Source: Dehalococcoidia bacterium | GTDB lineage: Bacteria > Chloroflexota > Dehalococcoidia > Lucifugimonadales > UBA3495 | Reading direction: 5' to 3' | NCBI GenBank assembly: GCA_030740155.1 | Contig: JASLXV010000025.1 | Span: 32,001-96,000, forward strand | Length of the DNA: 64,000 bases | In this document: positions 1-64,000 of the stretch, piece after piece | Position numbering within the stretch: the stretch's first letter is position 1 | Layout of the letters: each line of letters starts with the position of its first letter | Notes under the pieces: model-generated | The model's input: the letters and a program-made list of their open reading frames with translations, nothing else | What the model was told of the DNA's origin: nothing | Database searches by the model: none | Program-made: the position numbers and the translations under genes

Positions 1-998
1 ACCAGGAAGCCCTCGTCCTGGTCCTCGAACTCATCCGGCCAGGACCGGCCCCCAAAGTGGTACCGGTTCCTCAACCGGCCCGCGGGTATCCGGACGTGCT
101 CGAAGAGATGGTTGATTACGTCGGCCCTGCTGAACCCGGAGGCGGCGATTTGCGCGGCGTGCTCCGGCCCCAGCACCACGACGGTGGTGGGTTGCCGCGC
201 CTGAAAGTAGTAGCCGGATATGCCGCCGGCGGTCATCGAGCCGACCAGGGTCTCTAGCACGCCCTCGCCGGTTTCCACGGTCCCTTCCACCATGGTATGG
301 ATGCCCCTGGCGGCCACCACGGTGACGGTGCTGACCTCGGGCGGATAGCCCATTGCCACGTGTAGCGGCTCCCAGGGGTTGCGCTCCTGGTTCTCGGTGA
401 AGCACATGGTGTACTTGCCAGGCCAGCCGTGGGTAGACTTCTCCATTGTTTCGGCGGTGGCCCCTCCGAGGTTTCGCATGGTCAGGCGAAGGGCCCGGCC
501 GATGGTGGCGTTGGCCCGGTGGCCCGAGCCGAAGACGGCGGTGCCGCCGTGGATCCCCAGCTTCTGGGCAATGGGGCCGCTGACGATCACCGCCGGGGCC
601 GCTCCCCCGGTAGTGGTGGTGATGGACCCCGCGTTGAACTGGGGCTGGAGCACGGCTTTCACCGCAGCCAGCACCACCGGGAAGTAGTCGGGCTTGCTGC
701 CGGCCATCACGGCGTTGATGGCCACCTTCTCCACGGTGACCATGCCGTTCAGCGGCGGTATCCGGCCCAGCACCTGCTTTCCGGGCAGCGGGCACGCCTC
801 CAGCATTTCCAGCACCAGGTCCTCGGTGGGTGGAATGACCGGCAGACCATCGGTCCAGCCTTTGTCGTAGAAGTAGTCGTTGATCTGGCTGACCGAGCCC
901 TCCACCTGCAAGCGGGTGGACTCCTGGCCCAACTCCGGCGCACCGGGATTCCCGTCGACGCTCCGAGGGCCCTGGGAGCGGCTGGAAGAGCTAGCCAT
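1..998 (-). CDS. Conserved uncharacterised protein, partner of the UGSC selenoprotein (3' end runs off window)
   Basis: Read manually: ATG at 998, open to the window edge (MASSSSRSQG...KGWTDGLPVIPPT...AINAVMAGSKPDYFPVV...GHRANATIGRALRL...PWEPLHV...VLGPEHA). Start overlaps the TAG of the upstream gene. Clear paralog at 42895-43935. Confidence 0.85.
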   Translation of the reverse strand, partial: MASSSSRSQGPRSVDGNPGAPELGQESTRLQVEGSVSQINDYFYDKGWTDGLPVIPPTEDLVLEMLEACPLPGKQVLGRIPPLNGMVTVEKVAINAVMAGSKPDYFPVVLAAVKAVLQPQFNAGSITTTTGGAAPAVIVSGPIAQKLGIHGGTAVFGSGHRANATIGRALRLTMRNLGGATAETMEKSTHGWPGKYTMCFTENQERNPWEPLHVAMGYPPEVSTVTVVAARGIHTMVEGTVETGEGVLETLVGSMTAGGISGYYFQARQPTTVVVLGPEHAAQIAASGFSRADVINHLFEHVRIPAGRLRNRYHFGGRSWPDEFEDQDEGFL

Positions 999-1551
999 TC
1001 TGGCGCTCCCAGGCTGGCAGTAGCAGGCTCTCGGTGATGCCCTCGATGCTGGTCTCGGCGATCTCCAGCATCTGGTCCGGTCTCATGCTGCCGGGAGTGC
1101 AGTTTAGCACCGCCACCGGGTGTTCCGGTAGGCCGAGGGCCCGGCCACGGAGTTCCGCTGCCTTGCTGAACACCTTGGTGATAACCGTAACCGCGGGCTT
1201 GCTTCGCTTTTCCGTTTCAATTCCGTCGTGGAGACCCCACGTTATGCAGGACCCTCAAAAAGCGATGGCGTGGATGATGGCGTCGCAGCTGGACGACATC
1301 TCATCCAATACCTCAGGGGGAGTGGGCAAACTCTGGCTGGCCTTTCGGTAGGTGACCAGCTTGGCCACACCGTAATCCTCCTGGAGCAGGCGGCCCAGCT
1401 CCATCAGGTAGGCGTCGACGTTCCGTTTCCGGTTGTCGATCAGGCCTATGGTCGAGCCTCGAAGCCCGGATAAGCGCGGCGCCAAACTGAGCTGCCGGGG
1501 TGCGCCTTCCGCCGCCGGGTGGAGTACCGTGGTCAGTTGTGTCGCCACCAT
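991..1551 (-). CDS. UGSC-family selenoprotein (UxxC motif, in-frame UGA at 1255-1257)
   Basis: ORFs 1255..1551 and 991..1173 share a frame. Junction reads HAIAF-TGA-GSCITWGLHDGIETEKRSKPAVTV. SD AGGAG/GAGG upstream of ATG 1551. Hairpin 13 nt after the UGA. Confidence 0.88.
1227..1241 (-). promoter_or_regulatory. SECIS-like hairpin of the UGSC gene
   Basis: CGTGG-GGTCT-CCACG stem-loop starting 13 nt downstream of the in-frame UGA, with G-containing apical loop. Confidence 0.65.
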
Positions 1552-1618
1552 CGTGCCTCACTCCTTTCTGGCCGTGGTCCGGCCATAGAAGGATTTGGTT
1601 TCCTGCCTTCGAGAGGCG

Positions 1619-1648
1619 AGTGTACCAACTGGGTAAGATGGGCGTCAA
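1619..1648 (-). promoter_or_regulatory. sigma70-type promoter for the UGSC operon
   Basis: TTGACG-N18-TACACT with TG extended -10. Confidence 0.55.
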
Positions 1649-1831
1649 TGGCGCCCAACCACTGGTATCGCGACTGGGGGCAACGGTGCGGGGGACACCG
1701 CGCGGCGTCAGGCTGCTCTGCATGGGGACCGCGCCCAGCCTGAGGTTTTTCCTGAGGTTCTTTAGGAGGGGTTCCCCTGACGCTTCGCCAAGAACTCCCC
1801 ACGACACTTGAGAGGATATTCAACCCCATTG

Positions 1832-3112
1832 CTACGCCGGATCGGTTGTGGCAGGAAGCGGCTCAGGGGCGGCATCTTCTTGTGGGAGCTTTCCAAAGAG
1901 GTCCATCTGGCCCGTGGCGGCTTCCGCCGGCGGCGGGGTTTGCGCCGGCGGCTGCGTGACCGCGACCGGCAACTCGCCCTGGTCAACCAGGGGCCGGAAA
2001 TGTTTGCTCAAGATCAACCCGCGGCCCTGGTACGATGATCCTCTCGACGTGCCGTACATCTTCTTGGGGGTCTCCAACATTCTCTCGAACGTGAGGGTGC
2101 AGATGGTCTGGCCGTGCTCGATCATGAACGGGACATCGTGGGCCCGGACTTCCATCACCGGTTGGACCCCGCGGGTGGCGCCGGTACCCACGAGTCCAAA
2201 GCCCGGGTCAAAGAAGCCCGCATAGTGGGTTCTCAATTCGCCGCTTGAAGGATCGATGGCAGTGAGTTCGGCCGCGTACTGGGGAGGAATGTTGATCCCT
2301 TCGGCGGAGGTTAGCAGGTAGAACTCTTCAGGCTCCAGTATCAAGCTACGAGTCGCGTCGGTGTGCACCGGCTCCCAATATTCACCGTGGTCATAATAGT
2401 GTTCCTGAGACAGATCCAGCAGGCTGCTGTTCTTCTTGGCCCGGTAACCGATGACGCCGTTGTGTCCCACAAGGTCCACGCCAAGGCTGACGGTGTTATC
2501 CATTCTCGGTTCACGGGGTTCCCCGGCGTGATCCGCATGGTGGAACAGAATGGGGTCCATGCGGTGCTTCCCAAGCAGCTCCCCACTTTCGCAGGCTGAA
2601 TCGCCTTTGAATAACCGCAACTGATTCAGCGACAATTCCGACCGAACCTTGATGGTAAAGGACCGCGACACGACCTCCAGATACAGCCGCCCGCTGTACC
2701 CCTCGGCGATGTCATCAAACCTATGGCTTCGGTCGGTAATCACGCGGGTGAATATGTCCAGCCGGCCCGTGGAGCTTTTGGGGTTGGCTTTGGCTCGAAT
2801 CCCCTTCGGAAGATTCAGTTCTTCGAGGAGAGGAATGAGGTACGGGCGGTTCTTCTCCAGAATGGCCCCATCGCGCAAGTCCAATGTTCCCATTTCGAGG
2901 CCGGGGAGCTTGTCTTCCACGCTCGTATCCGGGAGAAAACTACAACGCAAACGGTGTGCCGTCTCGCCCAACCTGAGGTCGAGGCTCGCCGGTTGGAAAT
3001 TCGTGTCGGGGATCTTGAAGCGCTCCGTATAGATCCAATCAGCGCCGACGGCTTGTCTAAGCAGCCGGTCGGACAATATCCCATCACGGGGGATCTTGTT
3101 TGTCTGGGCCAT
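1832..3112 (-). CDS. dcd: dCTP deaminase (long two-domain form)
   Basis: QPASLDLRLG, ANPKSSTGRLDIFTR, HYAGFFDPGFG, EVRAHDVPF, SSYQGRGL motifs. Confidence 0.9.
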   Translation of the reverse strand: MAQTNKIPRDGILSDRLLRQAVGADWIYTERFKIPDTNFQPASLDLRLGETAHRLRCSFLPDTSVEDKLPGLEMGTLDLRDGAILEKNRPYLIPLLEELNLPKGIRAKANPKSSTGRLDIFTRVITDRSHRFDDIAEGYSGRLYLEVVSRSFTIKVRSELSLNQLRLFKGDSACESGELLGKHRMDPILFHHADHAGEPREPRMDNTVSLGVDLVGHNGVIGYRAKKNSSLLDLSQEHYYDHGEYWEPVHTDATRSLILEPEEFYLLTSAEGINIPPQYAAELTAIDPSSGELRTHYAGFFDPGFGLVGTGATRGVQPVMEVRAHDVPFMIEHGQTICTLTFERMLETPKKMYGTSRGSSYQGRGLILSKHFRPLVDQGELPVAVTQPPAQTPPPAEAATGQMDLFGKLPQEDAAPEPLPATTDPA

Positions 3113-3277
3113 AAGCGCCTCAATTGGACTGTGGTCTGCCAGGGTGGATAATGCGCGGCCCGAAGGTCGCGCGGCACCACCGGCTCTCTGATATTCAGAA
3201 GGTCTTCTGCCATAGGGCTAATCGGGCCCCGAGGATGGTGACGGCACAAGGGGCAATAACAAGAGGGGCCGTAGAAT

Positions 3278-3313
3278 GAAAAGACCCCGTCGCCGCAGGG
3301 CAAACGGGTTCTC
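3278..3313 (-). terminator. Intrinsic terminator-like hairpin inside the dcd leader (attenuator candidate)
   Basis: ACCCGTTTGCC-CTGC-GGCGACGGGGT followed by CTTTTC, about 40 nt downstream of the -10 box. Confidence 0.45.
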
Positions 3314-3350
3314 TTGGTCTGGCAATGGCCGCCTCCCCGATTTAGTGGAA

Positions 3351-3379
3351 ATCGTACAGCCAAGGCCAGGCACTGTCAA
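3351..3379 (-). promoter_or_regulatory. sigma70 promoter upstream of dcd
   Basis: TTGACA-N17-TACGAT. Confidence 0.7.
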
Positions 3380-3519
3380 GGGCGGGTTGTCGGCGACTGC
3401 CCGCCTCCGGTTTGGTGACCGGTTCACGGCCGGTAGCGGTGATCTCGATCCGTCCCGGTCAAGGCAGCGTGTATCTGAAACGCTACCGGACAATGACCAG
3501 TTGCTTGCCGAGGAGCCGC

Positions 3520-4128
3520 CTACTTCTCCCTGGCTAGATACACTTCCAGCCCCTTGCGTACGAGGATGCGGCCCCGGTGGAGCCGGGACTTGAAGGCGGT
3601 TATCGAAAGCCCCAGTGTCTCCGCCGATTCCTCGGTGCTCAGACCTTGGACATCCCGCATCACCACGGTGGCGCGCAGCTCGGGAGTGAGCTTGGCTAGC
3701 TCCGACTCCACGACATCCCGCAGCTCCCCGCTGATCGCTGCCTGCTCCGGGTCGGCGGTCCAATCGTGGGCAATGTCGTCGTTGTAGCCCGTCTGGATCA
3801 TGTACTTGGCTCGGGATTTTTCCTTGCGTATCTTCATCAAGCAGGAGTTGACCACGATGCGGTAGAGCCAGGTCGAGACTTTGGACTCACCTTTGAAACG
3901 TGGAAATGCGCGATAGGCGGAGATAAAGGCCTCTTGCACCGCGTCTTCAGCATCCTCGACGTTGTGGAGCATGCGGTAGGCCACGTTGTAGGCGAAGTCC
4001 GCGTAATCCTCCACCACCCGGGAGAAAGCGCTTTCCATTGCGCTCCGGTCCTGATCCAGCCGCGCGGCCACCTTAGATGGGCCCCAGGAAACGAGTGGGA
4101 GTGCCGTTGGTGCTATCGAACTCAACAT
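3520..4128 (-). CDS. ECF (RpoE/SigW-like) RNA polymerase sigma factor
   Basis: Region 2 AEDAVQEAFI...FKGESKVSTWLYRIVVN and region 4 LGLSITAFKSRLHRGR. SD AAGGAG before ATG 4128. Confidence 0.9.
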   Translation of the reverse strand: MLSSIAPTALPLVSWGPSKVAARLDQDRSAMESAFSRVVEDYADFAYNVAYRMLHNVEDAEDAVQEAFISAYRAFPRFKGESKVSTWLYRIVVNSCLMKIRKEKSRAKYMIQTGYNDDIAHDWTADPEQAAISGELRDVVESELAKLTPELRATVVMRDVQGLSTEESAETLGLSITAFKSRLHRGRILVRKGLEVYLAREK

Positions 4129-4199
4129 CGTTGTTGACTCCTTGTGAAACTGTGCCAGCCTTTGGTGGGTGGGTGGGGTTTGGATAGCCGCGGCCAAAG

Positions 4200-4589
4200 T
4201 CAGCCGGCCGCTGGCATGCTTGAAGCCGATGGACGCGAGGCGATGCGCCGGATCTCGGCAAATAGCGTCATTGGCTCGCAGTCTTTGCACAGGTAGCCGT
4301 CGGACCCGGCGACTACGCCCGCCTCCAGGTACTCGGTGAACACGCTGAAAAACAGGACGCCGGCGTGGGGGTAGGCCTCTTTGAGAAGCCTGGTAGCCTC
4401 CACTCCGTCGAGCCGTGGCATCTGGGCATCCATGATAACCACGTCGGGATGAAGCTCCAATGCCCTCTCCAGCGCCTCCTGGCCGTCCTTGGCAGTGCCA
4501 ACCAAGTCAAAGTCGGATTGGGTCCGGATAAGACACGACAGGCCATCCATGACGTGGGGGCAATCTTCTGCGATTAGAACTCGGATCAT
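4200..4589 (-). CDS. Stand-alone response regulator receiver domain protein
   Basis: IRVLIAED, PDVVIMDAQMPRLDG, GYLCKD; no output domain. Confidence 0.85.
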   Translation of the reverse strand: MIRVLIAEDCPHVMDGLSCLIRTQSDFDLVGTAKDGQEALERALELHPDVVIMDAQMPRLDGVEATRLLKEAYPHAGVLFFSVFTEYLEAGVVAGSDGYLCKDCEPMTLFAEIRRIASRPSASSMPAAG

Positions 4590-4704
4590 ATGATTTCCTT
4601 CCTCGGAACCCGGGCCTCGGAACCCCGTTGGTTGATCTCTACTATTCGATGTTACCTTCTCGCCCTTGGCCGGACATCCACCAGCCCATTGAATCCAAAC
4701 AGAA

Positions 4705-4738
4705 AAGAGGTTGATACATCGATCAACCTCTTGGTGGA
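4705..4738. promoter_or_regulatory. Inverted repeat: terminator and/or LuxR/NarL-type operator
   Basis: Perfect AAGAGGTTGAT-N6-ATCAACCTCTT palindrome, overlapped by TCAACC-N4-GGTGGA. Confidence 0.45.
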
Positions 4739-4761
4739 CAAAGCGTCGTCTCGGCGGCCGG

Positions 4762-5433
4762 TTACAACTCGATTATCTTCCTCTTCGCTCCTTCAGCCAC
4801 CGCTTCCGTCCGGCCGCTGACTCCCAGTTTGTTGAAGATGCGGACGATGTGGGTCTTGACGGTGCTCTGCCCGATGTTGAGACGGCTGGCTATCTCTTTG
4901 TTGGCGGCCCCGGTAGCCATTATCTGGAGTACTTCCACCTCGCGCGCCGAGAGGGACCCCTCCGAGGGAGCGGCGTTGCGGGAGAGCTGGCTCAGCCGGT
5001 CCAGGAGCCTGCTGGCCACCCGGGGCTGGATCAGCGACTCCCCCTGGTAAACCGCCCTGATGGCTTTTAGCACCTCTTCGGGAGGCGAGTCCTTGAGAAG
5101 ATAGCCCCTGGCGCCGGCCTCGATGCCGCGGAAGATGTAGTCATCCGTGTCGTAGGTCGTCAGGATGATGATGCCGGTTTCCAGGGCTGCATTCTTGATC
5201 TCGATAATGGCGGCGACGCCGTCCATCTCGGGCATCTGCAAGTCCATCAAGATAACGTCGGGCAAAAGTTCGAAGGCCTTGGCAACCGCTTCCCGGCCGT
5301 TGGCGGCCTGAGCGACTACTTCCAGGTCGGCTTCCTGGTCCAAGACGGCCGCCAGTCCCTGCCGAACGATGGGGTGGTCGTCCGCGATTAAGATTCTGAT
5401 GGGCTTTTCCCCAGTTGATTGATTCGTCATCAC
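4762..5433 (-). CDS. NarL/LuxR-family DNA-binding response regulator
   Basis: ILIADDHPIVRQGL receiver plus LSAREVEVL...NKEIA...TVKTHIVRIFNKLGV HTH. Confidence 0.93.
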   Translation of the reverse strand: MMTNQSTGEKPIRILIADDHPIVRQGLAAVLDQEADLEVVAQAANGREAVAKAFELLPDVILMDLQMPEMDGVAAIIEIKNAALETGIIILTTYDTDDYIFRGIEAGARGYLLKDSPPEEVLKAIRAVYQGESLIQPRVASRLLDRLSQLSRNAAPSEGSLSAREVEVLQIMATGAANKEIASRLNIGQSTVKTHIVRIFNKLGVSGRTEAVAEGAKRKIIEL

Positions 5434-5436
5434 TCG

Positions 5437-6582
5437 CTATTTCAGCGGCAATTCCGCCCTCACCACGGTGCCCCGGCCGATGGCACTCTCCACTGTCAGT
5501 TCTCCCCCCAGCAGCTGGGCCCTCTCTCGCATGCTGACCAGCCCAAAGCCGCCGCTTTCCCGGTCCCACCGCTTCGGGATAACCGGATCGAAGCCGACAC
5601 CGTCGTCCTCCACTTTCAAATGCGCTCTGGCGTCAGCGAACCCAATTGTCACCGCCACCCGGCCGGCGTTGGCATGTTTGAGGATGTTGGCCAGTGCCTC
5701 CTGACAGATGCGGAGGAGGGATGCCTCCACCCCGCCGGGCAGTACCCGGCTCTTCCCCTCCACGTTGAAAGAGGTCTGGATACGGTCGCCGGCGGCCTTG
5801 TCGGTCTCCTGCCGGAGCGCTCCGACCAGGGACTGGCCCTTCAACGGGCCGCTTCGCAGGTCATACACCGACCGGCGGGCCTCCTGCAAGCTATCTCTGG
5901 CCAGGTCGCGGATTCGTTTCAAGCTCTCCAATGCTTGTTCCCCGCCGGCCTCGGCCTGTCCTTCCGCGGCGTTGAGCTGCCAGATTATCGCCGTGAGCCC
6001 CTGGGCCAGGGAATCGTGAATCTCGCGGACCAGACGGTTCCGTTCCTCCACCACCGCTAGCTGTCGCTGCGCCTGCTCCGCTTGCCTCCGTTCCGTGATG
6101 TCCTGGATCATGGCGATGATCCGCGTCTGTCCGGCAACTTCGATTGTCGAGGCGGAGATCTCCGAGGGCACCAGGTGCCCTCCCTTGGCAAGGCAGCTAA
6201 GCTCGTTGGTCCACCCACTCCCGTCCCGGAAAACCGACTCGGCGAAGGTCTGGAGTTTGGGCATTTCGTGGGGGTGAATCGCCGAAATGGCTAGGGACAG
6301 CAGTTCCTCTCTGGAATAACCCAGCATGGCGCAAGCCCTGGGATTCGCGTCGACGATAGAGTCCCGCACCGGGTCCATTACGAATATCGCGTCATTCGAG
6401 TGTTCGAAAATCTTGCGGTAGAGTTCTTCGGCCGGCCCGGGGGAATTTTCAGGCGCCTTCACCACCCGATTGGTTTTGCCCTCATTCGGGTCGGCCCGGC
6501 GCATCGGTGTAATTTGCTTCATGGGCCTCTCGCGGATCCTTGTCCAGGTTGCGGTTTCGGGCCGGCGCCCAGCCGTCGTCAT
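5437..6582 (-). CDS. PAS-domain sensor histidine kinase (HisKA_3); start uncertain (6582 or 6522)
   Basis: PAS (IFEHSNDAIFV...ANPRACAMLGYSREELL), ERNRLVREIHDSLAQ H-box, EALANILKHA, DDGVGFD, GFGLVSMRER. No transmembrane segment. Confidence 0.9.
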   Translation of the reverse strand: MTTAGRRPETATWTRIRERPMKQITPMRRADPNEGKTNRVVKAPENSPGPAEELYRKIFEHSNDAIFVMDPVRDSIVDANPRACAMLGYSREELLSLAISAIHPHEMPKLQTFAESVFRDGSGWTNELSCLAKGGHLVPSEISASTIEVAGQTRIIAMIQDITERRQAEQAQRQLAVVEERNRLVREIHDSLAQGLTAIIWQLNAAEGQAEAGGEQALESLKRIRDLARDSLQEARRSVYDLRSGPLKGQSLVGALRQETDKAAGDRIQTSFNVEGKSRVLPGGVEASLLRICQEALANILKHANAGRVAVTIGFADARAHLKVEDDGVGFDPVIPKRWDRESGGFGLVSMRERAQLLGGELTVESAIGRGTVVRAELPLK

Positions 6583-6785
6583 GGCTCCACCGGCTTGCAG
6601 GGCGCCCGCGCCAGCATGACCCGGCGTGTCCAACGGAAACATCCGGTGGGAATCGATATTGAATACAATATTATAGTTGACTTAGGGACAGGAAACAACG
6701 AACCATGTCCGATGGCGTCCGAGGCCCGTGCTTTGCTCCGGCCTTCCCGTGAAGGACCCGCTGCAGCGCCCCGTCCAGGCCATGT

Positions 6786-7541
6786 TTATTGGGCCGTGGT
6801 GCCCCCGTCGATTACCAACTCGGCGCCGGTGACGAACGACGACTCGTCGGAGGCCAGATAGAGGACCCCGTAGGCGATGTCTTCGGGCGTCCCCACCCTG
6901 CCCATGGGCAACCGCCGCATCCGTTGTTCCAATTTTTCAGGATCGTTAATGGTGTCCCGAATCATGGGCGTGTCGATCGGCCCGGGATGGACGGAGTTGC
7001 ACCTGATGTTGTCTTTGGCGTGCTGTATAGCAGTGGACTTGGTGAAGAGGCGGACCGCCCCCTTAGTGGCGGTGTAGCCGGCGCCGCCCTGGGGGCTGGC
7101 CACCAGCCCCGCGGTGGAAGAGATGTTGACGATGGAGCCCCCGCCGGCCTGTCGCATGGCGGGGATGGCTTCTTTGGTGCCCAGGAACACCCCCTTGGCG
7201 TTTACGGCCATAATGCGGTCCCATTCCTCTTCGGTGGTGTCCTCGATGCTCTTGCGGATGAGAATCCCGGCGTTGTTCACCAGGACATTCAGCTTGCCGT
7301 AGCGGCCGATCGCGGTTTCGACGGCCGCCCGCCAGTCGGCCGCACGGGTCACGTCCAGGTGAACGTAGATGGCTTCGTTGCCCGCCTCCAGAATCTCCGC
7401 CTCCACCCTCTTGCCTTCGTCGTCCAGCAAGTCTCCGAAGACCACCTTGGCGCCCTCTTTGGCCATCATCTTGGCTTCGACGGCCCCCTGCCCCCTGGCC
7501 CCGCCGCTGATCAGCACTACCTTTCCTTCCAGTCTGCCCAT
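6786..7541 (-). CDS. SDR family oxidoreductase (3alpha,20beta-HSDH/glucose dehydrogenase-like)
   Basis: SGGARGQG, NNAG, YTATK, NSVHPG. Confidence 0.92.
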   Translation of the reverse strand: MGRLEGKVVLISGGARGQGAVEAKMMAKEGAKVVFGDLLDDEGKRVEAEILEAGNEAIYVHLDVTRAADWRAAVETAIGRYGKLNVLVNNAGILIRKSIEDTTEEEWDRIMAVNAKGVFLGTKEAIPAMRQAGGGSIVNISSTAGLVASPQGGAGYTATKGAVRLFTKSTAIQHAKDNIRCNSVHPGPIDTPMIRDTINDPEKLEQRMRRLPMGRVGTPEDIAYGVLYLASDESSFVTGAELVIDGGTTAQ

Positions 7542-7817
7542 TCGTACCTCCGTCTCCGTGCGCCCCATCCACGTGGACGTGCCGCGCTACTTCCACACGT
7601 GTTACCGCCATTCCAGTTGGGAAAGGCGGATCGGTGCCCTGTCTACCCGACGGGGTTTGCCTTGCTCGCCCGGCCGGAGTGATTCTCCAAATGTTTCCAG
7701 CGTGGATAGGCTGGCGACGGTAGGCTTGCTATCGACAGCCGGCCGGACCGGCCTTTACCGGCAAGGTCCGATATATACAAGGGCCGCCGCCGGTCACCAC
7801 CGCGTAGACCGGCCCGG

Positions 7818-8246
7818 CTAGCCCGATGCCGCGGTCCCTCCAGTCTGTTGGCCGCCGAACCGGCGGCGATGCACCCGGAGGGTTCAATCGTCCATGACCA
7901 CCGGGATGCCGGCCCGCTCGGCTTTGGCCGCCCCTTCGTGATCGATGACGCCGTCTTGCAGCCAGATGTACTTGACGCCCACCTCAATGGCCTCGTCAAT
8001 CACCGGGGGCACAAGTTCGGACCGCCGGAAAACATCTACCATGTCGATGGGCACCGGGACCGATTTCAGGTCCGGGTAGCTCTTCTCACCGAGGGCCTCC
8101 TCGATCATGGGGTTCACCGGGATGATGCGGTACCCCTGGTCCTGCATGTACTTGGACACCCGGTAGCTGGTCCGCTCCGGGTTGCCGGACAGGCCCACGA
8201 CGGCGATGGTCTTGCTGTTGCGCAGCTGTTCCTCGACCAGATCCAT
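7818..8246 (-). CDS. CoA-binding protein (YccU/CoA_binding_2), probable selenoprotein with UGA at 7884-7886
   Basis: TIAVVGLS...GYRIIPVNP...DMVDVFR...IWLQDG...VVMDD-TGA-TLRVHRRRFGG...TAG. The UGA falls at the Cys of the family VxDRC motif and a hairpin follows. SD GGAGGT. Confidence 0.8.
7851..7867 (-). promoter_or_regulatory. SECIS-like hairpin of the CoA-binding gene
   Basis: GCCGCC-GGTTC-GGCGGC, 16 nt after the UGA; loop resembles GGTCT of the UGSC hairpin. Confidence 0.6.
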
Positions 8247-8310
8247 GGCTACCTCCCTCTCAATGTGGTTTCCAGCGGCGTTCGCCGGCCGCCGGCATAG
8301 GGACTCCTGG

Positions 8311-9057
8311 CTAGCCGGTAACCGAGATGCCACCGAAATTCAAGGTTCCGGTGATGGTGAGCACACCCGTGGCTTCTCCCGGAGCGGGTTGTTGGCGCTT
8401 GAGCAGCGCCTCTCCAGCCACCGGGGACACTTCAAGGTTGACGGTCCAGCCGGGGGGCACTCGTATATCAAGTCCGCCGAAGAAAACGGTCACCTCGAGG
8501 GTCGCCTTATCCCCCGCGAGCCTGGCTCCGGTTAAGTCCAACTCGACACCGCCGAAAATGGCCGTTGCCTGTAGGAACTTGAACTCTTGGGACGTGACGC
8601 GCTCTTCGGCGCCCGAGAAGAAGGCCCTCACCGCATTATCCCCGGAACCATGGCTCCGGGCCCGTCGGCCCTCTGAAATGAGATTCGAGATTCTTCGGAC
8701 GCCGGTTCTCCGGCGCCACCCGCGGCGTCCGCCGGTGAACCCGCGGAGCAGCAATACCGCGCCCGGCACTATCACGAAGACGGGCCAAAACTCTCCAACA
8801 CTCCAGGAAACGGCGTCTAGCTCTATGAGCAAGAACAAGATTCCGAGGGTCAGGACGATCAGTGGCATTAGCCTGAACTGGAAGCCACGAGCGCCCAGCC
8901 GCCACAGCCCCGCCGCAATGAGCAGCACCGGCCAGTAGGTCCCGAAAACGGAGGTATCTTCACCCAGGGCGTCGGTGGTATCCATCAGGAGCATAACGCC
9001 GATGCTGAGCAGCATCAGGCCGATGAAGGCGCTACTGGAAAGCCATGGGTAGCTCAT
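8311..9057 (-). CDS. LiaF-like cell-wall stress membrane protein
   Basis: Four hydrophobic helices with WP motifs, then AIFGGVELDL...FFGGLDIRVP...NFGGISV beta domain. Confidence 0.75.
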   Translation of the reverse strand: MSYPWLSSSAFIGLMLLSIGVMLLMDTTDALGEDTSVFGTYWPVLLIAAGLWRLGARGFQFRLMPLIVLTLGILFLLIELDAVSWSVGEFWPVFVIVPGAVLLLRGFTGGRRGWRRRTGVRRISNLISEGRRARSHGSGDNAVRAFFSGAEERVTSQEFKFLQATAIFGGVELDLTGARLAGDKATLEVTVFFGGLDIRVPPGWTVNLEVSPVAGEALLKRQQPAPGEATGVLTITGTLNFGGISVTG

Positions 9058-9130
9058 TTCGGCACCCCCTGGGCACCCGCTGCCTCCCGGAGGGATGGCT
9101 TGCGGCGGGTTAAAGGCTCTCTTCTATTCT

Positions 9131-10057
9131 CTACCAGTCCCGGCCCTTGATGTATTTGAATGCGGCGGTGGCGGCGGTGGCGCCGTCTCCGGCCGAAGAC
9201 GCCAGCTTGGCTGCCGAGTACTGGCGGATGTCGCCGGCCGCGTATAACCCTGGCACCTCGGTCTCCATGGAGATGTTGACGGGGATGTGGCCGGCCCCGT
9301 CAACCCGGAGCAGGCCCTTGACCAGCTGCGAATTGGGCTCCAACCCCACGTAGACGAAGAGGCCCGTCACCTCCACCAGGTTCTCCAGGTTGGTCACCAC
9401 GTTGCGGACCTTGACCCCGGAAACCACGTCTCCTCCTTGCACTTCCTCGATCTGGGTATTCCAGACCACCTCAATCTTGCGGTTGGCTCTTACCCGGTCC
9501 TGCAAGACCTTCTGCGCCCGCAGCTGGTCTCGCCGGTGGAAGAGCAGCACCCGGTCGACGTATTCGGTGAGAGTCAGGGCCTCGTCGGCCGCCGCGTCGC
9601 CGCCGCCGGCGACGCCGACGACCTGGCCCATGTACATTGGACCATCGCAGGTCGCGCAGTGGGACACCCCGCGGCCGTAGTACTCGTCCTCGCCCGGTAT
9701 TCCCAGTTTGCGCGCGGTGGAGCCGGCGGCGACGATTACCGCCTTAGCCCGGTAGTCGCCCGAATCGGTGGAGACCACCTTGTACTGGCCGTCCATCGAG
9801 ACTCCGGAGGCCTCGCTCATAATCAACTCGGCGCCGGCGTCCATTGCCTGGACCTGAACCGTGGGACCCAACTCGGAACCGGAAATCCCATCTGGGAAAC
9901 CGGGGAAGTTTTCGATCTTCTCGATGTTGATGATCTGCGCACCACCCATCATCTGCTCAATCAACCCTGTGGACAGTCCGTACCGGGCGCCGAACATCGC
10001 CGCGGTCATTCCGGCCAGGCCGCCGCCGATCACCAGAACGTCGTAGTCTTTAGCCAA
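9131..10057 (-). CDS. trxB: Thioredoxin reductase
   Basis: GGGLAG, IENFPGFP, GRGVSHCATCDG, GGGDAA, AAGD. TTG start after AAGGAGGT. Confidence 0.9.
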   Translation of the reverse strand: MAKDYDVLVIGGGLAGMTAAMFGARYGLSTGLIEQMMGGAQIINIEKIENFPGFPDGISGSELGPTVQVQAMDAGAELIMSEASGVSMDGQYKVVSTDSGDYRAKAVIVAAGSTARKLGIPGEDEYYGRGVSHCATCDGPMYMGQVVGVAGGGDAAADEALTLTEYVDRVLLFHRRDQLRAQKVLQDRVRANRKIEVVWNTQIEEVQGGDVVSGVKVRNVVTNLENLVEVTGLFVYVGLEPNSQLVKGLLRVDGAGHIPVNISMETEVPGLYAAGDIRQYSAAKLASSAGDGATAATAAFKYIKGRDW

Positions 10058-10258
10058 GATGGGGACCTCCTTGATACTGCCGATTCTTGCCAATTCTACA
10101 GGGTTACTATATCGGCGGCCAGTTTTGAGTGTCAACCGGGCGTTGGGCGTTGCGCCTACGGTGGCAGGAGCCTAAAATGGTATCCAAATGGCCCGTGCAT
10201 GTCTTTCACCCACTGTGGGCCCTGTGGTGATTCGTAACGCTGTCTGGAAGGTTAGCTG

Positions 10259-12112
10259 ATGCGCCAAGGAGAGCCTGCTCCTGCGGGGGCTTACCAGGTC
10301 TACAGCGAACACAACACCATGGTGGCCATGCGCGACGAGGTACACCTGGCGGCGGACATTCACCGTCCTGCTCTGGACGGCCGGCCTCAGGACGGCCCTT
10401 TCCCCGTCCTGCTCTGCCGCACCCCCTACAACAAGTCGGCTGAGGTCAGGGCCCTGGAGGCCGGCTTCTTCACGGTCCGAGGATACGTTACCGTGCTCCA
10501 GGACTGCCGGGGAAGGTACGCATCAGGAGGGGGCTTCACCAAGTACGTGGACGAAGCCCGCGATGGCTTCGACACGCTGGATTGGCTGGCCCGGCAACCC
10601 TGGTGCAACGGCAAGATCGGCACCTACGGCCTTTCCTACAGCGCTCACACTCAGGCGGCGCTGGCCTGCCTGAATCCGCCGAACTTGACCTGCATGTGGC
10701 TGGAGTCAGGCGGGTTCTCGAACGCGTTCCTCAGCGGTTGCCGTTATGGCGGCGCCTTCGAGTTGAGACAGGTCACCTGGGCGTTCCGGGAAGCCAAGGA
10801 AAGCCAGGGGGTCCACGCCCACCCGCTGGTGGCCAAGGCCGCGATTGAAAACCAGAACATCCACGATTGGTTCCGGCGACTGCCCTGGAAAAAGGGCCAT
10901 TCCCCCTTGCGCTGGACGCCGGATTACGAGAACTACCTGATGGAAATCTGGAGCCGGGAGACCTTCGACGACTTCTGGCGGCAGACCGGCCTCTGCGCCG
11001 AAACGCATTACGCCGAGTTCGCCGGCGTGCCCCAAGTGCACATGGGAAGCTGGTACGACCCCTACGCCCGCAGTACCACTGACAACTACCTGGCCCTTTC
11101 TCGGGAAAAGCCGGGCCCGGTGAGCCTGATCATGGGACCCTGGACCCATGGCGCCCGGTCCGTGACCCACGCCGGCGATGCCGACCTGGGTCCGCTGTCA
11201 ATCCTGGACAACAACCTGGGCCGGGACTACAACCACCTGCGCCTCCGCTTCTTCGACCACTGGCTCAAGGGCATCGAAAATGGTTGGGAAGATGAGCCTC
11301 ACGTGAGAATCTTCGTTATGGGCGGCGGGTCCGGGCGGCGCAACTCCCACCGGCGGCTCGACCACGGGGGCAGCTGGCGGGCCGAACGGGAATGGCCCCT
11401 GGCCCGGGCCATAAACACCGCTTTCTACCTTCAGCCGGGTGGGGGTTTGTCCACCGAGTCCGCCCCAGGGTCTCATCCCCCCAGCAGGTACCTCTTTGAC
11501 CCGGATCGGCCCGTGCCCACTATCGGAGGAAACATCTCTTCGGGCACGCCGATCATGGAACCAGGCGGTTTCGACCAGAGGGAGGCGCCCGAGTTTCACG
11601 GCTGCAGTCCTCCGTACCTGCCGCTTGCGGCGCGTTCGGACGTGCTGCCGTTCCAGACCGATCTCCTGCCCGAAGACCTGGAGATTACCGGCCCCATCTC
11701 GGTGCATCTGTGGATCGAGTCTTCAGCGGTGGACACCGACTTTACCGCCAAGCTGGTGGACGTTTACCCTCCGTCCTCCGACTACCCCGAGGGCTACGCT
11801 CTGAACCTGTGCGACGGCATCCTGCGGACCAAGTTCCGGAACTCCTGGGAGAACCCCGATCTGATGGAGCCCGGAACGGTTTACCCGGTCACGGTACAGC
11901 TACTGCCCGTCAGCAACCTTTTTGTCCGGGGGCACCGCATCCGGGTGGACATTTCCTCCAGCAACTTTCCCCGCTTCGACGTCAACGGAAACACCGGGGA
12001 GAACCCGGCCACCTCTCCGGTCAGAATCCCTGCCCTGAACAGCGTGTACCACGATGCCGAACACCCCTCCCACGCTCTCTTGCCGGTGGTTCCGGCGGGC
12101 GGATCGCGGTAG
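10259..12112 (+). CDS. CocE/NonD family serine hydrolase (peptidase S15)
   Basis: RTPYNK, QDCRGRYASGG, GLSY nucleophile, GSWYD, MGPWTHG, DISSSNFPRFD. Confidence 0.92.
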   Translation: MRQGEPAPAGAYQVYSEHNTMVAMRDEVHLAADIHRPALDGRPQDGPFPVLLCRTPYNKSAEVRALEAGFFTVRGYVTVLQDCRGRYASGGGFTKYVDEARDGFDTLDWLARQPWCNGKIGTYGLSYSAHTQAALACLNPPNLTCMWLESGGFSNAFLSGCRYGGAFELRQVTWAFREAKESQGVHAHPLVAKAAIENQNIHDWFRRLPWKKGHSPLRWTPDYENYLMEIWSRETFDDFWRQTGLCAETHYAEFAGVPQVHMGSWYDPYARSTTDNYLALSREKPGPVSLIMGPWTHGARSVTHAGDADLGPLSILDNNLGRDYNHLRLRFFDHWLKGIENGWEDEPHVRIFVMGGGSGRRNSHRRLDHGGSWRAEREWPLARAINTAFYLQPGGGLSTESAPGSHPPSRYLFDPDRPVPTIGGNISSGTPIMEPGGFDQREAPEFHGCSPPYLPLAARSDVLPFQTDLLPEDLEITGPISVHLWIESSAVDTDFTAKLVDVYPPSSDYPEGYALNLCDGILRTKFRNSWENPDLMEPGTVYPVTVQLLPVSNLFVRGHRIRVDISSSNFPRFDVNGNTGENPATSPVRIPALNSVYHDAEHPSHALLPVVPAGGSR

Positions 12113-12133
12113 CGTTTGCCGGCGTTTCGGCCC

Positions 12134-12724
12134 TCATCCACGGCGCAGCATCATCATGTACTGGTCGCCGTTCAGGTCGCGCCATCCTCGTGATCTGAAG
12201 CCCGCTTCGGCAGCCAGAGCTTCCAGGTCCGCCGGGTCTATCCGGCGTTCCAGAGGCGGTCCGTCTCCGGTTTCCTTGCGGTACCACTCCAAGATGGTGC
12301 ACCAACCCCGGGGATGAAGCAGTTCTCGCACGGCGCCCAGCAGCCGGGCCTGGTCCGGGCTGTGGTGGACCATGAAGGCCAGGAAGGCCCCATCCAAGGA
12401 GCCCTTCTCCAGCGGGAATTCAAACTCATCGCACTTTACTACCTCAACGTTGCCCAGTCGGGCCAGGGCTACGGTCTCCTGGCAAGCGGCCACCATTTCC
12501 TCGTCGATATCCAGCGCATAGAGCTTGCCGTTGACCAGGTACTTGGCCAGAGGCACCGTGAAGAAACCGGGCCCACAGCCGATGTCTGCTACCGTGTCGT
12601 GGAGGTTGATTCCGCTGAAGCTCAGAATGGGGAAGGGGTCCAGCCGTTCGCTTCGCTCCGGCGCCATAAGAGCACGGATGAACTCCTGAGTGGTCATGTG
12701 CTTGGACTCAAACTCGGACGACAT
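12134..12724 (-). CDS. Class I SAM-dependent methyltransferase
   Basis: VADIGCGPG motif I. Confidence 0.85.
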   Translation of the reverse strand: MSSEFESKHMTTQEFIRALMAPERSERLDPFPILSFSGINLHDTVADIGCGPGFFTVPLAKYLVNGKLYALDIDEEMVAACQETVALARLGNVEVVKCDEFEFPLEKGSLDGAFLAFMVHHSPDQARLLGAVRELLHPRGWCTILEWYRKETGDGPPLERRIDPADLEALAAEAGFRSRGWRDLNGDQYMMMLRRG

Positions 12725-13053
12725 CGCTTCACCCCTCCTACTGATATTAATTTACATTAGGTGGTGCGGCGGCGCAATCGGCACAAGCCGCGAGGTTACG
12801 ACGGCCTCAGGTCCGGCGATGCTAGACGCCACGGCATGGCGCCCCGATGGGCCTGGAATTTTGGCCGGAGGGCCGTGGCGGTAAAGGCCGCGGCGGGTAC
12901 TGCTGGACTCCCGGTGGATGTGGGTTCCGCCCGGTGAAAGACCTTGGCCACAGGAGGAAATAGGGGTGCCCACCCTACCTCTCAGAGGGTTGGAGCAGTG
13001 ACAATTAGAGAAGACTTGCAAAGGCAAACCGAGAGGAGGCCGGGGGCCTGCAT

Positions 13054-13287
13054 ATGCAGAAGGCTGCAATCCTAATTGTAATCTTTATGGCGGTCGGGGC
13101 CGTAGGTCTGGCCACGATTATCTGGACCTCGTTCAACGGACGAGAAAACGCGACCGTATCGAGGGATATACTGGCAACCAAGACCGCTGAGCTACGGGAC
13201 CCGTCGAGCTTCAGCCAATATCCCGATTCTAGCAGCACCGAGCTGGAGAGCGCTTCGTCGGTTACCCCGACTTCAACGCCGGAGTAG
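13054..13287 (+). CDS. Small membrane-anchored hypothetical protein
   Basis: N-terminal hydrophobic helix, Ser/Thr-rich tail, GGAGG upstream. Confidence 0.45.
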   Translation: MQKAAILIVIFMAVGAVGLATIIWTSFNGRENATVSRDILATKTAELRDPSSFSQYPDSSSTELESASSVTPTSTPE

Positions 13288-13552
13288 CAGAAACGGGGAC
13301 GGGCCAGCTGGGTTTGCCGTGAACAATTAGATCGTGAAACCCGGAAGAGCGGGACGTGGCGCCGGCCCTCACCAATGCTTCCAACCGCACTCGCTCCAGG
13401 ACGTGCGCTGGAGCCTCGAAGCCGAAGATGGACCGCATCAGTCGCTGTGATCCCGTGACGTGGATAAAAGGGCGACGGATACATTTCTGGCGCCGGGCTT
13501 TTCGGAAGCCGGTCCAGGTGAGTACTGGCACGCCTGCCGCCATCTCAATTCG

Positions 13553-13581
13553 TTGACAGCCCGATAGGCCGGGCGTACACT
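13553..13581 (+). promoter_or_regulatory. sigma70 promoter for glyA
   Basis: TTGACA-N17-TACACT. Confidence 0.7.
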
Positions 13582-13689
13582 ACGCACTGACTTGGGCTCA
13601 AGCTCCGCTGCCCACGGTAGGGTTTCTGTTGCCACTTGCAATGCCGCTGGCAAGACAGGAGCGTAGGAGGCCGTTGTCAGGAGATGGGG

Positions 13690-14934
13690 ATGTCCGCCAT
13701 TGCCGAACGAGACCCCGAGGTCGCCCGGGCTATTCAGCAGGAAGATGAACGCCAGCGTAACAGCATCGTGCTGATCGCGGCGGAAAACTACGCCAGCAAG
13801 GCGGTCCTGGAAGCCCAATCCGGGGTGATGAACAACAAATACGCCGAGGGATATCCGGGGAGACGTTACTACGGCGGCTGTCAGTACGTGGACGTGGTGG
13901 AAACCCTGGCGCTCCAACGGGCCAAGGCAATATTTGGACCCGAACACGTCAATGTGCAACCCCACAGCGGCGCTCAGGCTAACATGGCAGCCTACTTCGC
14001 CCTGCTTGAGCCCGGCGACAAAGTGATGGGGATGCAGTTGGACCACGGCGGCCACCTGACCCATGGGGCCTCGGTCAACTTTTCCGGAAAGCTCTACAAC
14101 TTCATTCCCTACGGAGTAGACCGGGACACCGAGACGATAAACTACGATGAGCTGGAGCGGATGGCTCTGGAGCATCGTCCCAAGCTGATCGTCGCCGGGT
14201 GCAGCGCCTATTCTCGAATCCTGGACTTCCCCCGGTTTCGCGCCATTGCCGACCGGGTGGACGCCAAACTGATGGTGGACATGGCCCACATTGCCGGTTT
14301 GGTGGCCGGCGGAGCGCATCCCTCGCCACTGCCGTACGCCCATGTCGTCACTTCCACCACCCAGAAGAGCCTTCGCGGCCCCAGGGGCGGGTTCATCCTC
14401 GCCACCGAGGAATTGGCGCGCAAGGTAAACTTTGCCGTGTTTCCCTACACCCAGGGCGGGCCCTTGATGCATGTTATCGCGGCCAAGGCCATCTGCTTTG
14501 GAGAAGCCTTGGACCCGGCATTCGCCCAGTATGCGTCCCAGGTGGTGGAGAACTCCCGCACCCTGGCCCAAGACCTCTCCGAGGCGGGATTCCGGTTGGT
14601 TTCCGGCGGTACCGACAACCACCTGTCGCTGATTGATCTGACGCCTTTGGGCATCACGGGGCAGGAGGCGGAAACCGCCCTGGAGAAGGTCGGAATAGTC
14701 GTCAACAAGAACGCCATCCCCTACGATGCCAAGCCGCCGAGGGTCGCCAGCGGCCTTCGTCTCGGCACCCCCGCCATCACCAGCAGGGGGTTCGATCAAA
14801 AGGCGGTCCGGAGGGTGGCCCGCATGATAGTCGACGTTCTCACCGCAATGGGGGACGAGAAAGTGCAACGCCGGGTCGCCGAGGAAGTACGCGATCTGGC
14901 TCCGCGATATCCGGTGCCCGGTTTGGACCTATAG
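13690..14934 (+). CDS. glyA: Serine hydroxymethyltransferase
   Basis: [58 protein letters not shown]. Confidence 0.96.
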
Positions 14935-14963
14935 TTGAGCCGCCCAGGCTCCGATGCTATAAT
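14935..14963 (+). promoter_or_regulatory. sigma70 promoter for rpsF-ssb-rpsR
   Basis: TTGAGC-N17-TATAAT with TG extension. Confidence 0.65.
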
Positions 14964-15007
14964 CTCTGTACTTATGAATTCCTTGTGGGTTCCTTGTGGG
15001 GTTTTTC

Positions 15008-15586
15008 TTGCGTCATTATGAACTTGTAGTCATCCTTAGCCCAATGCTGAATCAGGATCAGGCGTCCGATACTTGGGGACGTATCAAGTCATTTATCAGT
15101 GACCGGAGTGGGGATATTAACCATGAAGAAAAATGGGGCACCCGCCGGTTAGCCTATCCCATTCGCAAAGGGCAGTACCAATTCCTGGAGGGCAGCTACC
15201 ACCTGACCCGTTTCAGCACCGACCAGCCCTTCAACATAGAGTTGGAAAAGTTCCTCCGGCTCGATGATCAGGTGCTGCGCTCATTGGTGGTCGTCGCGCC
15301 ACCTCTGGGCGCCATTCCTCAACCGCCGCCCGTAGCGGTGGCGGCGGTGGCAGAGGCCACCCCGGCTGCTGCCGAAGAGGCCCCAGCCGAGGCGGCGGAG
15401 CCGGTGGCGGAAGTGGCGGTTGTCGAAGAAGAAGCTCCGGCGGAAGCTGTCGCTGAAGAGGCCCCGGCCGAAGTAGAGGAGCCGGTGGCGGAAGCTGCGG
15501 TTGTTGAAGAAGAAGCCCCGGCGGAAGCGGATGCGGCGGCCGAGGAACCGGCTGACGAGACCAAACCGGATGGCAGCCTGGGCTAA
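15008..15586 (+). CDS. rpsF: 30S ribosomal protein S6 with acidic C-terminal extension
   Basis: RHYELVVIL...WGTRRLAYPI...VLRSLVV; synteny with ssb-rpsR; TTG start. Confidence 0.93.
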   Translation: MRHYELVVILSPMLNQDQASDTWGRIKSFISDRSGDINHEEKWGTRRLAYPIRKGQYQFLEGSYHLTRFSTDQPFNIELEKFLRLDDQVLRSLVVVAPPLGAIPQPPPVAVAAVAEATPAAAEEAPAEAAEPVAEVAVVEEEAPAEAVAEEAPAEVEEPVAEAAVVEEEAPAEADAAAEEPADETKPDGSLG

Positions 15587-15595
15587 GGGGGGCGC

Positions 15596-16012
15596 TTGAA
15601 CAAGATAATCGTCATCGGCAACCTAGGCAGAGACCCGGAGATGCGGTACACTCCGTCGGGCCAGGCAGTTACGTCGTTTAGCGTGGCCTCCACGCGGCGC
15701 TATACCACCTCCTCAGGGGAGCGGCGAGACGAAACCGAGTGGTTCAACGTCAGCGCCTGGGGCAAGCTGGCCGAGTTGTGTAATCAATGGCTGACCAAGG
15801 GACGTCAGGTGTACGTGGAGGGGAGACTGCACAGCCGCAGCTTTGAAGGCCGTGACGGGCTGATGCGTTTTGTGAACGAGATCAACCTGACCGATGTACA
15901 GTTCTTGAGCCGCGGGGCGGGCGGTGGCGACGAGGCGTCCGCATACGGGGCAGATAACGATATTGAGGAGGCAAGTCCGGCAGGTGACGCCGTTGACGAC
16001 CTTCCGTTCTAA
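15596..16012 (+). CDS. ssb: Single-stranded DNA-binding protein
   Basis: NKIIVIGNLGRDPEMRYT, KGRQVYVEGRL, C-terminal DDLPF. Confidence 0.96.
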   Translation: MNKIIVIGNLGRDPEMRYTPSGQAVTSFSVASTRRYTTSSGERRDETEWFNVSAWGKLAELCNQWLTKGRQVYVEGRLHSRSFEGRDGLMRFVNEINLTDVQFLSRGAGGGDEASAYGADNDIEEASPAGDAVDDLPF

Positions 16013-16063
16013 CCTAACCTTTCAACTCCAACCTTCAAGTTCCGTCGGAGGATCGCAGCAAGT

Positions 16064-16396
16064 ATGACATCATATGCATCGCGAGGACCAGGTGGTCAAG
16101 GCGGCCGGCCAGGGGGCCGGCCAGGTGGGCGTCCGGGAGGGCGTCCCAGAGGCCGGTACGCTCCTCGCCGGCGGGTCTGCGCTTTTTGTGTCGAACACGT
16201 GAAGCTGATTGATTACAAGAACGTCGATCAAATGCGCCGGTACCTCTCGGACCGGGCCAAGATAGAACCGCGCCGCAAGACCGGCGTGTGCGCCAAGCAC
16301 CAACGGACACTGAGGCTCGCGATTCACAGGGCACGGTACCTAGCATTGGTTCCCTTCGTGGCGTTCCACTCCGGGGCCAGCGGACTCCGCCGCTAA
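16064..16396 (+). CDS. rpsR: 30S ribosomal protein S18 (Cys-containing form, GGRP-repeat N-terminus)
   Basis: RRRVCAFC, IDYKN, KIEPRRKTGVCAKHQR, ARYLALVP. Confidence 0.95.
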   Translation: MTSYASRGPGGQGGRPGGRPGGRPGGRPRGRYAPRRRVCAFCVEHVKLIDYKNVDQMRRYLSDRAKIEPRRKTGVCAKHQRTLRLAIHRARYLALVPFVAFHSGASGLRR

Positions 16397-16505
16397 TACC
16401 TGCACCTCCGGGCCCACTGTGATCATCATATTGTCTGGCATGATCCAGCCACGCCGGTCCCTCGCGGTTGGATCTGCTCGTATCTGAAAACCCTGAGGCT
16501 TGATC

Positions 16506-17633
16506 ATGGCTTTCCCCAGGAACCCCAGTGATGCTGGGCAAATCCCTCCGTCCGAGAGCCGGCGCCGAGCGCGAGGGCGCCGAGCCCGCCAGGAGGAGAA
16601 CCCGCGCGCAAAAGCCCGATCTGGGAAAGAGTACACGCACCAGCGGCTGGCCTGGGCGATTGGGACCGCCCTGATACTGGTACTCGCAGGGATTCTCCTC
16701 GCAGGTTACTACCAGAAGTTCTACCACCCACCACGGGTTTGGGCCGGCGAAGTGCGGGACGTGGAGTTCACCATGGGAGATCTGGTGGACCGCATCCGGG
16801 TTCTTCAGGGCCTGAGTGGCAGCGTGGACCTGAGCGTGGTTCCGTTCGAGTATCTCCAGGAGCTGCTCAACGCCGAGATTCTTCGCCAGGCCGCTCCGGG
16901 CCTGGGCATCACAATCACCGATGAAGATATCGACGGGGCCCTGCGCAGCCGTTTCTACCCCCAAGTGCCCGAAGGGCAAGAGACAGACCCCGGCCAATTG
17001 GACCGGGAGTTTGACAACAACTATGAAATCTACTTGGCCCGTACCGGCCTGTCACGAAAGGTACACCGGGAGACGCTGGAAGAGCAGCTACAGCTAAGGT
17101 TCCTCTATGCTATCTTGGGGTTGGGCATCGAGGATACCCTTGAGCAGGTGGAAGTCGAGTGGATTCGTACGGAACTCACCAGCGAGATAGATGTCTCCGC
17201 GGTCAGGGAAAGGCTGAATTCCGAGAGCTTCGCCGCGGTAGCCGATGAGGTGGGCATGCCCGCTGGCTTCGCCGGCCCAGGTGGGTACGTTGGCTGGATA
17301 CCTATGGGTGCCTTCCCGAGTATGGACGGGATGCTTTTCGGAGATGAAGAGAGCGGCGAAGAGCCCCTGCCCGTGGGGGAAATTGCCAACCCCATATTCC
17401 TATCTGAGGGAGTGCACATTATCCACAAGCTTTCCGGCCCGGAGACGCGGGAGTTGAGCGATGTCATGCGGACAAAGCTCAACAACGAGTTGTTGGTCGA
17501 GTGGAAGAACAACCAACTCAAACGCGGGGCCAGTGAAGGCTGGCTGAAAATGAACTTCGACAGCGACCTTTACGCTTGGGTCGCCGACCAGGTTGCCGTC
17601 AGCGCGCCCCGCAACCAACCGGAAGAGAGGTAA
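16506..17633 (+). CDS. Membrane-anchored SurA/PrsA-like chaperone (degenerate parvulin domain)
   Basis: One N-terminal TM helix, LRQAAPGLGITITDEDID SurA-N-like segment, ESFAAVA...GGYVGW...GEIANPI...GVHIIH parvulin-like segment. Confidence 0.65.
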   Translation: MAFPRNPSDAGQIPPSESRRRARGRRARQEENPRAKARSGKEYTHQRLAWAIGTALILVLAGILLAGYYQKFYHPPRVWAGEVRDVEFTMGDLVDRIRVLQGLSGSVDLSVVPFEYLQELLNAEILRQAAPGLGITITDEDIDGALRSRFYPQVPEGQETDPGQLDREFDNNYEIYLARTGLSRKVHRETLEEQLQLRFLYAILGLGIEDTLEQVEVEWIRTELTSEIDVSAVRERLNSESFAAVADEVGMPAGFAGPGGYVGWIPMGAFPSMDGMLFGDEESGEEPLPVGEIANPIFLSEGVHIIHKLSGPETRELSDVMRTKLNNELLVEWKNNQLKRGASEGWLKMNFDSDLYAWVADQVAVSAPRNQPEER

Positions 17634-17640
17634 CCGGCCG

Positions 17641-18987
17641 GTGGGCGTTCCAGGTGAAGTTAACGTCGGCCTGATGGGCCTGGGTGTGGTCGGGGGCGGG
17701 GTGGCGGCCGCACTGCTGGAGCGGCCGGAGACTTTATGCGGGAAAATCGGCCGTCCCGTGAAGCTGAAGAAGGTCTTGGTGAGAGACCTCGCCAAGCCCC
17801 GGAACTCCAATCTTCCCTCGAGCCTGCTCACCACCGATCCCGAAGAGATTCTCAGCGACCCGGACATCCATGTCTTGGTCGAGGTCATCGGCGGCACCCA
17901 GCCCGCGGCGGACTATCTCGAGGCCGGCCTTTCCGCCGGCAAACACGTCGTCACCGCGAACAAAGAGGTGATGGCCAAGAACGGCCCGGAGCTGCTCTCT
18001 CTGGCGCGCCGGAACCGGGTGAACCTGCTTTTCGAGGCGAGCGTCGGTGGTGGGATACCCATCATCGGCTGCTTGATGAACGAACTGGTGGCCAACGACA
18101 TCCACTCAGTCCGTGGCATCATCAACGGCACCACCAACTACATCCTCACTCGCATGGCCCACCATGGCACCGATTTCAGCCAAGCCCTCAAAGAAGCCCA
18201 GGAACGCGGCTACGCCGAAGCGGACCCGACCAACGATGTCGAAGGCATCGACGCGGTCTACAAGCTGGCGATTCTGGCGTCCCTGGCCTTTCACCACCCG
18301 TTCAACCCCGAGGACGTTTACCGGCAGGGCATATCGAGCCTGGAATCCCAGGATTTCCGCTACGCCCAGGAACTGGGGTACGCCATCAAGTCGCTGGCCA
18401 TCGCGACGTTGGAAGACGGCGTCATCCAGGCGAGGGTTTACCCGGCGCTGGTCCCCGTGGACAACATGCTCGCCAAGGTCGACGGAGTGTACAACGCGGT
18501 GGAAGTGGAAGGCAGCCTCTGCGGAAAAGTCCTTTTCCATGGCATGGGCGCGGGCCGGGAGCCGACGACGAGCGCGGTGGTGGGGGACGTGATCGAGGTT
18601 GCCCGGAGGCTGACCCTGCAGCCGGGTTCGCCCGCTGACGGGTCTCCGGGGACCGGGGAGGAAGCTTCGCTTCGCACGCCGGGCCCCACCGAGGATGGTG
18701 CGGCGCGGACTGTCGAGTCGATAGACGGCTTGATGCTCAAGTATTATCTCAGATTAAAGGTTGCCGACCAGCCCGGAGTGTTGGCCCAAATTGCCCACAT
18801 ACTGGGAGACGGAGAGATCAGCATGGCCTCCGTCATTCAGAAGGATACCAATCTTGCGGAGCAGACGGCTGAGATCGTTATCATCACTCATCCGGCCAGG
18901 GAAGCCTCGGTCCAGGCGTCCCTTCGGTCGATGGCGAACCTGGAAGTCGTTCGAGGGGTGAAAAGCCTTCTCCGGATCGAAGAATAA
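17641..18987 (+). CDS. hom: Homoserine dehydrogenase with ACT domain
   Basis: GLGVVGGG, HVVTANK, FEASVGGGIP, GIINGTTNYIL, GYAEADP, DQPGVLA. Confidence 0.95.
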   Translation: MGVPGEVNVGLMGLGVVGGGVAAALLERPETLCGKIGRPVKLKKVLVRDLAKPRNSNLPSSLLTTDPEEILSDPDIHVLVEVIGGTQPAADYLEAGLSAGKHVVTANKEVMAKNGPELLSLARRNRVNLLFEASVGGGIPIIGCLMNELVANDIHSVRGIINGTTNYILTRMAHHGTDFSQALKEAQERGYAEADPTNDVEGIDAVYKLAILASLAFHHPFNPEDVYRQGISSLESQDFRYAQELGYAIKSLAIATLEDGVIQARVYPALVPVDNMLAKVDGVYNAVEVEGSLCGKVLFHGMGAGREPTTSAVVGDVIEVARRLTLQPGSPADGSPGTGEEASLRTPGPTEDGAARTVESIDGLMLKYYLRLKVADQPGVLAQIAHILGDGEISMASVIQKDTNLAEQTAEIVIITHPAREASVQASLRSMANLEVVRGVKSLLRIEE

Positions 18988-19071
18988 CCAGCACGCCGTT
19001 CCCGATTGGCCGGGTCCATCCGCCCGGAATGGGGAAGAGGCGGCGGTGGGAACCTACCTGACGGGAAGCAT

Positions 19072-20133
19072 ATGGGTGTCGGGGTCCTACGGAACTACAG
19101 AGACCTCCTTCCGGTGACGGAGACCACCCCAATGATCACATTGGGGGAGGGGGATACTCCGCTGGTCAAGTCCAACCGGCTCGGGAGGGAGTTGGGCTGC
19201 TCCGACCTGTACTTCAAGCTGGAAGGGTGCAATCCCACTGGGTCTTTCAAAGATCGGGGCATGGTTGTCGCCATCGCCAAGGCGCTGGAAGAGGGGAGCA
19301 AGGCGGTAATGTGTGCTTCCACCGGGAACACCAGCGCGTCCGCCGCCGCCTATGCCGCGTATTGCGACCTTCCCGCGCTGGTGCTGATTCCCAAGGGAGA
19401 GGTGGCCATGGGCAAACTGGCCCAGGCCATGGCCTATGGCGCTCGGATCATCATGATCAGCGGGAACTTTGACGTGGCGCTGAAGCTGGTCCAGGCTTTT
19501 ACCAGCAAGCACCCGATGACCCTGGTCAACTCGGTCAACCCCCACCGGATCGAAGGACAGAAGACGGCCGCCTTCGAGGTGGCCGACACTTTGGGTGAAG
19601 CCCCGGATTACCTGTTTATCCCGGTGGGCAACGCCGGCAACATCACCGCCTACTGGAAGGGCTTCAAGGAGTATTACAAGCTCGGCCGGACCCGCCGGCT
19701 GCCTCGTATGATGGGCTTTCAGGCAGAAGGTGCGGCTCCCATCGTGCGCGGGGCGCCGGTGGCCAACCCGCAGACCATCGCGTCGGCCATCCGCATCGGC
19801 AACCCGGCCAGTTGGAACGGCGCTTTGGATGCCAGGGACGGCTCAGGGGGCGTGATCGACATGGTCAGCGACGACGAAATTCTGGATGCCTACCGGCTCC
19901 TTGCCTCCCGCGAGGGTGTCTTTTGCGAGCCGGCATCCGCGGCCTCCTTCGCCGGGCTGGTGAAAATGCACCGGAAGGGTCTGGACCTGGCGGGAAAGAC
20001 AGTAGTATGTATCTTCACCGGGACGGGCCTTAAAGACCCGGACCTGGCGGTCAGCAGCGTGGCCGCCCGCACCACCGAGGTGGAACCGACTATGGAAGCC
20101 GTGGAAGCGGTGGCGCTGGCCGCGGCTCAGTGA
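19072..20133 (+). CDS. thrC: Threonine synthase
   Basis: [33 protein letters not shown]. Confidence 0.95.
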
Positions 20134-20708
20134 TTCGAAGGGGTCTCGATATTCAAAGGCAGCGAATTGAGGAAGCAGTAACCACCCTGTTGGAGGCCAT
20201 CGGCGAGGACACGTCCCGAGAAGGATTGCGTCAGACCCCGCAACGGGTCGCGCGGATGTACGAGGACCTGTTTTCCGGAATCGGGTTGGACCCGTGCGCC
20301 GCGATCGACACGGTCTTCGAGGCCGACAGCCAGGACCCGGTGCTCCTGGGCAACATTCCCTTCTATTCGGTCTGTGAGCACCACCTGCTGCCCTTCTTCG
20401 GGCTGGCCCACCTGGCCTACATTCCCAATGGGAAGATCGCCGGCTTGAGCAAGTTGGCCCGGGCCCTGGAAGTAGCCTCGCACCGGCCCCAGGTCCAAGA
20501 GCGGCTGACCGGCCAGGTAGCCGATGCGATTCTCTCCGCCCTCAGCCCCGACGGGGTCGTGGTGGAAGTGGAAGCGGAACACCTCTGCATGGCGATGCGC
20601 GGAGTGCGAAAACCGGGCAGCCGGGTAGTTACCTCCGCCGTCCGAGGCCGGTTCGAGAACGGCGCTCTTGGCCGAGACGGACTTCTTGCCCTGTTGCGAA
20701 GGAGGTAA
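20130..20708 (+). CDS. folE: GTP cyclohydrolase I
   Basis: [30 protein letters not shown]. Confidence 0.95.
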
Positions 20709-20711
20709 CCA

Positions 20712-21689
20712 GTGGCCAGGACCCCCCTGACGTCTTTTGAGGACATCCGGGAAGAGTGGGAGGGCCTTCTATCCGGCTCACCGGTGAACACCCTGTTCTT
20801 GACTCCTCAATGGCAGGAGGTGTGGTGGGACACCTTTGCCAACGGCAAGAGAATGGCCGGGTTTTACGTCCGGACGGCGGATGGCGTGGCGGCCATTGCT
20901 TCGCTAGCTCGTTGCGGGGAGACCCTCTCATTCGTGGGCAACCAGGACACCTTCGATTACAACGACTTCCTGGTAAGCCCGGGTTATGAGGCCCAGTTTT
21001 TCGACAACCTGCTGGGTTCTTTCGAAGAACAAGGTTGCAACGTCTTGAAGCTCGACTCTTTGATAGAGACTTCGCCGACCCTCGCGCATCTGCCGGAGTT
21101 GGCCCGCCAGCGCGGCTATACGGTGGAGGTGGAACAGGAAGACGTGACGGCCGGAACAAAGCTTCCCCCCACCTGGGATGAGTATCTGTCCTCCCTGTCG
21201 AAGAAGGACCGGCACGAGCTGCGCCGTAAGTTTCGCCGCCTGGAAGAGGGGGCGAAATGGCGCTGGTATGTTGTGACCGGTCCGGAAGAGGTCGCCGGCC
21301 GGATCGAAGATTTCATCCGCTTGATGGGGCAGAGCCGGAAGGACAAAGAGGAATACCTGACCCCGGTGCGAGAGCGGTTTTTCCATCGCATCACCGAGCG
21401 GATGGCTCAACTGGGCCTGGTGAGGCTCTTTTTCCTGGAGGTGGACGGCCAGCCCGCGGCCACCAGCCTCTGCTTCGATTACGCTTATTCCCGGTTACTG
21501 TACAATAGCGGCTACAATCCGGAATACAGTTATTATAGCGTGGGCTTGTTGCTGAACGCCCTTTGCCTTCAGGAAGCCATTGAACGGGGACTCGGGTACT
21601 TCGACTTCCTGCGGGGCCCCGAGCCCTACAAGCGCCGTTTGGGCGGAGAGAGCCGAAACCTTTATCGGATGGTGCTGAGACGGAGTTGA
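20712..21689 (+). CDS. GNAT-family acyltransferase (CelD/BcsL/FemAB-like)
   Basis: TWDEYLSSLSKKDRHELRRK, YNSGYNP, SVGLLL, FDFLRGPEPYK. Confidence 0.8.
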   Translation: MARTPLTSFEDIREEWEGLLSGSPVNTLFLTPQWQEVWWDTFANGKRMAGFYVRTADGVAAIASLARCGETLSFVGNQDTFDYNDFLVSPGYEAQFFDNLLGSFEEQGCNVLKLDSLIETSPTLAHLPELARQRGYTVEVEQEDVTAGTKLPPTWDEYLSSLSKKDRHELRRKFRRLEEGAKWRWYVVTGPEEVAGRIEDFIRLMGQSRKDKEEYLTPVRERFFHRITERMAQLGLVRLFFLEVDGQPAATSLCFDYAYSRLLYNSGYNPEYSYYSVGLLLNALCLQEAIERGLGYFDFLRGPEPYKRRLGGESRNLYRMVLRRS

Positions 21690-22915
21690 ACGTCCAACGG
21701 GTAGCCTTCATCACCTTTCACGCCTGCCCCCTGGCGGCTCCCGGTGAGGGAAAGTCAGGGGGTATGAATGTCTACGTGCGCCAGTTGGCCCGAGCCCTGG
21801 GCGACCAGGGAGTGCAGGTAGACGTTTTCACCCGCAATCACTCGGCGGAGATTGAGCAGATACAGAGTATCTCGCCGAACGTGCGGGTGGTGCACTTGCC
21901 CGGAGGTGAGCCGGACGCGCCTCTGGAAAACCTATTCCGCTACCTCCCCTCCTTCCTGGAGGCCGTTGAAGAATTTCAGGGGAAGAACCGGCTGACTTAC
22001 CAGGTTGTCCATTCTCACTACTGGCTCTCCGGCTGGGTGGGCCGCGCCTTGGCCCGCCGGAAGATGATACCCCACGTGATAACCTTTCATACCATGGGAC
22101 TCATCAAGATGCAGTCCCGGGCCGGCGAAATGGAGCCGTTGGCGCGCCATCAAGTGGAACGGGAACTAGTGGAATCCGCCGATCGGATCGTCGCTTTCAG
22201 CGCGAACGAGCGCGACGCCATGGTCCGGCTCTACGGGGCGGATGCCCGCCGGATCGCGGTGGCCCCCTGCGGCGTGGACCTGTCCCTGTTCCGCCCGCTG
22301 GGCCAAAAGCAGGCCCGGGAGAAGCTGGGGCTCAACGGGGAGAACGTGTTCCTCTACGTTGGCCGGCTGGAACCGCTAAAAGGAGTGGAGTTGCTGCTGC
22401 ACACCGCCGCCCACCTGGAGACGTGCCGGCCGATACGCGTCCTTGTAGTTGGGGGCGACGCCAACGGAGACCGGCAGGTGGACCGGCTGCGCGGCCTGGC
22501 CCGGACCCTAAAGGTGGACGGCGTGATCGATTTCGTGGGCCGGGTCGACCAGGAAGAGTTGCCCCTGTACTACAACGCCGCCGACGTGTGCGTGGTGCCA
22601 TCATATTACGAAAGCTTTGGCCTGGCCGCCCTGGAATCCATGGCTTGCGGGACTCCGGTGGTGGCGGCCCGGGTGGGCGGCCTCTCCACGATAGTGCAGC
22701 ACGGGCGCACCGGGTACCTGAAGTCTTGGCGCTGCCCCGAGTCATTCGCCAGTTCCCTGGAGATGATCATATCCAATACCAAACTGCAGCATAGCATGGG
22801 TTTGGCGGCCCGGAGGCGGGCTGAAGGAATGGGCTGGCAGCATGTGGCCGCCCGATTGAGCCAGGAATACGAAACATTGACCGGGAACCTATGGGAAGGC
22901 GATAATAGCCAGTAG
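21686..22915 (+). CDS. GT4 glycosyltransferase, MshA (D-inositol-3-phosphate glycosyltransferase)-like
   Basis: HACPLAAPG..SGGMNVYV, HSHYWLSG, FHT, VGRLEPLKG, PSYYESFGLAALESMACGTPV. Confidence 0.85.
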   Translation: MNVQRVAFITFHACPLAAPGEGKSGGMNVYVRQLARALGDQGVQVDVFTRNHSAEIEQIQSISPNVRVVHLPGGEPDAPLENLFRYLPSFLEAVEEFQGKNRLTYQVVHSHYWLSGWVGRALARRKMIPHVITFHTMGLIKMQSRAGEMEPLARHQVERELVESADRIVAFSANERDAMVRLYGADARRIAVAPCGVDLSLFRPLGQKQAREKLGLNGENVFLYVGRLEPLKGVELLLHTAAHLETCRPIRVLVVGGDANGDRQVDRLRGLARTLKVDGVIDFVGRVDQEELPLYYNAADVCVVPSYYESFGLAALESMACGTPVVAARVGGLSTIVQHGRTGYLKSWRCPESFASSLEMIISNTKLQHSMGLAARRRAEGMGWQHVAARLSQEYETLTGNLWEGDNSQ

Positions 22916-23048
22916 CAGGACTTGGCGTCGCCAATGGCCGGGCCAGCTATGACCGGCTGGCCGTCGCCCGGTTGAATGGTGCCTGGATTGCCGTCGTGCC
23001 GCCCTCCGCGGCCGTGAAAAGCCGCGGTGAGTCACCCGGAGGGACCCG

Positions 23049-23735
23049 TTGACCCCCGAACCCCAGGAATTTCAAAACACCCGCCGCCGCCGGCGAGGAC
23101 CGCTCCGTGGACCTCTGGTTCACATCGAACGGACCCTGGGGGCGGGAATCCTCGTCATACTGCCCATCGGCATCACTGTAGTGATCCTCAAGTTCTTCTT
23201 CGACTTGCTGGACCCGGTGCTCCAACCGGTGGTAGATCTCCTTCCCGGCCGCGACATCCCCGGCCTCGGCTTCATAACCTTGATGTTCATGATCTACCTG
23301 GCCGGCCTCATCACCTCTCACGTTTTGGGGCGGCGGGTGATCGGCCTGGGCCACCGGGTCCTCGAGGTAATCCCGGTGGTAAAGGGCATTTACGGCACCA
23401 CCCGCAGCGCCGTCGAAATGCTCTCCGGCAACAGCGATCACCGCTACAGCAGCGTGGTGCTCATCGACTTTCCCCGCCCGGGCACTCGAGCTATCGGGTT
23501 GGTGACCTCCCGCATGTTCGATACCAACGGGGAGGAAACCCTGGCCGTGTACATCCCCACGACCCCGATTCCATCTTCAGGCTTCCTGGTTATCGTCCCG
23601 GCTTCCGACGTTACGCCCACCGACATGAGCGTGGAGGATGCAATGCGGGTGGTGGTCTCCGGCGGGATTCTCACGGCCCAGGTATTTCAGCGGTTCGGAG
23701 TGGCGGCGGATGAGAGGCCCCATTCGAACCAGTGA
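23049..23735 (+). CDS. DUF502 domain membrane protein
   Basis: GILVILPIGIT, IPVVKGIY, VLIDFPRPG, YIPTTPIPSSGFL, MSVEDAM..VVSGG. Confidence 0.85.
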   Translation: MTPEPQEFQNTRRRRRGPLRGPLVHIERTLGAGILVILPIGITVVILKFFFDLLDPVLQPVVDLLPGRDIPGLGFITLMFMIYLAGLITSHVLGRRVIGLGHRVLEVIPVVKGIYGTTRSAVEMLSGNSDHRYSSVVLIDFPRPGTRAIGLVTSRMFDTNGEETLAVYIPTTPIPSSGFLVIVPASDVTPTDMSVEDAMRVVVSGGILTAQVFQRFGVAADERPHSNQ

Positions 23736-24607
23736 CACTCTCCCGCCTTTTTGAAGCCAATCGAATTGTACAGGCGGATAGCCGGATCATTGGTCTCGTC
23801 CACTTCCAGTCCAATTGAGGCCACATCGAGGGACTGGAGGAATTCCATCCCCGCCAGCAGGATGTGGCGGCTGATGCCCCGGCCCCGGTACTCCGGCACC
23901 ACCCCGATCATGCCGATCACCCCTCGGATGGCGCCATCGACGGGAATCAGGCAGGTCCAGCAATAACCGGCGGTCTTCTCTCCATTGTGTAGGAACAGAA
24001 TACCCTGTGGGGGGGTATTAACCATCAGGCTCCGGTACTCTATCTGGTCCACCGTATTGGGACAGAACCCCCAACTGCCGTCAAAAGCAGCGTTTTGAGC
24101 CTCGGTCAACACGGCGGCATCCCCCGGCTGAAAGGTACGGACGGTGAATCCGTCGGGGAGCGCTGCGTTGGGCAGAGCGTCCCCACTCCAGACCAGGTCC
24201 CAATAGGTGCGGGCCAGGGAGAACCCTTCGGCTCTCAGAAGGTCAGATTGAGGCGATGGGTCCGGCAGGCACGCGTGAATCACCTGGGCTCCAAGTTCGA
24301 TGGCCCGGCCCACGGCGCGGTGCACCAGCTCCTGGTGATGGATGCCGCCAACCAGTTCGGGGGCCACCTCCAGTTCCAGAACAGCCCGGCCGATGGGCGT
24401 TTCCGGAACTACCTGGCAGAAGCCACCCACCCGGTCGCGGTCCTCGATGAGGAAGCAATTCTCCGTGGGGAACAGCCAGGGTTGGCCCAGCTTCTGTTCA
24501 AAGGTCTGCCGGCCCAGGGCGCGGCCCCGCTCACCCCACGTACTACCCTGCTCAACAAGATCCAACAGCGCCGACAAGCGGTCGCCGGAGAAGTTACTCA
24601 CTCGCAA
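23687..24607 (-). CDS. Tandem-GNAT acetyltransferase, MshD (mycothiol synthase)-like
   Basis: VRTFQPGD...QNAAF, AGYCWT, IGVVPEYRGRG, LEVDETNDPAIRLYNSIGF. TTG start after AAGGA. Confidence 0.75.
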   Translation of the reverse strand: MRVSNFSGDRLSALLDLVEQGSTWGERGRALGRQTFEQKLGQPWLFPTENCFLIEDRDRVGGFCQVVPETPIGRAVLELEVAPELVGGIHHQELVHRAVGRAIELGAQVIHACLPDPSPQSDLLRAEGFSLARTYWDLVWSGDALPNAALPDGFTVRTFQPGDAAVLTEAQNAAFDGSWGFCPNTVDQIEYRSLMVNTPPQGILFLHNGEKTAGYCWTCLIPVDGAIRGVIGMIGVVPEYRGRGISRHILLAGMEFLQSLDVASIGLEVDETNDPAIRLYNSIGFKKAGECHWFEWGLSSAATPNR

Positions 24608-24862
24608 TATAGAATCCTTATAATATGACGGTAATCGATAGTAAATAGGTGAATACTCGACGAACACATCCGTTAAACACCATGATAATGGTGTCGAACA
24701 ATGCATTCCGGCGGCGGGAAGGAGCCCTCAGTACCCTCGCCCGATTGTAGCAGAGTATATGGCGGCCCACAAGACAGGAAACCAGCTTCAGAACCGCCGC
24801 CGCCAGGCACGGGTGGGCCACCGGGCCGGTACTCCCGGAGACCTGGAAAACCCGTCTGAGAC

Positions 24863-25816
24863 TCAGATGCCCTCGAAGAACCGGCGCGGGTTCTCCACCA
24901 TGAGTTGCTGGATGTCCGCATCGGAGGCCCCCAACTCTTTCAGCCTCGGGAGCACCTTCCTGGGGATGAAATTGTAACCATCGGGATTGGCCCGGCGACG
25001 CTCCTCTTGGGCCTGCGCGCCGTTCCGTGCTTTGGGCACCGAGTAATCGTGGGATAACATGATCCGGTGGCAAAAACCGGCGTCGATCAGCTTCTTCGCG
25101 GTTTCGGTTCGTTGCTCCCATTTGGGTGTGCCGGGGACCCGTCCGCCGGGGTAGCGGTCCAGGCCCAACCAGACACCCTTTCCCAGAAGGCCCAGCAGGT
25201 AATCCAGGTCGGTGTCATCGTTGGAGTGGCCTATGTAGACCCGGGTCAAGTCCACGCCTTCTTCTTCCAAGATCCGGACCTGCTGCTCCCCGACCCGCTC
25301 CGGGGACCAGGTGTGGGTGGAGATCGGCGTACCCGTGCGCAGATGTGCCCGGGCCGCCGCCCGCAAGACCACCTCTTGAAGGGGCGTAATCCCTCCCTGG
25401 TCGCTGGCCACCTTGATGACGCTGGCCTTGATCCCGGTCTCCTCGATGCCCTGCTCAATCTCCTTGATGAAGAGTGGGGCAATGACATCCGGTGAGACGT
25501 CACCGAAGGGCCGGGGGACTGCCAGGTGGATGCCGGTTGCGGCAACGATCCGGACTCCGCTCTTGCGGGAGACCTCCTGCATCGCTCCGATATCCCGTCC
25601 CAGGTCAAAGGTGCTCACGTCCACCATGGTGCGGAGACCCTCATTGTAGGCCTCCTTCAAGGCGGCCGCCGACTCTTCGATGATACCTGAGCAGTCGATG
25701 AATTCCGGGTAGGTATGGCGAAGGCCGGCGGCATTGGTGCCCACGTGCTCGTGGATCAAGGTAAAGCCCAGGTCTTCTGATTGCACCGGTCCCAGGACGG
25801 TATTCACGGTTGTCAA
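24863..25816 (-). CDS. Phosphotriesterase-family (PHP/PLL) amidohydrolase
   Basis: LGFTLIHEH, GRD, IKVASD, ISTH, IGH, LSHD, NPRRFF. Confidence 0.9.
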   Translation of the reverse strand: MTTVNTVLGPVQSEDLGFTLIHEHVGTNAAGLRHTYPEFIDCSGIIEESAAALKEAYNEGLRTMVDVSTFDLGRDIGAMQEVSRKSGVRIVAATGIHLAVPRPFGDVSPDVIAPLFIKEIEQGIEETGIKASVIKVASDQGGITPLQEVVLRAAARAHLRTGTPISTHTWSPERVGEQQVRILEEEGVDLTRVYIGHSNDDTDLDYLLGLLGKGVWLGLDRYPGGRVPGTPKWEQRTETAKKLIDAGFCHRIMLSHDYSVPKARNGAQAQEERRRANPDGYNFIPRKVLPRLKELGASDADIQQLMVENPRRFFEGI

Positions 25817-26266
25817 AATCGTCGCCTCCTCCGATTCTATTCGACTCGAGTTGGCGGCGGCCTCAAGATTCCCCCGAAAACCGCCTGGAGCAAACGGTCC
25901 CCCGGCCAGACCGCATCACGAACGGCGCGGGAACCTACAGCGTCTGGAAAGCCCGGTGGCCGGGGCGCCTGGTTGGGCCAAGAACATTTTCTCCTCCGTG
26001 GCCCGCCGGCAACTTCCGGATCAGAGCGGCCGGGCTATATTATGGCGGCCTGGCCTCGGAGGGCGGTCTGCAAGACCTCCACATCCTCACTTACAAGCCA
26101 AAGAATACACCTCGATCAGGCCTCGGAGTCAATACCGGAGTGTAACGGCGGTCACAGACATTAACCCTCATCTGAAATAGAATAGTGACAGAGATGGCAA
26201 AAACTACACGGGGAGGGGTCATGGCACTGGCCCCATACCTGGGAAACAATCCGGCAGGACGATGAG

Positions 26267-27487
26267 ATGGCATCGGTGAAACGTATCCGCATACTCCTTG
26301 GAACCGGGCTGATCGCGGGATTGCTGCTAATAGCCGGCTGCGGGCTGGCGAGTAGCCCGTCGAGCGAATCAACCCCGGCGGCGGCCCGTAGGGCCCCCAC
26401 TGCCACCGCTGTTCCGGTGGCGAAGCCCACGGTGGCTCCTACCGAGCCAGCGCCGGCCATCACTCCGGCGACGACACCAGAGCCCAATCCGGCGCCGGCG
26501 TCTGGCCATGGGGTAACACCTCCCGCGACTCCTCTGTTAGTCGCTCCCCCGTCGAAACCGGCACCGTCGAAACCGGCACCGGCGCCCGCTTCGAAACCGA
26601 CGCCGGTACCGACGCCGGCGCCTACGCCGAAGCCTACGCCCATTCCGGAGCCGGAGCCCGCGCTGTCCTCCGGCATGGTTGGCCTGTTCCTGGCGATCAA
26701 CGGCGGTTCCAGCTCCAACCTGCTAAGGACCGTCTCGACCGACTCGAACAGCGGCGAGATGACCGGCAGCAAGTACATCACCATCGAGAAGAGCGCCAAA
26801 GCGGTGGTCCTCTACGTTCCTGAAAGGGGAGAAGCTACGCTGATCGACTCCTACACCTCGCCCAGCTACGCCCCCCATACCAAGAGGCCGCACACCTTCG
26901 ATGACCGCCTCTTCGTGGGCACCAAGTACAGCACTTCACTGAACTACGCGGAGTATGACCCTCAAACACTGCTGCCGGTGAGCAACGCGATGGCCAAGCA
27001 ACTGGTCCAGGCGAGCCAGAACCGGTTCGTGCTGAAGGGCGCTCGCCCGGAGGACCCGGTGACCTCGATCACCCGGGTGGACCCGTTAGATCCTGAAGCC
27101 TCCGAGATCGTGGCGTCCTTCGAGGTTAGCGGCGTGGAAGACTACGTGCCGTCGAACTGGTGGCAGATGGCCGAAGACAACGACGTGGTCTACTGGGCGG
27201 CGATGTCCTACCAGGGCGAGCGCCTGTTGGGAGAGGTCTGGTCGTTCCGGCTGGACGACCCGGAGTCGGACCCGCTAATGCACAGCTTCACCGTGCCCGG
27301 CGCGCCGGGAGAGATGTCGATGATCCTCAAGTTCGACGTGGACGACGGTCACGCCGTGATCCAGCCCCGGTTCACCGGCTACACCGATTCCCGCCTGATT
27401 CTGTACGACCTGAACACCGGCTCGGTGGACCTGGTCGACACGGGGCTGAGGATCTTCGACGTGCAAATCCTACACCTGGGCGAGTAA
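26267..27487 (+). CDS. Hypothetical lipoprotein with Pro/Thr-rich linker
   Basis: Lipobox LIAGC, long PAP/PTP linker, beta-rich C-terminal domain. Confidence 0.7.
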   Translation: MASVKRIRILLGTGLIAGLLLIAGCGLASSPSSESTPAAARRAPTATAVPVAKPTVAPTEPAPAITPATTPEPNPAPASGHGVTPPATPLLVAPPSKPAPSKPAPAPASKPTPVPTPAPTPKPTPIPEPEPALSSGMVGLFLAINGGSSSNLLRTVSTDSNSGEMTGSKYITIEKSAKAVVLYVPERGEATLIDSYTSPSYAPHTKRPHTFDDRLFVGTKYSTSLNYAEYDPQTLLPVSNAMAKQLVQASQNRFVLKGARPEDPVTSITRVDPLDPEASEIVASFEVSGVEDYVPSNWWQMAEDNDVVYWAAMSYQGERLLGEVWSFRLDDPESDPLMHSFTVPGAPGEMSMILKFDVDDGHAVIQPRFTGYTDSRLILYDLNTGSVDLVDTGLRIFDVQILHLGE

Positions 27488-27531
27488 AGAACTGGCCTTC
27501 CCGTTCAAAAAGTTCTCGCGCGGGGGGCGGG

Positions 27532-28557
27532 TTAGCCGCCGAAGGCGTCCAGAATGTTGCGGTAGTTCTCCGTGATCTGCTCCCGGACCAGGCCGTAGGT
27601 GGGTCCGTGGAGGACCGCCAGGCCGGCCAAGCCTTCAAGCCCTTTCAGCTTGTCGCGGCATTCCCTCGCGGTGCCCGCCAGGGCAAGGGTGTCCAGCATC
27701 TCGTCGCTGACCGCCTGCTCCATTCCCTCGAGGTCTTGCCGCAGCGAAGCCTCCTGGATGGCCTGCCACTCGCGGCCAAAGCCGTCGCGTTCCAGGATCG
27801 GGCGGTAGACGGTGGAGGTGGCATAGAAGGCGAGCTGCCGGCGGGCCTGTCTCCGGGCCTTTCCCCGGTCATCCGATACGGCGCAGACCAGGAGCGTCAC
27901 GACCTCGATGGAAGCGGGGTCCCGGCCGGCTTTCCGCGCTCCCTCGGCCAGGTGGACCCCCAGCTCTTCGCGGAGGTAGCGAGGGGAGGCGAGAGGGTAC
28001 CCGACCACACCGTCGGCTACCGTACCAGCCAGGCGCAGCATTCGCGGCATGACGGCAGCCAGGTACACGGGGATATCGGGGCGCAACGGACGGAAGCCGG
28101 CTATGTACCCGGGGGTGTCCACGTTGTAGTACGGGCCCGCATGGTGCACGGGTTCGCCAGGGTGGTGGTACCAGGTACTCCACAGCCGGCGCACCACCTC
28201 AACGTGCTCCCGAAGGCCCTCCACCGGCTTGGGGTACTTATCGGGGGTCCACCCAAGATTCATGCGCAGCGTACCGGTGCCCACGCCGAAGACGAACCTC
28301 CCATTTGATAGCTCGTCCAGGTCCAGGGCGAATCGGGCGTGTAGAAAAGGACTGCGCGGGAAAGCCATGGACACCGCCGGAACCAGGCGCACCCTGCTCG
28401 TGGCGCCGGCCAGCGCGGCCAGGGGGACAAATGCGCTGCGCCAGAACTCCGGGCACAAGATGGAATCGAATCCAGCCGCCTCAGCGGCCACGCCCAGCTC
28501 CACCACATCTTTCAGAGGAGTGTTCTCACCACCGAGCAAAAGCCCCAGCTTCATCAC
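27532..28557 (-). CDS. LLM-class (probably F420-dependent) oxidoreductase
   Basis: AEAAGFDS, LDELSNGRFVFGVG, PVYLAAVMPRMLRLAGTVADG. Confidence 0.88.
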   Translation of the reverse strand: MMKLGLLLGGENTPLKDVVELGVAAEAAGFDSILCPEFWRSAFVPLAALAGATSRVRLVPAVSMAFPRSPFLHARFALDLDELSNGRFVFGVGTGTLRMNLGWTPDKYPKPVEGLREHVEVVRRLWSTWYHHPGEPVHHAGPYYNVDTPGYIAGFRPLRPDIPVYLAAVMPRMLRLAGTVADGVVGYPLASPRYLREELGVHLAEGARKAGRDPASIEVVTLLVCAVSDDRGKARRQARRQLAFYATSTVYRPILERDGFGREWQAIQEASLRQDLEGMEQAVSDEMLDTLALAGTARECRDKLKGLEGLAGLAVLHGPTYGLVREQITENYRNILDAFGG

Positions 28558-28614
28558 GTGCTCTCCGATAGGCCATTAGGCATGTGGGTCAAACCGTGGG
28601 GCCGTGACGTCCGC

Positions 28615-29244
28615 CTAGACCACCCGGTACGCGAATACCAGGTGCTTGATGTCGGGTTCACCGAGGGGCAGCGACACGAAGGGCCCCGCCGTCTCGATCA
28701 GGCTCCATTTTTTGTCTCGCTCCAGGCCGTCCTGGACTTCCTTGAACCCCTGGGCGTCGGCCCGGACGCTAAAGATGATGGGGCCTCCGGGCCGGGTGCA
28801 GCGGATCAGTTCGGCGAAGGACTCGGGGGGCGCGTGGGCCACGCTCAGGACGCCCACGGCGGTCGCGCCGGCGAAGGCGTTGTCCGGGAAGTCGAGCTGC
28901 TCTCCCATGACCATCTGCCGGAGTTCCCGGTAGATTCCCTTGCTGCGGGCAACTTCCAGCATGCCGGTGGAGAGGTCCATGGCAACCAACTCTCGGTAAC
29001 CGAGCAGGGCAAGCACCTCTCCCATGACACCGGTCCCGGCGCCGGCATCCAGAAGCGGACCGTCGGCGGGCTTCAGGTAGCGGCCCACGAACCCGGCCAC
29101 GATTCCCGGAATCTTGTATCCGTAACCGGCAACGTCTTCGTCGTATTTACCGGCCCAGGAGTCGTACCTTTCCTCCAGGTCGCGGTTCCCTTGGGAAGCG
29201 TAGATCCAATGCAGGCGTTCCTTCGGTGTCTCAGGTTGTGTCAC
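28615..29244 (-). CDS. Class I SAM-dependent methyltransferase
   Basis: YDSWAGKYD, LLDAGAGTG, DLSTGML. Confidence 0.85.
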   Translation of the reverse strand: MTQPETPKERLHWIYASQGNRDLEERYDSWAGKYDEDVAGYGYKIPGIVAGFVGRYLKPADGPLLDAGAGTGVMGEVLALLGYRELVAMDLSTGMLEVARSKGIYRELRQMVMGEQLDFPDNAFAGATAVGVLSVAHAPPESFAELIRCTRPGGPIIFSVRADAQGFKEVQDGLERDKKWSLIETAGPFVSLPLGEPDIKHLVFAYRVV

Positions 29245-29352
29245 GATTTCCTCCTGTTGTGCCCATGGGCCAACGCTGGGGCAGCCCGGCCCGGGTGCGG
29301 CCCGGATTGCCGCGCCGCTATTGCATCGGTCCTTCCGTCCCCGGCGGAGGGC

Positions 29353-30150
29353 CTAGCTGGCTTCGTTCTTTTCCGCTTCAACCGGGTTGCTGAGCGTGCC
29401 GATGCCGGGGATCTCGACCTCAACCACGTCGCCCGGATGGAGCGCCTCGACGGCTCCGGGCGCCCCGGTCAGAATCAGGTCGCCGGAACGCAGGGTCACG
29501 AACTGGCTGATGCCGCTAACGATGGCGTAACAATCATGGGTCATCCCCGAGGTGCTGCCCCGGTCGTGCTCCTTCCCGTTCAGCCGCGTGATGATGTCCA
29601 GTCGATGGGGATCAACTTCGGTCTCGATCCAGGGACCTACGGGTCCGAAGGTGTCGGACCCCTTGCGGCGCCAGTTGGTCAAATCCTTCGACCAGGAGCC
29701 CTCGCCGCTGACGTCGTTGGCGCAAGTGTATCCCAGAATGAAGTGGCGTGCCTCGTCAGGCGTCACCCGGCGAGCGGGTCTGCCAATGACAATCACCAAT
29801 TCGCCCTCGTAGTGGACATAATCTGCCTCCGGGGGCAGCACGATGGGATCGGTATGGCCGATGATGCAGTTGACGCCCTTCTGCCAGGGCCGGAAAACCC
29901 CCGCCTCCCGGCGGATTCTTTCGGCGTCCAGTGCTCCTTCTTGGTGAGCGACATGGGCTGCGTAGTTGAGCCCTACGGCCCAAAAGCTGGCAGCTTGGGT
30001 GGGCGGAAGGAGTTTCACCCGATCCAACGGGTAGGTTGCCTCTGAGATCGAGTATTCCCGGAAGATGTCTCCCTGAATCGCCCGCACTTCCGCCCCTTCC
30101 ACCAGCCCGTAGCTCTCCCACCCGTTGATGCGAAACCTGGCCAGTTTCAT
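29353..30150 (-). CDS. Fumarylacetoacetate hydrolase family protein
   Basis: VGLNYAAH, HYEGELVIVIG, GYTCANDVS, KGSDTFGPVGP, GDLILTG. Confidence 0.92.
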   Translation of the reverse strand: MKLARFRINGWESYGLVEGAEVRAIQGDIFREYSISEATYPLDRVKLLPPTQAASFWAVGLNYAAHVAHQEGALDAERIRREAGVFRPWQKGVNCIIGHTDPIVLPPEADYVHYEGELVIVIGRPARRVTPDEARHFILGYTCANDVSGEGSWSKDLTNWRRKGSDTFGPVGPWIETEVDPHRLDIITRLNGKEHDRGSTSGMTHDCYAIVSGISQFVTLRSGDLILTGAPGAVEALHPGDVVEVEIPGIGTLSNPVEAEKNEAS

Positions 30151-30231
30151 GTAGCCTCCTCTCTCACGATCCGAGGTTGCCTCGGAGGCGCGCTGCCGGG
30201 AGCCAGGGGGTTCGCCGATCCAGGGCCCAGT

Positions 30232-30342
30232 GGACCCCTGAACGGCTCGGTGCACCTCGACATAATGAGTCGATCCATGTCTTGAACCCGGACAGGTAGC
30301 TTGGCATCAGATTTGGGGTCAAGGCCATGGCACACAAGGTCC
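30232..30342. ncRNA. Candidate structured RNA (6S-like long hairpin)
   Basis: GGACC..GGTCC closing stem, CCATGTCTTGAACCC/GGGGTCAAGGCCATGG inner stem and a TCGAC/GTCGA side hairpin, all intergenic. Confidence 0.3.
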
Positions 30343-30488
30343 GCGGTACTTGCCGTGCTGGAAACAAGGCAGGCCACCGCCAGGCGACGCACCGGCCCGA
30401 CCCACATGACCCTGGTTATCGCGGCGTCGCCGGCGTCGCGGTTTGCGACTAAATCCTCAGCCGCGAGGCCGGCGCAGAGTCCGCTGGT

Positions 30489-31310
30489 CTAGTTGCGGGC
30501 CAACTCCGGAGCGAGCACCGGCGGCTCACCCTTCACGCTCTCTACCAGTTGGTACGCGCGGGCTACCGTGTCCTCCGAACCTTCCATGGCAAGGATGACG
30601 GAACCTTCGCTTCCGCCGACTCCTCCGGAACTCACGTGCATGGCGCTGACACCGGTCAGGACCGTCAACGCCTCAATCTCCGTCACCACCAGCGAGGTTA
30701 CCACAGGAAGCAGGCCGCACGACTTCCCCATCACCGTGTCGAAGAGCGTGTTGCCGCACATGAAGTAGGCTTTGGTGACGGAGGGAATCAGCCGCTCCAA
30801 GCTCACGGGCTGGATGAGGTGTGACCCCCGGGAACTCAAGAGCGGCCATGAGAAGCCGATGGTCCCGCCCGAGGATCCAGCCACCAGAATGCCCGTGTTA
30901 CCCTCCGGGTCGAGGGCGTTGGCCCCTTTGATGGATACGTCGGTGGCCGTGAACTCCTCCATCACCGTTTCCGCGGGCTCGTCCACCAAGGCGCCGTCCC
31001 GGAAGACCCACGGCCCGATGCGCTGCCGCGGGATAGTGGTGGCCAGCTTCGCGTCGGCGATTATGCCCGCGGTGCAGATCTCTTTGGGCAAGGTGTCGCC
31101 CAGCAGTTCTTCAACGATGTATGCCGGGGTCACGCCCCGGGAGATTATCAGCAGGCCTTTTTCACGGACCCTTCGTACCTCCGGTAGCTCCAGCATCGCT
31201 TTCGCGATCAGCCGCTTGGACTCGGAGGGAGTGAGCACGACGATTGCGTGAGCGCGCTCATCTCTGGTCCCTGCCAGCTTTTCCCGGAACATTTCGATAT
31301 CGTAGAACAT
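30489..31310 (-). CDS. Conserved hypothetical protein (CoA-transferase/sugar-isomerase-like segment)
   Basis: LTPSESKRLIAKA, IKGANALDPEG, GGTIG, PVSLERLIP, VTEIEAL, GGVGGSEGS. SD GAGGAGG. Confidence 0.7.
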   Translation of the reverse strand: MFYDIEMFREKLAGTRDERAHAIVVLTPSESKRLIAKAMLELPEVRRVREKGLLIISRGVTPAYIVEELLGDTLPKEICTAGIIADAKLATTIPRQRIGPWVFRDGALVDEPAETVMEEFTATDVSIKGANALDPEGNTGILVAGSSGGTIGFSWPLLSSRGSHLIQPVSLERLIPSVTKAYFMCGNTLFDTVMGKSCGLLPVVTSLVVTEIEALTVLTGVSAMHVSSGGVGGSEGSVILAMEGSEDTVARAYQLVESVKGEPPVLAPELARN

Positions 31311-31894
31311 ATGCGCCTCCTCTGGCTCGTAAATCAGGTTCACATTGTAGCAGGGATGTCACGTCGCCACAGCGGTTTCCGTTTCCAACCTGGAAGAGCG
31401 ATGGCAGACAGCTCGATCGGGCAGTTATGATAGACCAGGCGGGGTGTCCTGCACGCGCTCGGTCGCACCGGCACCGAGGTGGCTCCGCCTGGTGTCCCAA
31501 TTCCTACTTCGCCGTCCACCTGCCAGGTCCGCGGGATCGCGTTCAAGAAAAGAGTGAGCGTTTCGACCCTCTCCGACGCTCCGTAGAACTAGCTCGATGG
31601 CCGAACTCGGGAGCCTTCCGAGCGGCCGCAATAGCGAAAACACATTATCGGACATGCTCAATTTCGAAGTTGACCCTGTACCTAACTTCCTGTACTATGG
31701 GGCACGGCCTACAATCCCTGAGGTCGATGACGACAACGGCCGGCAAACGGCCGTTCCTACATAGGTATCGGGTGCGGCAGCGAAAAGAATCGTCAGGCCC
31801 ACCGGACCGGAAGCGGTGAATGCGGCCCGGAGTTGGGCTGTCGTGGGGCGTCTCCGGCCTACCAGGGAAGGACCTTGCTGGAGGTAACCCCCGA

Positions 31895-32599
31895 ATGGAA
31901 GAAACACCGCAACGGGTGTTGGTAGTTATTCCTCACCCCGATGACGCTGAGTTCTGGTGCGCTGGGACCGTCGCTTGGTGGGTCAGCCAGGGAGCGTCGG
32001 TTTGCTACGTTTTGTGCACCGACGGCGACAAAGGCAGCAGCAATCCCCACGCTACTTCCCAGGAACTGGCGCCGGCCCGGGAGCGGGAGCAAAGGGAAGC
32101 CGCCCGAATATTGGGAGTGGAGGAAGTGGTGACGCTGCACCGCCCCGATGGAGAACTCGAAGACACCAGAGATTTTCGCCGGGAGATCGTTCGCCAGATT
32201 CGGCGGGTCCGGCCCGAGCTGGTGCTGTGCCCGGAGCCGTACCGCAGGAACCTGGCCTGGCACCGGGACCACCGGATAGCCGGCCAGGTCACGCTGGACG
32301 CGGTCTTTCCCTGGGCCCGGGATCACCTGCATTTTCAGGAGCTTTGGGAGGAAGAGGGGCTGGAGCCTCATAAGACGGGCACGATCCTATTTTGGGGCGC
32401 CGAGCAACCCGATACCCACATTAACATAAGCGATACGATTGACCTGAAGATTCAGGCGGTGCTGGCCCATCAGAGCCAGATGACGAATCGCACCGAACCC
32501 GAACTTCGGGAGTTCGTCAAGAATTGGGCCAAGACCGCCGGGGCGGACCAGGAGTACACCTACGCGGAAGCCTTCCGCAAGCTCACCTTTCGGGCCTAG
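31895..32599 (+). CDS. PIG-L/LmbE family deacetylase (MshB/BshB-like)
   Basis: PHPDDAE, TDGDKG, REREQREAA..LG, HRDH, AHQSQ. Confidence 0.9.
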   Translation: MEETPQRVLVVIPHPDDAEFWCAGTVAWWVSQGASVCYVLCTDGDKGSSNPHATSQELAPAREREQREAARILGVEEVVTLHRPDGELEDTRDFRREIVRQIRRVRPELVLCPEPYRRNLAWHRDHRIAGQVTLDAVFPWARDHLHFQELWEEEGLEPHKTGTILFWGAEQPDTHINISDTIDLKIQAVLAHQSQMTNRTEPELREFVKNWAKTAGADQEYTYAEAFRKLTFRA

Positions 32600-32630
32600 T
32601 TCTAATGACTTGTAAATGGTTTGATACCCA

Positions 32631-32700
32631 GTCCGTCATCCCGGCGAAGGCCGGGGTCCACCTGACGCTTCTCTGGATTCCGGCCTTCGCCGGAAAGACG
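32631..32700. repeat. REP-like palindromic element, copy 1
   Basis: GTCATCCCGGCGAAGGCCGGGGTCCA...TGGATTCCGGCCTTCGCCGGAAAGAC; 64/70 identical to the reverse complement of 44939-45008. Confidence 0.85.
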
Positions 32701-32974
32701 GGTGTGGTGGGAGAATATCGCTCGCTTTCGCCGATGTAGAGCTATTTACGGACAGGACACTGGATTCTCCTCCGCCGCTTCATTGCGGGTAGTAGCAGCC
32801 TGGGTCTGACCGGCGGCAAGCATTCGAATCGGCTGCTAAGCCGGAAGCCGGTTTCCGCGACCCTTCTGAAACCCCCGGTGATAGCCTCGTGCACTCTCGG
32901 GGGCCGGGCTTGGCCAGCGAAGCATCTGCTACAATTGAATCTTAGAGCCTGCATCCACTGTGTTTGGAAGGTAT

Positions 32975-34672
32975 ATGCACCCAGCCCCACCTATCAAGTT
33001 TCACCGACCGATGGCGTTACTGGTCCTCGTCCCTCTGCTCTTTGTTCTGGCTTGCGGAACCTCCGGCGAAGCCGTCGAGCCCGAAGACGAGCTTGGGCAA
33101 GTGTGGGAAGCCTGGCGGCAGATCAACGGGGCCGAGGCGAGCCCAGACAGCGCGGCAAAACCGGATCCGGACGCGGTGGTGGGCAGCACCCTCCGGAGCT
33201 TGCTGGACGAGGCCGGCGTGCTTTCCTATCCCTTTCTCACCGATGTGGGACGCCTGCGGGGCCAGGTGCCGCCCGAAGTTCCGGATGAGTTGGCCGATGT
33301 GTGGCGGGCGTTGGTCCTGCACCAGGATCGGTGGCCGGAGGTTGAACGGTCCGAATTGGTCCAAACCACCATCTTGGCAATGAACGAGGCTGCTGGGACC
33401 GGGGATGAAACCGGGCTGGTGTGGGAGGCCTGGCGGCGAATCGACGAGTCTTATGCGGGGACGGAGGACCTGGACCCCGACGGGGCGGTCAGCGGCGCGA
33501 TCCGAGGCCTGCTGGAGCTGAGCGACGCCGGGCCCTATCCCTTTCTGGCCGACGTGGGCCGGATGTGGGACCGGGTTCCCTCGGGCGTTCCCGACGAACT
33601 GGCCGACCTCTGGCGCGGATTGGCCTTGTACCAGGAGCGTTGGCCGGAGGTCGAGCGGTCCGATTCGGTCGAAGCCGCCATCTCTGGTATGGTGGCCGGC
33701 CTGGGAGACCCGGCGGCCGCCTTCTTCGACGCCGATTCCTACGCGGAGGCCCGGAATGCCCTGGACGAAAGTCTGAAGGGTAGCTACCCCGGCATCGGCG
33801 CCAGGGTGGTGGACCAGGACGGCCAGATTCTGATGTTCCCGTTTCCGGATACCCCGGCGGAGAGTGCCGGGCTCGAAGCGGGCGACGTGCTGCTGGAGAT
33901 TGAAGGGGAACCGGTAGGCGGGAAGACCGTGCAAGAAGTGGTGGATCAAGTGGCCGGACCCCAGGGGACCAAGGTCAGGCTGCTGGTCGAGCGATCGGGG
34001 GAGCCGGAACCCCTCGAACTTAACGTGTTCCGGGGAACCATAGATTTGCCTTCAGTCTCCACCCAGTTGGCGCCCGGTGGAATTGGGTACGTCTACATCT
34101 CCCGGTTCCTGGACAACACTGGCGAACAGGTATTTGAGGCCCTTGAAAATCTCATGCAGTACGACATGCTGGCCTTGATCCTGGACCTACGGACCAATTC
34201 AGGCGGATCGGCGGAAGCGGCAGCAGATGTCGCCGGACAGTTCGTGGCGCCGGGCAGCGTATTCTTGAACTTGGAGGACCGGCGCGGTGACCGGCGGGAA
34301 CAGCGCATCCCAGAGGACATGGACCGCCTGGAGCTGGAGCAACTGTCGATGGTGGTGCTGGTGGATGAGGCTACTATCGGAGAGGCCGAGGCCCTGGCCG
34401 CGGTGCTGCAAGAGACCGGTCGCGCCGTGCTCATGGGCGCTGGCACCTTCGGCAGCATAGGAACCTACAGCTTCGTCGAACTCAGCGATGGCTCGGCGGT
34501 CTACCTTCCCACCGCCCGGTGGTATACCCCTGCGGGCAACCTTCTTGGGACCGAGGGTGTCCAGCCGGACGTGACAGTTCTCTATGACCCGGAAGCCGGG
34601 GGAGTTAGCGGTGAGAGCCAGTTCAACCGGGCCTACGGCTTCCTCAACGACCAGCTACCGCCCTTTCGTTAG
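32975..34672 (+). CDS. S41 (CtpA/Prc)-like lipoprotein with PDZ domain, catalytic residues lost
   Basis: Lipobox VLAC, GIGARV..PAESAGL..GD PDZ, IGYVYISRF, LILDLRTNSGG, ARWYTPAG...GVQPDV. Confidence 0.85.
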   Translation: MHPAPPIKFHRPMALLVLVPLLFVLACGTSGEAVEPEDELGQVWEAWRQINGAEASPDSAAKPDPDAVVGSTLRSLLDEAGVLSYPFLTDVGRLRGQVPPEVPDELADVWRALVLHQDRWPEVERSELVQTTILAMNEAAGTGDETGLVWEAWRRIDESYAGTEDLDPDGAVSGAIRGLLELSDAGPYPFLADVGRMWDRVPSGVPDELADLWRGLALYQERWPEVERSDSVEAAISGMVAGLGDPAAAFFDADSYAEARNALDESLKGSYPGIGARVVDQDGQILMFPFPDTPAESAGLEAGDVLLEIEGEPVGGKTVQEVVDQVAGPQGTKVRLLVERSGEPEPLELNVFRGTIDLPSVSTQLAPGGIGYVYISRFLDNTGEQVFEALENLMQYDMLALILDLRTNSGGSAEAAADVAGQFVAPGSVFLNLEDRRGDRREQRIPEDMDRLELEQLSMVVLVDEATIGEAEALAAVLQETGRAVLMGAGTFGSIGTYSFVELSDGSAVYLPTARWYTPAGNLLGTEGVQPDVTVLYDPEAGGVSGESQFNRAYGFLNDQLPPFR

Positions 34673-34899
34673 CCCAGCCTCCTGGCAACTCAGGCAAGCG
34701 TAGGCATCCCGGTTCGTCGGCAGGATGTCGCCGGCCACGTTCCGTTTCCGCCGGCACACGGAGCAGACGACGGTTTCGAGGGACTCCGTTTTCCTCGACG
34801 CCGTCTCTGCTCCGCAGATCCCCTGGTAATCGGGGTTGGCCTGCTTCAGCCGCTGGTAGCGCTCCAGGTCCTTCCGGCGGCTCGCCGTTGTTTCCCCAT
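34655..34899 (-). pseudogene. Small CxxC...CxxC zinc-finger protein with a 1-nt frameshift near the start
   Basis: Frame reads ...SRRKDLERYQRLKQANPDY...CSVCRRKRNV...CLSCQEAG...TAG. ATG at 34899 is out of frame by one base at GGGGAAA. Confidence 0.6.
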
Positions 34900-34922
34900 G
34901 GGCTGGAGTGCGGCCCGGGTGG

Positions 34923-35306
34923 CTAGCTTACCTCGACGACGGCGCCGGCCTCTTCTAATTTGCCCTTGATGGATTCGGCTTCGTCCTTAACCACGGCCTC
35001 TTTGACCTTGGTGGGGGCGGCCTCCACCAGTTCCTTGGCTTCGCGCAGCCCGAGTGAGGTGACTTCGCGAACGGCCTTGATGACGTTGATCTTGTTGGGC
35101 CCTATCTCCTTGATGGTCACGTCGAACTCGGTCTGCTCTTCCTCTTCGGGAGCGGCGTCTCCGCCGGCAGCAGCGCCGGGGGCAGCCGCCGCGGCCACCG
35201 GGGCCACCGCGATCGGGCCAAACACATCCTCCAGAGCCTTGTTCAAATCGGCAAGCTCCAGAACGGTCATGCTTTTGATAGCTTCTACAATTTCCTCTTT
35301 ACTCAC
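34923..35306 (-). CDS. rplL: 50S ribosomal protein L7/L12
   Basis: [41 protein letters not shown] start after GGAGG. Confidence 0.97.
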
Positions 35307-35495
35307 GGACCCTCCTTTTTTTCGGCCGGGCATTCCCGGTGTTGAGTGCATAGTTTACGAGGTTTCAAGAAACCTGCGCTTACCCCGGAAAGGTTCTTGG
35401 AGACACACCACGCTGCGGCGGAGGGAGCGGCCTCAAGAAAACCTTGCGGGAACGCGGGTTCATATTCGAATCAAGATATCTTGTGGGCGGAACCT

Positions 35496-36035
35496 CTAGC
35501 CATCGGATTCGGTGGATTCAAGGTGCCGGATTCTGGCTTGTAGCATCGCGCTGAAGTTCACGATGGGGCTGTTGAGCACGACCATCAGGCGCTGGATCGG
35601 CGATTGCAACTGAGCCATCATGGCGGCCACAAGCTGAGGCTTGCCAGGCAAGGCGGCCAGGCGGGCTACCTCTGCCGGCGCCATCGCCGGGCCGTCACCC
35701 ATGACTGCTCCGCGGATCGCCAGCACCGTTCGGGTGGTGCGAATGTAGTCGGCGAGGATCTTGGCAACCACCAGGGGATCGTCGTAGCCGAAGGCAACGG
35801 CAGTTGGTCCTTGGACGATCTCTTTTACCTGGGGGCGGCTCGCCGCCTCGGCGGCCAGGTCCATCAGAGTGTTCTTCACCACGGTGAACTCCACTCCGGA
35901 GGCTCGCATGCGCCGCCGCAACTCGGTCATCTCGTTGACCGAAATGCCGGTGTAATCGGCGGTCACCGCTATGGTGCACCGCTCAAGCTTTTCAGCAAGG
36001 GCGCTCACTCGGTCGATTTTTTGCTCGGTCGGCAA
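35496..36035 (-). CDS. rplJ: 50S ribosomal protein L10
   Basis: DYTGISV, VVKNTL, GPTAVAF, LAALPGK. Confidence 0.95.
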   Translation of the reverse strand: MPTEQKIDRVSALAEKLERCTIAVTADYTGISVNEMTELRRRMRASGVEFTVVKNTLMDLAAEAASRPQVKEIVQGPTAVAFGYDDPLVVAKILADYIRTTRTVLAIRGAVMGDGPAMAPAEVARLAALPGKPQLVAAMMAQLQSPIQRLMVVLNSPIVNFSAMLQARIRHLESTESDG

Positions 36036-36059
36036 ACTGGTCCCCCCTTTATCTGCAAT

Positions 36060-36188
36060 TCACAAAAAAACCGCGCCCAAGTCGAGGCGCGGAGAGCAAA
36101 GATAGCCCTTTTCAGGCTTTGCTGCGCCTCGGCGGGCGTTTGACTGTCTTTAGCCCCGCCGGTGGCGGGGACCCGCGGTCTACGGCTT
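36060..36188 (-). promoter_or_regulatory. L10 leader RNA
   Basis: CCGTAGACCGCGGGT...CTAAAG...GCCCGCCGAGGCGC core, then CCGCGCC..GGCGCGG-TTTTTTT hairpin directly upstream of rplJ. Confidence 0.8.
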
Positions 36189-36221
36189 CGGTGTGGTTGT
36201 TGGTTTGTTTTCGACTCTTGG

Positions 36222-36938
36222 CTACTCCGTGGGCTTCAGGGCCTGGAGGCCGCTCAGGTCCAGGGCAACACCCGGCCCCATCGATGAGGTGAGAAAGGCC
36301 GATCGCAGGAACGAGCCCTTGACCGCCGAGGGCTTGGCCCGAAGTATCGAGTCCATCAGCGTCGCCAGGTTTTCCAACAGGCGGCCGGCTTCGAAGCTTG
36401 CCTTGCCGATGGGGCTGTGGATAATCGCCGTTCGGTCGGTCCGGTACTCCAGGCGGCCGGCCTTGGCTTCTTTGATGACCCTGGGCAGGTCCTGGGGTTG
36501 GACCATGGTACCGGACCGGGGGTTCGGCATCAATCCGCTACGTCCCAAGATGCGCCCCAGCTTGCCGATCTTGGGCATGACCTGGGGTACTGCCAGACCA
36601 ACGTCGAACTCCATCCAGCCGCCCTCGATCTTCTCGATCAGGTCGTCCTCGCCAACGAAGTCGGCTCCGGCTTGCCGGGCGATTTCCATGGAGTCGCTGC
36701 CGGTGAATACCAGCACCCGCACCGGTTTCCCCAGCCCGTGGGGCAACACCGTCACGCCCCGCACCATTTGGTCGGCGTGGCGAGGGTCGGCGTTGGTTCG
36801 CAGATGGATCTCAACGGTCTCATCGAACTTGGCGGTGGCCAGTTTCTTCACGAGTTCGATGGCCTCCTGGGGCTGATGGAGGCCATCCTCCGGCACCAGT
36901 TCGGCTACCGCGCCATATCTTCGGCTGTGCTTTACCAT
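36222..36938 (-). CDS. rplA: 50S ribosomal protein L1
   Basis: AKFDETVE, DQMVRG..LPHGLGK, LGRSGLMPNPRSGT, SSMGPG. Confidence 0.97.
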   Translation of the reverse strand: MVKHSRRYGAVAELVPEDGLHQPQEAIELVKKLATAKFDETVEIHLRTNADPRHADQMVRGVTVLPHGLGKPVRVLVFTGSDSMEIARQAGADFVGEDDLIEKIEGGWMEFDVGLAVPQVMPKIGKLGRILGRSGLMPNPRSGTMVQPQDLPRVIKEAKAGRLEYRTDRTAIIHSPIGKASFEAGRLLENLATLMDSILRAKPSAVKGSFLRSAFLTSSMGPGVALDLSGLQALKPTE

Positions 36939-36966
36939 ACTTGATCCTTGTGGGCCACGACGGCAG

Positions 36967-37395
36967 CTAGTCCCCTTCGACCTTGATTCCCATGCTGCGG
37001 GCAGTGCCTTCAATAATGGACATTGCAGCCTCCACGGAGGAGGCGTTCAAATCCGTGGCTTTTGCTTCGGCTATTTCTTTGAGGGCCTTCCGGCTGATTG
37101 TGCCCACAGGTCCCTGCCTGGCTTCGGTGGCACCTTTCTCGACAGACGCCGCCTTGCGCAACAGGTCGGAAGCGGGCGGGGTGCGAGTTACGAAGCTGAA
37201 TGAACGGTCCTCGAATACGGTGAGGTGCACCGGAACGATCGTACCGCTCTTGTCCGCGGTGCGAGAATTATACTCTTTGACGAAGCCCATGATGTTGACG
37301 CCATGCTGGCCCAACGCGGGACCCACCGGAGGTGCGGGTGTCGCCTTTCCCGCCTCCAACTGCAGCTTGATTATCGCTCGTACCTTTTTGGCCAC
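36967..37395 (-). CDS. rplK: 50S ribosomal protein L11
   Basis: [27 protein letters not shown]. Confidence 0.97.
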
Positions 37396-37404
37396 CGTTC
37401 GCTC

Positions 37405-37983
37405 CTAAATGCGTTCGACCTGCAGGAAATCCAGCTCCACCGGGGTTTCCCTTCCGAAGAAGGAGACCAGGACCCGTACTTTGCCCTTGCCCTCATCGAC
37501 ATCGCTGATGGAGCCGATGAAATCAACAAACGGTCCTTCGGTGATGCGCACTGTTTCGCCCCTTTCCAGGCCGATCTTGATGCGCGTTGTTCCGGATTCC
37601 ACCTGCTTGAGAATGCCTTCTATCTGCTTGTCTTCCAGGGGCACCGGTTTGGGCCGTTTGTCGGATTCGTCTTCGGTCGAGACGAACCCGGTCACCCCCG
37701 GGGTATTGCGGACCGCGTACCAGCTTTCGTCATCCATGGACATCTGGACCAGGATGTAGCCAGGGAACAGCTTTCGCCGCTCCGAGCGCCTTTTGCCGTC
37801 CTTGAACACCACCTCTTCTTCGGTGGGCACCAGCACCTCGAGGATGCGGTCCTGCATGTCGAGGCTCTGAATTCTCAACTTGAGGTTCTTCTCGACCAGG
37901 TCTTCCTGCCCGGAATAGGTGTGCACGATGTACCACCTGGGGGCAGAACTCTCGGTTGTTTGAGGATCGTTGGTCGTGGTCAT
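37405..37983 (-). CDS. nusG: Transcription termination/antitermination factor NusG
   Basis: WYIVHTYSG, FPGYILV, TPGVTGFV, KOW GPF...FGRETPVEL. Confidence 0.97.
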   Translation of the reverse strand: MTTTNDPQTTESSAPRWYIVHTYSGQEDLVEKNLKLRIQSLDMQDRILEVLVPTEEEVVFKDGKRRSERRKLFPGYILVQMSMDDESWYAVRNTPGVTGFVSTEDESDKRPKPVPLEDKQIEGILKQVESGTTRIKIGLERGETVRITEGPFVDFIGSISDVDEGKGKVRVLVSFFGRETPVELDFLQVERI

Positions 37984-38038
37984 GATGGCGAATCCGCAGC
38001 CGCGTTGTTGGCAACCCACGCTGGCATTTTCGGGATGG

Positions 38039-38281
38039 TTAGCCTATAAGCACGAATCTGTCGAAGGTCTCTTTCAATATCCGGTCAAGCCCCCCCAGGA
38101 AGAAGCCCATGACGAACGATAAGGCGATGACCACCATGGTGAGCCGCGCCGTTTCCTCGCGGCTGGGCCAGACTGACTTCCGCAGTTCGGATGCGGTTTC
38201 CCGGAGGAAGGCCACCGGGCTCACGCGTCCGGCGGCGCCCGAAGAGGCGATCCTGGGGCTACGAGTCGAACTCCTGGCCAT
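38039..38281 (-). CDS. secE: Preprotein translocase subunit SecE
   Basis: FLRETASELRKSVWPSR plus one TM helix; synteny. Confidence 0.92.
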   Translation of the reverse strand: MARSSTRSPRIASSGAAGRVSPVAFLRETASELRKSVWPSREETARLTMVVIALSFVMGFFLGGLDRILKETFDRFVLIG

Positions 38282-38287
38282 GAGGGA

Positions 38288-38458
38288 CTACCTCACTTCC
38301 CGATGAGAGGTATGGTTGCGGCAGCGGGAGCAGTATTTTCGCAGCTCCAGCCGCTGGGGATCGTTGCGCCGGTTCTTGACGGAGGTGTAGTTACGCTCCC
38401 GGCAATCGCCGCATTGCAACGTGATTATCAGTCGGACATCTGCTGTCTTTCTGGCCAT
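38288..38458 (-). CDS. rpmG: 50S ribosomal protein L33 (Zn-binding form)
   Basis: Read manually (below ORF cutoff): [56 protein letters not shown]. Confidence 0.95.
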
Positions 38459-38461
38459 TTC

Positions 38462-39646
38462 TTAGTCCAACAGTTTGGTGAATACGCCGGCGCCCACCGT
38501 TCGGCCGCCTTCTCGAATGGCGAAGCGTAGGCCTTCCTCAATGGCGATTGGTGAGATCAGCTTGATGGTCATTTGAATGTTGTCGCCGGGCATGACCATT
38601 TCCACCCCTTCCGGCAGAATGACCTCCCCGGTGATGTCGCTGGTCCGGATGTAGAACTGGGGTTTGTAGCCGGGGAAGAAGGGCGTATGACGTCCGCCTT
38701 CCTCGCGGCTGAGCACGTACACCTCGGCGTGGGCTTCCTTGTGAGGCCGCATCGAGCCGGGCGCTACGAGCACCTGGCCCCGCTCCACCTCATCCCGGTC
38801 CACGCCGCGAAGCAGTATCCCCACGGCATCGCCGGCTTCGGTGTAGTCGAGCGTCTTGTGGAACATCTCCAAGCCGGTGGCCACGGTTTCACGTACGTCG
38901 CCGAACCGGATGATCTCCACCGGAGAGCCCTGCTTGAGCTGTCCGCGCTCTACCCGGCCCGTGACCACGGTTCCGCGGCCCTTGATGCCGAACACGTCCT
39001 CAATGGGCATCAGGAACGGCCGGTCGGTGACCCGAGTGGGGATCGGAATATAGTCGTCCATGGTCTGCACCAGTTTCAGGATACCCTCTTCGGCTTCTGA
39101 GTCACCTTCGACTGCCTTGAGGGCGCTGACCCGGACGATGGGCGTGTCGTCGCCGGGGAATTCGTAGCGGTCGAGAAGTTCTCGAACTTCCATCTCCACC
39201 AGCTCCAGCAGTTCTTCATCGTCCATCATGTCGCATTTATTCAGGGCGACCAAGATGCGGGGGACTTCCACCTGGCGAGCCAGTAGGATGTGCTCCCGGG
39301 TCTGAGGCATCGGGCCGTCGGGAGCGCTGACCACCAGAACAGCGCCGTCCATCTGAGCCGCGCCGGTGATCATGTTTTTGATGTAGTCAGCGTGCCCCGG
39401 GCAGTCCACGTGGGCATAGTGCCGGGTTTCTGTCTGGTACTCCACGTGGGCGATGGCGATAGTCACACCACGGGCTTTCTCTTCGGGCGCATTGTCGATG
39501 CTGTCCAAAGAGCGGGCGCTTGCCAACCCTTTCTTTGCGAGCACTTGAGTGATGGCAGATGTCAGAGTGGTCTTACCATGGTCCACGTGACCGATGGTAC
39601 CCACATTTACGTGCGGTTTGGACCGGTCATATAGCTGCTTGGCCAT
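38462..39646 (-). CDS. tuf: Elongation factor Tu
   Basis: [41 protein letters not shown]. Confidence 0.98.
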
Positions 39647-39674
39647 TTGGGCCTCCTCCCTGTGTTGGTGAAGC

Positions 39675-39749
39675 TGGAGCCCAGAGGCGGGATTGAACCG
39701 CCGACCCCGTTCTTACCAAGAACGTGCTCTACCGCTGAGCTATCTGGGC
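39675..39749 (-). tRNA. tRNA-Thr(GGT)
   Basis: Cloverleaf GCCCAGA..., anticodon loop CTTGGTAA, GGTTCAA T-loop, encoded CCA. Confidence 0.95.
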
Positions 39750-39806
39750 GGGTTGCGAAAGCAACCGGCATTCAACTCGGTACGTGCTATTAAAGATTAC
39801 CACAAT

Positions 39807-39894
39807 TGGTGGAGGGGGTAGGATTCGAACCTACGAAGCCCTTCCGGACGCCAGATTTACAGTCTGGTGGCTTTAACCACTCACCCACCCCTCC
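39807..39894 (-). tRNA. tRNA-Tyr(GTA)
   Basis: GGAGGGG acceptor, CTGTAAA loop, long variable arm, GGTTCGAAT, CCA. Confidence 0.95.
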
Positions 39895-39973
39895 AGGGTT
39901 TGGGCAGTCCTCCCTTCCGTTGACCGCGCCACCGGGCACGGTACTCCAGAGTAGGGAAGCGAGTCTCCAAGAG

Positions 39974-40045
39974 AGCCCCAGAGGGGAATCGAACCCCTAA
40001 CCTGTCGATTACAAATCGACTGCGCTACCTTTGCGCCACAGGGGC
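39974..40045 (-). tRNA. tRNA-Thr(TGT)
   Basis: GCCCCTG acceptor (one U-U pair), TTTGTAA loop, GGTTCGATT; CCA not encoded. Confidence 0.9.
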
Positions 40046-40129
40046 ATCAAGGGCGCTGGGTGGTAGACACACTACAAATGGCCCCGTATGCTTGGGGCCA
40101 TTTCATCGGGACCACCTTGCTGAGTCCAC

Positions 40130-40158
40130 ATTATATGAAATGGACTGGGGAAAGTCAA
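40130..40158 (-). promoter_or_regulatory. sigma70 promoter of the tRNA-tuf operon
   Basis: TTGACT-N17-TATAAT. Confidence 0.8.
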
Positions 40159-40205
40159 TTGGTTTGAAGGTGGCCCACGCCCGAAAACCGTAGGCCGATT
40201 TCCTC

Positions 40206-40229
40206 ACAATGTGACCGACAATGTGACCG
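40206..40229. repeat. Perfect 12-bp tandem repeat between divergent promoters
   Basis: ACAATGTGACCG x2. Confidence 0.7.
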
Positions 40230-40243
40230 GTAAAATGGGCAGC

Positions 40244-40272
40244 TTGACGCCGCCCGTAGCTTATTCTACACT
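40244..40272 (+). promoter_or_regulatory. sigma70 promoter for apt
   Basis: TTGACG-N17-TACACT. Confidence 0.65.
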
Positions 40273-40334
40273 CGTCGCTAGGCCGTGCGCGGTCAGGAAC
40301 AACCCGGTGTCAGTCCCCTTGGGGAGTTAGTCAA

Positions 40335-40847
40335 ATGGAGTTGAAGGCCTTTATCCGAGACGTGCCCGATTTTCCGGAAGCAGGGATCCTGTTCCGGGAC
40401 ATCACTCCGCTGCTGCTCGATGCCGGCGCGTTCAAGTACGCCATCGACCAGTTGGTGGAGCGCTTCAAGGCCGAGCAGTTGGACGTGATCGTCGGAATCG
40501 AGTCCCGGGGATTCCTGTTCGGTGCGCCGTTGGCCTACCAGTTGGGCAAGCCGTTCGTGCCGGTGCGGAAGCCTGGGAAGTTGCCGGCCGCCACCCATAC
40601 GGCAGAGTACACCCTGGAATACGGCAGCGACGCCATGCAGATCCACGTCGACGGCATCGGCTCCGGCCAGCGCGTGTTGGTGCTGGACGACCTGCTCGCC
40701 ACCGGAGGCACCCTGGACGCGACGGTCCGGTTGGTGGAAATGTCGGGCGGTGTGATCGGCGCGATCGGCGTCATCATCGAGCTGACCCAATTGGACGGGC
40801 GGGGGCGTCTGGCCGGCTACGACGTGTTCTCGCTGTTACAGTACTGA
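40335..40847 (+). CDS. apt: Adenine phosphoribosyltransferase
   Basis: PDFPEAGILFRDIT, GIESRGF, VRKPGKLP, LEYG, VLDDLLATGGT. Confidence 0.96.
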   Translation: MELKAFIRDVPDFPEAGILFRDITPLLLDAGAFKYAIDQLVERFKAEQLDVIVGIESRGFLFGAPLAYQLGKPFVPVRKPGKLPAATHTAEYTLEYGSDAMQIHVDGIGSGQRVLVLDDLLATGGTLDATVRLVEMSGGVIGAIGVIIELTQLDGRGRLAGYDVFSLLQY

Positions 40848-40966
40848 GCGGGATCAGGGCGTCCCGGGATCCTTGCTCGGTTCTCGTTTCTTCTTCTTTT
40901 TCGATCCGGCTGGGCCGTCCCCATTTGAGGGATTCTCAGTACTCAGACTGATCCAAGGAGGGAGCC

Positions 40967-41836
40967 GTGGCGGACAAGATTACCGTAGGCAATGTTGAAA
41001 TCATGGCGGTCATGGACATGGTGCCACCGGCCCGGCCGCCGGAGGCGATGTTCCCCGAGGTTCCCCGTGAAGCTTGGGGACCGTACGAGGACACCCTGGA
41101 AAACGGCCAGTTCCAGCTCTATTACTGCTGTTTCGTGCTTCGTTCGAAGGGGACCACGATAATGGTCGACACCGGCATGGGGCCGGGCCCCCACGTGGAA
41201 CGGGGTAACCTGACGGGCAACCTGGACCAGGAAATCCGGCCCCTCTTGCTTGCTCCGGACCAGTTAGGCAATAACAACGTCTCCGCCTTTGATGAAGTGA
41301 ACATCGTGGCCCACTCCCATTTGCACGCCGACCACGTGGGCTGGAACATCAGGTACGGCGGAGGAGCGCCCACCCCCTACTTCCCCAAGGCCAGGTACCT
41401 GGTGCCCAGGCTGGACTGGGAGCATTTCACGAAACCAGAGGTCCTGAAGACCGCTCCCTATGTGGAGAACCAAGTGGTGCCGCTCCAGGGACTCGGCAAG
41501 ATGGACATCATCGACGGGGAGCACAGTATCACCGACGAGATCACCACGCTCCATACCCCCGGCCACACTCCCGGCCACCTGGTGATTCTGATCAACTCCC
41601 AGGGCGAAAAAGCCATGGTAATGGGCGACGTTCTCCACTCCAAGGCCCAAGTGCATGAGCCGGGTTGGACTGCCGGGGTGGACATCGACAAAGAGGCAAG
41701 CAGACGGAGCCGCAACGCCATTCTGGACCTGGCCGAGCGGGAAGGGTATGTGGTCGCCGCCGGACACTTCCACCCCATCGACCACATCGGGAAGGTGGTC
41801 CGGCTGGAGGGGCGCCGTTACTGGCAGGCCCTGTAA
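40967..41836 (+). CDS. Metallo-beta-lactamase fold hydrolase
   Basis: VDTG, HSHLHADHVGW, TPGHTPGH, GDVLH, GHF. Confidence 0.9.
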   Translation: MADKITVGNVEIMAVMDMVPPARPPEAMFPEVPREAWGPYEDTLENGQFQLYYCCFVLRSKGTTIMVDTGMGPGPHVERGNLTGNLDQEIRPLLLAPDQLGNNNVSAFDEVNIVAHSHLHADHVGWNIRYGGGAPTPYFPKARYLVPRLDWEHFTKPEVLKTAPYVENQVVPLQGLGKMDIIDGEHSITDEITTLHTPGHTPGHLVILINSQGEKAMVMGDVLHSKAQVHEPGWTAGVDIDKEASRRSRNAILDLAEREGYVVAAGHFHPIDHIGKVVRLEGRRYWQAL

Positions 41837-41966
41837 GCTAGCTAATTGACGAAGATGCCCGTCCCGCCGGGCGGAGGCGGGTATCTCGTAACGGCGTACG
41901 CCCCAAAGGCGATGCCGGAACAGGCCCGCCGGTTAGAGCGGGACAATTGACCTAGGAGCGGCAACG

Positions 41967-42863
41967 ATGAAGGTAGGATTTATCGGCACTGGCAACATGG
42001 GCAACCCAATGGCGGTCAACCTCATTAAGGGCGGCCACGATGTGACCGTACACGAGCTGCGCCGGGAGGCAGCCACCAACCTTCTGGAGATGGGCGCCCA
42101 ATGGGCCGGTAGCCCGAAGGAAGCCACCGCCGGAAGCGAGATTGTGTTCACCTCGCTCCCAGGCCCGCGGGACGTGGATGCCGTGGTTCTTGGCGAGGAC
42201 GGTATCATGGAAGGGGCCGTTAAAGGCTCCATTCACATCGACCTCTCTACCAACTCGCCCACGGCCATTCGCCGCCTCCACCAGGTATGCGGCGAGAAAG
42301 GCGTCATCGTCATGGACGCACCGGTCAGCGGCGGTGTCTTCGGTGCGGCGGCGGGCACCCTGGCGGTAATGGTCGGCGGCGACCGGGCCGTGTTCGACCG
42401 GGTCAAGCCCACCCTCGACTCCATAGGCACCCATGTGGTCTACTGCGGTCCCATTGGCAACGGAGCGGTGTGCAAGCTCTGCAACAATCTGCTGAGCATG
42501 GGGATCGGTATGATGCTGACTGAGGCGCTGACCCTTGGCGTGAAGGCCGGCGTCGACCTGGCTGTGCTGGCCGACGTCATCACCAACAGTTCCGGCGGCT
42601 GCAAGCGCCTCACCGAGAAGTCTCCCCGTTACCTGTTTAAGGGTAATTTCGAGCCGGGATTTGCCACGGCCCTGGCGGCAAAGGACGTTCGGCTAGCCAC
42701 CGAGTTGGGCCGGGAATACGGCATCCCCCTGGAACTCTCCAACCTGGTGGACCAGCGGCACGTGGAAGCCCTGCTCCGGGGCTGGGGACCGGAGGACTCG
42801 GACGCCGTTTCGAAAATACAAGAAGAAAAGGCCGGGGTCCAGTTGAGGCTGCCCGGCGCCTAG
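41967..42863 (+). CDS. NAD(P)-dependent oxidoreductase, 3-hydroxyisobutyrate dehydrogenase family
   Basis: GFIGTGNMG, DAPVSGG, MVGG, CKLCNN, KDVRLA. Confidence 0.92.
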   Translation: MKVGFIGTGNMGNPMAVNLIKGGHDVTVHELRREAATNLLEMGAQWAGSPKEATAGSEIVFTSLPGPRDVDAVVLGEDGIMEGAVKGSIHIDLSTNSPTAIRRLHQVCGEKGVIVMDAPVSGGVFGAAAGTLAVMVGGDRAVFDRVKPTLDSIGTHVVYCGPIGNGAVCKLCNNLLSMGIGMMLTEALTLGVKAGVDLAVLADVITNSSGGCKRLTEKSPRYLFKGNFEPGFATALAAKDVRLATELGREYGIPLELSNLVDQRHVEALLRGWGPEDSDAVSKIQEEKAGVQLRLPGA

Positions 42864-42894
42864 ACGGATTGCCCAGACGGATTGGAGGATATCG

Positions 42895-43935
42895 ATGACT
42901 ACAAGCTCCGAAAGATCCAAGCTGGTGGAAGCCAGTGACACTATCGAAGCCATCGAGGAGTGCTATCGCCTGGGTTGGAGCGACGGCCTGCCGGTGGTCC
43001 CGCCGGTCGACTACAAGGTCCGGGAGATGCTGGAGCACGTGGGGATGACCGGTGAGGAGGAGCTGCTGTCGCTGGAGATGCGGCGGCGGGTGCTGACCTC
43101 GGAGAACGCCGCGGCCAACGCGGTGATGGCCGGGTGCCTCCCGGAGTACTTCCCCGTTCTGGTTGCCACGCTGCGGGCCCTTGAAGAGGACAAGAACGAA
43201 GTCCACATGGCTTCGGCCTCCACCAGCTCTCCCGCCATACTGATGGTCGTCAACGGCCCCATCCGGCACCGGATCGGCGTTAACTCCAGGGACGGGCTTT
43301 TCGGCCCCGGCTTTCGGGCCAATGCCTGCTTGGGCCGGGCCATCCGGCTCTGCTTCATGAACGGTTTCGACGCCCGTCCCGGCACCCTGGACCGGGGCAC
43401 GCTGGGCAATCCCTCCAAATACACTCTCTGCATCGCCGACAACGAGGAGGACTCCCCCTGGGAACCCCTCCACGTCAGCCGGGGGTTCAAAGCCGAGGAC
43501 AGCTGCATTACCGTGGCCGTGGCCTACAACCCCACCACCGTCAACAACCGGTACGGCCATACCGGGGAATCCATCCTGTCCTCCTTGGCCGACACCATGA
43601 AGTCCGCCTTTCTGGGCCAGAAATTTCCCGGCCAGTGGGCGATAGTCGTCGGCCCAGAACACGCCCTGACCCTTAAAGAGGGAGGGTGGAGCCGCCGGAA
43701 CATCCAGGATTATCTGATCGAGCACGCCATCCGCTCCCGCGCCGAACTGGTTCGCCTGGGGGTGGCTCAAGGGCCGGAAAAGCCCGGCGACGAAAAGCTG
43801 ATTCTGCACTGCGCCAAAGACCCGGACGATATCCTGCTGCTCATGGGTGGCGGTACCGGAGGGCGCAACAGCGCCATCATCGATATGAGCCATTTCAAGA
43901 TGCGCACCCGCAAGATAGACGTGCCCGGCGCCTAG
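42895..43935 (+). CDS. Conserved uncharacterised protein, paralog of 1..998
   Basis: GWSDGLPVVPP, ANAVMAGCLPEYFPV, GFRANACLGRAIRL, PWEPLHV, VGPEHA. Confidence 0.88.
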   Translation: MTTSSERSKLVEASDTIEAIEECYRLGWSDGLPVVPPVDYKVREMLEHVGMTGEEELLSLEMRRRVLTSENAAANAVMAGCLPEYFPVLVATLRALEEDKNEVHMASASTSSPAILMVVNGPIRHRIGVNSRDGLFGPGFRANACLGRAIRLCFMNGFDARPGTLDRGTLGNPSKYTLCIADNEEDSPWEPLHVSRGFKAEDSCITVAVAYNPTTVNNRYGHTGESILSSLADTMKSAFLGQKFPGQWAIVVGPEHALTLKEGGWSRRNIQDYLIEHAIRSRAELVRLGVAQGPEKPGDEKLILHCAKDPDDILLLMGGGTGGRNSAIIDMSHFKMRTRKIDVPGA

Positions 43936-44032
43936 CCAGTATGGGGGAACCTTTTCACCCCCTCTCTTATCTCCCCTTTCGCAAGAGGGAGAGGACCAGT
44001 CGCCCTTGTAGTCGGTTTGACCGGAGGACGAG

Positions 44033-44878
44033 ATGCCCAAGTTTTCCGCCAATGGAGTGAATCTGTCCTACGAGGTCACCGGCGAGGGGTTTCCCCTGGT
44101 GTGGAGCCACGAGTTCTCGGGCGGCCCCGAGAGCTGGGACCCCCAGGTCAAGTTCTTTTCCCGGCGCTACCAGGTGATTACCTACTCGGCTCGGGGGTAC
44201 CCGCCCTCGGACGTGCCGGAGGACCCGGAGGCTTACTCCCAGGACATAATGGTGGAGGACCTGCGCCTGCTGCTGGAGCACTTGGGCATCCGGCAGGCCT
44301 TCATCGGCGGACTGTCCATGGGCGGCGCCGTCGCATTGAACTTCTGCATCGCTCACCCCCAGATGGCCAAGGGGGTTATCGTCGCCGCCGCCGGCAGCGG
44401 TTCCGATCCCGGCAATCGGGAGAAGTGGCTGGCGGATGGCCAAGCCATGACCGACCGGCTGTTGTCAGAGGGAATGGCAGCCGTGGCCAAAGATTACGCC
44501 CGCACCCCGGTCAGGGTGCAACTCCTTCGCAAGGACCCCAAGGGTTGGCAGGAGTTCTACGAGGGTTTGGCGGCCCACTCCGCCCTGGGCTCGGCGCTGA
44601 CCTACCGGGGGTTCATGCTGAAGCGGCCCACGACGTTCTCCCTGGTGGAGAAGCTGCGCGGGCTTATGGTGCCGGCCCTGATCTTGGTCGGCGACGAGGA
44701 TGAGCCCTGTGTCGATCCGGCGGTCTTCATGAAGCGGAATATACCGAGGGCCGGGCTGGCCGTGTTCCCCCAGAGCGGCCACGCCATCAACCTCGAGGAG
44801 CCGGACCTATTCAACCGGACGGTGCTGGACTTCCTCATCGCGGTGGAGGCGGACCGCTGGGCCGAGAGGGCGGGCTAG
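44033..44878 (+). CDS. Alpha/beta fold hydrolase
   Basis: ARGYPPSD, GLSMGG nucleophile elbow, VGDED, SGHAINLEEP. Confidence 0.92.
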   Translation: MPKFSANGVNLSYEVTGEGFPLVWSHEFSGGPESWDPQVKFFSRRYQVITYSARGYPPSDVPEDPEAYSQDIMVEDLRLLLEHLGIRQAFIGGLSMGGAVALNFCIAHPQMAKGVIVAAAGSGSDPGNREKWLADGQAMTDRLLSEGMAAVAKDYARTPVRVQLLRKDPKGWQEFYEGLAAHSALGSALTYRGFMLKRPTTFSLVEKLRGLMVPALILVGDEDEPCVDPAVFMKRNIPRAGLAVFPQSGHAINLEEPDLFNRTVLDFLIAVEADRWAERAG

Positions 44879-44938
44879 GTTACTGCCCCGCGACTAGCTT
44901 TACGCCGGCGGAAAGGTGCGACTTTGCCTCTCCACACA

Positions 44939-45008
44939 CGTCTTTCCGGCGAAAGCCGGAATCCAGAGAAGCAGCGGCTGGATCCCGGCCTTCGCCGGGA
45001 TGACGGAC
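44939..45008. repeat. REP-like palindromic element, copy 2 (inverted)
   Basis: Reverse-complement match to 32631-32700; lies between convergent genes. Confidence 0.85.
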
Positions 45009-45038
45009 CGGAAAACCAGCCGGTTGCGAGACTCCGGA

Positions 45039-46055
45039 CTAGCTCTTCAGCTCTTTGACGATCTTCTTCAGCGCCTGCTCGTCGGACGGGGTGGGCGTGT
45101 CCATGTTGAACACGTATTCGTCCAGCAGGCCCCCGAAGCGCTCCTTTATCCGCCCGGCCACTTCGTCGTATGGGCCCAAAATGGATAGCGTGTCCAGCAT
45201 TTCATCGCTTATCAGGTCCCCCATCTTGTCCCACTCGCCCTTCACGGACAGGGCATGCAAGGCCGGGCTGACCTCCTGGAAGCCGTGGACTTCCAGCACC
45301 GGGGTATAGGTCCTGGTGGAGGCGTAGAAGGCGATCTGCTGTTTGGCCGCCGCTTTTTTGGCGGCTACGGCTTCCCGGTTGGGTCCGGTGACCACGAAAC
45401 TGGAGCCGTTAAGCACGATGTCAGACGGACTGCGGCCCGCTTTTTCCGCCCCCATTGTCACGTTGGGTTTGACGACATCGGTCACGTATTTGGCTGAGGA
45501 AATGGGATGAAGAGCCAACCCGTCGCACAGCCGGCCGACGGTCCGGCAGTTGAACGGGTTGATCGCGCTGATGTACACCAGGGGCTTGGGAGTGGAGTTG
45601 GCGCCGGGACTGAAGAAAGGGGTCATCAGCGAGAAGTTGTAGAAGCGTCCCTTGAAGTCCAGTTTCTTATCCTCTTGCCAGGTGTCCCAGATGGCGTGCA
45701 ACGCCCGGACGTACTCCCGCAGGCGAGGACCGGGCGAGTCCCAGGGGACCGAAAAGCGGCGTTCCATGTGACCCTTCACCTGGGTACCCATGCCCAGGCG
45801 GAAGCGCCCTCCGGAGAATTCCTGAAGGTCCCAGGCGGCGTAGGCGACCGACATGGGAGAACGAGGGAACACGATGGCCACCCTGGTCTCTAGTGTCAGT
45901 CGGGTCGTGGCGCTGGCGGCCAGCAGGAGAGGGTAGAAGGGGTCGTGGCCCGTCTCCTCGGAGCACACGCCGTCGTAGCCCATCGACTCGGCCCAACGGG
46001 CCTGCTCCGGAACGTCTTTCAGCTTGGCGGTTTTGAGGTTGTAGATTACGCGCAT
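45039..46055 (-). CDS. LLM-class F420-dependent oxidoreductase (MSMEG_2256-like)
   Basis: ETGHDPF, FPRSPM, LGMGTQVKGHMERRFS, SLMTPFFSPG, IAFYASTRTY. Confidence 0.9.
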   Translation of the reverse strand: MRVIYNLKTAKLKDVPEQARWAESMGYDGVCSEETGHDPFYPLLLAASATTRLTLETRVAIVFPRSPMSVAYAAWDLQEFSGGRFRLGMGTQVKGHMERRFSVPWDSPGPRLREYVRALHAIWDTWQEDKKLDFKGRFYNFSLMTPFFSPGANSTPKPLVYISAINPFNCRTVGRLCDGLALHPISSAKYVTDVVKPNVTMGAEKAGRSPSDIVLNGSSFVVTGPNREAVAAKKAAAKQQIAFYASTRTYTPVLEVHGFQEVSPALHALSVKGEWDKMGDLISDEMLDTLSILGPYDEVAGRIKERFGGLLDEYVFNMDTPTPSDEQALKKIVKELKS

Positions 46056-46120
46056 ACCCACTGTCGAAACTCCTTGCCTATCCGTATGCCTATTCACAGT
46101 AACGTGGCGGCCCGGCCCCG

Positions 46121-46870
46121 CTAGCCCGCGGTGAATCCTCCATCGACTGCCAGCTCGGCGCCGGTGATGTAGGACGCCTCGTCGGAAGCCAGGAACAGGA
46201 CAGCGTAGGCTACTTCCTCCCGGCGGCCCACTCGGCCCAGGGGCGTCTGACCCATCCGGGTCTTCAGTTCGGTTTCGTCTCTATCGGCCCCTTCCGCCAT
46301 CGGCGGTAATCGTCCGGGGTGAACCGAGTTCACCCGTATACTGTCCTTTCCGTACCGCACCGCGGAAGCCTTGGTGAGGAGCCGGACCGCGCCTTTGGAG
46401 GCGTTGTAGGCCGGGTGCCCGGTGGCTGTGCCAACCAGACCCGCTATCGACGAAATGTTGACAATGGAGCCGCCGCCCGCCTCACGCATCTTGGGGACGG
46501 CGTACTTGGTGCCCAAGAAGACACTCCTTGAATTGACCTCCATGATGCGATCCCATCCCTCCAGACTGGTAATGTCGGGATGAGAGCGGCCGCTGATACC
46601 GGCATTGTTCACCAGCACGTCCAGCTTGCCAAATCTGGAAACCGTCCGGTCTACCGCCTGCCCCCAGTCGTCTTCCTGGGTCACGTCCAGCTTGACGAAC
46701 ATGACCTCGCCGCCGGCCTCGGCGATCTCCGCCTCAACTCGCCGGCCTTCTTCCTCTCTCAGGTCGGCAATGACGACTTTCGCGCCTTCTTTGGCGAACA
46801 TTTTGGCTTCTACTTCGCCCATTCCTCGAGCGCCTCCGGTTATCAGGGCAACCTTGCCTTTCAGCCTCAT
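46121..46870 (-). CDS. SDR family oxidoreductase
   Basis: TGGARGMG, NNAG, YNASK, NSVHPG. Confidence 0.92.
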   Translation of the reverse strand: MRLKGKVALITGGARGMGEVEAKMFAKEGAKVVIADLREEEGRRVEAEIAEAGGEVMFVKLDVTQEDDWGQAVDRTVSRFGKLDVLVNNAGISGRSHPDITSLEGWDRIMEVNSRSVFLGTKYAVPKMREAGGGSIVNISSIAGLVGTATGHPAYNASKGAVRLLTKASAVRYGKDSIRVNSVHPGRLPPMAEGADRDETELKTRMGQTPLGRVGRREEVAYAVLFLASDEASYITGAELAVDGGFTAG

Positions 46871-47053
46871 TGTCCCTCCTGTTTCAAAAACCGGCATTAA
46901 GTTTGGTGTCCAGACCTCTGGAGCGGACGGAGCCACATTCCCGTGAGGCCCTGGACATCCCCGGCGGATCAGGCGGCCACCATCGGCCAGAAGGGAGATG
47001 ATGGGTATCTGCCCGCACCCGCCTCGGGCACTTCGTTTCTTGGTAGATTGCCG

Positions 47054-47806
47054 TTACCTGGCGGTGAATCCGCCGTCCACCAACAGCTCCGTGCCGGTGA
47101 TGTATGAGGCCTCGTCCGAGGCCATGAACAGCACCGCATTGGCGACTTCGATGGGCTGGCCTTCCCGTCCCATGGGTATCGCCGCGATTCTGGCGTCTTG
47201 GCTTCCGCCGTCGCCCCTGGCGCCCGAGGTAAGCATGGCGGGCATGCTTCCCGGATGGACCGAGTTGACCCGGATGCCCTCCTTGGCATGTTGTACCGCC
47301 GCCGCCTTGGTCACCAGCCGGACCGCGCCCTTCGAGGCGTTGTATCCGGGGTGAATGTAGGTCTGGCCGACGAACCCGGACATGGAGGAGATGTTCACGA
47401 TGGCGCCGCCGCCGGCCTTCTTCATCTCCGGGATGGCGTGTTTCATGCCCAGGAAGACCCCCTTGGCGTTGATGTCCATCAGCAGGTCCCAGGCTTCGGT
47501 GCTGGCGAGGTCGTCGAAGTTGCTGCCGCTGATGCCGGCGTTGTTAACCAGGATGTTCAGCTTGCCGAACTTAGTCACCACCTGGTCGACCACCCGCTCC
47601 CACTGATCCTCATTGGTCACGTCCAACATGACGAACATCGCCTGGCCGCCGGCCTCGGCGATCTCCGCCTCCACCTTTCGGCCGTCCTCTTCCCGGATGT
47701 CGGCAATGGCGACCTTGGCCCCTTCACGGGCGAACAACCGTGCTTCTTCGGCACCCATGCCGTGGGCCCCACCGGTGATTATCGCCACCTTTCCTTCCAG
47801 TCGCAT
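47054..47806 (-). CDS. SDR family oxidoreductase
   Basis: TGGAHGMG, NNAG, YNASK, NSVHPG. Confidence 0.92.
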   Translation of the reverse strand: MRLEGKVAIITGGAHGMGAEEARLFAREGAKVAIADIREEDGRKVEAEIAEAGGQAMFVMLDVTNEDQWERVVDQVVTKFGKLNILVNNAGISGSNFDDLASTEAWDLLMDINAKGVFLGMKHAIPEMKKAGGGAIVNISSMSGFVGQTYIHPGYNASKGAVRLVTKAAAVQHAKEGIRVNSVHPGSMPAMLTSGARGDGGSQDARIAAIPMGREGQPIEVANAVLFMASDEASYITGTELLVDGGFTAR

Positions 47807-47839
47807 CCTTTCGCACCTCGATTCATTCTATTGGTCGAA

Positions 47840-48589
47840 TTACTGGGCGGTATATCCACCGTCGACCGCGAGTTCGGCGCCGGTTATGTATGAGGCTTCG
47901 TCGGAGGCGAGGAACAGGACCGCGTAGGCCACTTCCTCCTGGCGTCCCAGCCGGCCCAATGGCGTCTGGGCGAGCTGCGCCTGGCGCCGGGTTTCCTCCA
48001 TGGGGATGCCTTTCCCCATGGGCGGCATGTATCCGGGATGAACGGAGTTGGCCCGGATGCCGTCCTTCCCGTAGCGCATTGCCGTAGCCTTGGTGAAGAG
48101 CCGCACCGCGCCCTTGGAGGCATTGTACGCCGGGTGGCCGGTTGCAGAGCCGACCATGCCCAGCATTGAGGATATATTGACGATGGAGCCCCTTCCTGCT
48201 TCCAGCAACTTGGGGATGGCGTGAGTGGTGCCCAGATAGACGCCCTTGGAATTGACCTCCATGATGCGGTCCCATCCTTCCAGACTGGAAATGTCGGGAT
48301 AGGATCGGCTGCTGATTCCGGCGTTATTCACCAGTACGTCTAGCTTGCCAAACCTGGACACCGTCCGGTCTATCGCCTCCTTCCAGTCGTCTCCTTTGGT
48401 GACGCCCAACCGGACGAACATGGCCTCTCCGCCCGCCCCGGTGATCTCTGCCTCCACGCGCCACCCTTCTTCCTCCAACAGGTCCGCTATGACGACCTTG
48501 GCGCCTTCTTGGGCGAAGAGCTTGGCCTCAACCGCGCCCATCCCCCGGGCGGCTCCGGTTACGAGGGCAACCTTGCCTTCCAGCCGCAT
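47840..48589 (-). CDS. SDR family oxidoreductase
   Basis: TGAARGMG, NNAG, YNASK, NSVHPG. Confidence 0.92.
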   Translation of the reverse strand: MRLEGKVALVTGAARGMGAVEAKLFAQEGAKVVIADLLEEEGWRVEAEITGAGGEAMFVRLGVTKGDDWKEAIDRTVSRFGKLDVLVNNAGISSRSYPDISSLEGWDRIMEVNSKGVYLGTTHAIPKLLEAGRGSIVNISSMLGMVGSATGHPAYNASKGAVRLFTKATAMRYGKDGIRANSVHPGYMPPMGKGIPMEETRRQAQLAQTPLGRLGRQEEVAYAVLFLASDEASYITGAELAVDGGYTAQ

Positions 48590-48628
48590 AGTTCCACCTC
48601 TTTTGAAAACAGGTCTCCGGGGAGGCCG

Positions 48629-60010: not shown

Positions 60011-61474
60011 ATGCGCACTTTGCTCAGGCACCGGGTCGTGGTATTGCTGGGACTTGTTCTGCTAGCTGGGCTGGCCTCATTCGCCTGTGGCGGCGGTAAA
60101 GAGATCGATACTGAGAAGCTGGTGCCGGAGGGTTCCAGCTTGATCGGCAGTATCCAGTTTGAAAAGATTCTGAACGATGTGGACCTGGAGTCGATCTACC
60201 AAGCCTTGCCCGTTGACGGGGGTGATCTTCAGACGATCGACCAACTCCTGAACGAGGCCATGGCGCAGACGGGGGTGGACTTCCGGAAGATTTCTCACGC
60301 CACGTTTTTCGCCGATGTCTCGCGGCCCGGTGATTTTCTTGGAATCATCGTCCGCGGCAGCTTCGATGAAGACGCCGTTGTTGCCGCTCTCCAAGCAGCC
60401 GGAGAGGCGCCGCTGACGGCAACGGATTACAAAGGACGGCGGGTCCACTCGGCCGAAGATGATCAGGACCAAGGGGCTCTGGTGGTGTTGGAGGGAGATA
60501 ATCTGGTCGTGGGCACCCTGGAGGCAGTCCGGGCGGTGATCGACGTCTAGGACGGGGATCGTGATCGGGCATCAGGTGAGGTGCAGGCCGCTCTCAGCGA
60601 CCTTGATGATGGGCTGATTCGATTGGTACTGGAAGTCCCCTCCGGGGCGCTCCAGGACCAGTTGCCCCTCGGTGACATCCCCTTCCTGGGCGACAGCGTC
60701 GAGAATCTGCCGGCGGTGCTGGGCGCCGTTCGGGACTTGGCGCTCGTTGGGTTGTCCCTGGACCAGGACGGGCAGGACTTGAAGTTGAGGGTGACCCTGA
60801 ACTTTGGAAGCGCCGATTCGGCAACCGTGTTCGGCAATTTCCTGGACGGCATCTTGAAACTCGTTTCGGGGGCGAGTCCCGACGCCCAGACCAGGGAATT
60901 GGTGGAGCGGCTGCAGATCGACGTTGATGGAGACGGAGTGGCGATCAGTCTGGAGATTGCCGTTGCTGAGCTGAGCCAGTTGTTTAGCGATTTGGTTAGC
61001 GTTTCAAGTGCCGAAATGTCAGTGGTGGTTCCCCCGGCGGCGCCTAACTTGGATCCCGCCTATCGAATAGTGACCATGCCAACCGCGAACCATGTCCCTG
61101 ATGGGGATAGCGTGGACTACAACACCACGCCACCCACCTCGGGCGACCACCTGGTGGGTTGGGCAGACTGCGGTTTCTATCCCGGGGGACTGCCCGACGA
61201 GCTGATAGTACATAATCTGGAGCACAGCAACATCGTGGTCAGCTACAACCTGCCCGCCGGCGATGACGTGGCGCGGCTCCGCGGCATCATGGACGGTCTC
61301 GGCTTGGCGGCGGATTGGGGCGTGACCCGGTCCTACGACAAGATTCCCGCGGGCACCGTGGCCCTCGCCGCTTGGGGCAGGCTGGACACGGCCCAAGGAG
61401 TCGACCGGGGCAAGATCGAGCGCTTCTTTGATGCTTACGCCGATGCCCTGGGGCCGGAGCGTATTCCCTGTTAA
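60011..61474 (+). pseudogene. Lipoprotein with C-terminal DUF3105-like domain, interrupted by in-frame TAG at 60548-60550
   Basis: ORFs 60011..60550 and 60581..61474 share a frame. Lipobox SFAC; C-terminal NHV...YNTTPPTSGDH...VHNLEH...ALAAWG. Confidence 0.75.
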
Positions 61475-61950
61475 GGGGTGAGGACCGAAGTCCATCCGAG
61501 GCCGCCGGGCCGGCTGCGGCCCTTCGGAATGGCCGGATTCCGGAGTGGTCTTGGAACGCCCGGCTGGCTACTGGTGGAGAAAGTGGGAGAGTTTTTCCAC
61601 TTCGAATCGCATTTCGTAACAAAGATTTAACATTTTGGTGTGAAAGTTTGGCTTTTGGGGCTACTCATATTCTAAATAGCAGGTTATAATACTCTACTAA
61701 CTTGGCAGATACGCTTGGCGGGAGAAACTTTTCCAAGCTGGCGGGGCCGGCCTTTTGCTATTGGAATCCGGAGAGCCGAGACCTCGGGCCTTTTGAGACC
61801 GTAATCGATTGTGATATATTTATCAAATAATTATTCGAGCCCTCGATTGCGGGGCGCTCCACGGGCTTGCGAGCAGGCGGCCACGGTTATTCGTTGGCGG
61901 GCCCAGATGCGAGACTCGTTGTTCGAAAACCTTAAGCCAGGAAACACCAG

Positions 61951-64000
61951 ATGAACCCATTTAAAGAGCTGGCCCGGCAAGGGCTGTATTCGCCCGAGCA
62001 AGAGCATGATAGTTGCGGCGTAGGTGTAGTCGCTAACATCAGGGGCGAGAAGTCACACCAGATAATCGGTGAGTCACTGCAAGTGCTGGTCAACCTCGGC
62101 CACCGGGGAGCCGCCGGCTGCGACCCGGAGACCGGCGACGGGGCCGGCATCCTCATCCAAATGCCCCACCGGTTTTTCCGGGCGGAAGGTTCCCGGTTGG
62201 GCATCGACCTACCCGCTGATGGGGACTACGGGGTCGGCATGGTGTTTTTACCCCCCCAACCCGAGAGTCAAGAGAAATGCCGGGGACTGGTGGAGCGGGT
62301 CATCGAGCAAGAAGGGTTGGAGTTCTTGGGTTGGCGAGAAGTGCCCGTGGACCCCAGCAAACTGGGCCGGGATTCCCGCCGCGTTTGCCCCAGTATCTGG
62401 CAGGTGTTCATCGGCCCTGGCTCCCGGATCGACGGCCGAGACCAACTGGAGCGAAAGCTCTACGTGGTCCGCAAGGTGATAGAACACGGCGCGGAAGATT
62501 GGGGCCTCACCGACGAAGAGGCCGACTATTTCTATATTTGCAGCCTGTCTTGCAACACCATCGTCTACAAAGGCCTGCTGTTGGCCCACCAGATCTTGGG
62601 GTTCTACCGGGACCTGGCCGACGAGACGTTGGTGAGCGCCTTCGGGCTGGTCCACTCCCGGTTCAGCACCAATACCCTGGGACACTGGAAGCTGGCTCAC
62701 CCCTACCGGTATTTGGCCCACAACGGTGAGATCAACACCCTGCGAGGTAACCTCAACTGGATGCATGCCCGCGAGGCCCAGTTTCAGTCGACGCTGTTTG
62801 GCGAGGATATGCGCAAGATCCCGCCCATCATGACAGCGGGGGCCAGCGATACTGCCAGCATCGACAACGCCCTGGAACTGTTGCTCATGACCGGACGGGA
62901 CCTGGACCACGCCATGCTCATGCTGATCCCTGAGGCGTGGGAGCAGCACACAACCATGATCCAGGAGAAGAAGGACTTCTTCGAGTACCATTCCTGCCTG
63001 ATGGAGCCGTGGGACGGCCCGGCGATGATCGTTTCCAGCAACGGGCGCAGCATCTGCGCCCTGCTCGACCGGAACGGCTTCCGCCCCTTCCGCTACACCA
63101 TTACCAAAGACGACAAGCTGGTGATGTCCTCGGAAACGGGCGTGCTGAACATCCCTCCGTCGCAGATTAAAGAGAAAGGCAGGCTTCAACCCGGCCGGAT
63201 GTTCCTGGTCAACCTTGAAGAAGGGCGGATTATCGGTGACGAGGAGTTGAAGCACAAACTGGCCAGTCGGCAGCCCTACGGCCAGTGGTTGAACGACTAC
63301 AAGGTGGCCCTGGATGACCTGCCTGAACCGGCCGGCCTCGCCGCCGCGTCTTCCCCAGGGGCCGGAGCTAACAGTGACGGCCGTTCCGATTTGCGGCAGC
63401 AGAAGCAGGCCTTCGGTTATACCATGGAAGAGCTTCGCATGCTGACCGCGCCCATGGCCCGCCACGGCGCCGAAGCGGTCGGCTCCATGGGGAACGACAC
63501 CCCCCTGGCGGTGTTGTCCGACCAGAACCAACTGCTGTTCAACTACTTCAAGCAGTTCTTCGCCCAGGTGACCAATCCGCCGTTGGACGCTATTCGGGAG
63601 GAGTTGGTGACCTCCCTTCAGTCTTTCATCGGCTGTGACCAGAACCTCTTCGAAGAGACGGCAAAGCACTGTCACCAGTTGCAGTTGATGTCACCGATTA
63701 TCTCCGACCGGGACCTACAGAAGATCCGGAAGGTCAATGTTGGGGAAGTCCGGTCCATAACCTTGTCCAGCCTGTTTGACGCCCTGCACGGGCCGAACTC
63801 TCTGAAGTCGGCCTTGGACCGGCTGCGCGCCGAAGCATCCCGGGCCATCCGGGATGGCTACAGCATCATCATCCTTTCCGACCGGGGTGTGGACCGGCAA
63901 CATGCTCCCATTCCCAGCCTGCTGGCCACGGCGGCGGTGCACCATCACCTGATCCGCGAGGGCACCCGCACCAAGGTGGGGCTGGTGGTGGAGTCCGGCG
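61951..64000 (+). CDS. gltB: Glutamate synthase large subunit (runs off window)
   Basis: Read manually: GLYSPEQEHDSCGVG, HRGA..D..TGDGAG, HSRFSTNT, HNGEINT, EPWDGP, LDRNG.RP, GSMGNDTPLA, FAQVTNPP. Confidence 0.97.
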   Translation, partial: MNPFKELARQGLYSPEQEHDSCGVGVVANIRGEKSHQIIGESLQVLVNLGHRGAAGCDPETGDGAGILIQMPHRFFRAEGSRLGIDLPADGDYGVGMVFLPPQPESQEKCRGLVERVIEQEGLEFLGWREVPVDPSKLGRDSRRVCPSIWQVFIGPGSRIDGRDQLERKLYVVRKVIEHGAEDWGLTDEEADYFYICSLSCNTIVYKGLLLAHQILGFYRDLADETLVSAFGLVHSRFSTNTLGHWKLAHPYRYLAHNGEINTLRGNLNWMHAREAQFQSTLFGEDMRKIPPIMTAGASDTASIDNALELLLMTGRDLDHAMLMLIPEAWEQHTTMIQEKKDFFEYHSCLMEPWDGPAMIVSSNGRSICALLDRNGFRPFRYTITKDDKLVMSSETGVLNIPPSQIKEKGRLQPGRMFLVNLEEGRIIGDEELKHKLASRQPYGQWLNDYKVALDDLPEPAGLAAASSPGAGANSDGRSDLRQQKQAFGYTMEELRMLTAPMARHGAEAVGSMGNDTPLAVLSDQNQLLFNYFKQFFAQVTNPPLDAIREELVTSLQSFIGCDQNLFEETAKHCHQLQLMSPIISDRDLQKIRKVNVGEVRSITLSSLFDALHGPNSLKSALDRLRAEASRAIRDGYSIIILSDRGVDRQHAPIPSLLATAAVHHHLIREGTRTKVGLVVESG

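What the first reader, a model, noticed from the sequence alone, without database searches (positions are those of the whole stretch)
1..1551. Two-subunit UGSC selenoprotein system hidden by a UGA
Seen: two same-frame ORFs are joined by TGA into F-U-G-S-C (a UxxC redox motif). A G-loop hairpin lies 13 nt downstream, and the stop overlaps the start (ATGGCTAG) of a larger conserved protein, with a shared promoter upstream. Known: bacterial Sec insertion uses a hairpin just 3' of the UGA, and UGSC-motif proteins are a recognised selenoprotein family whose function I do not know to be established. Inference: a Se-dependent two-component redox enzyme with unknown substrate.
Basis: partly seen in the sequence, partly recalled or inferred. 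Interest (0 to 1): 0.8.

Follow-up and report, generated by a model that had tools for sequence, protein, structure and literature searches.

The report
Selenoprotein pair copied 28 times
A marine bacterium carries 28 diverged copies of a gene for a predicted selenium-containing protein of unknown function, each beside or fused to an unnamed partner gene, and the pair is likely a two-part bond-cleaving reductase related to proline reductase.

Summary
Confirmed. Window 991-1551 (-) reads through one TGA into a 186-aa UGSC-family protein (Pfam PF24696, E 1e-36). The genome has selA, selB, selD and tRNA-Sec. Across 28 paralogs in this genome the post-UGA hairpin shows compensatory changes, though this copy alone folds no better than chance. 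The overlapping 372-aa gene is the 'Unknown_1' domain seen fused to UGSC in 2008. All 28 UGSC copies are fused to it (11) or lie within 2.3 kb (17), and copy numbers agree within one in 39 of 41 genomes. The UGSC domain is a distant homolog of the GrdB/PrdB selenocysteine domain with a predicted flavodoxin-like fold, not the thioredoxin fold suggested in print. The partner is unrelated to GrdE/PrdA and has no clear structural match (best Z 4.6). Best reading: a PrdB-like, thioredoxin-recycled reductase in which the partner selects the substrate (inferred, 0.45). Substrate and physical binding are untested. This copy is atypical (Phe for Asp before Sec; Ser for the partner's conserved Cys). The scan noted the same pairing earlier on other genomes (8 notes); the 28-copy expansion is what this locus adds.

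The parts
1619..1648 (-). Promoter-like site TTGACG-N18-TACACT with TG before the second hexamer; candidate shared promoter
   Evidence: L001 19648-19619 = window 1648-1619; 3 sites found in the region against a shuffle mean of 0.5; consensus match only
1556..1567 (-). Shine-Dalgarno-like AAAGGAGTGAGG just upstream of the ATG at 1551
   Evidence: read directly
991..1551 (-). UGSC-family gene, 186 aa with predicted Sec99 (F-U-G-S-C); flavodoxin-like model; distant homolog of the GrdB/PrdB Sec domain
1255..1257 (-). In-frame TGA, predicted selenocysteine codon
1227..1241 (-). SECIS-like hairpin, stem +17..+21 / +27..+31, loop GGUCU with G at +22/+23
   Evidence: supported by covariation across paralogs, not by its own energy
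991..998 (-). 8-nt stop/start overlap ATGGCTAG coupling the two genes (specific to this genome)
1..998 (-). Partner gene ('Unknown_1' family), 372 aa in full, running about 120 bases past the left edge; no Pfam/NCBIfam family, no clear fold match; Ser101 where the family has Cys

Best explanation
The two genes likely encode a two-part selenium-dependent reductase that works like D-proline reductase PrdB but with a different, unnamed partner subunit. Shown from sequence: the UGA is flanked by one conserved domain, the genome has the full Sec machinery, and the two genes are always adjacent or fused. Inferred from homology: Sec99 sits at the start of a helix in a flavodoxin-like domain, in register with the GrdB/PrdB Sec, which in Prd attacks a carbon of the bound substrate and breaks a C-N bond (PMC11229817, passages). 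Inferred: the 372-aa partner binds and polarises a small organic substrate without a GrdE/PrdA-type proprotein; the selenolate attacks and breaks a carbon-heteroatom bond; Cys102 releases the product as a Se-S ring; a thioredoxin-type carrier re-reduces it. Inferred: the 28 diverged pairs serve different substrates, as proposed for other enzyme expansions in marine Dehalococcoidia. The substrate is not identified. This copy, with Phe98/Ile103 and partner Ser101, is likely a specialised variant.
For: Profile-profile UGSC vs this genome's GrdB/PrdB: probability 93.5, E 2.4e-7, Sec on Sec. With the four motif columns masked E is 5e-5, score 38; 30 column shuffles reach at most 21.7 and two fold-matched controls at most 25.7. 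NCBIfam GrdB model TIGR01917 hits 6 of 28 paralogs (best 5.9e-6) and the PrdB model 1 of 28. 28 of 28 UGSC copies are fused to (11) or within 2.3 kb of (17) a partner gene. Presence agrees in 41 of 41 genomes; counts are equal in 30 and within one in 39. Cognate pairs co-diverge (Mantel rho 0.42, 0 of 5000 permutations; unfused only 0.25, 94 of 5000). Partner homologs are fused to AhpC/TSA, thioredoxin-reductase-like and ferredoxin-thioredoxin reductase domains (1 of 8 scanned each). GrdA was found in only 11 of 41 genomes against 34 for UGSC, pointing to a Prd-like dithiol route rather than the Grd acetyl-phosphate route. The partner keeps polar residues D50, N95, R161, N163, R168, N176, E202, H213.
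Against: No substrate clue: none of 13 neighbour queries is enriched after allowing for multiple tests (lowest p 0.033, queries drawn from the neighbours themselves), and orthologous loci have different neighbours. The partner is not like GrdE/PrdA (probability 0.23), so the Schiff-base activation that makes Prd chemistry work has no identified equivalent. 4 of 14 full-length fusions lack Sec/Cys altogether. The GrdB similarity is distant and strongest over 98 columns. No GrdB/PrdB structure was found in the PDB to compare with. The window copy is below the NCBIfam cut-off (87.6 vs 125 bits) and lacks two family-typical residues.
Confidence: 0.45

Rival explanations
1. A thiol-disulfide, peroxide or sulfoxide reductase: U-x-x-C works as in thioredoxin-like selenoproteins and the partner only presents an oxidised target. 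This is the reading implied in print.
For: U-x-x-C in 27 of 28 paralogs. Partner fusions to AhpC/TSA, TrxR-like and FTR domains. [quoted passage not shown] Peroxiredoxin-like genes lie near 2 of 24 clusters (p 0.033 uncorrected).
Against: The model is a five-stranded flavodoxin-like domain; no thioredoxin-fold chain appears among the rows listed by either fold search. The sequence kin are GrdB/PrdB. 28 diverged pairs with a 1:1 partner seem excessive for general antioxidant work.
Confidence: 0.2
2. Covalent but non-redox catalysis (isomerase, lyase or group transfer): the selenolate adds to a substrate held by the partner and leaves again, and the reductant only repairs the site.
For: The partner's best, weak fold matches are chorismate mutase (Z 4.6, rmsd 2.9, 91 residues) and class I fumarate hydratase alpha (Z 4.5, rmsd 4.5, 165 residues). 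The second Cys is absent in 1 of 28 paralogs and in some homologs. Neighbours are general catabolic genes.
Against: Z below 5 is within background by the tool's own note. The second Cys is kept in 27 of 28 copies. Fusions to electron-delivery domains suggest net reduction.
Confidence: 0.2
3. The partner is a self-cleaving pyruvoyl proprotein, unrelated in sequence to PrdA but cut at Gly100-Cys/Ser101, making the system a full functional copy of Prd.
For: Cys101 is kept in 93 of 96 diverse rows and is Ser here, a residue that can also form a pyruvoyl group (recalled). PrdA is cut before a Cys (PMC11229817, passages).
Against: The same column is Ala in 5 of 157 representative rows, and the model puts it just after a helix in a well-folded core; Cys/Ala/Ser exchange fits a buried small residue. 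No likeness to GrdE/PrdA.
Confidence: 0.08
4. The TGA is a true stop, a sequencing error or a pseudogene lesion, or the organism reads TGA as another amino acid.
For: This copy's hairpin is not unusually stable, and the copy deviates at conserved positions.
Against: Same TGA in 28 of 28 paralogs and in all 150 listed matches across relatives. Identical contigs in 4 studies. Complete Sec machinery. Hairpin covariation. An ortholog at 89% and 95% identity keeps both frames and both deviations. TGA also ends ordinary long ORFs (978 counted).
Confidence: 0.03

Closest known systems
UGSC family (seleno)protein (Pfam PF24696, NCBIfam NF041046) and the 'UGSC/Unknown_1' fusion of PMC2398784
   Same: Same domain and U-G-S-C motif. 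The partner matches the Unknown_1 alignment in that paper's Figure S1A by eye (N-x-V-M-A-G-C-x-P-x-Y block).
   Different: Print gives a family name, an abundance (255 Sec and 21 Cys forms in GOS), a guessed thioredoxin fold and one fusion. Here: near-obligate 1:1 pairing, GrdB/PrdB homology, a flavodoxin-like model, 28 copies in one genome, and Phe rather than Asp before Sec.
D-proline reductase PrdA/PrdB
   Same: Homologous Sec domain with U-x-x-C; two-subunit design; no need for GrdA.
   Different: The partner is unrelated to PrdA. UGSC lacks the inserted segment between the first strand and the Sec strand of GrdB/PrdB (global alignment). No prdC/prdH-type neighbours were seen among the 129 neighbour ORFs scanned.
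Glycine/sarcosine/betaine reductase protein B (GrdB/F/H with GrdE/G/I)
   Same: Three of this genome's six GrdB paralogs read T-U-G-S-C-N-R-C, the same local motif; GrdB, GrdH and GrdF models hit several UGSC paralogs.
   Different: No third Cys (U-x-x-C-x-x-C), no ~190-aa N-terminal domain, no GrdE-type partner, and GrdA was not found in 23 of 34 UGSC-positive genomes. The genome encodes its own separate Grd set.
Catabolic paralog expansions of SAR202 Dehalococcoidia (PMC6946804)
   Same: Ancient, diverged paralogs (median identity 28% and 33%, no pair above 90% among 26 cognate pairs) in a marine Dehalococcoidia-like genome.
   Different: Those expansions are oxidative or hydrolytic families; 'seleno' does not occur in that paper's main text.

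Membership tests
UGSC family PF24696 | Score above the Pfam gathering cut-off over the whole domain | tested here: met
   126.8 bits vs 25, profile 2-170 of 172
UGSC family NF041046 (equivalog) | Score above the curated cut-off of 125 bits | tested here: not met
   87.6 bits, E 7.8e-25; a divergent member, not an equivalog by NCBI's rule
UGSC family | (U/C)-G-S-C motif | tested here: met
   U99-G-S-C102
Bacterial selenoprotein | selA, selB, selD and tRNA-Sec in the genome | tested here: met
   all above cut-off
Bacterial selenoprotein | SECIS hairpin just 3' of the UGA with a loop G | tested here: met
   81.6% of cells paired, 5 of 7 pairs with two-sided changes, slid controls at most 46.9%; a G in the loop in 28 of 28, at +22/+23 in 14 of 28. 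Codon constraint and kinship inflate these counts, and the structure was drawn from the same sequences.
Bacterial selenoprotein | Cys in homologs opposite the UGA | tested here: met
   10 of 14 full-length fused representatives show C (their DNA was not seen); 21 Cys homologs in PMC2398784 Table 2
Bacterial selenoprotein | Selenium found in the protein | not testable with these tools
   needs 75Se labelling or proteomics
GrdB/PrdB selenoprotein B (PF07355) | Match to PF07355 above cut-off | tested here: not met
   no PF07355 hit in 28 of 28 paralogs; only sub-threshold NCBIfam hits
GrdB/PrdB selenoprotein B | Homologous Sec domain with Sec in register | tested here: met
Grd/Prd reductase system | GrdE/PrdA-type pyruvoyl proprotein as partner (PF09338) | tested here: not met
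   partner has no Pfam hit; hhalign vs six GrdE-like paralogs gives probability 0.23
Glycine reductase system | Dependence on GrdA | tested here: not met
   GrdA found in 11 of 41 genomes, UGSC in 34; not found in single-contig genomes G002, G006 and G024 that carry UGSC
Thioredoxin-fold oxidoreductase | Thioredoxin fold | tested here: inconclusive
   the model (pLDDT 92) has strand-helix alternation and matches flavodoxin-like/Rossmann domains at Z about 10; an unlisted family is not thereby excluded
Two-subunit enzyme | Physical binding of the two proteins | not tested
   no complex model was obtained; only fusion, adjacency and copy-number evidence

The most novel reading that the evidence does not exclude
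UGSC plus its partner is a third branch of the Grd/Prd selenoenzyme superfamily that replaced the pyruvoyl subunit with a protein of a new fold. In this Dehalococcoidia genus it has expanded into a 28-member toolkit of reductive carbon-heteroatom cleaving enzymes for dissolved organic matter. It would be a major paralog expansion missed so far because gene callers stop at the UGA and the partner has no family model.
Probability: 0.3. Interest if true: 0.85.

Novelty: new variant of a known kind. Interest (0 to 1): 0.6.

Why it matters
UGSC is one of the most abundant aquatic selenoprotein families (PMC2398784) and a 2026 review still lists it as uncharacterised (PMC13188914, passages). A defined partner, a homology-based mechanism and a genome with 28 natural variants make the question testable: express pairs, screen substrates, solve the structure of a partner family that spans about 8,000 clusters at 50% identity with no family model. 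If the pairs cleave organic substrates, they add a selenium-dependent reductive arm to the metabolism of marine Dehalococcoidia. The family and one fusion were already in print, selenoprotein-rich Dehalococcoidia are catalogued (49 and 46 genes, PMC13326102, passages), and no substrate has been found, which caps the score.

Tried and rejected
Sequence searches of the PDB with the partner, both paralog profiles and the GrdB profile found nothing significant. Fold searches of the partner model gave no chain at Z 5 or more among 48,161 and Foldseek TM about 0.25; this does not prove a new fold. The atlas search with the partner returned only unnamed clusters of the same family. Partner vs GrdE/PrdA, vs the GrdB N-terminal domain and vs UGSC itself: no similarity. 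Neighbour annotation (129 of 159 ORFs within about 4 kb) and a permutation test gave no substrate. Hairpin energy of the window copy alone: not above chance. RNA-library contigs cover the UGA (X16, 1154-1539, 0 differences) and bridge the gene junction (X15, X17, X19), but contigs cannot show transcription, no silent control stretch was laid, and X19 also covers 1676-1800 upstream; not used as evidence. Contamination as the cause of the expansion (genome 7.65% contaminated) was rejected: no cognate pair above 90% identity and 24 copies in the sister genome G001. A genome-wide TGA scan was too noisy to count the selenoproteome (414 raw, 83 filtered candidates). No heterodimer model was obtained, so binding and the position of Sec99 relative to the partner stay open. 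No language-model look-alike search was obtained for the Sec subunit.

Full report
Observation. On the minus strand an ATG at 1551 opens a frame with one TGA (1257-1255) and a TAG at 993-991. Read with TGA as Sec it gives 186 aa with F-U-G-S-C. Pfam PF24696 covers both halves (126.8 bits, cut-off 25). NCBIfam NF041046 matches at 87.6 bits, below its 125 cut-off. The next gene starts inside the last codons (ATGGCTAG, 998-991) and is 372 aa in full. A promoter-like site lies at 1648-1619. Contigs from four DNA studies match 1-1800 without a difference; all may be sources of this assembly. The runs are marine metagenomes and the closest named homolog of the partner is from a Dehalococcoidia bacterium at 76%. 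A SAR202-type host is my inference.

Is the UGA selenocysteine? The genome has tRNA-Sec, selA, selB and selD, the last with its own in-frame TGA. PF24696 finds 29 places, 28 above cut-off, and all 28 have TGA at the motif; the 29th is a fragment at a contig end. All 150 matches listed for relatives carry a TGA. Ten of 14 full-length fused homologs show Cys at that position and four have neither (protein records only). The 45 bases from the UGA align without gaps in the 28 paralogs. A stem at +15..+21 / +27..+33 is paired in 81.6% of cells, five of seven pairs change on both sides (pair 21-27: 15 CG, 11 GC), 0 of 500 shuffles reach the pairing or covariation score, and slid controls give 25-47%. 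Caveats: the structure was drawn from these sequences, paralogs are kin and codons constrain the columns. Against synonymous recoding the mean z is -1.0 (21 of 28 negative) and the window copy is at +0.1 (z 0.49).

The partner. It has no Pfam or NCBIfam family and no PDB relative by sequence, yet a profile finds 8,024 clusters at 50% identity. It matches by eye the 'Unknown_1' domain that PMC2398784 showed fused to UGSC (passages and supplement file 1). In this genome 11 UGSC copies are fused to it (two of these appear frameshifted in the partner part) and 17 lie within 2.3 kb of it. The nine fused copies included in the tree form one side of a 100/100 branch (31 rows, three frameshifted pieces left out). 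Among the top 150 representatives, 62 carry all or part of a UGSC domain, three of them C-terminally. Over 41 related genomes presence agrees in all, counts are equal in 30 (7 of them zero/zero) and within one in 39; kin are not independent. Cognate pairs co-diverge (26 pairs, rho 0.42, 0 of 5000; 17 unfused pairs, rho 0.25, 94 of 5000). Counts are 29 here, 24 in the sister genome and 1-12 in the other 32 positive genomes.

What the Sec subunit is. The genome also has six GrdB genes and one PrdB-like gene, all with TGA, three reading T-U-G-S-C-N-R-C. Their profile aligns with the UGSC profile, Sec on Sec (probability 93.5, E 2.4e-7). The match survives masking of the motif (E 5e-5, score 38) and exceeds 30 shuffles (at most 21.7) and response-regulator and short-chain dehydrogenase controls. 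Curated GrdB, GrdH, GrdF and PrdB models hit 6, 2, 1 and 1 of the 28 paralogs at E up to 0.01. The AlphaFold2 model (pLDDT 92) has five strands alternating with helices and Sec at the start of the helix after strand 3; it matches many flavodoxin-like and Rossmann-type domains at Z about 10 with none standing out. This does not fit the thioredoxin fold suggested in PMC2398784. The partner model (pLDDT 93, pTM 0.92) has no match at Z 5 or above and is unlike GrdE/PrdA.

Mechanism. In D-proline reductase the PrdB Sec attacks the alpha carbon of proline held on PrdA's pyruvoyl group (PMC11229817, passages). By homology I infer that the UGSC Sec is likewise a nucleophile towards a substrate held by the partner, that Cys102 closes a Se-S ring on product release, and that thioredoxin-type carriers reset it. 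The last step rests on partner fusions to AhpC/TSA, thioredoxin-reductase-like and ferredoxin-thioredoxin reductase domains and on GrdA being found in only 11 of 41 genomes. How the partner activates its substrate is unknown. Neighbours are mixed catabolic genes with no enrichment over this genome's background. Binding of the two proteins was not tested. Confidence 0.45; rivals are thiol/peroxide reduction (0.2), non-redox covalent catalysis (0.2), a cryptic pyruvoyl partner (0.08) and a true stop (0.03).

This copy. The residue before Sec is Asp in 20 of 28 paralogs and Phe only here; the partner has Ser at a position that is Cys in 93 of 96 diverse rows. Both changes recur in the same-genus ortholog (89% and 95% identical) but not in five further orthologous loci, which keep Asp and Cys and the same gene order. 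The joint change may mark a shifted specificity or a contact between the two sites; neither is tested.

What is known. Six literature searches were run. Nine papers hold both 'UGSC' and 'selenoprotein'; I read passages of four (PMC2398784, PMC13188914, PMC9312934, PMC1976440) and saw only the listing for the other five. The passages read name the family, its abundance and the Unknown_1 fusion; none links UGSC to GrdB/PrdB, gives a function or reports such an expansion. Most subscription papers are outside the library, and database or supplement tables I did not open (for example BSepDB, PMC13326102, passages only) may already count these genes. Eight earlier notes of this scan on other genomes reach the same pairing and GrdB likeness; I read them after my own tests and do not count them as support.

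Verdict. A real selenoprotein gene of a known but functionless family, paired with an unnamed protein of unmatched fold; likely a PrdB-like reductase variant, strikingly expanded in this genus. Interest 0.6.

Noticed in passing
window 42895-43935 (+): A second partner-family gene with no UGSC gene found beside it; 80% identical to the partner gene on contig C80. In the sister genome a 33%-identical partner paralog sits directly upstream of the orthologous pair.
   Followed up: partly
L001 11444-12568 (+) (about 5.5 kb left of the window): Thiolase-like gene with an in-frame TGA (F-Y-D-U-Y-T); read through, PF22691 covers residues 244-374 across it. Candidate selenocysteine thiolase-like protein.
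   Followed up: partly
G000 C69, C17, C54, C79 (two), C91, C59: Six GrdB genes and one PrdB-like gene, all with TGA, eight GrdE-like matches and one GrdA: an expanded Stickland-type reductase set in a marine Dehalococcoidia-like genome.
   Followed up: partly
G000 C13:6701 (-), C12:8343 (-), C32:113661 (-), C74:61407 (-), C93:22655 (+), C95:42307 (+), C89:24971 (+), C79:13945 (-): Further in-frame TGA candidates, including a ferredoxin-like C-I-A-U-Q-T-C motif and several U-x-x-C motifs (labels by eye, unverified). With UGSC, Grd/Prd and SelD the genome has at least 37 predicted selenoprotein genes.
   Followed up: no
G000, UGSC and GrdB/PrdB genes: The base before the in-frame TGA is T in 27 of 28 UGSC and 7 of 7 GrdB/PrdB genes, against 197 of 978 for TGA stops of long ORFs; possible context preference for Sec insertion, partly explained by kinship.
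   Followed up: partly
L049 5159-13470 (G000 C62): A cluster of four stand-alone partner genes, one stand-alone UGSC gene and one fusion within about 8 kb.
   Followed up: no
proteins P0137, P0157, P0178, P0254: Full-length UGSC-partner fusions with no Sec or Cys at the motif, possibly inactive or regulatory forms.
   Followed up: no
L051 7475-8110 (+): Archaeal-type flagellin gene (PF01917) next to a UGSC pair.
   Followed up: no
L001 16664-16691 (+): A perfect TTGACA-16-TATAAT promoter consensus upstream of the 2-hydroxyacid dehydrogenase gene that converges on the partner gene.
   Followed up: no
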